Below, piece after piece: positions 1 to 33,423 of a stretch of DNA of 33,423 nucleotides. How positions within the stretch are numbered: the first letter of the stretch is position 1; the number at the start of each line of letters is the position of its first letter. Position numbers and translations under genes: made by a program. Below the pieces are notes generated by a model that searched no databases, had not been told where the DNA came from, and worked only from the letters and a program-made list of their open reading frames with translations. This stretch comes from a virus (Duplodnaviria > Heunggongvirae > Uroviricota > Caudoviricetes). The stretch lies in the IMG/VR virus record IMGVR_UViG_2563366995_000002; one strand, 5' to 3'.

Positions 1-1675
<1,675 letters not shown>

Positions 1676-1679
<4 letters not shown>

Positions 1680-1897
1680 TTAATCCCCCTTTGTTTGCGG
1701 ATAAGCTCCAGATCTTGCTGGCAACTGGCGCAAGTCCGACAACCCTGAACGGCCAGGCGTCTTCGTTCATCTATCGGATCGCCACACTCACAACAATGAG
1801 TGGCAGATACAGCCAGGTAGTTCAGGCGGCGCATTTTTATTGCTGTGTTGCGCTGTAATTCTTCTATTTCTGATGCTGAATCAATGATGTCTGCCAT
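1676..1897 (-). CDS. TraR/DksA-family C4 zinc-finger protein
   Basis: 73 aa with two CxxC pairs (CCEC ... CRTC) in the spacing typical of phage TraR/DksA-like proteins. Confidence 0.75.
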
Positions 1898-1949
1898 CTT
1901 TCATTAATCCCTGAACTGTTGGTTAATACGCTTGAGGGTGAATGCGAAC

Positions 1950-1977
1950 AATAAAAAAGGAGCCTGTAGCTCCCTGA
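1950..1977 (-). terminator. putative rho-independent terminator (minus strand)
   Basis: Minus-strand reading GGAGC-TACAG-GCTCC followed by TTTTTTATTG; short stem, so modest confidence. Confidence 0.4.
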
Positions 1978-2090
1978 TAATTTTGCTTTTCATGTTCATC
2001 GTTCCTTAAAGACGCCGTTTAACATGCCGATTGCCAGGCTTAAATGAGTCGGTGTGAATCCCTTCAGCGTTACCGTTTCGCGGTGCTTCT

Positions 2091-2273
2091 TCAGTACGCT
2101 ACGGCAAATGTCATTGACGTTTTTGGAAACTGCTGTCTGACTTTTTTGATTTCAGAATTAGCCTGACGGGCAATGCTGCGAAGGGCGTTTTCTTGCTGAG
2201 GTGTCACTGAACAAGCCCCATGTCGGCAAGCATAAGCACACAGAATATGAAGCCCGCTGCCAGAAAAATGCAT
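2091..2273 (-). CDS. small hypothetical protein at the position of lambda orf61
   Basis: 60-aa ORF downstream of the orf63-like gene on the same strand; position and size match the lambda exo-xis interval. Identity not verified. Confidence 0.35.
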   Translation of the reverse strand: MHFSGSGLHILCAYACRHGACSVTPQQENALRSIARQANSEIKKVRQQFPKTSMTFAVAY

Positions 2274-2283
2274 TCAGTGGTTG

Positions 2284-2475
2284 TCATACCTGGTCTCTCT
2301 CATCTGCTTCTGCTTTCGCCACCATCATTTCCAGCTTTTGTGAAAGGGATGTGGCTAACGTATGAAATTCTTCGTCTGTTTCTGCTGGTATTGGCACAAA
2401 CCTGACTCCAATTTGAGCAAGGCTATGTGCCAAATCAATACTCGTTCTTAACTCAACAGGAGATGCTTTGTGCAT
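2284..2475 (-). CDS. small hypothetical protein (lambda orf63-like)
   Basis: 63-aa ORF in the interval that holds small ORFs in lambda between exo and xis. Confidence 0.5.
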   Translation of the reverse strand: MHKASPVELRTSIDLAHSLAQIGVRFVPIPAETDEEFHTLATSLSQKLEMMVAKAEADERDQV

Positions 2476-2636
2476 ACCGCCCCCCGTTTATTATTTATCT
2501 CCTCAGCCAGCCGCTGGGCTTTCAGCGGATTTCGGATAACAGAAAGACCGTGAAATACCCAGCCTCGCTTTGTAACGGAGTAGACGAAAGTGATCGCGCC
2601 TACCCGGATATTATCGTGAGGATGGGTCATCGCCAT
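2448..2636 (-). CDS. small hypothetical protein (lambda orf60a-like), translationally coupled to exo
   Basis: 62-aa ORF whose ATG overlaps the exo stop (ATGGCGATGA on the minus strand). Confidence 0.5.
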
Positions 2637-3307
2637 TGCTCTCCAAATACAAAACCAATTTCAGCCAGTGCTTCGTCCATTTTTTCGATGAACTCCGGCA
2701 CCATCTCGTCAAAACTCGCCATGTACTTTTCATCCCGCTCAACCACGACATAATGCAGGCCTTCACGCTTCATTCGTGGGTCATAGTTGGCAAAGTACCA
2801 GGCATCTTTTCGTGTCACCCACATGCTGTACTGCACCTGGGCCATGTAAGCCGACTTTATGGCCTCGAAACCACCGAGCCGGAACTTCATGAAATCCCGG
2901 GAGGTAAACGGGCATTTCAGCTCAAGGCCATTGCCGTCACTGCATAAACCATCGGGAGAGCAGGCGGTGCGCATACTTTCGTCGCGATAGATGATCGGGG
3001 ATTCAGTAACATTCACGCCGGAAGTGAATTCAAACAGGGTTCTGGCGTCGTTCTCGTACTGTTTTCCCCACGCCAGCGCCTTAGCATTAACTTCCGGAGC
3101 CACACCGGTGCAAACCTCAGCCAGCAGGGTGTGGAAGTAGGACATTTTCATGTCAGGCCACTTCTTTCCTGAGCGGGGCTTTGCTATCACGTTGTGAACT
3201 TCTGAAGCGGTGATGACGCCGAGCCGTAATTTGTGCCATGCATCATCCCCCTGTTCGACAGCTCTCACGTCGATCCCGGTACGCTGCAGGATAATGTCCG
3301 GTGTCAT
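2627..3307 (-). CDS. exo: lambda exonuclease (Red alpha)
   Basis: 226 aa, matches lambda Exo from memory over its length; 4-nt overlap with bet as in lambda. Confidence 0.95.
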
Positions 3308-4089
3308 GCTGCCACCTTCTGCTCAGTGGCTTTCTGTTTCAGGAATCCAAGAGCTTTCACTGCTTCGGCCTGTGTCAGTTCTGACGATGCGCGAATGTCG
3401 CGGCGAAATATCTGGGAACAGAGCGGCAATAAGTCGTCATCCCATGTTTTGTCCAGGGCAATCAGCAGAGTGTTAATCTCCTGCATGGTTTCATCGTTAA
3501 CCGGAGTGATGTCGCGTTCCGGCTGACGTTCTGCAGTGTATGCGGTATTTTCGACAATGCGCTCGGCTTCATCCTTGTCATAGATACCAGCAAATCCGAA
3601 GGCCAGACGGGCACACTGAATCATGGCTTTATGCCGTAACATCCGTTTGGGATGCGACTGCCACGGCCCCGTGATTTCTCTGCCTTCGCGGGTTTTGAAT
3701 GGTTCGCGGCGGCATTCATCCATCCACTCGGTAACGCAGATCGGATGATTGCGGTCTTTGCGGTAAATCCGGCATGTACATGATTCATTGTCCTGCTCAA
3801 AGTCCATACCATCAAACTGCTGGTTTTCATTGATGATGCGGGACCAGCCATCAACGCCCACCACCGGAACAATGCCGTTCTGCTTATCAGGGAAGGCGTA
3901 AATTTCTTTCGTCCACGGATTAAGGCCGTACTGGTTGGCGACGATCAACAATGCGATGAACTGCGCATCGCTGGCATCACCTTTAAATGCCGTCTGGCGA
4001 AGAGTGGTGATCAGTTCCTGTGGGTCGACAGAATCCATGCCGACACGTTCAGCCAGCTTCCCTGCCAGCGTTGCGAGTGCTGTACTCAT
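3304..4089 (-). CDS. bet: Bet single-strand annealing recombinase (Red beta)
   Basis: 261 aa, N-terminus [26 protein letters not shown] and overall sequence match lambda Bet. Confidence 0.95.
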
Positions 4090-4094
4090 CCGTT

Positions 4095-4391
4095 TTATAC
4101 CTCTGAATCAATATCAGCCTGATGGTGAGCAATGGTTTCAACTATGTACCGGATGTGTTCTGCTATGCGCTCCTGAAACTCAACATCGTCATCAAACGCA
4201 CGGGTAATGGCTTTTTTGCTGGCCCCGTGGCGTTGTAAATGATCGATGCATAGCGATTCAAACAGGTGCTGGGGCAGGCCTTTTTCCATGTCGTCTGCCA
4301 GTTCTGCCTCTTTCTCTTCACGGGCGATCTGCTGGTAGTGACGCGCCCAGCTCTGAGCCTCAAGACGATCCTGAATGTAATAAGCGTTCAT
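4095..4391 (-). CDS. gam: Gam, RecBCD inhibitor (98-aa form)
   Basis: [21 protein letters not shown]... matches lambda GamS. Confidence 0.95.
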
Positions 4392-4466
4392 GGCTGAACT
4401 CCTGAAAATGGCTGTGAAAATATCGCCCGCGAAATGCCAGGCTGATTAGGAAAACAGGAAAGGGGG

Positions 4467-4610
4467 TTAGTGAATGCTTTTGCTTGATCTCAGTTTCAGT
4501 ATTAATATCCATTTTTTATAAGCGTCGACGGCCTCACGAAACATCTTTTCATCGCCAATAAAAGTGGCGATAGTGAATTTAGTCTGGATAGCCATAATTG
4601 TTTGATCCAT
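4467..4610 (-). CDS. kil: Kil, host cell-division inhibitor
   Basis: 47 aa from the internal Met of ORF 4467..4736 ([47 protein letters not shown]), matching lambda Kil. Confidence 0.85.
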
Positions 4611-4743
4611 TTTTTGGGACTCCTGGCTGATTAAGTATGTCGATAAGGCGTTTCCATCCGTCACGTAATTTACGGGTGATTCGTTCAAGTAAAGATTCGG
4701 AAGGGCAGCCAGCAACAGGCCACCCTGCAATGGCATATTGCAT
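4579..4743 (-). CDS. cIII: CIII, FtsH (HflB) protease inhibitor
   Basis: Manual translation of the minus strand gives [54 protein letters not shown] (54 aa), matching lambda CIII; 3' end overlaps kil start as in lambda. Under 60 aa so absent from the ORF track. Confidence 0.85.
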   Translation of the reverse strand: MQYAIAGWPVAGCPSESLLERITRKLRDGWKRLIDILNQPGVPKNGSNNYGYPD

Positions 4744-4815
4744 GGTGTGCTCCTTATTTATACATAACGAAAAACGCCTCGAGTGAAGCGTAATTGGTAT
4801 GCGGTAACGCCGCGC

Positions 4816-5184
4816 TCAGGCGGCCTTGATAGTCATATCATCTGAATCAAATATTCCTGATGTATCGATATCGGTAATTCTTATTCCTTCACTACCATCC
4901 ATTGGAGGCCATCCTTCCTGACCATTTCCATCATTCCAGTCGAACTCACACACAACACCATATGCATTTAAGTCGCTTGAAATTGCTATAAGCAGAGCAT
5001 GTTGCGCCAGCATGATTAATACAGCATTTAATACAGAGCCGTGTTTATTGAGTCGGTATTCAGAGTCTGACCAGAAATTATTAATCTGGTGAAGTTTTTC
5101 CTCTGTCATTACGTCATGGTCAATTTCAATTTCTATTGATGCTTTCCAGTCGTAATCAATGATGTATTTTTTGATGTTTGACAT
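4816..5184 (-). CDS. ea10: Ea10 (early-region ssDNA-binding protein of lambda)
   Basis: 122 aa, matches lambda Ea10 from memory. Confidence 0.8.
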   Translation of the reverse strand: MSNIKKYIIDYDWKASIEIEIDHDVMTEEKLHQINNFWSDSEYRLNKHGSVLNAVLIMLAQHALLIAISSDLNAYGVVCEFDWNDGNGQEGWPPMDGSEGIRITDIDTSGIFDSDDMTIKAA

Positions 5185-5202
5185 CTATTCATATCCTCAT
5201 AG

Positions 5203-5232
5203 ATAAAAAATCGCCCTCACACTGGAGGGCAA
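5203..5232 (-). terminator. rho-independent terminator in the pL operon between ral and ea10 (tL-type)
   Basis: Minus strand: GCCCTCCAGTGTGAGGGC hairpin followed by GATTTTTTATC. Confidence 0.6.
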
Positions 5233-5366
5233 AGAAGATTTCCAATAATCAGAACAAGTCGGCTCCTGTTTAGTTACGAGCGACATTGCTCCGTGTATTC
5301 ACTCGTTGGAATGAATACACAGTGCAGTGTTTATTCTGTTATTTATGCCAAAAATAAAGGCCACTA

Positions 5367-5567
5367 TCAGGCAGCTTTGTTGTTCTGTTTACCAAGTTCT
5401 CTGGCAATCATTGCCGTCGTTCGTATTGCCCATTTATCGACATATTTCCCATCTTCCATTACAGGAAACATTTCTTCAGGCTTAACCATGCATTCCGATT
5501 GCAGCTTGCATCCATTGCATCGTTTGAATTGTCCACACCATTGATTTGTATCAATAGTCGTAGTCAT
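5367..5567 (-). CDS. ral: Ral, restriction alleviation protein
   Basis: 66 aa MTTTIDTNQWCGQFKRCNGCKLQSECMVKPEE..., matches lambda Ral. Confidence 0.85.
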   Translation of the reverse strand: MTTTIDTNQWCGQFKRCNGCKLQSECMVKPEEMFPVMEDGKYVDKWAIRTTAMIARELGKQNNKAA

Positions 5568-5637
5568 ACGGATAGTCCTGGTATTGTTCCATCACATCTT
5601 GAGGATGCTCTTCGAACTCTTCAAATTCTTCTTCCAT
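5551..5637 (-). CDS. orf28-like acidic peptide
   Basis: Manual translation MEEEFEEFEEHPQDVMEQYQDYPYDYDY (28 aa) overlapping the ral start, as for lambda orf28. Confidence 0.5.
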   Translation of the reverse strand: MEEEFEEFEEHPQDVMEQYQDYPYDYDY

Positions 5638-5780
5638 ATATCACCTTAAATAGTGGATTGCGGTAGTAAAGATTGTGCCTGTCTTTTAACCACATCAGGC
5701 TCGGTGGTTCTCGTGTACCCCTACAACGAGAAATCGGATAAACTCTATTCACCCCTACAGAGAGCAAAAGAGAAACGCCG

Positions 5781-6362
5781 ATGAACAACTCATGGTGGCA
5801 GGAACTAATGCATTTTTTCCTGCAAGGAATGACACTTAAACAGTTGATTCATATGCTAATCATCCTGATCATATTGATTATTGTTATGCCGGTAAGCGTA
5901 AAAGAATGGATAAACCTGCATAATCCAGAAATCCTTCCTCATTACTGGATGTATTACATCCTGTTGTTTTGCGTTAGCTATGTGCTTAACGGCGTTGTTA
6001 ATTCCGCTTATCACGCTGTGACTGAAAGAATTGAGGTATTCGCTGCTCAGAAGCGCAAATCTAAAGAAGAAAAATATGTGCAAGATTTGTTTGATTCGTT
6101 AACTCTTGGAGAAAGAGCGTATTTGGCATTCGCTGTAGCCGCTAATAACCAGCTACAAACGGAAAAGGGCGCTCATGAATCAATTTCATTGCTCAAAAAA
6201 GGACTCCTCGTTCGAAGGCCTCCTGCTGTTGGATATCCTGATACCGACCGTTTCGTTATCCCTGAAAGCTATAGACATGAGTGCTACATTAGGTTTGCCG
6301 GGAAGGCAGACAGCCTTATGGATGAACTTATCGCTCAGGATAAGCATGGCAAAAACAAGTAA
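5781..6362 (+). CDS. sieB: SieB superinfection exclusion protein B
   Basis: 193 aa on the opposite strand between ral and N; strongly hydrophobic segment LIHMLIILIILIIVMPV; position and size match lambdoid sieB. Confidence 0.8.
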   Translation: MNNSWWQELMHFFLQGMTLKQLIHMLIILIILIIVMPVSVKEWINLHNPEILPHYWMYYILLFCVSYVLNGVVNSAYHAVTERIEVFAAQKRKSKEEKYVQDLFDSLTLGERAYLAFAVAANNQLQTEKGAHESISLLKKGLLVRRPPAVGYPDTDRFVIPESYRHECYIRFAGKADSLMDELIAQDKHGKNK

Positions 6363-6378
6363 TTAGCAAATGAATTTA

Positions 6379-6651
6379 TCATCTCGCCGTCAGTTGTTTT
6401 GATTTCCGGTAGCCTGCCGCGTAAAGAGCTACGTTCGGAAGACAAGTTGAACCTTCATATTTTCTGGTCAACGTTGTCAGAGTTATCACTTCTGCTCTCA
6501 TTGCTGGTTTGAGCTTGCATTGCAAGACCACTCGTGAAGGGGTTGGCCTGTGTAGCTTGTCGGAGCTGATCGCCTCCTGACTTTGCAGATTTGCGCGACG
6601 AGCTCTACGGCGAGAAGCTGCGGTGCCTTTAAATTCTGTTTTTCTGGACAT
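6379..6651 (-). CDS. N: N-like transcription antitermination protein (non-lambda specificity)
   Basis: Start taken at internal Met MSRKTEFKGTAASRRRARRANLQ preceded by GGGAGG SD; arginine-rich motif near the N-terminus as in N proteins; located downstream of pL/nutL. Sequence differs from lambda N. Confidence 0.75.
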   Translation of the reverse strand: MSRKTEFKGTAASRRRARRANLQSQEAISSDKLHRPTPSRVVLQCKLKPAMRAEVITLTTLTRKYEGSTCLPNVALYAAGYRKSKQLTAR

Positions 6652-6749
6652 GGATTCCTCCCGAATAAACTTTGGCGATGCAATCTCGAAGCTCCTCCTG
6701 AGACGGTTGCTTCGGCATTGCATCCCACAGCTTATGTGGTTGGGTGATC

Positions 6750-6794
6750 TGGCTTTTCAGCCACGTAGTCGAGAGTCGACGTTGTTTAAAGAGC
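6750..6794 (-). promoter_or_regulatory. nutL: nutL (boxA + boxB)
   Basis: Minus strand reads GGCTCTTTAAACAACG...CTAC-G-TGGCTGAAAAGCCA: boxA-like GCTCTTTA followed by a stem-loop with GAAAA loop; near-identical architecture recurs at nutR. Confidence 0.7.
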
Positions 6795-6799
6795 CTGCC

Positions 6800-6900
6800 A
6801 GTCTGTTCCATTTGGCTTCCAGCGTCCTGCTGACGGTTAAATAGTACGATATGTACTTTACAAGATCAATACAATTTGTTGTAAGTTGGCGTGGTTTTTT
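6800..6900 (-). promoter_or_regulatory. pL promoter / OL operator region (approximate)
   Basis: Intergenic AT-rich segment between the nutL and the terminator of the cI operon; contains inverted repeats (TACAATTTGTTGTA) and a motif AAAGTACATATCGTA shared with the OR region. Exact -35/-10 and operator boundaries not resolved. Confidence 0.45.
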
Positions 6901-7054
6901 ATAACGCTTTGTATTTAATAGTGTTGTTTTTTAGCGTGGATGTATTGCCTCGGCGATGTAAGGAGAGATCAGAATTGCGTGGTTTAGTGGGTTGCATCTA
7001 TTTATTTTTCAATAAATATAATTGGTTATGTGTTTTTAGGTGGGCGAACGTGAG

Positions 7055-7083
7055 GCAAAGAAAACCCGGCGCTGAGGCCGGGT
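7055..7083 (-). terminator. rho-independent terminator ending the cI-geneA-geneB operon
   Basis: Minus strand: AACCCGGCCTCAGCGCCGGGTTTTCTTTG, GC-rich stem plus U-tract immediately after the stop of the 250-aa ORF; analogous to tIMM after rexB in lambda. Confidence 0.7.
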
Positions 7084-7087
7084 TGTA

Positions 7088-7840
7088 TTATGCTGCAAGT
7101 CTCTTAACCCAAGTCTCTCTTTTGGAGAATGGTAGAACTTGGCTTGATTCATGGAAGAGTAAGGAGAGTTGTTGCATTTGATCACCAATTGCTTCGCTGT
7201 CTATAACAACAAATCTGTTGTTATACTCCTCACTTGAAGCTTTAAGATCAATTAGTTTCCCAAGCAATGAGTAAGCACTATTCCAGCTTCCTCCGTGTTT
7301 CACGCTTGATGTAAAAACGTATTTAGGTATGTCGGTTTTTATTGTTACAGGGACGGTAATTTGATGTCCACTCAAGCCATATACGTTTTCACGAAGAGAA
7401 AGTGCGTCTCTAAGCTCTGTGTGATATAGATAATCAATAACCATACTTTCAAACTTTTCAGCTTGAACTGGCTGATACCAGTCTAACGACAAAGTTGATG
7501 CGAGTATACCAGCTCTAATTATGTTCGATGTAATCGCACCGACATCCTTTTCTGTTGCCCAAGCAATGATTTCTCCTCGAGCATTGAGTTCTGCGCCTTC
7601 TTTAAGCAGTAATTGTCGTATCTCATCAAGTCGTTTTTTGGTAAGCGAGATCCCTCTTGCCTCCATATTCATTAAGGCATCGCATCTGTCACTAACTAAA
7701 TACCTACCATTGACTTCACGGATAAAGGCACCGACATGCTCTCCATCATCACAGTAAGTGAATGGACTGATAATTCTCAAGGTCTTGCCTATTGGATGGC
7801 ATTCGAAACCTAGTTGTGAGATCACTGTTGAGCACATCAT
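7088..7840 (-). CDS. hypothetical protein B of cI-linked cassette (250 aa), function unknown
   Basis: ORF whose start overlaps the stop of the upstream 185-aa ORF by 4 nt (ATGA); followed by terminator; no motif I can assign. Confidence 0.8.
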   Translation of the reverse strand: MMCSTVISQLGFECHPIGKTLRIISPFTYCDDGEHVGAFIREVNGRYLVSDRCDALMNMEARGISLTKKRLDEIRQLLLKEGAELNARGEIIAWATEKDVGAITSNIIRAGILASTLSLDWYQPVQAEKFESMVIDYLYHTELRDALSLRENVYGLSGHQITVPVTIKTDIPKYVFTSSVKHGGSWNSAYSLLGKLIDLKASSEEYNNRFVVIDSEAIGDQMQQLSLLFHESSQVLPFSKRETWVKRLAA

Positions 7841-8394
7841 ATTCCAAACCCCATTTGCCCCGACTCATCTTCAAGCGGTAAAGGTATTCTCCCAGAGTAA
7901 GTTATGTTCAGATGTTTACAGAAGTAATTCCAATACCCTACCAGGTCATCTGGGTTTATGTCATCTTCGATTGGAAACGCTATTCTATCACTATAGTATC
8001 CAGCTTCTTCATAGTATACATGGTAGTGAGCACCGTAAATGATATCTTGGTACTTCGGATGATCGACCTTGTAACTATTCGTGTGTTTGTCAAAGTGATA
8101 GGTATCTACCGCGAAAACCCTCTTGTTATGATAGAAAGCAATAATATTTATTTTAGGGTAAGAAATCGGGTCATCAGGTTCTGAATCCTGATCTGGTTTC
8201 CATTTCAGTTCAAACTTTAGCCCTTGTATAGGTATACAATCCTCATCCAAGGGGATGATATGGGCTTGTAGCCACATATCAGAGCGACTTGGTTTCTGTT
8301 TCCATTTAACGCCAGAAAAGTTAACTATTTTTTTACAATAAAGTACTTTATCAACTTCTACTTGGCTTGGCTGATAATCATCTATTTTTGCCAA
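7837..8394 (-). CDS. hypothetical protein A of cI-linked cassette (185 aa), function unknown; start codon uncertain (TTG at 8394 with AGGGCGG SD, or downstream ATG)
   Basis: ORF begins about 40 bp downstream of cI stop on the same strand; Tyr/His/Trp-rich, no clear transmembrane segment; AT-rich codon usage. Confidence 0.7.
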   Translation of the reverse strand: MAKIDDYQPSQVEVDKVLYCKKIVNFSGVKWKQKPSRSDMWLQAHIIPLDEDCIPIQGLKFELKWKPDQDSEPDDPISYPKINIIAFYHNKRVFAVDTYHFDKHTNSYKVDHPKYQDIIYGAHYHVYYEEAGYYSDRIAFPIEDDINPDDLVGYWNYFCKHLNITYSGRIPLPLEDESGQMGFGI

Positions 8395-8433
8395 TGTTTA
8401 CCGCCCTGTAAATTGTAGATAAAAGTGGTTTCA

Positions 8434-9093
8434 TCACCCAAACGTCTCTTCAGGCCATTGGCTGGCGATAACTTTCCCCACAACGGAACAACTCTCATTG
8501 CATGGGATCATTGGGTATTGTGGGTTTAGTGGCTGTAGAAACACCTGACCGCTATCCCTGATCAGTTTCTTGAAGGTAAATTCATCACCACCAAGTCTGG
8601 CTATGCAGAAATCGCCGGGCTCAACAGCTTGCTCAGGGTCAACCAGAATTAACATCCCGTCAGGAAAGCTGGGTTTGGAACCTGTTGGTGCGGTCATTGA
8701 GTTACCTTCAACCTCAAGCCAGAATGCAGAGTCACTGGCTTTTTTGGTTGTGCTTACCAATCTCTCCGCATCGCCTTTGGTAAAGGTTCTGAGTTCTGGA
8801 GAGAACATCCCAGCCTGAACATGAGAAAAAACAGGGTACTCATATTGTTTTTTAACTGGGGCCGATGAGTATTCGCCAACAGGTGAAAATGTCCCGTCGT
8901 GGTTGAATGATATGTTATCAATACCAAGGTATTTAAACACCACACCAATATCACTAAGAGATGGATGACGAGATCCGCGCAACCAGTGTCCAATCCCACC
9001 CTGCGTCATACCTAGCTCTTCGGCTAACTTCTCTTGAGTTATGCCGAGCTCTTTCATTCTGGATCTAGCCAGTTCATACCATTTCATTTTCAT
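8434..9093 (-). CDS. cI: CI prophage repressor (LexA-like S24 autopeptidase); mosaic: novel N-terminal HTH domain fused to lambda-type C-terminal domain
   Basis: C-terminal ~130 aa match lambda CI ([20 protein letters not shown] ... [16 protein letters not shown]); N-terminal ~85 aa unrelated to lambda CI. Start could be 9093 or 9087 (MKMKW / MKW); ORF extends to 9135. Confidence 0.9.
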
Positions 9094-9204
9094 GTCCTTA
9101 TTATTACGCTCTGTACTGGAACCATCCATGCACAATGTGTATTTTTACTTGTATTCGCAAAGTACATATTGTATTTTTTTATTCGTGTTTACTATGGAGG
9201 GCAT
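9094..9204. promoter_or_regulatory. OR operator region with divergent promoters pRM and pR (approximate)
   Basis: Intergenic region between divergent cI and cro; inverted repeats TACTT-N9-AAGTA and TACA-TAT-TGTA; possible -10 TACTAT; shares AAAGTACATAT with the OL region. Confidence 0.6.
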
Positions 9205-9420
9205 ATGAGCAACCTACGAAAATATCGAGAGTCACTGAATATCTCTCAAACAACACTTGCTAAGGCAGTTGGATGCACACAGGGAGCTATCGGACATTGG
9301 GAATCTGGTCGTCGCTTCCCAGACCTTAAAACATGCCGTGCTCTTGTTGCGTGCCTAAACAAGTTAGGCGCAAAAGTCAGTCTTGATGACGTGTTCCCGC
9401 CGGAACACAAAGCCGCTTAA
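9205..9420 (+). CDS. cro: Cro-like HTH regulator (non-lambda)
   Basis: 71 aa from internal Met of ORF 9034..9420 with GGAGGG SD; HTH-like segment QTTLAKAVGCTQGAIGHWESG; first gene rightward of OR. Confidence 0.8.
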   Translation: MSNLRKYRESLNISQTTLAKAVGCTQGAIGHWESGRRFPDLKTCRALVACLNKLGAKVSLDDVFPPEHKAA

Positions 9421-9429
9421 TAAGCGGAT

Positions 9430-9477
9430 CCGCTCTTTGTAACAACGGACATTCGTCCTACGTCGCTGAAAAGCGAG
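9430..9477 (+). promoter_or_regulatory. nutR: nutR (boxA + boxB)
   Basis: CCGCTCTTTGTAACAACG ... CTACG-TCGCTGAAAAGCGA, same architecture as nutL with one stem base-pair changed. Confidence 0.65.
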
Positions 9478-9561
9478 TTCCAAGATATCTGACCAACTAA
9501 GGCCATATGCGTTTCCACGCATACCTTTCAACTAACTATTCACTATTGGAAATCTTAAGAA

Positions 9562-9858
9562 ATGGAAAGAACAAGTTACAGCAAACTATCACAGCGTGAC
9601 GTTGATCGCGCAGAAACAGATTTACTTATCAATCTGTCAGCTATTACCCAGCGCGGTCTGGCAAAGATGATTGGCTGTCATGAATCGAAGATAAGCAGAA
9701 CGGACTGGAGATTTATTGCTTCGGTCTTGTGTGCTTTCGGAATGGCATCAGACATCAGTCCGATTAGCAGGGCTTTTAAGTATGCGCTTGATGGACTCAC
9801 CAATAAAAAACGCCCGGCGGCAACCGAGCGTTCTGAACAAATCCAGATGGAATTCTGA
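9562..9858 (+). CDS. cII: CII transcriptional activator (hybrid: divergent N-terminus, lambda-identical C-terminus)
   Basis: C-terminal LTNKKRPAATERSEQIQMEF matches lambda CII; N-terminal region differs. Confidence 0.85.
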   Translation: MERTSYSKLSQRDVDRAETDLLINLSAITQRGLAKMIGCHESKISRTDWRFIASVLCAFGMASDISPISRAFKYALDGLTNKKRPAATERSEQIQMEF

Positions 9859-9890
9859 GGTCATTACTGGATCAATCCACAGGAGTCATT

Positions 9891-10790
9891 ATGACAAATA
9901 CAGCAAAAATACTCAACTTCTGCAGAGGTAACTTTGCCAAACAGGAGCGTAATGTGGCAGATCTCGATGATGGTTACGCCAGACTATCAAATATGCTGCT
10001 TGAGGCTTATTCAGGCGCAGATCTGACCAAGCGACAGTTTAAAGTGCTGCTTGCCATTCTGCGTAAAACCTATGGATGGAATAAACCAATGGACAGAATC
10101 ACCGATTCTCAACTTAGCGAGATTACAAAGTTACCCGTCAAACGGTGCAATGAAGCCAAGTTAGAACTCGTCAGAATGAATATTATCAAGCAGCAAGGCG
10201 GCATGTTTGGACCAAATAAAAACATCTCAGAATGGTGTATCCCTCAAAACGAGGGAAAATCCCCTAAAACGAGGGATAAAACATCCCTCAAATTGGGGGA
10301 TTGCTATCCCTCAAAACAGGGGGACACAAAAGACACTATTACAAAAGAAAAAAGAAAAGATTATTCGTCAGAGAATTCTGGCGAATCCTCTGACCAGCCA
10401 GAAAACGACCTTTCTGTGGTGAAACCGGATGCTGCAATTCAGAGCGGCAGCAAGTGGGGGACAGCAGAAGACCTGACCGCCGCAGAATGGATGTTTGACA
10501 TGGTGAAGACCATCGCGCCATCAGCCAGAAAACCGAATTTTGCAGGGTGGGCTAACGATATCCGCCTGATGCGTGAACGTGACGGACGTAACCATCGCGA
10601 CATGTGTGTACTGTTCCGCTGGGCATGCCAGGACAACTTCTGGTCCGGTAACGTGCTGAGCCCGGCCAAACTCCGCGACAAGTGGACCCAGCTCGAAATC
10701 AACCGTAACAAGCAACAGGCAGGTGTGACAGCCTGCAAACCAAAACTCGACCTGACAAACACTGACTGGATTTACGGGGTGGATTTATGA
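9891..10790 (+). CDS. O: replication initiator O
   Basis: 299 aa, near-identical to lambda O from memory; contains ori iterons. Confidence 0.95.
   Translation: MTNTAKILNFCRGNFAKQERNVADLDDGYARLSNMLLEAYSGADLTKRQFKVLLAILRKTYGWNKPMDRITDSQLSEITKLPVKRCNEAKLELVRMNIIKQQGGMFGPNKNISEWCIPQNEGKSPKTRDKTSLKLGDCYPSKQGDTKDTITKEKRKDYSSENSGESSDQPENDLSVVKPDAAIQSGSKWGTAEDLTAAEWMFDMVKTIAPSARKPNFAGWANDIRLMRERDGRNHRDMCVLFRWACQDNFWSGNVLSPAKLRDKWTQLEINRNKQQAGVTACKPKLDLTNTDWIYGVDL
10239..10372 (+). repeat. ori-lambda: four iterons plus AT-rich region inside O
   Basis: Four tandem copies of ATCCCTCAAAACGAGGGA-like 18-19 bp inverted-repeat units (10239..10325) followed by A-rich tract AAAAGAAAAAAGAAAAG. Confidence 0.85.
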
Positions 10791-11488
10791 AAAACATCGC
10801 CGCACAGATGGTTAATTTTGACCGTGAGCAGATGCGTCGGATCGCCAACAACATGCCGGAACAGTACGACGAAAAGCCGCAGGTACAGCAGGTAGCGCAG
10901 ATCATCAACGGTGTGTTCAGCCAGTTACTGGCAACTTTCCCGGCGAGTCTGGCTAACCGTGACCAGAACGAACTGAACGAAATCCGCCGCCAGTGGGTTC
11001 TGGCTTTCCGGGAAAACGGGATCACCACAATGGAACAGGTTAACGCAGGAATGCGCGTAGCCCGTCGGCAGAATCGACCATTTCTGCCATCACCCGGGCA
11101 GTTTGTTGCATGGTGCCGGGAAGAAGCATCCGTTATCGCCGGACTGCCAAACGTCAGCGAGCTGGTTGATATGGTTTACGAGTATTGCCGGAAGCGAGGC
11201 CTGTATCCGGATGCAGAGTCTTATCCGTGGAAATCGAACGCGCACTACTGGCTGGTTACCAACCTGTACCAGAACATGCGGGCCAATGCGCTGACTGACG
11301 CGGAATTACGACGCAAGGCTGCCGATGAACTGACCTGTATGACAGCGCGAATTAACCGTGGTGAGACGATACCTGAACCAGTAAAACAACTTCCTGTCAT
11401 GGGCGGCAGACCTCTAAATCGTGTTCAGGCGCTGGCGAAGATCGCAGAAATTAAAGCTAAGTTAGGACTGAAAGGAGCAAGTGTATGA
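10787..11488 (+). CDS. P: replication protein P (DnaB helicase loader)
   Basis: 233 aa, matches lambda P; start overlaps O stop. Confidence 0.95.
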   Translation: MKNIAAQMVNFDREQMRRIANNMPEQYDEKPQVQQVAQIINGVFSQLLATFPASLANRDQNELNEIRRQWVLAFRENGITTMEQVNAGMRVARRQNRPFLPSPGQFVAWCREEASVIAGLPNVSELVDMVYEYCRKRGLYPDAESYPWKSNAHYWLVTNLYQNMRANALTDAELRRKAADELTCMTARINRGETIPEPVKQLPVMGGRPLNRVQALAKIAEIKAKLGLKGASV

Positions 11489-11775
11489 CGGGCAAAGAGG
11501 CAATTATTCATTACCTGGGGACGCATAATAGCTTCTGTGCGCCGGACGTTGCCGCGCTAACAGGCGCAACAGTAACCAGCATAAATCAGGCCGCGGCTAA
11601 AATGGCACGGGCAGGTCTTCTGGTTATCGAAGGTAAGGTCTGGCGAACGGTGTATTACCGGTTTGCTACCAAGGAAGAACGGGAAGGAAAGATGAGCACG
11701 AACCTGATTTTTAAGGAGTGTCGCCAGAGTGCCACGATGAAACGGATATTGGCGGTATATGGAGTTAAAAGATGA
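11485..11775 (+). CDS. ren: Ren (Rex exclusion escape protein)
   Basis: 96 aa matching lambda Ren; overlaps P stop. Confidence 0.9.
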   Translation: MTGKEAIIHYLGTHNSFCAPDVAALTGATVTSINQAAAKMARAGLLVIEGKVWRTVYYRFATKEEREGKMSTNLIFKECRQSATMKRILAVYGVKR

Positions 11776-11800
11776 CCATCTACATCACTGAGCTAATAAC

Positions 11801-11831
11801 AGGCCTGCAGGTAATCGCAGGCCTTTTTATT
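11801..11831 (+). terminator. rho-independent terminator (tR2 equivalent)
   Basis: AGGCCTGCAGGTAATCGCAGGCCTTTTTATTT between ren and ninB. Confidence 0.7.
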
Positions 11832-11848
11832 TGGGGGAGAGGGAAGTC

Positions 11849-12289
11849 ATGAAAAAACTAACCTTTGAAATTCGATCTCCGGCACATCAGCAAAACGCTA
11901 TTCACGCAGTACAGCAAATCCTTCCAGACCCAACCAAACCAATCGTAGTAACCATTCAGGAACGCAACCGCAGCTTAGACCAAAACAGGAAGCTATGGGC
12001 CTGCTTAGGTGACGTCTCTCGTCAGGTTGAATGGCATGGTCGCTGGCTGGATGCAGAAAGCTGGAAGTGTGTGTTTACCGCAGCATTAAAGCAGCAGGAT
12101 GTTGTTCCTAACCTTGCCGGGAATGGCTTTGTGGTAATAGGCCAGTCAACCAGCAGGATGCGTGTAAGCGAATTTGCGGAGCTATTAGAGCTTATACAGG
12201 CATTCGGTACAGAGCGTGGCGTTAAGTGGTCAGACGAAGCGCGACTGGCTCTCGAATGGAAAGCGCGATGGGGAGATCGGGCTGCATGA
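11849..12289 (+). CDS. ninB: NinB (Orf) recombination mediator
   Basis: MKKLTFEIRSPAHQQNAIHAVQQILPDPTKP... matches lambda NinB. Confidence 0.9.
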   Translation: MKKLTFEIRSPAHQQNAIHAVQQILPDPTKPIVVTIQERNRSLDQNRKLWACLGDVSRQVEWHGRWLDAESWKCVFTAALKQQDVVPNLAGNGFVVIGQSTSRMRVSEFAELLELIQAFGTERGVKWSDEARLALEWKARWGDRAA

Positions 12290-12813
12290 CTATCAAATCA
12301 AATACGCCAGCACACGACAAGGACTGCTGGCAAACGCCGCTTTGGCTTTTTGATGCACTGGATATTGAGTTTGGATTCTGGCTGGATTCGGCAGCGAGCG
12401 ACAAAAATGCTCTGTGCGCTCACTGGCTAACTGAGGACGACGACGCGCTCAATTCTGAGTGGGTAAGCCACGGTGCAATCTGGAATAACCCACCGTACAG
12501 CAATATCAGGCCGTGGGTGGAAAAAGCCGCTGAGCAGTGTATACAACAGCGACAGACGGTAGTGATGCTTGTGCCAGAGGATATGTCTGTCGGATGGTTC
12601 AGCAAGGCTCTGGAGAGTGTTGACGAAGTTCGTATTATCACTGATGGACGGATTAATTTTATCGAACCATCGACAGGGCTGGAGAAGAAGGGAAACAGCA
12701 AAGGCTCCATGCTGCTGATTTGGCGACCGTTCATCAGTCCTCGACGGATGTTTACTACCGTATCCAAAGCGGCATTGATGGCGATCGGGCAGGGCGTCAG
12801 GAGGGCTGCATGA
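12286..12813 (+). CDS. phage DNA N6-adenine methyltransferase
   Basis: 175 aa from internal Met [22 protein letters not shown]; catalytic NPPY motif (IWNNPPYS); ATGA overlap with ninB stop. Confidence 0.8.
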
Positions 12814-12986
12814 GACGACAGCGACGAAGCATCACCGACATAATCTGCGAAAACTGCAAATATCTTCCAACGAAACGCTCCAGAAATAAACGCAAGCTAA
12901 TCCCAAAAGAATCTGACGTAAAAACCTTCAATTACACAGCCCACCTGTGGGATATCCGGTGGCTAAGATATCGTGCGAGGAAATGA
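12810..12986 (+). CDS. ninE: NinE
   Basis: [29 protein letters not shown]... matches lambda/DLP12 NinE; ATGA overlap with the methyltransferase stop. Confidence 0.8.
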
Positions 12987-13330
12987 CAATGGATTATTCA
13001 CAGTTAAGTGATTTTGAAATTAACAGAATGGTAGGAGACATAATTTTTAAAGGCCTTTGGGCAAGTAAACCGGAAACATCAGGGAATAACACCAACAAAT
13101 GGTATTACGGAAATGCTGATACAACTTTTGAGCCATTAAATCATTTGCCTGACTACTGCAATGATCCGAGCGCTTCATGGCCGATTATTGAGAAATACAG
13201 GATTTCTATCTTAGACCAGTTAACTGAATGGTGTGTGGATGCAAAAGGCGTAAGCCCAATATTTGATACCAGACCTCTCCGCGCCGCCATGATTGTCTTT
13301 CTCCTGATGCAGGAGGCCAATAATGCTTAG
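12983..13330 (+). CDS. hypothetical nin-region protein (115 aa)
   Basis: ORF translationally coupled to ninE (ATGA overlap); no assignable motif. Confidence 0.6.
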
Positions 13331-13540
13331 CCCATCTCAATCCCTTCAATACCTGAAAGAAAGCATAGAGCGGGCTTCAATGTGCACAGAGTGGATTCTA
13401 TCTAGGTTTAGCGCATACAGAAGATTGCCGGTAAAGGGCATGCCAAGCAAGTCGATGCTGCATATGCAAAAGAATGCGCGCTGGAAGGTATGGCGAGAAC
13501 ACAGGTTATGTGGCTGAAAGAGGGGGTTATTAAGGCGTGA
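13323..13540 (+). pseudogene. remnant: NinF-like N-terminus (frame of 13323) joined to YbcO-like C-terminus in another frame
   Basis: Frame starting 13323 encodes [18 protein letters not shown] (NinF-like) then diverges; a different frame ending at 13540 encodes ...[32 protein letters not shown], matching my recollection of the DLP12 YbcO C-terminus, but is interrupted upstream by stops at about 13403 and 13409. Confidence 0.4.
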
Positions 13541-13899
13541 ATACCTACAGCATCACATTACCCTGGCCTCCGAGCAATAATCGCTATTACCGCCATAATC
13601 GCGGGCGCACGCACGTCAGCGCAGAGGGGCAGGCATACCGCGATAACGTCGCCCGAATCATTAAAAACGCAATGCTGGATATCGGCCTGGCTATGCCTGT
13701 GAAAATCCGCATTGAGTGCCACATGCCGGATCGCCGTCGCCGTGACCTGGATAATCTGCAAAAAGCCGCTTTTGACGCACTCACTAAAGCAGGTTTCTGG
13801 CTGGATGATGCTCAGGTCGTTGATTACCGCGTTGTGAAGATGCCTGTTACCAAAGGTGGGAGGCTGGAACTGACCATCACCGAAATGGGGAATGAATGA
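13537..13899 (+). CDS. rusA: RusA Holliday junction resolvase
   Basis: 120 aa, matches E. coli DLP12 RusA; GTG start overlapping upstream stop. Confidence 0.95.
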
Positions 13900-14036
13900 T
13901 GTTTGAGTTTAATATGGCAGAACTTCTTCGCCACCGCTGGGGGCGTCTGCGCTTATATCGTTTCCTCGGTTCTGTTTTGACCGATTACCGAATACTGAAG
14001 AATTACGCCAAAACCCTGACAGGAACAGGAGTATGA
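13899..14036 (+). CDS. ylcG: YlcG-like small protein
   Basis: Manual translation [45 protein letters not shown] (45 aa), start overlaps rusA stop; matches DLP12 ylcG from memory. Confidence 0.6.
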   Translation: MFEFNMAELLRHRWGRLRLYRFLGSVLTDYRILKNYAKTLTGTGV

Positions 14037-14121
14037 AGTCAGAGATAACAATCAACTAATACTGTTTTGTTGATTTTTGCTTGTAATTGGCGTTCTGGTC
14101 TGATTTTTGTGGAGTAAGTTG

Positions 14122-14505
14122 ATGCGTGATATTCAGATGGTTCTTGAGCGTTGGGGTGCGTGGGCGGCTAATAATCATGAAGATGTGACCTGGTCGTCCA
14201 TTGCCGCCGGTTTTAAGGGATTAATTCCTTCAAAAGTAAAATCTCGCCCGCAATGTTGTGACGATGACGCGATGATCATTTGCGGGTGCATGGCCCGTCT
14301 GAAAAAGAACAACAGCGATTTACACGATTTATTAGTAGATTATTATGTATGTGGTATGACATTCATGTCACTGGCAAGTAAGCATTGCTGCTCGGATGGT
14401 TATATCGGGAAAAGGTTACAGAAGGCTGAGGGCATAATTGAAGGGATGTTAATGGCATTAGATATCCGGTTAGATATGGATATCGTTGCTAATAATTCTA
14501 ATTGA
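14122..14505 (+). CDS. Q: late antiterminator Q (phage 21 / DLP12 QuuD type)
   Basis: [24 protein letters not shown]... matches DLP12 QuuD; cysteine cluster [12 protein letters not shown]; ATG at 14122 after GGAG SD. Confidence 0.9.
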
Positions 14506-14532
14506 TATGCAATTGTTTACTAAAAGTTATTA

Positions 14533-14560
14533 AAAATGGGGCGTGGAAACGCCCCCAAAA
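14533..14560 (-). terminator. putative terminator for the porin transcript (minus strand)
   Basis: Minus strand GGGGCGTTTCCACGCCCC followed by ATTTTTAAT. Confidence 0.45.
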
Positions 14561-14641
14561 TAAAGGGTAATATATAACAGAAGGTTTATATAGTAAGAAG
14601 CAAGGTAGTGCTTCTAAAGGAAGTGGCTTGAGGGCTCCACT

Positions 14642-14684
14642 TATATGTTGCGGAGGCAAAGCCTCCCGCAACATATCTTTTTCG
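14642..14684 (+). terminator. strong rho-independent terminator between Q and the convergent porin gene
   Basis: About 14-bp stem ATATGTTGCGGAGG / CCTCCCGCAACATAT with CAAAG loop, followed by CTTTTTCG. Confidence 0.65.
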
Positions 14685-14693
14685 TAAGTCAGA

Positions 14694-15776
14694 TTAGAAC
14701 TGATAAACCAGACCTACAGCGACGATGTCGTCGGTATCAATACCAGCTGTTTTGGTAAACTTACTATCGTCAATTAAGTTGATTTTGTAATCAACAAAAG
14801 TGGACATGTTTTTATTAAAGTAGTAAGTAGCACCGACATCGACATACTTGACTAAGTCTCGGTCACCATGAACACCAAGGTCTTTACCTTTTGACTGAAG
14901 GTAAGCAACAGATGGACGCAGACCGAAGTCAAACTGATATTGTGCTACTGCTTCAAAGTTTTGTGCTTTGTTTGCAATATGGTTATTACCAAAAACGGTC
15001 ATATTCTGAGTTTCAGAATATGTGGTAGCCAGATAGATATTGTTCGCATCATATTTCAGGCCTGCAGCCCATACTTCCGCATTTTTGCCGGAGGCATTGA
15101 ATTTGCTCTTACCATAGGCGACCTGACCGTCAGTGCGATCTGATTTAGCATAGGTTGCACCCACGCCGAATCCTTCATACTCATAAGTAGTGGAGAAACC
15201 GAAACCATCACCATTGGCTTCAGTTACGTCAGTGCGGTCATTTTTACCCTGATACTGAGCAGCAAAGTTCAGGCCATCGACCAGACCAAAGAAGTCGTTG
15301 TTACGATAAGTTGCAACACCAGTAGTGCGACCAGTCATGAACACATCTGTTTGGGTCCAGGTATCACCACCGAATTCTGGCAGAACGTCAGTCCACGCAC
15401 CGATGTCGTATGCTACACCGTAGTTACGGCCGTAATCGATTGAGCCGTAATCACCAAATTTCAGGCCTGCAAATGCAAGACGGGTTTTGTCTTTGGAAGA
15501 ACCTTGAGATTCAGCACGGTTGCCTTTGAATTCATATTCCCACTGACCGAAACCAGTCAGTTGATCGTTGATTTGGGTTTCACCTTTGAAGCCAAGACGG
15601 GCATAAGTAGTATCACCATCATCTGCATCATTAGAGGAGAAGTAGTGCTTGGCATTAACTTTCCCGTATAGATCCAGCTTGTTACTGTCTTTATTATAAA
15701 TTTCAGCTGCCTGAGCAGACATCGCCATCAGTACTGATGCAGCTACAGCAGAAATTGCCACTGTTAATTTTTTCAT
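14694..15776 (-). CDS. nmpC: OmpC/OmpF-family outer membrane porin (NmpC / Lc-like), intact moron
   Basis: Signal peptide [23 protein letters not shown] then AEIYNKD..., C-terminal VGLVYQF beta-barrel signature; located between Q and the lysis cassette as in DLP12. Start taken at internal Met of ORF 14694..15836. Confidence 0.9.
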
Positions 15777-16202
15777 TGTACGCCCTTTTTTTGAACTATT
15801 ATTAAAAAATGATGTCACTGCGCGATAAATATTCATCTAATCAATGTGATTATTTCAAGATGTAAGTTTTAGTTTCTCATTTAATTTGTGAAGTAGATCT
15901 CTATTTTTATCTGAACCTTTTCTATCTAATCCTATTCATGGCTCTTGTCTGAACAAAAATAAATCTATTAGCTAATTTATATTAATGGCACTTATTTATA
16001 AGTGCTCTATAATTCTTTAGCTTAATTTAAACAAACTAAAAATAACATTGGAAATTATTAACTGGTTATTTGTTGAAGTTTTCTTATGCATTTGTGGTGG
16101 TGTTTTGAACACTCGGTGGCATTCTCACAAATATCATTTAGTAGTTTACGTACGTAAAAAATTGGTTATGCTGTTAAGAGTGGTTACTTCGTCACACAGC
16201 TT

Positions 16203-16236
16203 AAACCCGCCGTCGAGCGGGTTTTTCCATTTTTTG
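16203..16236 (+). terminator. rho-independent terminator upstream of the lysis cassette (possible tR')
   Basis: AAACCCGCCGTCGAGCGGGTTTTTCCATTTTTT. Confidence 0.6.
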
Positions 16237-16364
16237 AGTCTCGATATTAGCTGATAACCCAATACCTGAGTTATTCACTGACTCCGAATCTGTTACGTTT
16301 CTGCCTTTATTGCGATACGTAGTATCCCCTTAATTTACACCCGCTTTGTCTGCGAGGTGGGGTT

Positions 16365-16580
16365 ATGAAATCCATGGATAAGTTAACAACGGGTGTCGCC
16401 TATGGTACCTCAGCAGGTAGTGCCGGGTACTGGTTTTTACAGTTGCTCGATAAAGTCACGCCCTCACAGTGGGCGGCAATAGGTGTGCTGGGTAGCCTGG
16501 TATTTGGCCTGCTGACGTACCTGACAAACCTTTATTTCAAGATTAAAGAAGATAAGCGCAAGGCTGCGAGAGGTGAATAA
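16365..16580 (+). CDS. S: class II holin / pinholin (phage 21 S type)
   Basis: 71 aa [26 protein letters not shown]..., matches S21 / EssD. Confidence 0.9.
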
Positions 16581-17077
16581 TGCCTCCATCATTACGAAAA
16601 GCCGTTGCTGCTGCTATTGGTGGCGGAGCAATTGCTATAGCATCAGTGTTAATCACTGGCCCAAGTGGTAACGATGGTCTGGAAGGTGTCAGCTACATAC
16701 CATACAAAGATATTGTTGGTGTATGGACTGTATGTCACGGGCATACAGGAAAAGACATCATGCTCGGTAAAACGTATACCAAAGCAGAATGCAAAGCACT
16801 CCTGAATAAAGACCTTGCCACTGTCGCCAGACAAATTAACCCGTACATCACAGTCGATATACCGGAAACAACGCGCGGCGCTCTTTACTCATTCGTTTAC
16901 AACGTGGGTGCTGGTAATTTCAGAACATCGACGCTTCTTCGCAAAATAAACCAGGGCGATATCAAAGGCTCATGTGATCAGCTACGTCGCTGGACATATG
17001 CTGGCGGTAAGCAATGGAAAGGTCTCATGACTCGTCGTGAGATTGAGCGTGAAATCTGTTTGTGGGGTCAGCAATGA
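16580..17077 (+). CDS. R: SAR endolysin (lysozyme, R21 type)
   Basis: 165 aa; N-terminal hydrophobic signal-anchor-release segment [18 protein letters not shown]; T4-lysozyme-like catalytic region; matches RrrD. Confidence 0.9.
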
Positions 17078-17535
17078 ACAGAGTAACCGCGATTATCTCC
17101 GCTCTGGTTATCTGCATCATCGTCTGCCTGTCATGGGCTGTTAATCATTACCGTAATAACGCCATTACCTACAAAGCCCAGCGCGACAAAAATGCCAGAG
17201 AACTGAAGCTGGCGAACGCGGCAATTACTGACATGCAGATGCGTCAGCGTGATGTTGCTGCGCTCGATGCAAAATACACGAAGGAGTTAGCTGATGCGAA
17301 AGCTGAAAATGATGCTCTGCGTGATGATGTTGCCGCTGGTCGTCGTCGGTTGCACATCAAAGCAGTCTGTCAGTCAGTGCGTGAAGCCACCACCGCCTCC
17401 GGCGTGGATAATGCAGCCTCCCCCCGACTGGCAGACACCGCTGAACGGGATTATTTCACCCTCAGAGAGAGGCTGATCACTATGCAAAAACAACTGGAAG
17501 GAACCCAGAAGTATATTAATGAGCAGTGCAGATAG
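17074..17535 (+). CDS. Rz: Rz i-spanin
   Basis: [27 protein letters not shown]..., matches lambda Rz. Confidence 0.9.
17294..17476 (+). CDS. Rz1: Rz1 o-spanin lipoprotein embedded in Rz (+1 frame)
   Basis: Lipobox LVVVGC and proline-rich [16 protein letters not shown]; entirely inside Rz. Confidence 0.8.
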
Positions 17536-17566
17536 AGCTGCCCATATCGATGGGCAACTCATGCAA

Positions 17567-17860
17567 TTATTGTGAGCAATACACACGCGCTTCCAGCGGA
17601 GTATAAATGCCTAAAGTAATAAAACCGAGCAATCCATTTACGAATGTTTGCTGGGTTTCTGTTTTAACAACATTTTCTGCACCACCACAAATTTTTGCTG
17701 CATCGACAGTTTTCTTCTGCCCAATTCCCGAAACGAAGAAATGATGGGTGATGGTTTCCTTTGGTGTTACTGCTGTAGGTTTGTTTCCAACAGTAAACGT
17801 CTGTTGAGCACATCCTGTAATAAGCATTGCCAGAGCGGCAGAAAACAACATTTTTTTCAT
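17567..17860 (-). CDS. bor: Bor lipoprotein (serum resistance)
   Basis: MKKMLFSAALAMLITGCAQQTFTV..., matches lambda Bor; start at internal Met of ORF 17567..17908. Confidence 0.9.
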   Translation of the reverse strand: MKKMLFSAALAMLITGCAQQTFTVGNKPTAVTPKETITHHFFVSGIGQKKTVDAAKICGGAENVVKTETQQTFVNGLLGFITLGIYTPLEARVYCSQ

Positions 17861-18340
17861 CTTATTATCCTGCATTGTTAAAAACGGCAGAATCCTATGT
17901 GACAACAATTAAACGATAGTTAAATGGATTGATGAAAATTAAAACTACACAGGTGGGCTCAGACTATTGGAGGAAGTTGGGGACACTCAGAATCCTGTGG
18001 AATGAAATAAACCGGTCTATCCGTCCATTACCCTTTTAGCTGCGCTGTATCGTCGCCGTATTCCCGCATTAACCATGACCGTAGCCCGACGGGGAATTCC
18101 TTCTGCGTGAGTGTGCGGGAATAATTAAAAACGATGCACACCGGGTTTTTACCGCGTTAATGATTCGCGGGTTTATCCCGGTGCGATGGTGGAAGAAACA
18201 GGAAGCTGTATTACAGAAAGTGCTACTACTGTATCCCGATGCGATGTATGTAATGTGAGTCAGATAATGGCACAGGATGTGGTGATGTGGCAGTCTGGAA
18301 CACAGGATATATTGTCAGAATAAGACCCGTAGGAATAAAA

Positions 18341-18667
18341 ATGAAAAGACGCCTTTTACTACTTTTTCTGTTATCTGTCCTGGCAGTGGGATGCTCGCAG
18401 CAAAAAGCTGATGAGCCCCGGCAATTAGTGACGGTGTATCCACGATATCCGGAATATGCTGCAGCAAATTATATCAAGGGGCTGGTTGAGGTTAAGTTCG
18501 ATATTGGTGCTGATGGGACTGTGACACGGATCGTTTTTCTCCGCTCAGAGCCTCATAATTTGTTTCGTGATGAAGTGGTGAAGGCCATGGCGAAATGGCG
18601 ATTTGAAAAGAATCGCCCCTGTCAAGGAGTGAAGAGACAATTTATCTTTACGCCGTCACGTCCTTGA
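18341..18667 (+). CDS. putative lipoprotein with TonB C-terminal-like domain (moron)
   Basis: Signal + lipobox MKRRLLLLFLLSVLAVGC; segment YPRYPEYAAANYIKGLVEVKFDIGADGTV resembles the TonB_C fold signature. Domain call from pattern only. Confidence 0.6.
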   Translation: MKRRLLLLFLLSVLAVGCSQQKADEPRQLVTVYPRYPEYAAANYIKGLVEVKFDIGADGTVTRIVFLRSEPHNLFRDEVVKAMAKWRFEKNRPCQGVKRQFIFTPSRP

Positions 18668-18789
18668 TGCTTCCAGATAGAGAGGGGCTGGAAGCAGGAG
18701 AAAAATGAAAGAGCCAGCGGTTATATTTTTGTCATGGCTGACGAGGAATGATGGAAGAAGGCGTTGTATGCCACACAACGCCTCACTGT

Positions 18790-19143
18790 TCATTTCTTCT
18801 TTTTCTCTGGTGGAACCCGATGAATAAGAGTTGCACTGGTTTCCGATGAGATGGCGATATACTCGGGCAAAGTATGCTGGCAGTTTTCCAACTGGTCAAA
18901 AATACCTGCTCTCGTCTGTTGCAATGCCTGCAGCATGCGGCGGCAATGTGCCTTGCTTTTACTAACCATCTTTCCTTCCTCTATCAGTCGCTGCGTGAAC
19001 TCATCATGGAATACCAGGTAAATGCGGATGTTATCGGTTTTGGCTACGCAGCATAGTACAAAACGGGCAGGTGCATCCCGGGACGGGGGAGGCGTCACAT
19101 GTCCCTGTGATGGTTGTTCCGGGTAATGTACTGTGTGGGGCAT
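18790..19143 (-). CDS. hypothetical protein, possibly the C-terminal part of a frameshifted gene
   Basis: 117-aa ORF overlapping by about 110 nt, in another frame, the 3' end of the signal-peptide ORF 19031..19282. Confidence 0.35.
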   Translation of the reverse strand: MPHTVHYPEQPSQGHVTPPPSRDAPARFVLCCVAKTDNIRIYLVFHDEFTQRLIEEGKMVSKSKAHCRRMLQALQQTRAGIFDQLENCQHTLPEYIAISSETSATLIHRVPPEKKKK

Positions 19144-19282
19144 AAAAATGTCCGATAATTTTACTTTCTACCGCAGTTAGTTGATTCGTTGGTCCTGGTA
19201 GCACATTGGGCGAGGATTTAAATGCCAGGCAACTGAAGGATGATGTCGCAAGGGAGATAGCGAGAATATTTCTGATTTTCAT
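19031..19282 (-). CDS. small secreted protein (signal peptide), possibly the N-terminal part of a frameshifted gene
   Basis: Internal Met MKIRNILAISLATSSFSCLA is a typical Sec signal peptide. Confidence 0.4.
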   Translation of the reverse strand: MKIRNILAISLATSSFSCLAFKSSPNVLPGPTNQLTAVESKIIGHFYAPHSTLPGTTITGTCDASPVPGCTCPFCTMLRSQNR

Positions 19283-19399
19283 TTGATGATGCCTCTGTGT
19301 GAAATGACGGTAAACGACGCACTTGTGCCGGCACATAATAGCAAGCACCATAATAGATCAGATTCGATTCTTGCTGTAAGTGATAATTATTCTCGTTTT

Positions 19400-19618
19400 C
19401 GGGTCCTTTCCGTCGATCCAACAGGTTACGGGGCGGCGACCTCGCGGTTTTTCACTATTTATGAAAATTTTTCAGGGAAAATCGTGTCGGTACTTCTCGA
19501 ATATAACTTTTTGTTTTTTTTAATATTGCATCCGTAAAGGTCCGACATGAAAGTGTCCGAAAATGCCTTTTTCTGGCGTTTTCATGTCGGGCCTTGTATT
19601 TGATAATGGGTTGTTTTC
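19400..19618 (+). other. cos: cos region: cosN with 12-nt cohesive end GGGCGGCGACCT (about 19431..19442) and downstream cosB
   Basis: ACGGGGCGGCGACCTCGCGGTTTTTCACTATTTATGAAAATTTTT matches the lambda cos core from memory; lies immediately upstream of Nu1. Confidence 0.8.
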
Positions 19619-20167
19619 ATGAAGGTTAATAAAAAGAGGCTTGCCGAAATTTTCAACGTGGACCCGCGGACGATTGAACGCTGGCAGTCTCAGGGACTCC
19701 CTTGCGCCTCCAAAGGTAGTAAGGGCATTGAATCTGTATTTGATACTGCCATGGCAATTCAGTGGTATGCGCAGAGGGAAACTGATATCGAAAACGAAAA
19801 GCTCCGCAAAGAACTGGACGATTTGCGTGCGGCAGCGGAGTCAGATTTACAACCCGGCACCATTGACTATGAACGCTACCGGCTCACAAAAGCGCAGGCA
19901 GATGCGCAGGAACTGAAAAATGCCCGTGAAGACGGAGTAGTGCTGGAAACTGAACTGTTTACCTTCATTCTGCAACGTGTGGCACAGGAGATTTCGGGGA
20001 TACTTGTGCGTGTGCCGTTGACATTACAGCGTAAATATCCGGACATTTCACCATCACACCTTGATGTGGTGAAAACTGAAATCGCGAAAGCCTCCAATGT
20101 TGCAGCTAAGGCCGGTGAAAACGTGGGCGGGTGGATCGATGATTTCAGACGCGCAGAAGGCAGCTAA
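19619..20167 (+). CDS. nu1: terminase small subunit Nu1
   Basis: [28 protein letters not shown]..., winged-HTH N-terminus, homologous to lambda Nu1. Confidence 0.9.
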
Positions 20168-22067
20168 TGCAGCCGGTGCGATAGCTACAGGGCTTTTATC
20201 TCTCATTATTCCTGTTCCACTGACGACAGTTCAGTGGGCCAATAAACATTATTACCTTCCTAAAGAGTCGTCTTATACCCCGGGGCGATGGGAAACACTG
20301 CCGTTTCAGGTTGGCATCATGAACTGTATGGGCAACGATCTGATTCGCACGGTTAACCTGATTAAATCTGCCCGTGTTGGTTATACAAAGATGTTGCTGG
20401 GAGTGGAGGCTTATTTTATTGAGCATAAATCACGCAACAGCCTTCTTTTTCAGCCCACGGACTCAGCTGCTGAAGATTTTATGAAATCTCATGTTGAGCC
20501 AACGATAAGGGATGTTCCTGCATTGCTGGAGCTGGCTCCATGGTTCGGAAGAAAACACCGCGATAATACGCTCACCCTGAAGCGTTTTTCCTCCGGTGTG
20601 GGGTTCTGGTGTCTGGGTGGTGCGGCAGCAAAAAACTACCGTGAAAAATCCGTGGATGTGGTCTGTTATGACGAGCTTTCCTCGTTCGAACCGGATGTTG
20701 AAAAAGAGGGTTCGCCAACCCTGCTGGGGGATAAACGTATTGAGGGCTCTGTATGGCCAAAATCCATTCGCGGCTCGACGCCTAAAATCAAAGGCTCCTG
20801 CCAGATCGAAAAAGCCGCTAACGAGTCGGCACACTTCATGCGTTTTTATGTGCCCTGTCCGCACTGTGGGGAGGAGCAGTATCTGAAATTTGGCGATGAT
20901 GCCTCGCCTTTCGGTCTTAAGTGGGAGAAGAATAAGCCAGAAAGTGTTTTCTACCTTTGTGAGCATCATGGCTGTGTGATCCATCAGTCTGAGCTTGACC
21001 AGAGTAACGGGCGGTGGATCTGTGAAAACACGGGCATGTGGACCCGTGACGGCCTGATGTTTTTCAGCGCCCGGGGTGATGAAATTCCGCCGCCGCGCTC
21101 CATCACTTTCCATATCTGGACGGCGTACAGTCCGTTCACCACCTGGGTACAGATTGTCTATGACTGGCTGGATGCACTGAAAGATCCCAACGGCCTGAAA
21201 ACCTTTGTGAACACCACGCTGGGCGAGACCTGGGAAGAGGCTGTGGGCGAAAAACTCGATCACCAGGTGCTGATGGATAAGGTTGTGCGTTACACGGCGG
21301 CGGTGCCTGCCCGGGTGGTTTATCTGACGGCGGGCATTGACTCGCAGCGAAACCGTTTTGAGATGTATGTCTGGGGATGGGCTCCGGGAGAGGAAGCCTT
21401 TCTGGTGGATAAAATCATCATTATGGGGCGTCCCGATGAGGAAGAGACGCTGTTACGTGTGGATGCGGCGATCAACAAAAAATACCGCCATGCAGACGGA
21501 ACCGAAATGACCATTTCCCGTGTCTGCTGGGACATCGGGGGGATCGATGGCGAAATCGTTTATCAGAGGTCAAAAAAACACGGTGTTTTCCGGGTGCTGC
21601 CGGTAAAAGGCGCATCTGTCTATGGCAAGCCGGTGATCACCATGCCAAAAACCCGCAATCAGCGGGGCGTGTATCTGTGTGAAGTGGGGACGGACACCGC
21701 AAAAGAAATTCTCTATGCCCGTATGAAAGCCGATCCCACGCCTGTGGATGAAGCCACGTCGTATGCTATCCGTTTTCCTGATGATCCGGAGATTTTTTCG
21801 CAGACAGAGGCGCAGCAACTGGTCGCGGAAGAGCTTGTGGAGAAGTGGGAAAAAGGAAAGATGCGTCTGCTGTGGGATAACAAAAAGCGGCGTAACGAAG
21901 CGCTGGACTGCCTGGTGTATGCCTACGCGGCATTACGTGTGTCCGTGCAACGCTGGCAGCTTGATCTGGCTGTACTGGCAAAATCCCGGGAAGAAGAGAC
22001 GACCCGGCCAACCCTTAAAGAACTGGCAGCGAAGCTGTCCGGAGGAGTGAATGGTTACAGTCGCTGA
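20139..22067 (+). CDS. A: terminase large subunit A
   Basis: About 642 aa from internal Met; extensive similarity to lambda gpA ([38 protein letters not shown]). Confidence 0.9.
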
Positions 22068-22257
22068 ACTGCAGGCGCTGCGTCAGGCGCGCCTTGATTT
22101 ATTAACCGGTAAACGGGTGGTGTCTGTCCAGAAAGATGGTCGCAGAATTGAATATACGGCGGCTTCTCTGGATGAGCTTAACCGGGCGATCAATGATGCG
22201 GAGTCGGTACTGGGGACAACCCGGTGTCGCCGTCGTCCGCTGGGAGTGAGGTTATGA
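22051..22257 (+). CDS. W: head-tail joining protein W
   Basis: 68 aa with LTGKRVVSVQKDGRRIEYTAAS, homologous to lambda gpW. Confidence 0.85.
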   Translation: MVTVAELQALRQARLDLLTGKRVVSVQKDGRRIEYTAASLDELNRAINDAESVLGTTRCRRRPLGVRL

Positions 22258-23846
22258 AACGAACGCCTGTCCTGATTGATGTGAACGGCGTTCCGCTTCG
22301 TGAGAGTCTCAGCTACAACGGGGGCGGTGCAGGATTTGGCGGGCAAATGGCTGAGTGGTTGCCACCGGCGCAGAGTGCCGATGCGGCCCTGCTGCCCGCG
22401 TTGCGTCTGGGGAATGCCCGGGCAGATGATCTGGTGCGCAATAACGGAATAGCGGCTAATGCGGTGGCTCTGCATAAGGATCACATTGTCGGGCATATGT
22501 TTCTGATCAGCTACCGTCCGAACTGGCGCTGGCTGGGGATGCGGGAGACCGCAGCAAAAAGCTTTGTCGATGAGGTGGAGGCGGCCTGGTCGGAATACGC
22601 CGAAGGGATGTTTGGCGAGATCGACGTGGAAGGAAAACGCACGTTCACGGAATTTATCCGTGAAGGTGTGGGCGTTCATGCGTTTAACGGCGAAATCTTT
22701 GTGCAGCCGGTCTGGGATACGGAAACCACGCAGTTATTCCGTACGCGTTTTAAAGCCGTGAGTCCGAAACGGGTGGACACGCCTGGACACGGTATGGGGA
22801 ACCGTTTTCTGCGGGCCGGTGTGGAGGTCGATCGATATGGCCGTGCCGTCGCGTACCATATCTGTGAGGATGATTTTCCGTTCTCTGGTAGTGGACGATG
22901 GGAACGGATCCCGCGTGAACTTCCCACCGGGCGTCCGGCCATGCTGCATATTTTCGAGCCGGTGGAGGACGGGCAGACCCGTGGGGCTAATCAGTTTTAC
23001 AGCGTCATGGAACGGCTGAAGATGCTCGATTCCCTGCAGGCAACACAGCTTCAGTCGGCCATAGTGAAGGCGATGTATGCAGCGACGATTGAAAGTGAAC
23101 TTGATACCGAAAAGGCCTTTGAATATATCGCCGGCGCGCCACAGGAGCAGAAGGATAATCCGCTTATTAATATTCTGGAGAAGTTTTCCAGCTGGTATGA
23201 CACGAATAACGTGACACTGGGCGGTGTCAAAATTCCGCACCTTTTCCCTGGTGATGATCTGAAACTACAGACTGCGCAGGATTCAGACAATGGATTTTCT
23301 GCGCTTGAACAGGCGCTGCTGCGGTATATCGCCGCCGGTCTTGGCGTTTCCTACGAACAGTTGTCCCGTGATTACTCGAAGGTCAGTTACTCAAGTGCCC
23401 GCGCCTCCGCCAATGAGTCGTGGCGCTATTTTATGGGGCGGCGAAAATTTATTGCGGCCCGGCTGGCCACGCAGATGTTTTCCTGCTGGCTGGAAGAGGC
23501 ACTTCTTCGGGGGATTATTCGTCCGCCACGGGCACGTTTTGATTTTTATCAGGCGCGATCAGCCTGGTCACGGGCAGAGTGGATTGGTGCCGGAAGAATG
23601 GCCATTGACGGGCTCAAGGAAGTCCAGGAATCAGTGATGCGCATTGAGGCCGGACTGAGCACGTATGAGAAAGAGCTGGCGCTGATGGGCGAGGATTATC
23701 AGGACATTTTCCGCCAGCAGGTCAGGGAATCTGCTGAGCGGCAAAAAGCCGGACTCTCACGTCCGGTGTGGATAGAGCAGGCGTATCAGCAGCAGATAGC
23801 GGAGAGTCGCAGGCCGGAAGAGGAGACAACACCACGTGAGACGTAA
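22254..23846 (+). CDS. B: portal protein B
   Basis: Homology to lambda gpB across the protein (FGGQ, GNARADDLVRNNG, VFEPVEDGQTRGAN, GRMAIDGLKEVQE); ATGA overlap with W. Confidence 0.9.
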   Translation: MKRTPVLIDVNGVPLRESLSYNGGGAGFGGQMAEWLPPAQSADAALLPALRLGNARADDLVRNNGIAANAVALHKDHIVGHMFLISYRPNWRWLGMRETAAKSFVDEVEAAWSEYAEGMFGEIDVEGKRTFTEFIREGVGVHAFNGEIFVQPVWDTETTQLFRTRFKAVSPKRVDTPGHGMGNRFLRAGVEVDRYGRAVAYHICEDDFPFSGSGRWERIPRELPTGRPAMLHIFEPVEDGQTRGANQFYSVMERLKMLDSLQATQLQSAIVKAMYAATIESELDTEKAFEYIAGAPQEQKDNPLINILEKFSSWYDTNNVTLGGVKIPHLFPGDDLKLQTAQDSDNGFSALEQALLRYIAAGLGVSYEQLSRDYSKVSYSSARASANESWRYFMGRRKFIAARLATQMFSCWLEEALLRGIIRPPRARFDFYQARSAWSRAEWIGAGRMAIDGLKEVQESVMRIEAGLSTYEKELALMGEDYQDIFRQQVRESAERQKAGLSRPVWIEQAYQQQIAESRRPEEETTPRET

Positions 23847-25341
23847 TCTTTCACACATTATTGCCGCAGCATTCAATGAACCGCTGCTTCTGGAGCCCGC
23901 CTATGCGCGGGTTTTCTTTTGCGCGCTCGGGCGCGAGATGGGGGCAGCAAGTCTTTCGGTACCACAACAGCAGGTACAGTTTGATGCTCCCGGAATGCTG
24001 GCTGAAACGGACGAGTACATGGCCGGAGGTAAACGACCGGCCCGTGTTTACCGGGTGGTGAACGGTATTGCTGTACTGCCGGTGACCGGCACGCTGGTGC
24101 ACCGGCTGGGTGGTATGCGGCCATTTTCCGGAATGACAGGCTATGACGGCATTGTCGCCTGTCTTCAGCAGGCAATGGCGGATAGCCAGGTGCGGGGCGT
24201 ACTGCTGGACATTGACAGTCCGGGCGGGCAGGCCGCCGGCGCGTTTGACTGCGCTGACATGATTTACCGCCTCCGTCAGCAGAAGCCGGTCTGGGCACTG
24301 TGCAATGACACGGCCTGTTCTGCAGCCATGCTGCTGGCGTCGGCCTGCTCCCGACGGCTGGTTACCCAGACATCCCGTATCGGCTCCATTGGCGTGATGA
24401 TGAGCCATGTCAGCTATGCCGGTCATCTGGCGCAGGCCGGTGTGGATATCACGCTGATTTACTCAGGGGCGCACAAGGTGGATGGCAATCAGTTTGAAGC
24501 GTTGCCGGCAGAGGTTCGCCAGGACATGCAGCAGCGGATTGATGCGGCGCGCCGGATGTTTGCCGAAAAAGTGGCGATGTATACCGGTCTGTCTGTTGAT
24601 GCCGTCACGGGAACAGAGGCTGCCGTTTTTGAAGGTCAGTCCGGCATTGAGGCCGGGCTGGCGGATGAATTAATCAATGCGTCGGATGCCATCAGTGTGA
24701 TGGCCACGGCGCTGAACAGTAATGTCAGAGGAGGCACTATGCCGCAATTAACTGCAACGGAAGCCGCCGCGCAGGAGAACCAGCGAGTGATGGGGATCCT
24801 GACATGCCAGGAAGCGAAAGGACGTGAACAGCTTGCCACGATGCTGGCAGGACAACAGGGCATGAGCGTTGAACAGGCCCGGGCGATTCTGGCCGCGGCG
24901 GCACCGCAGCAGCCGGTGGCATCCACGCAGAGTGAAGCCGATCGCATTATGGTGTGTGAAGAAGCGAACGGTCGTGAACAACTGGCGGCAACGCTGGCGG
25001 CGATGCCGGAGATGACGGTGGAAAAAGCCCGCCCGATCCTGGCTGCTTCACCGCAGGCGGATGCCGGACCATCACTCCGTGATCAGATCATGGCACTGGA
25101 TGAGGCAAAAGGGGCTGAGGCGCAGGCTGAACAGCTGGCTGCCTGCCCGGGAATGACAGTGGAGAGCGCCCGGGCTGTGCTGGCTGCGGGATCAGGTAAG
25201 GCAGAACCGGTCTCTGCATCCACAACCGCCATGTTTGAACATTTCATGGCGAACCATTCACCGGCAGCGGTACAGGGTGGCGTGGCACAGACGTCAGCAG
25301 ACGGTGATGCGGACGTGAAAATGCTCATGGCCATGCCATGA
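23836..25341 (+). CDS. C: head maturation protease C (S49 / ClpP-like) with C-terminal scaffold (Nu3-like) repeats
   Basis: Homology to lambda gpC N-terminal protease region (NEPLLLEPAYARVFFCAL, VWALCND, GSIGVMM); C-terminal part has three tandem ~45-aa repeats. Confidence 0.85.
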   Translation: MRRNLSHIIAAAFNEPLLLEPAYARVFFCALGREMGAASLSVPQQQVQFDAPGMLAETDEYMAGGKRPARVYRVVNGIAVLPVTGTLVHRLGGMRPFSGMTGYDGIVACLQQAMADSQVRGVLLDIDSPGGQAAGAFDCADMIYRLRQQKPVWALCNDTACSAAMLLASACSRRLVTQTSRIGSIGVMMSHVSYAGHLAQAGVDITLIYSGAHKVDGNQFEALPAEVRQDMQQRIDAARRMFAEKVAMYTGLSVDAVTGTEAAVFEGQSGIEAGLADELINASDAISVMATALNSNVRGGTMPQLTATEAAAQENQRVMGILTCQEAKGREQLATMLAGQQGMSVEQARAILAAAAPQQPVASTQSEADRIMVCEEANGREQLAATLAAMPEMTVEKARPILAASPQADAGPSLRDQIMALDEAKGAEAQAEQLAACPGMTVESARAVLAAGSGKAEPVSASTTAMFEHFMANHSPAAVQGGVAQTSADGDADVKMLMAMP

Positions 25342-25377
25342 AGTCAGTGCTGACCATCAATAGGAGGTTTTTACAAT

Positions 25378-25725
25378 ATGGTGACGAAAACCATCACTGA
25401 ACAGCGTGCGGAAGTACGTATTTTTGCCGGTAATGATCCGGCTCATACCGCCACAGGCAGCAGCGGGATTTCCTCGCCAACACCGGCACTGACGCCCCTG
25501 ATGCTGGATGAAGCCACCGGGAAACTGGTGGTCTGGGACGGACAGAAAGCCGGTAGTGCGGTTGGCATACTGGTACTGCCGCTTGAAGGCACAGAGACGG
25601 CGCTGACGTATTACAAGTCGGGAACCTTTGCGACGGAGGCAATCCACTGGCCTGAAAGTGTGGATGAACACAAAAAGGCCAACGCCTTTGCTGGCAGTGC
25701 CCTGAGTCACGCGGCGCTGCCGTAA
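25378..25725 (+). CDS. D: head decoration protein D
   Basis: DPAHTATG ... TPLMLD ... AVGIL ... YKSGTF ... AFAGSA pattern matches lambda gpD. Confidence 0.9.
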   Translation: MVTKTITEQRAEVRIFAGNDPAHTATGSSGISSPTPALTPLMLDEATGKLVVWDGQKAGSAVGILVLPLEGTETALTYYKSGTFATEAIHWPESVDEHKKANAFAGSALSHAALP

Positions 25726-25782
25726 CACGTTATCAGGCCACCGCGGTGGCCTGACTGATTTCTGAATGAAAGGAACTGATTT

Positions 25783-26811
25783 ATGGGATTGTTTACGACC
25801 CGCCAGTTACTCGGTTATACCGAACAAAAAGTTAAATTTCGTGCGCTGTTTCTGGAGCTGTTTTTCCGCCGTACGGTGAATTTCCATACCGAAGAGGTGA
25901 TGCTGGACAAAATTACCGGAAAAACGCCGGTGGCGGCCTATGTCTCCCCGGTTGTTGAAGGAAAAGTGCTGCGTCATCGTGGTGGTGAAACCCGCGTGTT
26001 GCGTCCGGGCTACGTCAAGCCGAAACACGAATTTAATTACCAGCAGGCGGTTGAGCGCCTTCCTGGTGAAGATCCATCTCAACTGAATGATCCGGCTTAC
26101 CGCCGTCTGCGTATCATTACCGATAACCTCAAACAGGAAGAGCACGCGATTGTCCAGGTGGAAGAAATGCAGGCGGTAAATGCTGTGTTGTATGGCAAAT
26201 ACACCATGGAAGGAGACCAGTTCGAGAAAATTGAGGTCGATTTTGGCAGGTCGACGAAGAATAACATCACTCAGGGTAGTGGTAAGGAGTGGTCAAAACA
26301 GGATCGTGACACGTTCGATCCTACACATGATATTGACCTCTACTGCGACCTGGCCAGCGGTCTTGTGAATATTGCCATTATGGACGGTACCGTCTGGCGT
26401 CTTCTGAATGGTTTTAAGCTGTTCCGCGAAAAACTGGATACCCGTCGCGGTTCAAATTCTCAACTCGAAACGGCAGTGAAAGATCTGGGCGCAGTGGTGT
26501 CCTTCAAGGGGTATTACGGCGATCTGGCCATTGTGGTGGCGAAAACGTCTTATATAGCAGAAGACGGTACCGAAAAACGTTATCTTCCAGATGGCATGCT
26601 GGTTCTGGGGAATACTGCTGCAGATGGGATCCGTTGTTACGGTGCCATTCAGGATGCTCAGGCGTTGTCCGAAGGTGTGGTGGCCTCTTCCCGTTATCCG
26701 AAACACTGGCTGACGGTAGGGGATCCCGCCCGTGAATTTACCATGACGCAGTCCGCGCCGCTGATGGTGTTGCCGGACCCGGATGAGTTTGTGGTGGTAC
26801 AGGTGAAATAA
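25783..26811 (+). CDS. E: major capsid protein E
   Basis: 342 aa homologous to lambda gpE (PGYVKPKHE, RGSNSxLETAVKDLG, GDPAREFTMxQSAPLM). Confidence 0.95.
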   Translation: MGLFTTRQLLGYTEQKVKFRALFLELFFRRTVNFHTEEVMLDKITGKTPVAAYVSPVVEGKVLRHRGGETRVLRPGYVKPKHEFNYQQAVERLPGEDPSQLNDPAYRRLRIITDNLKQEEHAIVQVEEMQAVNAVLYGKYTMEGDQFEKIEVDFGRSTKNNITQGSGKEWSKQDRDTFDPTHDIDLYCDLASGLVNIAIMDGTVWRLLNGFKLFREKLDTRRGSNSQLETAVKDLGAVVSFKGYYGDLAIVVAKTSYIAEDGTEKRYLPDGMLVLGNTAADGIRCYGAIQDAQALSEGVVASSRYPKHWLTVGDPAREFTMTQSAPLMVLPDPDEFVVVQVK

Positions 26812-26862
26812 TCCGTGAGCGGGGGCGAAATGCCCCCGTGTCTTTTTTCACAGGGGGCTGAT

Positions 26863-27237
26863 ATGGCAACGAAAGAGCAAAATCTGAAACGGCTTGATGA
26901 ACTGGCCCTGATTCTGGGGCGTGAGCCGGATATATCCGGGAGTGCCGCAGAGATAGCGCAGCGGGTGGCAGAATGGGAAGAGGAAATGCAGTCATCCGGC
27001 GATGATGTACAGGTTATGAATATGGATATCCGGGAGCGGGAAACCGCGGCTCATGATGTTCGTGAGGAAACATCCGGCGCGTTAACGCGCATCAGAGTTC
27101 TGACCTGCCTCCATCTCTGTGGCGTTGATGGTGAAACGGGGGAATCCGTTGAGCTTGCGGATGTTGGTCGGGTGATTCTGATTATGTCCTCAGATGCAAA
27201 AACACACGTTGATGGTGGAATGGCTGTTTATGCGTGA
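26863..27237 (+). CDS. FI: DNA packaging protein FI-like
   Basis: Position between E and FII; about 124 aa; weak resemblance to lambda FI, assignment by synteny. Confidence 0.65.
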   Translation: MATKEQNLKRLDELALILGREPDISGSAAEIAQRVAEWEEEMQSSGDDVQVMNMDIRERETAAHDVREETSGALTRIRVLTCLHLCGVDGETGESVELADVGRVILIMSSDAKTHVDGGMAVYA

Positions 27238-27583
27238 TTTTCAGAATGCCTTTGATGCCGCCCTTGCCGGGGTGGACAGTACGATTGTTGAAGTGATGGG
27301 CATCAGTGCGCAGTTCACCTCCGGTGCACAGCGTGGCGGCGAGGTTCATGGCGTTTTTGACGATCCGGAGTCGCTGGGTTTTGCCAGTAGTGGGATCCGT
27401 ATTGAAGGAAGTAACCCGTCATTATTTGTGCTTACGGATACGGTTTGTGCTGTACGGCGTGGTGACACGCTGACCATTAACGGCGAGATGTTCTGGGTGG
27501 ACCGTGTTTCTCCGGATGACGGAGGGAGTTGTTATCTCTGGCTCAACCGGGGGCAACCACCTGCCGCCAGCCGTCGCCGCTGA
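27230..27583 (+). CDS. FII: head-tail connector FII
   Basis: GVFDDPE ... FWVDRVSPDDGGSC ... RRR matches lambda gpFII. Confidence 0.85.
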   Translation: MRDFQNAFDAALAGVDSTIVEVMGISAQFTSGAQRGGEVHGVFDDPESLGFASSGIRIEGSNPSLFVLTDTVCAVRRGDTLTINGEMFWVDRVSPDDGGSCYLWLNRGQPPAASRRR

Positions 27584-27594
27584 AAGGGGGATGT

Positions 27595-28173
27595 ATGGCC
27601 ATAAAAGGTCTTGAGCAGGCCGTTGAAAACCTCAGCCGTATCAGCAAAACGGCAGTGCCTGGTGCCGCCGCAATGGCCATTAACCGCGTTGCTTCATCCG
27701 CGATATCGCAGTCGGCGTCACTGGTTGCCCGTGAGACAAAGGTACGCCGGAAACTGGTAAAGGAAAGGGCCAGGCTGAAAAGGGCCACGGTCAAAAATCC
27801 GCAGGCCAGAATCAAAGTTAACCGGGGGGATTTGCCCGTAATCAGGCTGGGTAACGCGCGGGTTGTCCTGTCCCGACGCAGGCGTCGTAAAAAGGGGCAG
27901 CGTTCATCCCTGAAAGGTGGCGGCAGCGTGCTTGTGGTGGGAAACCGTCGTATTCCCGGCGCGTTTATTCAGCAACTGAAAAATGGCCGGTGGCATGTCA
28001 TGCAGCGTGTGGCCGGGAAAAACCGTTACCCCATTGATGTGGTGAAAATCCCGATGGCGGTGCCGCTGACCACGGCGTTTAAACAGAATATTGAGCGGAT
28101 ACGGCGTGAGCGTCTTCCGAAAGAGCTGGGCTATGCGCTGCAGCATCAACTGAGAATGGTAATAAAGCGATGA
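27595..28173 (+). CDS. Z: minor tail protein Z
   Basis: MAIKGLEQAVENLSRISKTAVPGAAAMAINRVA..., matches lambda gpZ. Confidence 0.9.
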   Translation: MAIKGLEQAVENLSRISKTAVPGAAAMAINRVASSAISQSASLVARETKVRRKLVKERARLKRATVKNPQARIKVNRGDLPVIRLGNARVVLSRRRRRKKGQRSSLKGGGSVLVVGNRRIPGAFIQQLKNGRWHVMQRVAGKNRYPIDVVKIPMAVPLTTAFKQNIERIRRERLPKELGYALQHQLRMVIKR

Positions 28174-28565
28174 AACATACTGAACTCCGTGCAGCCGTAC
28201 TGGATGCACTGGAGAAGCATGACACCGGGGCGACGCTTTTTGATGGTCGCCCTGCTGTTTTTGATGAGGAAGATTTTCCGGCAATTGCCGTTTATCTCAC
28301 CGGCGCTGAATACACGGGCGAAGAGCTGGACAGCGATACCTGGCAGGCGGAGCTGCATATTGAAGTTTTCCTGCCTGCTCAGGTGCCGGATTCAGAGCTG
28401 GATTCGTGGATGGAGTCCCGGATTTATCCGGTGATGAGCGATATCCCGGCACTGTCAGATTTGATCACCAGTATGGTGGCCAGTGGCTATGACTACCGGC
28501 GCGACGATGATGCGGGCCTGTGGAGTTCAGCCGATCTGACTTATGTCATTACCTATGAAATGTGA
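28170..28565 (+). CDS. U: tail terminator protein U
   Basis: 131 aa matching lambda gpU. Confidence 0.9.
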
Positions 28566-28572
28566 GGACGAT

Positions 28573-29313
28573 ATGCCAACACCAAATCCTCTGGCACCGG
28601 TGAAAGGGGCCGGGACCACACTGTGGGTTTATAACGGGAGCGGCGACCCTTATGCAAACCCGCTTTCAGACAATGACTGGTCGCGTCTGGCAAAAATTAA
28701 AGACCTGACGCCCGGCGAACTGACCGCTGAGTCCTATGACGACAGTTATCTCGATGATGAAGATGCGGACTGGACCGCGACCGGGCAGGGGCAGAAATCC
28801 GCCGGAGATACCAGCTTCACGCTGGCGTGGATGCCCGGAGAGCAGGGGCAGCAGGCGCTGCTGGCGTGGTTTAATGAAGGTGATACCCGTGCCTATAAAA
28901 TCCGCTTCCCGAACGGCACGGTCGATGTGTTCCGTGGCTGGGTCAGCAGTATCGGTAAGGCGGTGACGGCGAAGGAAGTGATCACCCGTACGGTGAAGGT
29001 CACCAATGTGGGCCGTCCGTCAATGGCAGAAGATCGCAGTACGGTGACGGCGGCAACCGGTATGACCGTGACGCCTGCCAGCTCCTCGGTGGTGAAAGGG
29101 CAGAGCACCACGCTGACCGTGGCCTTCCAGCCGGAGGGCGCAACTGACAAGAGCTTCCGTGCGGTGTCAGCGGATAAAACAAAAGCCACCGTGTCGGTCA
29201 GTGGTATGACCATCACCGTGAACGGCGTTGCTGCAGGCAAGGTCAACATTCCGGTTGTATCCGGTAATGGTGAACTTGCTGCGGTTGCAGAAATCACTGT
29301 CACCGACAGTTAA
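28573..29313 (+). CDS. V: major tail protein V
   Basis: 246 aa matching lambda gpV, including C-terminal Ig-like domain. Confidence 0.95.
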
Positions 29314-29328
29314 TCCGGAGAGTCAGCG

Positions 29329-29751
29329 ATGTTCCTGAAAACCGAATCATTTGAACATAACGGCGTGACCGTCACGCTTTCTGAACTGTCAGCCCTGCAG
29401 CGTATTGAGCATCTCGCCCTGATGAAACAGCAGGCAGAACAGGCGGAGTCAGACAGCAACCGGCAGGTTACTGTGGAAGACGCCATCAGAACCGGTGCTT
29501 TTGTGGTGGCGATGTCCCTGTGGCATAACCATCCGCAGAAGACAAAGCAGCCTTCCATGAATGAAGCCGTTAAACAGATTGAGCAGGAAGTGCTTACCAC
29601 CTGGCCCGCGGAGGCAATTTCTCATGCTGAAAACGTGGTGTACCGGCTGTCCGGTATGTATGGGTTTGTGGTGAATGATGCCCCTGACCAGGCAGAGGAC
29701 TCCGGGCCTGCAGAGCCTGTTTCTGCGGGAAAGTGTTCGACGGTGAGCTGA
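29329..29751 (+). CDS. G: tail assembly chaperone G
   Basis: 140 aa matching lambda gpG. Confidence 0.9.
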   Translation: MFLKTESFEHNGVTVTLSELSALQRIEHLALMKQQAEQAESDSNRQVTVEDAIRTGAFVVAMSLWHNHPQKTKQPSMNEAVKQIEQEVLTTWPAEAISHAENVVYRLSGMYGFVVNDAPDQAEDSGPAEPVSAGKCSTVS

Positions 29752-30167
29752 GTTTTGCCCTGAAACTGGCGCGAGAGATGGGGCGACCTGACTGGCGCGC
29801 CATGCTTGCCGGGATGTCATCCACGGAGTATGCCGACTGGCACCGCTTTTACAGTACCCATTATTTTCATGATGTTCTGCTGGATATGCACTTTTCCGGG
29901 CTGACGTACACTGTGCTCAGCCTGTTTTTCAGCGATCCGGATATGCATCCGCTGGATTTCAGTTTGCTGAACCGGCGTGAGGATGACGAAGAGCCTGAAG
30001 ATGATGTGCTGATGCAGAAAGCGGCAGGGCTTACCGGAGGCGTCCGCTTTGACCCGGACGGAAATGAAGTTATCCCCGCTTCCCCGGATATGGCGGGCAT
30101 GACGGAGGATGACGTAATGCTGATGACAGTATCAGAAGGGATCGCAGGAGGAGTCCGGTATGGCTGA
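29329..30167 (+). CDS. T: tail assembly chaperone G-T fusion produced by programmed -1 frameshift
   Basis: Slippery heptamer G GGA AAG at 29727..29733 near the end of G; the -1 frame is open to 30167 and matches lambda gpT. Confidence 0.75.
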
Positions 30168-32721
30168 ACCGGTAGGCGATCTGGTCGTTGATTTAAGTCT
30201 GGATGCGGCCAGATTTGACGAGCAGATGGCCAGAGTCAGGCGTCATTTTTCCGGTACGGAAAGTGATGCGAAAAAAACAGCGGCAGTCGTTGAACAGTCG
30301 CTGAGCCGACAGGCGCTGGCTGCACAGAAAGCGGGGATTTCCGTCGGGCAGTATAAAGCCGCCATGCGTATGCTGCCTGCACAGTTCACCGACGTGGCCA
30401 CGCAGCTTGCAGGCGGGCAAAGCCCGTGGCTGATCCTGCTGCAACAGGGTGGTCAGGTTAAGGACTCCTTCGGCGGGATGATCCCCATGTTCCGGGGGCT
30501 TGCCGGTGCGATCACCCTGCCGATGGTCGGGGCCACCTCGCTGGCGGTGGCGACCGGTGCGCTGGCGTATGCCTGGTATCAGGGTAACTCAACCCTGTCC
30601 GATTTCAACAAAACGCTGGTCCTTTCCGGCAATCAGTCGGGTCTGACGGCAGATCGTATGCTGGTCCTGTCCAGAGCCGGGCAGGCGGCAGGGCTGACGT
30701 TTAACCAGACCAGCGAGTCACTCAGCGCACTGGTTAAGGCGGGAGTAAGCGGTGAGGCTCAGATTGCATCCATCAGCCAGAGTGTGGCGCGTTTCTCCTC
30801 TGCATCCGGCGTGGAGGTGGACAAGGTCGCTGAAGCCTTCGGGAAGCTGACCACTGACCCGACGTCGGGGCTGACGGCGATGGCGCGCCAGTTCCATAAC
30901 GTAACGGCGGAGCAGATTGCGTATGTTGCTCAGTTGCAGCGTTCCGGCGATGAATCCGGGGCATTGCAGGCGGCGAACGAGGCCGCAACGAAAGGGTTTG
31001 ATGACCAGACCCGACGCCTGAAAGAGAACATGGGCACGCTGGAAACCTGGGCAGACAGGACAGCACGGGCATTCAAATCCATGTGGGATGCGGTGCTGGA
31101 TATTGGTCGTCCTGATACCGCTCAGGAGATGCTGATTAAGGCAGAGGCTGCGTTTAAGAAAGCGGACGACATCTGGAATCTGCGCAAGGATGATTATTTT
31201 GTTAACGATGAAGCGCGGGCGCGTTACTGGGATGATCGTGAAAAGGCCCGTCTTGCGCTTGAAGCCGCCCGAAAGAAGGCTGAACAGCAGAGTCAACAGG
31301 ACAAAAATGCGCAGCAGCAGAGCGATACCGAAGCATCACGGCTGAAATATACCGAAGAGGCGCAGAAGGCTTACGAACGGCTGCAGACACCGCTGGAGAA
31401 ATATACCGCCCGTCAGGAAGAACTGAACAAGGCACTGAAAGACGGGAAAATCCTGCAGGCAGATTACAACACGCTGATGGCGGCGGCGAAAAAGGATTAT
31501 GAAGCGACGCTGAAAAAGCCGAAACAGTCCGGCGTGAAGGTGTCTGCGGGCGATCGTCAGGAAGACAGTGCTCATGCTGCCCTGCTGACGCTTCAGGCTG
31601 AACTCCGGACGCTGGAGAAGCATGCCGGAGCAAATGAGAAAATCAGCCAGCAGCGCCGGGATTTGTGGAAGGCGGAGAGTCAGTTCGCGGTACTGGAGGA
31701 GGCGGCGCAACGTCGCCAGCTGTCTGCACAGGAGAAATCCCTGCTGGCGCATAAAGATGAGACGCTGGAGTACAAACGCCAGCTGGCTGCACTTGGCGAC
31801 AAGGTTACGTATCAGGAGCGCCTGAACGCGCTGGCGCAGCAGGCGGATAAATTCGCACAGCAGCAACGGGCAAAACGGGCCGCTATTGATGCGAAAAGCC
31901 GGGGGCTGACTGACCGGCAGGCAGAACGGGAAGCCACGGAACAGCGCCTGAAGGAACAGTATGGCGATAATCCTCTGGCGCTGAATAACGTCATGTCAGA
32001 GCAGAAAAAGACCTGGGCGGCTGAAGACCTGCTTCGCGGGAACTGGATGGCAGGCCTGAAGTCCGGCTGGAGTGAGTGGGAAGAGAGTGCCACGGACAGT
32101 ATGTCGCAGGTTAAAAGTGCTGCCACGCAGACCTTTGATGGTATTGCGCAGAATATGGCGGCGATGCTGACCGGCAGTGAACAGAACTGGCGCAGCTTCA
32201 CCCGTTCCGTGCTGTCCATGATGACAGAAATTCTGCTTAAGCAGGCAATGGTGGGGATTGTCGGGAGTATCGGCAGCGCTATTGGCGGGGCTGTTGGTGG
32301 CGGCGCATCCGCGTCAGGCGGTACAGCCATTCAGGCCGCTGCGGCGAAACTCCATTTTGCAACCGGAGGATTTACGGGAACCGGCGGCAAATATGAGCCA
32401 GCGGGGATTGTTCACCGTGGTGAATTTGTCTTCACGAAGGAGGCAACCAGCCGGATTGGCGTGGGAAATCTCTACCGGCTGATGCGCGGCTATGCCACCG
32501 GCGGTTATGTCGGTGGCACCGGAAGTCCGGCGCAAATGCGGCGTTCAGAGGGTATCAGGTTTGAGCAGAACAACAACGTGGTGATTCAGAACGACGGTAC
32601 GAATGGTCTGCCAGGTCCACAGATGATGAAGGCGGTGTATGACATGGCCCGCAAGGGTGCCCGTGATGAAATCCAGGCACAGATGCGCGATGGTGGTCTG
32701 TTCTCCGGAGGTGGACGATGA
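30160..32721 (+). CDS. H: tail tape measure protein H
   Basis: 853 aa, same length as lambda gpH, coiled-coil-rich, Gly-rich C-terminal segment. Confidence 0.95.
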   Translation: MAEPVGDLVVDLSLDAARFDEQMARVRRHFSGTESDAKKTAAVVEQSLSRQALAAQKAGISVGQYKAAMRMLPAQFTDVATQLAGGQSPWLILLQQGGQVKDSFGGMIPMFRGLAGAITLPMVGATSLAVATGALAYAWYQGNSTLSDFNKTLVLSGNQSGLTADRMLVLSRAGQAAGLTFNQTSESLSALVKAGVSGEAQIASISQSVARFSSASGVEVDKVAEAFGKLTTDPTSGLTAMARQFHNVTAEQIAYVAQLQRSGDESGALQAANEAATKGFDDQTRRLKENMGTLETWADRTARAFKSMWDAVLDIGRPDTAQEMLIKAEAAFKKADDIWNLRKDDYFVNDEARARYWDDREKARLALEAARKKAEQQSQQDKNAQQQSDTEASRLKYTEEAQKAYERLQTPLEKYTARQEELNKALKDGKILQADYNTLMAAAKKDYEATLKKPKQSGVKVSAGDRQEDSAHAALLTLQAELRTLEKHAGANEKISQQRRDLWKAESQFAVLEEAAQRRQLSAQEKSLLAHKDETLEYKRQLAALGDKVTYQERLNALAQQADKFAQQQRAKRAAIDAKSRGLTDRQAEREATEQRLKEQYGDNPLALNNVMSEQKKTWAAEDLLRGNWMAGLKSGWSEWEESATDSMSQVKSAATQTFDGIAQNMAAMLTGSEQNWRSFTRSVLSMMTEILLKQAMVGIVGSIGSAIGGAVGGGASASGGTAIQAAAAKLHFATGGFTGTGGKYEPAGIVHRGEFVFTKEATSRIGVGNLYRLMRGYATGGYVGGTGSPAQMRRSEGIRFEQNNNVVIQNDGTNGLPGPQMMKAVYDMARKGARDEIQAQMRDGGLFSGGGR

Positions 32722-33047
32722 AAACCTTCCGCTGGAAAGTGAAACCCGGGATGGATGTGACATCGGCTCCTTCCGTCAGGGAGGTGCGCTTTGGTGATGG
32801 CTATTCCCAGCGTGCGCCTGCCGGGCTGAACGCTGACCTGAAAACGTACAGCGTGACGCTGTCTGTCTCCCGTGAGGAGGCCACGGCGCTGGAGTCGTTT
32901 CTGGCTGAGCACGGGGGCTGGAAGGCCTTTCTGTGGACGCCGCCTTATGGTTACAGGCAGATAAAGGTGACCTGCGCAAAATGGTCGTCGCGGGTCAGTA
33001 TGCTGCGTGTTGAGTTCAGCGCAGAGTTTGAACAGGTGGTGAACTGA
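32718..33047 (+). CDS. M: minor tail protein M
   Basis: 109 aa MKTFRWKVKPGMDV..., matches lambda gpM. Confidence 0.95.
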   Translation: MKTFRWKVKPGMDVTSAPSVREVRFGDGYSQRAPAGLNADLKTYSVTLSVSREEATALESFLAEHGGWKAFLWTPPYGYRQIKVTCAKWSSRVSMLRVEFSAEFEQVVN

Positions 33048-33423
33048 TGCAGGATATCCGGCAGGAAACATTGAATGAATGCACCCGTGCGGAGCAGTCG
33101 GCCAGCGTGGTGCTCTGGGAAATCGATCTGACAGAGGTCGGTGGAGAACGTTATTTTTTCTGTAATGAGCAGAACGAAAAAGGTGAGCCGGTCACCTGGC
33201 AGGGGCGACAGTATCAGCCGTATCCCATTCAGGGGAGTAGTTTTGAACTGAATGGCAAAGGCACCAGTACGCGCCCCACGCTGACGGTTTCTAACCTGTA
33301 CGGTATGGTCACCGGGATGGTGGAAGATCTGCAGAGTCTGGTCGGCGGAACGGTGGTCAGGCGTAAGGTTTACGCCCGTTTTCTGGATGCGGTGAACTTC
33401 GTCAACGGAAACAGCGACGCCGA
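33047..33423 (+). CDS. L: minor tail protein L, N-terminal part (truncated by window edge)
   Basis: Start overlaps M stop; MQDIRQETLNECTRAEQSASVVLWEIDLTEVGG... matches lambda gpL. Confidence 0.85.
   Translation, partial: MQDIRQETLNECTRAEQSASVVLWEIDLTEVGGERYFFCNEQNEKGEPVTWQGRQYQPYPIQGSSFELNGKGTSTRPTLTVSNLYGMVTGMVEDLQSLVGGTVVRRKVYARFLDAVNFVNGNSDA

Follow-up and report, generated by a model that had tools for sequence, protein, structure and literature searches.

The window, meaning the whole stretch of 33,423 nucleotides that was analysed, contains between positions 6379 and 9858 the layout expected of a lambdoid CI/Cro switch, with divergent cI (minus strand) and cro (plus strand) genes and tripartite operators at OR (9102-9176) and OL (6842-6916). 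An N antiterminator gene, two nut sites, cII and the antisense oop RNA gene accompany the switch, and a two-gene cassette lies downstream of cI (Table 1). All ORFs of the region are intact. The interval between cI and N is a documented mosaic hotspot.

Table 1. Features of the interval 6379-9858 and its immediate border (positions refer to the whole window)
Feature	Position	Strand	Remarks
N antiterminator	6379-6651	-	90 aa; Pfam N_peptide, E 1.5e-32; "N2" type of VT2-Sakai/1717/YYZ-2008
nutL	6750-6794	-	boxA GCTCTTTAA 6786-6794; spacer hairpin GTCGA-CTC-TCGAC 6768-6780; boxB 6750-6763
OL1 / OL2 / OL3	6842-6858 / 6867-6883 / 6900-6916	-	VT2-Sakai operators; OL1 exact, OL2 and OL3 one mismatch each
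Putative PL	-35 TTGATC 6864-6869; -10 TACTAT 6841-6846	-	17-nt spacer; read by analogy with lambda; 8/12 match
Left flank of cargo slot	6963-7084	-	122 bp; 90% identity with lambda 35708-35826, immediately after rexB (blastn)
Cassette gene B	7088-7840	-	250-aa DUF1828 protein; candidate restriction-endonuclease-like fold
Cassette gene A	7837-8394	-	185 aa; weak DUF6978 / PDC-M24A match; 4-bp overlap with gene B
cI repressor	8434-9093	-	219 aa; Pfam HTH_3 and Peptidase_S24 (E 1e-28)
cI, lambda-type part	8434-8844	-	hinge/cleavage site and S24 C-terminal domain
cI, N-terminal part	8845-9093	-	phage-L-c2-like HTH domain
OR3 / OR2 / OR1	9102-9118 / 9128-9144 / 9160-9176	+	exact match to VT2-Sakai OR1-3
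Putative PR	-35 TTGTAT 9149-9154; -10 TATTTT 9172-9177	+	by analogy with PL
cro	9205-9420	+	71 aa; HTH_3 type ("Cro4"), Pfam E 4e-12
nutR	9431-9476	+	boxA CGCTCTTTG 9431-9439; spacer hairpin GGAC-ATTC-GTCC 9447-9458; boxB 9463-9476
cII	9562-9858	+	98 aa; Pfam Phage_CII, E 7e-34
cII body	9562-9795	+	VT2-Sakai/H-19B type
cII last 20 codons and stop	9796-9858	+	lambda type
Antisense oop RNA gene (approximate ends)	9800-9885	-	terminator hairpin 9807-9834, T run to about 9800

The repressor is a patchwork, as a preliminary description of this DNA had noticed in proposing a lambda-type C-terminal domain joined to a foreign N-terminal domain. Residues 84-219 are identical to lambda CI at 135 of 136 positions, W129L being the sole change, while residues 1-83 share only 19 of 83 (23%). 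Nucleotide homology to lambda (8433-8844, 93.4%) ends abruptly at the Y84 codon, and the breakpoint at 8844/8845 lies in the hinge, Y84, which precedes the Ala111-Gly112 cleavage site by ten residues, corresponding to Y101 of lambda. The VQAGMF cleavage site is present, as in the self-cleaving S24 domain of other lambdoid switches. The shared part differs from lambda cI by 26 synonymous changes and the single non-synonymous one, and this number of synonymous differences indicates that the exchange is old and that lambda itself was not a party to it. Dimerisation and cooperativity of lambda CI are mediated by the C-terminal domain. By its hinge and S24 domain the CI described here would similarly dimerise, bind cooperatively and undergo RecA-activated cleavage, and its phage-L-c2-like HTH domain would recognize six 17-bp operators with a consensus of about TAnTACnnnnTGTAnTT.

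These operators were mapped with the VT2-Sakai sequences of PMC10742460 (Table S1) as reference, and all six are found in the region, four exactly and two with one mismatch each. Operator occupancy and promoter positions, like the function of N at the nut sites, are read here by homology, and a promoter scan flagged neither PL nor PR. Cro has only 18 of 71 residues in common with lambda Cro in a forced alignment, the latter belonging to a different fold family from the HTH_3 protein encoded here. It is related to the CI of its own switch (35% over 62 aa, BLASTP E 8e-11), and its HTH is similar to the one in the N-terminal domain of CI (TQGxIGHW). With this related recognition helix Cro would compete with CI for the shared operators.

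N likewise departs from its lambda counterpart (25 of 90 residues identical), so that the divergence of both Cro and N from lambda put forward in the preliminary description is borne out. The gene has a GGAGG 6 nt upstream of its start ATG (6651), and the protein carries the N-terminal arginine-rich motif GTAASRRRARRANLQ. By tblastn it is 98.9% identical to VT2-Sakai N and 41% to the N of Stx2-I/BP-4795. It is a shortened relative of the N found in H-19B, Stx2 phage I and HK97: the two are homologous (~41%), with MxRxTxFKG...SRRR at the N-terminus and CLPNVAxYAAGYRKSKQLTAR at the C-terminus in common, but N is here 37 residues shorter, and its last 22 codons (6379-6444) show 94% nucleotide identity with the H-19B/HK97-type gene.

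The nut sites also combine resemblance to this group with a feature of their own. As in the H-19B subtype, an N with an arginine-rich motif is accompanied by boxA and boxB downstream of both PL and PR with a hairpin in the spacer; this layout is the same in the H-19B/Stx2-I/HK97 type, and the nutR flanks are ~92% identical. The nutR boxA reads CGCTCTTTG here but CGCTATTTT in the H-19B/Stx2-I type, and both nut sites have a boxB loop of 4 nt (GAAA) instead of 5 nt (GACAA), the pentaloop of Stx2-I and phage L being absent from either site of the window. The boxB of nutL, TGGCTGAAAAGCCA (TGGCT-GAAA-AGCCA), and that of nutR, TCGCTGAAAAGCGA (TCGCT-GAAA-AGCGA), differ by one compensatory stem pair; their shared pattern occurs twice in the 33 kb, at nutL and nutR only, against 0.10 matches expected. 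The spacer hairpins have different sequences and are both paired, and the fold analysis predicts an alternative boxA:boxB pairing. The GAAA loop recurs in both nut sites of all five other phage loci examined that encode the 90-aa N, whereas Stx2 phage I, with its H-19B-type N, and phage L, with gp24, have GACAA; the suggestion that the form of boxB is matched to the type of N therefore holds. Judged from these sequences, the N-nut system appears to work like the H-19B subtype and yet to be a distinct variant of it. N would load at nutL on transcripts from PL and at nutR on those from PR, in an H-19B-style layout with a GAAA tetraloop boxB.

Set against lambda, the region has the same architecture (cI-rexAB, OL/OR, cro, N, cII, oop). 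Identity to lambda is 96-100% for oop, O, P and ren and 98% for the gam-cIII-ral region, but the CI N-terminal domain, operators, Cro, N, nut sites, sieB and the body of CII are unrelated or only distantly related. The closer relatives are VT2-Sakai (Sp5), Nil2, Stx2 phage II, 1717, YYZ-2008 and 2851, which have the same gene order and nut sites identical in boxB and spacer hairpin. CI is identical to that of Nil2 over 217 of 217 residues (the annotated Nil2 protein begins two residues later), Cro over 71 of 71 and N over 89 of 90, and blastn shows colinearity with VT2-Sakai across the region at 93-96% identity, the cassette excepted. Phages of this type differ in the last 22 residues of CII, in their replication genes (O/P of HK022-like or DnaB type, against the lambda-type oop-O-P of the present region) and in the cargo that follows cI up to the terminator, where ORF22 (174 aa) takes the place of the DUF6978-like/DUF1828 pair. 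Identity is complete across all 3,480 nt with the deposited phage genomes ev017, ev207, PhiR57_1 and PhiR63_2, the latter two with the listed host ECOR13. Among 5,426 complete E. coli genomes, 236 have an exact 3,480-nt match, including those of Nissle 1917 and UTI89, and 631 contain the immunity core 8845-9795. No stx genes were seen in ev017. We conclude that an intact, lambda-like temperate phage of the ev017/ev207 type almost certainly has its immunity and early-control region in this interval, with the switch already described for VT2-Sakai, Nil2 and Stx2-II.

The sharp breakpoints against lambda inside both cI and cII (8844/8845 and 9795/9796), correctly anticipated in the preliminary description, and an N-terminal domain of CI so unlike that of lambda could be taken to mean that recombination within these genes has created a new, undescribed immunity specificity. 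This proposal is refuted by the identity of the region to described phages: CI, Cro, N and the operators are of the VT2-Sakai/Nil2/Stx2-II/1717/YYZ-2008 type, the entire interval is colinear with deposited genomes, the core is present in more than six hundred E. coli genomes, and the exchange with the lambda-type cI sequence is an old one. The type has names, CI2c, Cro4 and N2, given in PMC3430580 (Smith 2012), where lambda CI and the CI2c variants are noted to have the C-terminus but not the N-terminus in common. The same chimera was analysed in the Shiga-toxin phage VT2-Sakai by Fattah et al. 2000, as far as the summary in PMC10742460 conveys that work; the patchwork CI is thus real but ordinary, and a novel specificity has practically no likelihood left. 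Scarcely more probable is a cryptic prophage without a working switch, of which the region would be a decaying remnant. Prophage 3 of Nissle 1917, which holds the exact sequence, is reported to be non-inducible and shorter than lambda, so the prophage around the copy in the window could be defective despite the intact state of the region itself. The uninterrupted ORFs, the identity to deposited phage genomes and the near absence of non-synonymous change in the lambda-type part of cI argue against decay.

Less easily dismissed, though still unlikely, is that the phage is not truly heteroimmune with respect to lambda, as it had been called at the outset, and that its CI cross-talks with lambda-type repressors, by mixed dimers or octamers or by weak cross-binding of operators, with partial cross-immunity or interference in polylysogens as the outcome. 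The near-identical C-terminal domain would favour this, and cross-immunity between VT2-Sakai and lambda is reported for Fattah et al. 2000 in the summary given by PMC10742460; in the gel shifts of that paper lambda CI bound VT2-Sakai operators with an apparent Kd of 3.7-6.4 µM. However, this is 10-25 times weaker than binding to lambda OR1/OL1 and comparable to the affinity for the unrelated Stx2-I operators, a sign that the binding is perhaps largely non-specific, and the operator consensus is unrelated to the TATCACCGC type of lambda. The cI allele of VT2-Sakai is moreover truncated by a premature stop (PMC3430580), which clouds which allele was used by Fattah et al., and the biochemical data may not transfer to the intact cI found here. 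Heteroimmunity thus agrees with the operators and is put in doubt by the reported cross-immunity. The proposal that lambda-like partner interfaces were retained fits the C-terminal domain of CI but less well the tail of CII. As had been stated, exactly the last 20 residues of CII (LTNKKRPAATERSEQIQMEF) are those of lambda, the remainder being ~26% identical. The C-terminus of CII is a signal for rapid proteolysis, and it is conceivable, if rather improbable, that the lambda-type tail was kept for its function in the protein, as a C-terminal FtsH/HflB degradation signal, and not through its overlap with oop. Against this, lambda homology begins at 9796, no more than ~5 nt from the 3′ end of oop, and continues unbroken into O and P at 96-100%; by windowed identity 9800-9859 matches lambda at 96-100% and Sakai and Stx2-I at only 70-76%. 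In these two phages the same CII body ends in another tail (DEITKKKSP...), which implies that either tail is compatible with a working body. In Stx2-I a lambda-type O is found together with the Sakai-type tail, the switch occurring at the block 9860-9889, which contains the oop 5′ end and promoter and shows conservation across the four phages compared, an arrangement that indicates recombination at DNA-level landmarks. Conservation of the 33-bp oop promoter/5′ region has been described (PMC3349717). The breakpoint in cII accordingly looks like a module boundary and not a retained protein interface, the start of the oop-O-P module at the oop terminator being the simpler explanation. The last 20 codons of cII would belong to this lambda-type replication module, with its boundary at the 3′ end of the antisense RNA.

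More than a third of the interval went unmentioned in the preliminary description. The cassette (7088-8394) fills the slot that rexAB occupies in lambda, between the cI stop codon and a conserved terminator. The left flank of the slot, 82% identical to Stx2-I and 93% to VT2-Sakai, contains an intrinsic terminator (hairpin 7063-7084 followed by a T run; terminator scan, fold z = -3.3) which is the counterpart of that closing the lambda cI-rex operon. The slot would serve for swappable cargo, and downstream of one and the same cI, ev017, Nil2/Sakai, 2G7b and 2B8 each carry a different cargo, four in all. Gene A has the invariant motif D97-x-Y-x2-D-x-H-x-N ... G121-x-H-x-H-x-Y-x-E129, and gene B, whose product is a candidate member of the PD-(D/E)xK nuclease superfamily, the invariant residues D31, D32, E34, H35, H159, K173, D198 and D214. 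The PADLOC model PDC-M24 matches gene B over its full length (E 4.7e-10) and gene A at just residues 104-163 (E 4.8e-4), the PDC systems being themselves unvalidated candidates; no match to Rex families was found in Pfam, PADLOC or PHROG. Nine further loci from eight other genera contain the gene A/gene B pair, always downstream of a CI-type repressor. Lambda RexAB and BstA-type systems lie in the same position directly downstream of cI, co-directional and ending at the operon terminator, and rexAB likewise consists of two genes, but RexA, RexB and BstA have no sequence or detected fold relationship to the cassette proteins. The two genes are presumably co-transcribed with cI in lysogens. Together they may make up a new anti-phage system linked to the repressor, which would depend on the cI promoter for its expression in lysogens and play a role analogous to that of RexAB or BstA, a possibility that we put at somewhat less than an even chance.

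The ev017/ev207-type phage carries sitABCD and resides as a prophage in phylogroup-B2-type strains, Nissle 1917 and UTI89 being examples, and a lambda-like prophage with this control region is common in gut and urinary E. coli. In polylysogens the lambda-identical C-terminal domain of its CI may cause repressor cross-talk, and the N that goes with the GAAA-tetraloop boxB may be a variant whose dependence on NusA is altered. The sole part of the region with real potential for novelty is the two-gene cassette, a candidate anti-phage system.

The interval 6379-9858, with its flanks, forms a complete early-control region of the lambdoid type as judged from the ORF listing and Pfam scans (see table). 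PL and PR were not flagged in the sigma-70 scan and are therefore placed by analogy alone. When the region was compared by blastn with lambda 33000-41500, four blocks of homology were obtained, between which no DNA similarity to lambda was detectable. The mosaicism relative to lambda noticed in the preliminary description is real: DNA homology switches inside cI, at the Y84 codon, and inside cII, at 9796. Cro and N are also unlike those of lambda, as had been stated, with 18/71 and 25/90 identical residues in forced alignments. To the left of N and within a non-lambda block, the SieB-family protein is identical to lambda SieB at merely 34 of 193 positions. An Rfam scan of 4000-12000 (E <= 1) gave a sole match, the lambda cIII thermoregulator RNA (RF01804), which scores strongly (88.5 bits) at 4698-4756 inside the 98% lambda-like block; the nut sites and oop have no curated family.

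Features of the early-control region, blocks of homology to lambda and operator sites
Feature	Position	Strand	Remarks
SieB-family ORF	5781-6362		left of N; Pfam E 2.5e-22
N	6379-6651	minus	90 aa; Pfam N_peptide E 1.5e-32
boxB	6750-6763	minus
OL1	6842-6858		exact match to published VT2-Sakai operator
OL2	6867-6883		1 mismatch to published VT2-Sakai operator
OL3	6900-6916		1 mismatch to published VT2-Sakai operator
Intrinsic terminator	7063-7084		fold z = -3.3
gene B	7088-7840	minus	250 aa; DUF1828; between N and cI
gene A	7837-8394	minus	185 aa; between N and cI
cI	8434-9093	minus	219 aa; HTH_3 and Peptidase_S24
OR3	9102-9118		exact match to published VT2-Sakai operator
OR2	9128-9144		exact match to published VT2-Sakai operator
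OR1	9160-9176		exact match to published VT2-Sakai operator
cro	9205-9420	plus	71 aa; HTH_3
boxB	9463-9476	plus
Hairpin between nutR and cII	9506-9527		fold z = -2.6
cII	9562-9858	plus	98 aa; Phage_CII E 7e-34
oop terminator hairpin	9807-9834	minus	strong; followed by T run
O	9891-10790		lambda type; right of cII
Lambda block 1	4279-5760		98%; gam to ral
Lambda block 2	6963-7084		90%; just downstream of rexB
Lambda block 3	8433-8844		93.4%; 3' 412 nt of cI
Lambda block 4	9796-12289		97%; last 63 nt of cII, then O, P, ren, ninB

The preliminary description had gone further and proposed a new immunity specificity, a claim that, by its own criterion, colinearity with a single described immunity type would refute. 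Such colinearity is what we found. The Stx phages Nil2, VT2-Sakai (Sakai), Stx2-II, 1717, YYZ-2008 and 2851 are colinear with the interval at 93-97%, the middle cassette excepted. CI (217/217), Cro (71/71) and N (89/90) correspond to those of Nil2, while CII is identical at 87 of 98 positions, all differences but two lying in the last 22 residues. All six published VT2-Sakai operators map onto the window. The alleles are known as CI2c, Cro4 and N2 (Smith et al. 2012, PMC3430580), and both the high C-terminal and low N-terminal homology of the VT2-Sakai CI and a cross-immunity with lambda are attributed to Fattah et al. 2000 in the summary given by PMC10742460. The entire 3,480-nt interval is 100% identical in the deposited phages ev017, ev207, PhiR57_1 and PhiR63_2, as well as in 236 complete E. 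coli genomes including Nissle 1917, UTI89, ATCC 25922, ABU 83972 and S88; its non-lambda core (8845-9795) is found in 631 of 5,426. The region represents a common immunity type that had been described before and belongs to a known phage, and the claim of novelty falls because of the colinearity. Taken as it was put forward, the mosaic immunity finding is a further instance of textbook lambdoid mosaicism, in an allele already in the literature by 2000, and is not new.

The chimeric nature of CI was correctly recognized. Lambda homology begins exactly at the codon for Y84, equivalent to lambda Y101, which precedes the Ala111-Gly112 cleavage site by ten residues, so that residues 84-219 are identical to lambda at 135 of 136 positions (99%) and residues 1-83 at only 23%. 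The corresponding values for the N- and C-terminal domains are 49% and 44% with phage L c2, and 53% and 80% with Salmonella phage 101962B_sal5. These identities give the two halves discordant relationships, as would be expected for domain shuffling located at the hinge, and the N-terminal domain is a member of the phage L c2 family. A recent exchange with lambda itself was considered for the 3' part of cI, but this part carries 26 synonymous codon differences and is only 93.4% identical at the DNA level, compared to 97-98% for the flanking lambda-like blocks; we have discarded this possibility. With a single amino-acid change (W129L) next to the 26 synonymous ones, the lambda-type segment is under strong purifying selection. 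In lambda, the C-terminal part of CI provides for dimerisation, pairwise and octamer cooperativity and RecA-stimulated self-cleavage. These functions would be carried over to the CI studied here, and cross-talk between repressors is possible. The helix-turn-helix of CI and Cro have a TQGxIGHW motif in common (35% identity over 62 residues, E 8e-11), which fits with both proteins reading the same operators.

The 90-aa N protein is related to the H-19B/HK97-type N of Stx2 phage I (Stx2-I) but is shorter. The two proteins start similarly (MSRKTEFKGTAASRRRARR here and MTRRTQFKGNSRSRRRERL in Stx2-I) and have almost the same C-terminus (CLPNVAxYAAGYRKSKQLTAR), while about 37 residues from the middle of Stx2-I N are missing. 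The last 22 codons (66 nt, 6379-6444, CLPNVALYAAGYRKSKQLTAR) are 94% identical at the nucleotide level to the Stx2-I/H-19B-type N, which makes for a third intragenic junction, in the C-terminal part of N, that was missed in the preliminary description; the encoded residues are 79-92% identical to N of P22, HK140 and HK630. The annotation of N differs among public records, which give it 345 nt for Nil2 and VT2-Sakai but 123 nt for ev017. We have not retained the 114-aa ORF (6379-6723) annotated in the two former phages, since nutL falls inside the longer ORF and the ATG of the 90-aa version at 6651 is preceded by GGAGG and aligns with the start of the H-19B-type N. The 273-nt ORF with its Shine-Dalgarno sequence fits best.

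The boxB sequences quoted previously are indeed present and constitute the sole matches in the window (0.10 expected by chance). Both nutL and nutR are composed of boxA, a spacer hairpin and boxB. The spacer hairpins differ in sequence yet both pair, and a compensatory G-C to C-G swap distinguishes the two boxB stems. In the MFE folds boxA also pairs with the 3' side of boxB, an alternative structure that has been discussed for H-19B. At both sites the boxB loop is GAAA, in the window and in five out of five other phage loci examined that have the 90-aa N (Nil2, VT2-Sakai, 2G7b, 2B8 and, by identity, ev017), whereas GACAA is found at the sites detected in Stx2-I (positions 4821 and 1322 of its record, L005) and phage L. 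As the nutR flanks are ~92% identical between the window and Stx2-I, the difference between a 4-nt and a 5-nt loop stands out. The loop type thus co-varies with the type of N, which supports the earlier idea of matched variants. We found no description of a natural tetraloop boxB or of VT2-Sakai-type nut sites in the searchable literature. Two closely related N proteins with GAAA and GACAA boxB, respectively, represent a clean natural pair for studies of peptide-RNA specificity. Between nutR and cII a further hairpin (CATATGCGT-TTCC-ACGCATA region), conserved in Sakai and Stx2-I, may be part of the tR1 region.

CII has its 20 C-terminal residues (LTNKKRPAATERSEQIQMEF) in common with lambda, as reported, the remaining 78 being ~26% identical. 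It had been suggested that this tail is a lambda-like partner interface that was retained, but the position of the breakpoint argues for a different explanation. A terminator scan detected a strong minus-strand hairpin followed by a T run. This is the terminator of oop, which runs antisense to cII at its 3' end. Windowed identity to Sakai and Stx2-I is 83-100% over 9450-9799 (93-100% except for 9599-9658), where lambda is not similar; over 9800-9859 it is 96-100% to lambda and merely 70-76% to Sakai and Stx2-I. The sequence 9860-9889 is conserved in all four phages compared and is the 33-bp block of the oop promoter and 5' region to which Hayes and co-workers drew attention (PMC3349717), and from 9890 on O is like that of lambda and Stx2-I but unlike that of Sakai. 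The lambda-type block therefore begins no more than ~5 nt from the oop 3' end and extends into the replication genes. Stx2-I combines a Sakai-type CII tail with a lambda-type O, the switch occurring at the conserved block, and the same CII body is functional in nature with both tail variants. The hybrid CII is best understood as a consequence of the position at which the oop-O-P module stops. Selection for a lambda-like CII interface does not seem to be its cause, and the earlier interpretation is probably wrong.

This part of the sequence also bears on a published phenotype. In Bury et al. 2018 (PMC5987069), a 'phage repressor (pr, EcN_1294)' was cloned from prophage 3 of Nissle 1917, and the plating of lambda and of Stx phages fell ~200-fold. 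The qPCR primer used corresponds to 9759-9776 and the cloning primers to 9516-9885; the pr fragment comprises cII and the oop region, not cI. Its phenotype is for this reason more likely due to high-copy CII and/or OOP, or to the rep-lambda inhibition that Hayes et al. investigated, than to repressor immunity, which alters the reading of the Nissle 1917 plating result.

The preliminary description had overlooked two genes between N and cI (7088-8394), here called A and B, in a slot equivalent to that occupied by rexAB in lambda. Homology to lambda and Sakai ends three bases beyond the gene B stop codon (7084/7085) and restarts at the cI stop codon (8433/8436); an intrinsic terminator is present in the left flank. 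Among the phages compared, the same cI is followed by four different cargos: the A-B pair in ev017 and ev207, ORF22 in Nil2 and Sakai, a 283-aa protein in 2G7b and an NYN-domain protein in 2B8. The interval between cI and N is known as a hotspot of mosaicism and also houses bstA.

A search of 5,426 complete E. coli genomes found the two-gene cassette in 241, always with at least 99% identity. Homologues of both proteins with 47-84% identity were found in Enterobacterales and Aeromonas only. Beyond the window, nine loci in eight other genera were examined (Aeromonas, Yersinia, Pectobacterium, Izhakiella, Providencia with two species, Xenorhabdus, Pantoea and Thorsellia). Gene A immediately precedes gene B in all nine, with a 4 bp overlap in each of the three loci with called genes, and the pair always follows, in the same orientation, an HTH/S24 repressor facing a cro-like gene. 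An 82%-identical DUF1828 gene fragment on a 518-bp Actinomadura rugatobispora contig most likely reflects contamination of the actinomycete assembly with enterobacterial DNA. In prophages of Izhakiella (L019, 2044-2385) and Providencia (L021, 2053-2394, the one Providencia locus with ORFs listed), the repressor and the A-B pair are separated by an additional, conserved 113-aa ORF (MAFNDIE...) that the window lacks.

Gene A contains an invariant histidine-rich motif, G121-x-H-x-H-x-Y-x-E129. The PHROG families of the cassette are of unknown function, and profile searches of PDB sequences with both proteins gave nothing below E 0.2. PADLOC returned weak matches to the unvalidated candidate PDC-M24 (E 4.7e-10 for gene B and 4.8e-4 for gene A). 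The position of the cassette, its synteny and its likely co-transcription with cI suggest a possible role in superinfection exclusion or abortive infection. Conserved, uncharacterised and situated in the rex slot, it makes a sensible candidate in screens for defence systems.

What the first reader, a model, noticed from the sequence alone, without database searches (positions are those of the whole stretch)
7055..8433. Uncharacterised two-gene, AT-rich cassette in the rexAB slot, co-transcribed with the prophage repressor: candidate novel exclusion/defence system
Seen in sequence: the cI repressor gene is followed on the same strand, after about 40 bp, by a 185-aa ORF (TTG start with AGGGCGG Shine-Dalgarno) and a 250-aa ORF overlapping it by 4 nt (ATGA), then a strong rho-independent terminator (7055..7083). 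Lines sampled by eye give about 33-38 percent GC, versus about 50 percent in the flanking lambda-like genes, suggesting horizontal acquisition. Neither protein shows a motif I can assign, and neither resembles RexA, RexB or a transmembrane protein. Established knowledge: in lambda this position holds rexA-rexB, expressed from pRM in lysogens to exclude other phages, and in lambdoid prophages it is a variable locus carrying diverse exclusion genes. Inference: the cassette is a lysogen-expressed anti-phage or abortive-infection module, possibly a toxin/sensor pair.
Basis: partly seen in the sequence, partly recalled or inferred. Interest (0 to 1): 0.85.

Follow-up and report, generated by a model that had tools for sequence, protein, structure and literature searches.

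The report
Uncharacterised repressor-linked two-gene prophage cassette
A lambda-like prophage carries, exactly where phage lambda has its rexA-rexB exclusion genes, a conserved pair of unstudied genes that always travels just behind the phage repressor gene in many bacteria; it is a good but untested candidate for a new anti-phage protection system.

Summary
Two overlapping genes (A, 185 aa, 7837-8394; B, 250 aa, 7088-7840, minus strand) lie 39 nt after a cI-type repressor and end at an intrinsic terminator. Alignment to lambda shows that 7085-8432 replaces rexB-rexA exactly, between conserved flanks.

The pair is real and under selection. In 88 of 88 related loci A ends 4 nt inside B. In 86 of 88 an S24 repressor lies upstream on the same strand, although the repressors fall into many types. 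The same layout is seen at 20-30% identity in a Pseudomonas phage and in metagenomic contigs.

A has no solved structural relative and carries an invariant His/Asn/Asp cluster. B combines a chaperone-like DUF1828 domain with a restriction-endonuclease-like domain that lacks the canonical catalytic residues.

The only links to defence are the slot itself and distant homology of both proteins to PDC-M24, a PADLOC candidate predicted by computation and never tested. No experimental data were found.

Verdict: a plausible lysogen-expressed exclusion module (about 0.55) with an unknown mechanism. It is a new variant of a known kind, with interest of about 0.5.

The parts
8434..9135 (-). cI-type prophage repressor (HTH_3 plus Peptidase_S24). 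Its C-terminal part, 8433-8844, is 93% identical to lambda cI DNA.
   Evidence: annotated cI / LexA family protein in PhiR57_1 and Nissle 1917
8395..8433 (-). 39-nt cI-A spacer carrying the AGGGCGG ribosome-binding site; no terminator
7837..8394 (-). Gene A: 185 aa, TTG start, soluble, pI 5.3. It belongs to PHROG 2017 and is a distant relative of DUF6978 / PDC-M24A. Residues invariant across the family are K22, W31, R92, N106, H123, H125, F158 and P173, with D97, H104 and Q180 nearly invariant.
7088..7840 (-). Gene B: 250 aa, starting in the ATGA overlap with A. It has an N-terminal DUF1828 domain with a T3SS-chaperone/YbjN-like fold. Its C-terminal domain has a restriction-endonuclease-like, DUF1829-like fold with a conserved GxSG[H/R] loop, W186, D198 and R209. 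It belongs to PHROG 1960 and is a sister of PDC-M24B.
7053..7084 (-). Intrinsic terminator (the lambda tImm equivalent) directly after the B stop codon
   Evidence: 90% identity to lambda 35708-35826; equivalent terminators follow B in 46 of 49 distinct related loci
7085..8432 (.). The 1348-bp substituted segment that occupies the place of lambda 35827-37225 (rexB, rexA and spacer); GC 39.5%
9136..9205 (.). Divergent cI/cro control region, the presumed pRM/pR region from which the operon would be transcribed (inferred, not mapped)
   Evidence: gene layout; analogy with lambda

Best explanation
The cassette is an accessory two-gene operon extension of the prophage repressor gene. I infer that it is transcribed with cI in lysogens and ends at the tImm-like terminator. 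It most likely makes a cytoplasmic A-B protein complex that protects the lysogen against other phages, as an exclusion or abortive-infection module that fills the role of rexAB by a different, non-membrane mechanism.

Shown here: exact replacement of rexAB; strict A-then-B pairing with a 4-nt overlap; strict placement behind S24/HTH repressors of many immunity types; purifying selection; and superfamily-level homology of both proteins to the PADLOC candidate PDC-M24.

Inferred: B uses its chaperone-like DUF1828 domain to bind a protein (A or a phage product), and its endonuclease-fold domain to bind or cut nucleic acid. A, with its invariant D97/H104/N106/H123/H125 cluster, is a metal-dependent partner. 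Which of the two is the sensor and which is the effector is not resolved.
Against: No experiment on these genes was found. PDC-M24 itself is untested. B lacks the canonical D...(D/E)xK residues: K173 is not conserved and H159 is H or R, so nuclease activity is doubtful. A has no recognisable fold or family that would indicate a function. The near-absolute linkage to repressor genes over deep divergence is unusual for free-standing defence systems, and could instead mean a role tied to the lysogenic switch. No copy was found on plasmids, and none of the contexts examined here was a defence island.
Confidence: 0.55

Rival explanations
1. A-B modulates the lysis-lysogeny switch or prophage induction rather than excluding other phages. 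Lambda RexA/RexB have been reported to do this in addition to their exclusion role.
For: The module sits behind an S24 or HTH repressor in essentially every context seen, down to 20-25% identity. Such tight linkage suggests a function tied to the repressor operon. [quoted passage not shown]
Against: Cassette type is decoupled from repressor type, so a specific A/B-repressor interaction is unlikely. Many lambdoid phages lack the module or carry unrelated genes in the slot. Relatives (PDC-M24) were reported embedded in RM, BREX or DISARM loci, away from repressors. The module is kept in a non-inducible prophage remnant in Nissle 1917.
Confidence: 0.15
2. A-B is a toxin-antitoxin-like addiction module that stabilises the prophage, with B as a nuclease-fold toxin and A as its upstream neutraliser.
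For: It consists of two small, translationally coupled genes with the putative neutraliser first. B has an endonuclease-like fold. A has a conserved, disordered C-terminal tail that could dock onto B. The module is retained in decayed prophages.
Against: There is no promoter of its own above chance. A has no DNA-binding domain. B lacks the catalytic residues. No TA family was hit in Pfam, NCBIfam or PADLOC.
Confidence: 0.1
3. It has another lysogenic-conversion or housekeeping function that benefits the host, for example in DNA repair or metabolism, unrelated to phages.
For: Both proteins are of unknown function. The low GC and moron-like position resemble other cargo genes in this prophage, such as the porin gene at 14694-15836.
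Against: Both proteins are cytoplasmic with no signal peptide or transmembrane segment. The module is found only in temperate-phage immunity regions. The only homology to anything outside uncharacterised DUF and phage families is to a defence candidate.
Confidence: 0.1

Closest known systems
Phage lambda rexA-rexB exclusion operon
   Same: Identical genomic slot between the cI stop and the tImm terminator. Both are two genes on the cI strand and so presumably expressed in lysogens. Both are accessory, being absent from many lambdoid phages.
   Different: No sequence similarity. No membrane protein, whereas RexB is a polytopic membrane channel (established knowledge) and A and B are soluble. 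The folds differ. The mechanism therefore cannot be Rex-like membrane depolarisation.
PADLOC phage defence candidate PDC-M24 (Payne et al. 2024, bioRxiv 10.1101/2024.01.29.577857)
   Same: It is a two-gene A-then-B system. B matches PDC-M24B over its full length, as do 10 of 11 family members. A matches the C-terminal half of PDC-M24A. PDC-M24 is the only PADLOC family hit.
   Different: The scores are low (B 37.5 bits, A 18 bits), so this is a sister family rather than a member. PDC-M24 was defined from copies embedded in BREX, DISARM or type I RM loci, whereas this family was seen only behind phage repressors. PDC-M24 has no experimental support.
Pfam DUF1828 / DUF1829 and DUF6978 proteins
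   Same: B's N-terminal domain passes the DUF1828 threshold. One distant B relative weakly hits DUF1829 with its C-terminal domain. DUF6978-type A relatives are also followed by DUF1828 genes.
   Different: These are families of unknown function, so membership gives no mechanism. A is below the DUF6978 threshold (22 against 29.6 bits).
PD-(D/E)xK nucleases fused to a sensor domain, for example the CRISPR ancillary nuclease Can2 and NgoMIV/Cfr10I-type restriction enzymes
   Different: The catalytic D...(D/E)xK residues are not conserved. The conserved positions are instead a GxSG[H/R] loop, W186, D198 and R209. The N-terminal domain is chaperone/YbjN-like, not CARF.
Other repressor-adjacent prophage defence genes, for example BstA of Salmonella phage BTP1
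   Same: Same general logic: a defence gene carried by a prophage and expressed in the lysogen (PMC8585504 abstract).
   Different: Unrelated proteins, and BstA is a single gene. No PADLOC hit other than PDC-M24.

Membership tests
lambda RexAB | Sequence homology to RexA and RexB | tested here: not met
   BLASTP best E = 1.0
lambda RexAB | Second component is a polytopic inner-membrane protein | tested here: not met
   Maximum 19-residue Kyte-Doolittle hydropathy is 0.45 for A and 1.19 for B
lambda RexAB | Located between cI and tImm on the cI strand | tested here: met
   The flanks align to lambda 35708-35826 and 37226-37637
PADLOC PDC-M24 | B component matches the PDC-M24B HMM | tested here: inconclusive
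   E 4.7e-10, 37.5 bits, full length; 10 of 11 family members hit, best 4.9e-15. The scores indicate a sister group, and PADLOC's own cut-offs are not available here.
PADLOC PDC-M24 | A component matches the PDC-M24A HMM | tested here: not met
   18.1 bits, E 4.8e-4, covering only residues 104-163; only 2 of 23 family members hit each of two PDC-M24A models
PADLOC PDC-M24 | Adjacent A-then-B gene order | tested here: met
   88 of 88 loci; PDC-M24 is FAM_00129>>FAM_00065
PADLOC PDC-M24 | Anti-phage activity | not testable with these tools
   PDC systems were predicted, not tested
Pfam DUF1828 | Score above the gathering threshold | tested here: met
   33.5 bits against 22, residues 26-110 of B
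Pfam DUF6978 | Score above the gathering threshold | tested here: not met
   22 bits against 29.6, C-terminal third of A only
PD-(D/E)xK nuclease superfamily | Restriction-endonuclease-like alpha-beta-beta-beta-alpha-beta core fold | tested here: met
PD-(D/E)xK nuclease superfamily | Conserved catalytic D...(D/E)xK residues | tested here: not met
   K173 is replaced in distant members, H159 is H or R, and there is no conserved acidic residue on strands 2 or 3. Judged from sequence and secondary structure, not from a structural superposition.
Type II toxin-antitoxin | Own autoregulated promoter and an antitoxin with a DNA-binding domain | tested here: not met
   No promoter above chance; no HTH, RHH or AbrB domain in A
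Type II toxin-antitoxin | Toxicity of one component, neutralised by the other | not testable with these tools
   Requires expression experiments
PHROG 2017 / PHROG 1960 | HMM match | tested here: met
   E 6.2e-67 and 1.6e-106; both families are of unknown function

The most novel reading that the evidence does not exclude
The A-B pair may be more than interchangeable defence cargo. It could be a widespread, ancient partner of S24/HTH phage repressors, kept behind them from Enterobacterales to Pseudomonas and in uncultured relatives at 20-25% identity. It would work by a new biochemical mechanism: a His-cluster enzyme of a previously unseen fold (A) coupled to a catalytically degenerate endonuclease-fold protein with a chaperone-like domain (B). 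Such a pair might sense superinfecting or replicating phage DNA and feed into the lysogenic switch as well as into exclusion.
Probability: 0.2. Interest if true: 0.7.

Novelty: new variant of a known kind. Interest (0 to 1): 0.5.

Why it matters
If the cassette protects lysogens, it would add a mechanistically new, membrane-independent system to the set of repressor-linked exclusion genes. It would also give the first functional handle on the DUF1828/DUF6978 gene pair and on the PADLOC candidate PDC-M24.

It is present in about 4% of complete E. coli genomes. These include the probiotic Nissle 1917, the reference strain ATCC 25922 and the species type strain. It could therefore affect phage-therapy host range, and it might account for part of the unexplained phage resistance of Nissle 1917 noted in PMC5987069.

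Tried and rejected
- **Family scans.** NCBIfam gave nothing usable.
- **Solved structures, by sequence.** Profiles of A and B found no relatives. A profile of the wider A family produced one apparent hit, to a designed Kelch-repeat protein. It is a summed-repeat artefact, with each stretch at E about 85, so I rejected it.
- **AFDB fold search.** Not available.
- **HK542/HK244 cassette.** The two-gene cassette in the same slot in these phages is unrelated.
- **Plasmids.** tblastn found no copy.
- **Literature.** Searches for DUF1828, DUF6978, PDC-M24, PhiR phage names, rexAB hotspots and ECOR prophage defence found no study of these genes. The last search was wasted on word-start matches to 'ci'. 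Brenes & Laub 2025 (Cell Host Microbe) is not held, so I could not check whether it tested this cassette. The supplements of the language-model defence preprint hold no DUF1828 or DUF6978 entry.
- **Nissle 1917 'phage repressor'.** This reported resistance gene is not the cI next to the cassette but the cII-like gene.

Full report
**1. What is in the sequence**

On the minus strand the window carries three genes in a row:
- a cI-type repressor at 8434..9135 (HTH_3 plus Peptidase_S24, E 1.3e-28);
- after a 39-nt spacer, a 185-aa ORF with a TTG start (gene A, 7837..8394);
- a 250-aa ORF (gene B, 7088..7840) whose ATG lies in an ATGA overlap with the stop codon of A.

B is followed directly by an intrinsic terminator: an 8-bp stem with 6 GC pairs at 7084..7063, then a T-rich tail. 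No terminator lies between cI and A. Promoter-like matches in the region do not exceed the number expected by chance (5 found, 6.0 expected).

The TTG start of A is supported by homologues. They all begin M-A-K at the same position, and some use ATG or GTG there.

GC content is 38.2% for A, 40.6% for B and 39.5% for the cassette, against 50.0% for the window. That places the cassette in the lowest 0.5% of windows of the same size. Neighbouring early genes are themselves only 41-50% GC.

Neither protein has a transmembrane segment, and neither resembles RexA or RexB.

**2. The slot**

The surrounding genes are those of a lambda-like phage: exo, bet, gam, kil, cIII, ea10, ral, sieB, N, then the cassette, cI, cro, cII, O, P and ren.

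Aligning the window to lambda gives two flanking matches:
- window 6963-7084 matches lambda 35708-35826 at 90% identity. This match ends at the rexB stop codon and includes the tImm terminator;
- window 8433-8844 matches lambda 37226-37637 at 93% identity. This match starts at the cI stop codon (lambda annotation).

So 7085-8432 (1348 bp) is a precise substitute for lambda rexB-rexA and their spacer.

Other phages share the same terminator flank but carry different contents. Some have rexAB (lambda, SfI, ev243). HK542 and HK244 have an unrelated two-gene cassette. The slot is therefore a real site of cassette exchange.

**3. Distribution**

The cassette is 100% identical in coliphages ev207, ev017, PhiR57_1 and PhiR63_2, and 99.3% identical in an Stx1a phage. 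In those records both genes are annotated only as hypothetical or DUF1828.

It is present in 239 of 5426 complete E. coli genomes. These include Nissle 1917, ATCC 25922 and the type strain DSM 30083.

In Nissle 1917 the prophage at icd has lost its integrase end to an IS element and lacks the early-left genes, but it keeps sieB, N, the cassette and cI.

No copy was found on plasmids.

**4. Conservation of the pair and of its position**

Protein searches found B homologues (47-84% identity) and A homologues (37-71% identity) across Enterobacterales and Aeromonas.

I examined 88 loci from reference genomes, IMG/VR and GenBank phage records:
- in all 88, an A homologue ends exactly 4 nt inside B;
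- in 86 of 88, an S24 repressor ORF lies upstream on the same strand, 29-770 nt away;
- a few loci hold one extra small gene between the repressor and A.

An intrinsic terminator follows B in 46 of 49 distinct downstream sequences.

The repressors are much more diverse than the cassette. They form 38 clusters at 80% identity and 24 at 60%, against 15 and 6 for A and 10 and 5 for B. Cassette identity is also decoupled from repressor identity. Cassettes 99% identical to this one sit next to cI genes that are 69% or about 36% identical, while a 51%-identical cassette sits next to a 71%-identical cI.

dN is 0.1-0.5 while dS is saturated, which indicates strong purifying selection on both genes.

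**5. Deep relatives**

A Pseudomonas D3-like phage has a CI-like repressor, one extra gene, an unannotated A-like ORF and a B-like gene (29.5% identity), again with the 4-nt overlap.

An exhaustive profile search with A found only 32 clusters at E <= 0.001 among 1.8 billion representative proteins, so the family is small.

I looked up the contigs of ten distant A relatives (20-26% identity). Every one is followed by a downstream gene, usually with the 4-nt overlap, and wherever that gene could be classified it is a DUF1828 gene. An S24 or HTH_3 gene lies upstream on the same strand in the three relatives with the longest contigs (L097, L098, L101, L102, L103). Several short contigs could not show this, and two (L093, L112) carry a resolvase gene next to the pair instead.

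DUF6978-type A proteins are paired with DUF1828 genes in the same way.

**6. The proteins**

Across the wide family the invariant residues are K22, W31, R92, N106, H123, H125, F158 and P173. D97, H104 and Q180 are nearly invariant. Several of these alternate along adjacent strands (secondary structure). That suggests, but does not prove, a metal-binding or catalytic site.

The conserved C-terminal tail ending in G-Q is predicted to be disordered.

*Protein B.* The model has pLDDT 82.5 and two domains:

The canonical catalytic residues are not conserved, however. K173 is lost in distant members and H159 alternates with R. The conserved positions are a GxSG[H/R] loop, W186, D198 and R209. One distant member weakly hits Pfam DUF1829 with this domain.

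B may therefore bind rather than cut nucleic acid, and A may be the enzymatic partner. This is not resolved.

**7. Link to known systems**

In PADLOC, B matches only PDC-M24B (E 4.7e-10, full length) and A matches only PDC-M24A (E 4.8e-4, partial). Ten of 11 diverse B relatives hit PDC-M24B (best E 4.9e-15), but only a few A relatives hit PDC-M24A.

PDC-M24 is a two-gene candidate with the same gene order. It was predicted because copies are embedded in BREX, DISARM or type I RM loci, and it was not tested.

The window cassette is thus a sister family of an untested candidate, not a member of a validated system.

No paper in the held library studies these genes. One relevant paper on ECOR prophage defence could not be read.

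**8. Interpretation**

The best-supported reading is a lysogen-expressed, cytoplasmic two-protein exclusion or defence module that occupies the rexAB niche but works differently. I put its confidence at about 0.55.

The main rival, at about 0.15, is a role in the lysogenic switch. It is suggested by the near-absolute linkage to repressor genes and by the reported second role of RexA/RexB. It is weakened by the decoupling from repressor type and by retention of the cassette in a dead prophage.

A toxin-antitoxin-like stabiliser and an unrelated host-benefit function are each about 0.1.

The mechanism, including which protein senses and which acts, is inference only.

**9. Verdict**

I rate it a new variant of a known kind, with interest of about 0.5.

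Noticed in passing
window 9516-9885 (cII-like gene 9562..9858, + strand): The cloning and qPCR primers for the 'phage repressor (pr), EcN_1294' gene map here. That gene was reported to give E. coli Nissle 1917 partial resistance to lambda and Stx phages (PMC5987069). The target is the cII-like activator gene, not the cI repressor, so the reported effect may reflect cII overexpression.
   Followed up: partly
L106 17081-18686 (E. coli Nissle 1917 chromosome, prophage at icd): The Nissle copy of this prophage has a truncated integrase and a frameshifted ISEc52 where the early-left genes (exo, bet, gam and others) would be. It still keeps sieB, N, the cassette, cI, cro and cII intact.
   Followed up: partly
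L002 3093-4144 (phage HK542; also HK244): An unrelated pair of overlapping hypothetical genes (144 and 206 aa) occupies the same slot between cI and the shared terminator. It is another uncharacterised candidate cassette.
   Followed up: partly
L003 7044-7385; L009 7010-7354; L011 3680-4330: In some relatives one extra, mutually unrelated gene sits between the repressor and gene A. These are a 113-aa soluble protein, a 114-aa hydrophobic protein and a 216-aa protein in the Pseudomonas phage. The slot can therefore hold more than one cargo gene.
   Followed up: no
window 14694-15836 (- strand) and surrounding ~14750-16100: This is a second low-GC patch (about 39%). It coincides with a 380-aa ORF on the opposite strand downstream of the Q antiterminator. 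The equivalent gene is annotated as porin OmpC in the Nissle prophage, a typical lambdoid moron.
   Followed up: partly
L010 (518-bp contig NZ_JBHSON010000334.1 of an Actinomadura rugatobispora assembly): This tiny contig carries the A/B junction at 64-82% protein identity to the enterobacterial cassette. It is most likely contaminating enterobacterial DNA in an actinomycete assembly.
   Followed up: no
L011 4420-5004 (Pseudomonas phage VB_PaD_phPA-G, PP083311.1 about 14449-15033): The A-like gene upstream of the annotated B-like CDS is not annotated in the GenBank record. There is a 670-nt gap in the annotation at that position.
   Followed up: yes
L102 1321-1557 and L103 1046-1282: In these metagenomic contigs only a 78-aa remnant of the S24 repressor precedes an intact A-B pair. 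This suggests the pair can outlive the rest of the prophage.
   Followed up: no

Follow-up and report, generated by a model that had tools for sequence, protein, structure and literature searches.

The stretch of DNA analysed here (the window) comprises 33,423 nucleotides from a virus of the class Caudoviricetes (IMG/VR record IMGVR_UViG_2563366995_000002), and the segment under study, positions 14506-16364, is exactly the interval from the stop codon of an antiterminator gene, Q, to the start codon of the holin gene. The Q gene, named quuD by RefSeq on identical DNA, encodes a protein with 96% amino acid identity to QuuD of Escherichia coli K-12 and 76-80% to the Q proteins of 933W and H-19B; its match to the Q21 structures 6P18 and 6JNX is distant (E 4e-8). 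A porin gene on the minus strand separates Q from the lysis cassette (Table 1), and the order Q, porin (minus strand), S, R, Rz is common to the window, the DLP12 prophage of K-12 and phage PA-2. A full-length porin in this position, preceded by an AT-rich region, had already been noticed in a preliminary description of the sequence, and both observations hold: the 360-aa open reading frame (ORF) carries a Pfam Porin_1 domain between neighbours identified by Pfam and RefSeq, and in 15800-16200 the GC content falls to 25-31% from the 50% of the window as a whole. For the ORF, the flanking genes, the AT-rich region and the hairpins alike, an origin by chance is impossible. The prophage in the window looks complete, unlike the defective DLP12.

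Table 1. Features in and around the interval between Q and the holin gene (window coordinates).
Feature	Position	Strand	Evidence and details
Q antiterminator gene (QuuD type, 127 aa)	14122..14505	+	Pfam PF06530, E 7.7e-54
Porin 3' UTR, IpeX RNA region	14527..14693	-	93.7% identity to the K-12 DLP12 and PA-2 spacer
Intrinsic terminator of the porin	stem 14538-14555, T-run 14532-14536	-	terminator scan
Hairpin followed by TTTTT	14643-14676, TTTTT 14678-14682	+	sequence, folds
Intact porin gene, 360 aa	14694..15776	-	annotated start, Pfam, porin structures; signal peptide codons 15708-15776
AT-rich divergent control region, 27% GC	15777..16144	.	between the porin ATG and pR'
Predicted porin core promoter	15821..15858	-	-35 TTGAAA 15853-15858, -10 GAATAT 15829-15834, start G15823 or G15821
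CRP site upstream of the predicted porin promoter	15884..15904	-	21/21 identical to the J02580 CRP site; core TGTGA-N6-TCTCT
Putative late promoter pR'	16145..16179	+	-35 TTTACG 16145-16150, 16-nt spacer, -10 TATGCT 16167-16172, inferred start A16179
Initial transcribed region of pR' (AGTGGTTACTTCGTCACACAG)	16179..16199	+	aligns with the putative qut of 933W
Intrinsic terminator, candidate tR'	16203..16235	+	stem 16203-16224, T-run to 16235; terminator scan
Lysis cassette, first late genes	16365..17535	+	Pfam; RefSeq names essD, rrrD, rzpD
Holin, S21/P21-type	16365-16580	+	
Lysozyme; Rz; Rz1	16580-17077; 17074-17535; 17294-17476	+	followed by bor

The porin ORF could be read from an upstream ATG as a longer frame of 380 aa (14694..15836, minus strand), while the start given by RefSeq is the MKKL at 15776. 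Pfam Porin_1 (PF00267) matches the protein end to end (profile positions 1-337 of 337, E 1.9e-151), and 48 solved porin chains match at E < 1e-50, the best at about 1e-137 and from residue 24 onward. The mature chains of the solved OmpC, OmpK36 and PhoE structures begin at this same residue, which follows a signal peptide of 23 aa and opens the mature sequence AEIYNK; the PA-2 lc record annotates a 23-codon signal on an identical N-terminus. The PEFGG motif of the constriction loop L3 (LPEFGGDTW) and the C-terminal YQF are both present. With the chromosomal porins OmpC, OmpF and PhoE the protein thus shares the Pfam family, the fold family as judged by sequence, PEFGG and the C-terminal Phe, but its identity to them is just 58-62% (62.4% to OmpC, 62.5% to PhoE and 58.6% to OmpF), it is borne by a prophage and it is reported to be controlled by CRP, pH and other regulators. 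From the identity of about 60% to solved porins we infer a 16-strand barrel of the OmpC/OmpF/PhoE family that would be trimeric and solute-conducting. That RefSeq names this gene 'porin OmpC' is an artefact of nomenclature.

The connection to Lc of PA-2 proposed in the preliminary description is confirmed by an amino acid identity of 90.7%, a figure that applies equally to K-12 NmpC in reconstructed form. In DLP12 (qsr') NmpC occupies the same locus in the same order (quuD, nmpC on the minus strand, essD, rrrD, rzpD, borD), with 90.7% identity in the protein, 93.8% in the promoter region (the window counterpart of a 210-bp K-12 promoter stretch) and 93.7% in the 3' spacer. The K-12 equivalent had been said to be interrupted by an insertion sequence, and its annotation is indeed that of a pseudogene in two pieces, with IS5B inserted 58 bp ahead of the stop codon, whereas the window gene is uninterrupted. 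In PA-2 (Lc or protein 2, GenBank J02580) the porin is likewise intact and lies on the strand opposite to the lysis genes; its signal peptide and both annotated CRP sites are identical to those in the window, and the same IpeX-type sequence follows downstream.

Thirty-four alignment columns differ between the window porin and Lc (29 substitutions and 5 gap positions), with two short indels, and most of the differences cluster in four patches, residues 182-187, 217-227, 263-267 and 335-347, which are probably surface loops. The first 150 codons are nearly identical to those of Lc and NmpC, and nucleotides 451-1080 of the gene form a diverged allele with 64-88% DNA identity to K-12. Against lc, dN/dS is 0.04-0.055 with dS saturated (codons 151-360: dS 1.7, dN 0.093). 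Judged from these alignments, the gene is a recombinant mosaic under strong and old purifying selection.

The arrangement is widespread. The E. coli type strain (ATCC 11775), S88 and APEC O1 all match a 2.5-kb segment of the window at 100% identity. Coverage of 80% or more of this segment was found in 2395 of 5426 complete E. coli genomes, a count that joins pieces up to 1.75 kb apart and includes both intact and IS-interrupted copies. The isolate phage PhiR63_2 is 99.9% identical to the window over 95% of the window's first 25 kb, and the layout is therefore carried by phages deposited as isolates. Among IMG/VR loci with a Q gene 97-100% identical to that of the window, all 71 that were informative keep the layout of Q, minus-strand porin and lysis genes, and the porin ORF is full-length in nearly all of them. 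One IMG/VR locus, L031, ceases to be homologous to the window at 16226, right after the right-hand hairpin.

Between the porin stop codon and its terminator lie about 165-167 nt, the same interval that holds the IpeX sRNA of DLP12 and PA-2, from which the window differs by a few loop substitutions and one shifted bulge in the first helix. The predicted RNA fold of this region has a free energy of -53.6 kcal/mol (z = -6.5), and none of 200 shuffled sequences was as stable. Rfam, which holds no family for IpeX, gave no match in the region at gathering thresholds and chance-level matches only (E 0.36 and 0.53) at lax thresholds. The primary paper on IpeX is that of Castillo-Keller in 2006. IpeX is a reported repressor of OmpC and OmpF (PMC12197685, PMC3617542, PMC3333887, PMC7177473), and its effect on OmpC is described as exerted from within the porin transcript (PMC12197685). 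The preliminary description was silent on the 3' UTR of the porin being this published RNA, through which the lc transcript is reported to lower OmpC. In a MAFFT alignment the StxS/tR' region of H-19B fell opposite the spacer that separates Q from the porin; this homology was rejected because blastn with 7-nt words found no such similarity.

Such conservation and strong structure in the spacer, together with the reported action of IpeX within the porin transcript, would also suit an arrangement in which repression of OmpC and OmpF by the RNA is what selection chiefly maintains, the porin ORF serving mainly as a vehicle that drives and stabilises its 3' UTR. We consider this very unlikely: purifying selection acts strongly on the ORF itself, and amino acid changes are confined to the four short patches, as would be expected for a working surface protein.

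Read on the plus strand, the same spacer contains the hairpin with T-run listed at 14643-14682, the minus strand of which is the first helix of the IpeX region; a one-base bulge kept it from being picked up by a simple scan. It is a probable terminator of transcription leaving Q. In K-12, a strong terminator added between quuD and nmpC had no effect, which its authors credit to existing intrinsic terminators (PMC11677980).

The porin is likely to be transcribed from within the AT-rich region. In K-12, 5' RACE has shown that a sigma-70 promoter is active within 199 bp of the nmpC ATG and starts at a 'G'; the promoter is also supported by deletion data, and CRP is reported to activate it and OmpR, IHF and MprA to repress it (PMC11677980). 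The porin promoter hexamers listed for the window are a weak manual reading absent from the list of the consensus scan, and are given as a prediction only. That scan found no minus-strand promoter for the porin; within the AT-rich region it returned a single match, on the plus strand (15985-16013), and its total of 3 matches against 7.6 expected in shuffled sequence amounts to no signal.

The strongly AT-rich control region and the three reported repressors raise the question of whether the porin is intact yet effectively silent in lysogens, for instance through xenogeneic silencing of its 27%-GC promoter region, in which case no ordinary phenotype would follow. The title of Prilipov 1998, as cited in PMC3333887, speaks of a 'quiescent porin gene' for the intact nmpC of E. 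coli B, in line with this possibility. Even so, silence seems unlikely to us, given that the K-12 promoter yields a fusion transcript detected by 5' RACE, the sole detectable ins5A mRNA among 11 IS5 copies (PMC11677980), that ipeX RNA has been measured in clinical isolates (PMC7177473), and that the porin shows a dN/dS of about 0.05, at saturated dS, and a full-length ORF in nearly all of the 71 related loci.

The position of the late promoter decides how the porin relates to the late operon. The window shares two collinear blocks of homology with H-19B and Sakai Sp5, the first in the 5' part of Q (14120-14454) and the second at 16142-16226. The gap between them measures 86 nt in the Stx phages and 1,687 nt in the window. 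The second block, 85 nt long, lies beyond the porin, 186 nt upstream of the holin, and matches H-19B and Sakai Sp5 at 78-79% identity (blastn, E 1e-14). The 933W record annotates pR' on exactly the same columns, with qut and the first terminator in the same block, and the -35, the -10, the start-site context (TAAGAGTGGTTAC) and the first hairpin of 933W, H-19B and Sakai Sp5 are all homologous to the window. In Sakai Sp5 the start mapped by dRNA-seq and the 3' end mapped by Term-seq are 258 nt apart (PMC7547250), a spacing that places the start 7 nt after TATCAT. Near pR' in the window we found neither a clear -10-like sigma-dependent pause element nor a Q-binding repeat; the TACTTC of the window, aligned with 933W, is without the final T of a -10-like hexamer, and the qut of 933W is itself annotated as 'putative'. 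The initial transcribed region is also an annotated CRP site in PA-2 (21/21 identical to the PA-2 site 1067-1087).

On this homology, pR' appears to lie at 16145-16172 and not next to Q, with the porin upstream of it and divergent. For the DLP12 lysis cassette, Q control with a promoter region adjoining essD is reported in references cited in PMC7918800. The porin would stand outside the late unit because the pR' block is downstream of it and no promoter-like site follows Q. The earlier view of a porin transcribed antisense to the late operon is accordingly not borne out: the gene is divergent from pR' and convergent with Q. The same description had left two options, a late transcript that starts downstream of the porin or one that reads through it antisense, and it is the former that the homology block favours.

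Q-dependent cassettes are usually described as Q followed directly by pR', as in lambda and the Stx phages (bioRxiv 10.1101/651190), and a plus-strand hairpin with a T-run does stand 140 nt after Q in the window. Were the late promoter to lie at this point, Q-modified polymerase would run antisense through the porin, with the hairpins at 14643-14682 and 16203-16235 acting as successive tR' sites. Several observations make this highly improbable. For the plus strand from Q to the porin (14506-14693) the promoter scan listed no sigma-70-like site, and by blastn this spacer is without homology to the Stx-phage pR' or StxS region. The sole pR'-like block is that at 16142-16226, where the -35, -10 and start-site context are conserved. 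In K-12, moreover, transcription from the quuD side does not reach the IS5 inside nmpC (PMC11677980).

With pR' at 16145-16172, the right-hand hairpin takes on another meaning. Hairpin terminators had been described as flanking the porin on both sides; hairpins do exist on both sides, but the right-hand one, on the plus strand, is best read as antiterminated by Q and not as an insulator of the porin, and would therefore be the late operon's own Q-controlled terminator. In 933W its homologue is the first 'possible rho-independent terminator', and by terminator scan it is the sole terminator-like site between the pR' start and the holin. In the Stx phages the homologous first hairpin is read through and the 258-nt pR' transcript ends at a second terminator (+258), which is absent from the window; the efficiency of 16203-16235 as sole tR' is thus uncertain. 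The two arrangements also differ in where the cargo sits: in the Stx phages the pR' module and the end of Q overlap, with the cargo (tRNAs, stx) placed downstream, inside the late transcript, whereas the window carries a 1.7-kb antisense cargo between Q and the pR' module. With pR' to the right of the porin, Q would therefore act across a 1.7-kb cassette, while the Stx-phage pR' abuts the Q stop codon.

Taken together, the feature is very probably a moron, an intact porin gene of the nmpC/lc type with its own promoter, its own terminator and an IpeX tail, and with pR' beyond it, and the earlier interpretation of the locus is partly supported. As expected of a moron, the gene has its own minus-strand terminator, it is absent between the same neighbours in Stx phages, and its base composition is atypical: the window as a whole has 50% GC, the gene 43.5% and its control region 27%.

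We propose that a CRP-dependent sigma-70 promoter within the AT-rich region (about 15820-15905) would drive leftward transcription of the porin, and that the transcript would end at the minus-strand terminator near 14530, leaving a 3' UTR of about 165 nt, the structured IpeX region. In the lysogen, to extrapolate from published DLP12 and PA-2 work, this transcript would supply a phage-type porin to the outer membrane while its IpeX tail would lower OmpC and OmpF post-transcriptionally, so that porin and IpeX together would remodel the host's surface and its permeability. Classically, this explains why lysogens of PA-2, where the porin is expressed and OmpC lowered, lose OmpC, which PA-2 uses as its receptor. 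On the other side of the control region pR' would fire rightward from about 16179 into the terminator at 16203-16235, which only Q-modified RNA polymerase would pass to reach the holin at 16365. The hairpin at 14643-14682 probably halts unmodified transcription out of Q before it collides with porin transcription, and N-modified transcription from pR may cross the porin antisense in lytic growth.

A more speculative reading, to which we give little credence at present, is that the gap between Q and pR' is a slot dedicated to cargo, in which genes expressed in the lysogen stay clear of the late transcript; the stx slot, by contrast, lies downstream of pR'. Different antisense cargoes do occur downstream of closely related Q genes: the window has the porin with IpeX, PhiR40_1 has an uncharacterised ORF of 148 aa between its Q and pR', and Lambda_2E9 has a gene for a Blc lipocalin adjoining Q. 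In Lambda_2E9 a pR' motif was looked for and not found. Under such a reading the hairpin at 14643-14676 would have a role on each strand, as terminator at the exit from Q and as first helix of IpeX, and N-modified early antisense transcription would switch the porin and IpeX off at induction. The first 21 transcribed bases of pR' also coincide with a CRP-type half-site, by which cAMP might conceivably influence either escape from the late promoter or the divergent expression of the porin.

The nmpC/lc porin has long been known in many lambda-like E. coli prophages, and the copy in the window is an ordinary, already known one: the gene, its prophage location, the IS5-disrupted K-12 copy, the promoter, the IpeX tail and the Q-controlled lysis cassette have all been described, and identical DNA is annotated in hundreds of complete genomes as well as in deposited phage genomes. 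Its annotation as 'OmpC' can mislead studies of porins and antibiotic permeability in clinical E. coli. The intact copy is very common among the complete E. coli genomes searched, including those of the extraintestinal pathogens S88 and APEC O1, and outer-membrane phenotypes inferred from K-12 may not transfer to other strains because the intact copy is so common and that of K-12 is broken. With the late promoter placed beyond the cargo, the porin would thus be insulated from late transcription, whereas the stx genes of Stx phages are driven by it.

Exactly the interval between the stop codon of Q, a QuuD-type antiterminator gene, and the start of a P21-type holin gene (14506-16364) holds a full-length porin gene with a signal peptide on the minus strand, as the preliminary description had proposed. 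The ORF listing offers a longer version from an upstream ATG (14694..15836, minus strand, 380 aa); the MKKL start is adopted here, as in RefSeq on identical DNA. Pfam Porin_1 covers the protein over the whole profile (E 1.9e-151), and 48 solved porin chains match it at E < 1e-50, the best at about 1e-137. Most mature solved chains align from residue 24, which fits a signal peptide of 23 residues, identical to that annotated for Lc, the porin of phage PA-2. Together with the PEFGG motif and the C-terminal YQF, both of which are found, these matches confirm the porin far beyond chance.

Coordinates of features at the porin locus (window positions)
Feature	Position	Strand	Remarks
Q antiterminator gene	14122-14505	+	Pfam PF06530, E 7.7e-54
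Putative IpeX region, porin stop codon through terminator	14527-14693	-	167 nt
Intrinsic terminator	stem 14538-14555, then ATTTTT	-	terminator scan; about 140 nt past porin stop
Porin ORF	14694-15776	-	RefSeq start MKKL at 15776; 360 aa
Predicted porin core promoter	-35 TTGAAA 15853-15858; -10 GAATAT 15829-15834; start G15823 or G15821	-	read from sequence
Putative late promoter pR'	16145-16172	+	homology to Stx-phage pR' block
Inferred pR' start	about A16179	+	Sp5 start mapping transferred
Putative Q-sensitive terminator	16203-16235	+	inferred; first-hairpin homology to Stx phages
P21-type holin	16365-16580	+	then lysozyme, Rz/Rz1, bor homologue

In global alignments the porin is 90.7% identical both to PA-2 Lc and to K-12 NmpC, the latter reconstructed by joining its two annotated fragments, and 62.4%, 62.5% and 58.6% identical to OmpC, PhoE and OmpF, respectively; its designation as an intact nmpC/lc-type moron was correct. 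Equally well founded was the contrast drawn with E. coli K-12, where nmpC is an annotated pseudogene split by IS5B 58 bp before the stop, whereas the window copy is uninterrupted. The K-12 cryptic prophage DLP12 and the PA-2 record (J02580) share the window's gene order of Q, porin (minus strand), S, R, Rz and bor. This porin moron has been known since the 1980s (Highton 1985; Blasband 1986) and is annotated in public genomes. On identical DNA the NCBI pipeline names 14694-15776 "ompC: porin OmpC" (RefSeq), and phage records label genes of this type OmpD, NmpC or OmpC; the gene has only 62% identity to K-12 OmpC, and these names disagree with one another and could mislead. An annotated nmpC that resembles the 3' half of the window gene (about 75% DNA identity) is also carried by P7, a P1-like plasmid prophage (AF503408.1, 25531-26195), and the P1-related phages JL22 and phi456 show comparable matches, so that porin cargo extends beyond the lambdoid phages.

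Compared with lc, the gene is well conserved in nucleotides 1-450 (96-100% DNA identity) and diverged in nucleotides 451-1080 (64-88%), where synonymous changes have reached saturation (dS 1.7), dN is 0.093 and dN/dS about 0.055. Of the 34 alignment columns that differ (29 substitutions, 5 gap positions), most fall into four short patches, with two small indels, and these variable patches may correspond to external loops. Phage records contain no fewer than three allele classes of the 3' half (about 100%, 85% and 78% DNA identity). The gene is thus a mosaic under constraint, with the pattern of an old and functional surface protein that has had its alleles shuffled by recombination.

The region upstream of the porin is AT-rich, as first described, with 27% GC over the 368 bp before the ATG. 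The homologous 199-210 bp of K-12 contain an active sigma-70 promoter, as established by 5' RACE (start at "G"), deletion and replacement, which CRP reportedly activates at two sites and OmpR, IHF and MprA repress (PMC11677980). This stretch is 93.8% identical in the window, and both CRP sites annotated in PA-2 are conserved at 21/21 positions (15884-15904 and 16179-16199); the predicted core promoter was not listed by a consensus promoter scan.

Downstream of the porin, the minus-strand region that ends in the intrinsic terminator matches in position and size the published IpeX, a 167-nt RNA of DLP12 origin that belongs to the porin transcript, is expressed from the porin promoter and controls OmpC without obvious complementarity (PMC12197685; PMC3617542; PMC3333887), and we regard it as the putative window equivalent. 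It is 93.7% identical to its K-12 and PA-2 counterparts and folds into four stem-loops plus the terminator (MFE -53.6 kcal/mol, z = -6.5); Rfam holds no family for IpeX RNA. The PA-2 lc transcript, with the same 3' sequence, reportedly inhibits OmpC. On the plus strand the first helix of the region (14643-14676) has TTTTT behind it (14678-14682), which gives it the look of a terminator for transcripts coming out of Q as well. Inserting a strong terminator between the quuD and nmpC genes of K-12 changed nothing, an outcome that the authors put down to intrinsic terminators already there (PMC11677980).

The preliminary description placed the porin antisense to the late operon, with late transcription either starting downstream of the porin or reading through it. 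By blastn, the window shares exactly two collinear blocks with the Stx phages H-19B and Sakai Sp5, one in the 5' part of Q (335 nt, 14120-14454, 75-77% identity) and one of 85 nt at 16142-16226 (78-79% identity, E 1e-14); the distance between them is 86 nt in the Stx phages and 1,687 nt in the window. The 933W GenBank record labels the second block as putative late promoter pR', qut and a possible rho-independent terminator. In Sakai Sp5, 258 nt separate the pR' start from the 3' end at tR', as mapped by dRNA-seq and Term-seq (PMC7547250). Anchoring this 3' end on the second terminator's T-run in the current Sakai record puts the start at the A that follows TATCAT by seven nucleotides, with TTTACG upstream of TATCAT across a 16-nt spacer. 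The window, DLP12 and phage PhiR40_1 keep TTTACG, 16 nt, TATGCT and then TAAGAGTGGTTAC. Over the 120 residues that they share, the window Q protein and those of the Stx phages have 76-80% identity; the Stx proteins run on for another 20 residues, encoded by sequence that overlaps pR'. A scan found no promoter-like site on the plus strand between Q and the porin, and the DLP12 lysis cassette reportedly answers to the Q-like protein via a regulatory region adjoining essD (references in PMC7918800). Taken together, these observations lead us to place pR', its start and a Q-sensitive terminator just upstream of the holin. The porin would then most likely lie upstream of pR' and diverge from it, with starts about 355 bp apart, rather than antisense to the late transcript; this geometry is the one correction of substance. 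Hairpins are indeed present on both sides of the porin, but with late transcription most likely beginning beyond the porin, the right-hand one is to be assigned to the late operon. In the lytic cycle, N-modified transcripts from pR may still run across the porin in antisense direction.

In Sp5 (locus L005, 946-1203) and 933W (locus L010, 764-786), the pR' transcript contains, at about +25 to +50, a hairpin with seven T's that looks canonical. It is evidently read through, and at most a partial terminator, because the mapped transcript ends at +258; a scan found no second terminator between the pR' hairpin and the holin in the window, and silencing of the late genes by the window hairpin alone may therefore be less than tight. 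Comparison with the 933W annotation and alignment identified no convincing sigma-dependent pause element or Q-binding repeat at pR'. The first 21 transcribed bases from the inferred start (AGTGGTTACTTCGTCACACAG, 16179-16199) are 21/21 identical to a CRP-binding site in the 1986 PA-2 lc record and align with the "putative qut" of 933W; they contain a single good CRP half-site only (TCACA/TGTGA), and are a putative site for CRP, Q or paused polymerase.

ATCC 11775 (the E. coli type strain), S88, APEC O1 and many others carry the 2.5-kb segment at 100% identity, and at least 80% of it occurs in 2395 of 5426 complete genomes, a count that mixes intact and IS-split porin copies. The segment is found in 36 phage records as well. 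Phage PhiR63_2 is 99.9% identical to the first 25 kb of the window over 95% of that length. The deposition of this phage, ev017 and others with the module as phage genomes that have named hosts suggests that the layout occurs in viable phages; in ATCC 11775 the same prophage adjoins icd and extends from integrase to tail genes. Eighty IMG/VR loci have a Q 97-100% identical to that of the window, and all 71 that are sufficiently long share the arrangement: a full-length porin match on the minus strand, then the pR' block at a distance of 1636-1676 bp from Q (2350 bp in a single locus that has an insertion), and usually the same holin about 223 bp further on. Homology to the window ends at 16226 in one relative (L031), directly after the hairpin, and three others (L046-L048) keep the pR' block with a different holin; thus Q, porin, pR' and hairpin travel as a unit. 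Disrupted variants are rare among these relatives: L051 has a roughly 700-bp insertion that looks like an IS at 14673-14682 (about 10 bp overlap), inside the IpeX hairpin, L040 a roughly 20-bp duplication in the porin 3' part near 14835-14854, and L026 a homology break at 15842, just upstream of the predicted core promoter.

Related Q genes are followed by other cargo. In PhiR40_1 (L011, 1540-2600) an antisense 148-aa ORF of unknown family, with no Pfam match, precedes the same pR' block; in Lambda_2E9 (L002/L012, 3016-4074), where the pR' motif was looked for and not found, the antisense gene encodes a Blc lipocalin, and after it come a YbgA-like (DUF1722/2-thiouracil desulfurase) gene and an AraC-type regulator. 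Within the window's late region, a second cargo gene expressed in the lysogen lies on the opposite strand: the bor homologue downstream of Rz (17567-17860, minus strand), to which RefSeq gives the name "increased serum survival lipoprotein Iss" in the matching prophage of ATCC 11775. Between this gene and the terminase genes, a small ORF (18341-18667, plus strand; RefSeq "TonB family protein") may be another; its C-terminal domain is of the TonB type (PF03544, E 1.1e-12), and its N-terminus resembles that of a lipoprotein. Elsewhere, 4698-4756 (minus strand) strongly matches the lambda cIII thermoregulator element (Rfam RF01804, 88.5 bits, E 1.6e-20), a cIII 5' region of the ordinary lambda type.

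Most of the mechanistic picture derives from published studies of near-identical sequences, and for the window its support is sequence homology. According to this picture, the lysogen would express the porin together with its IpeX tail and thereby remodel its outer membrane, and a Q-controlled late promoter would adjoin the holin.
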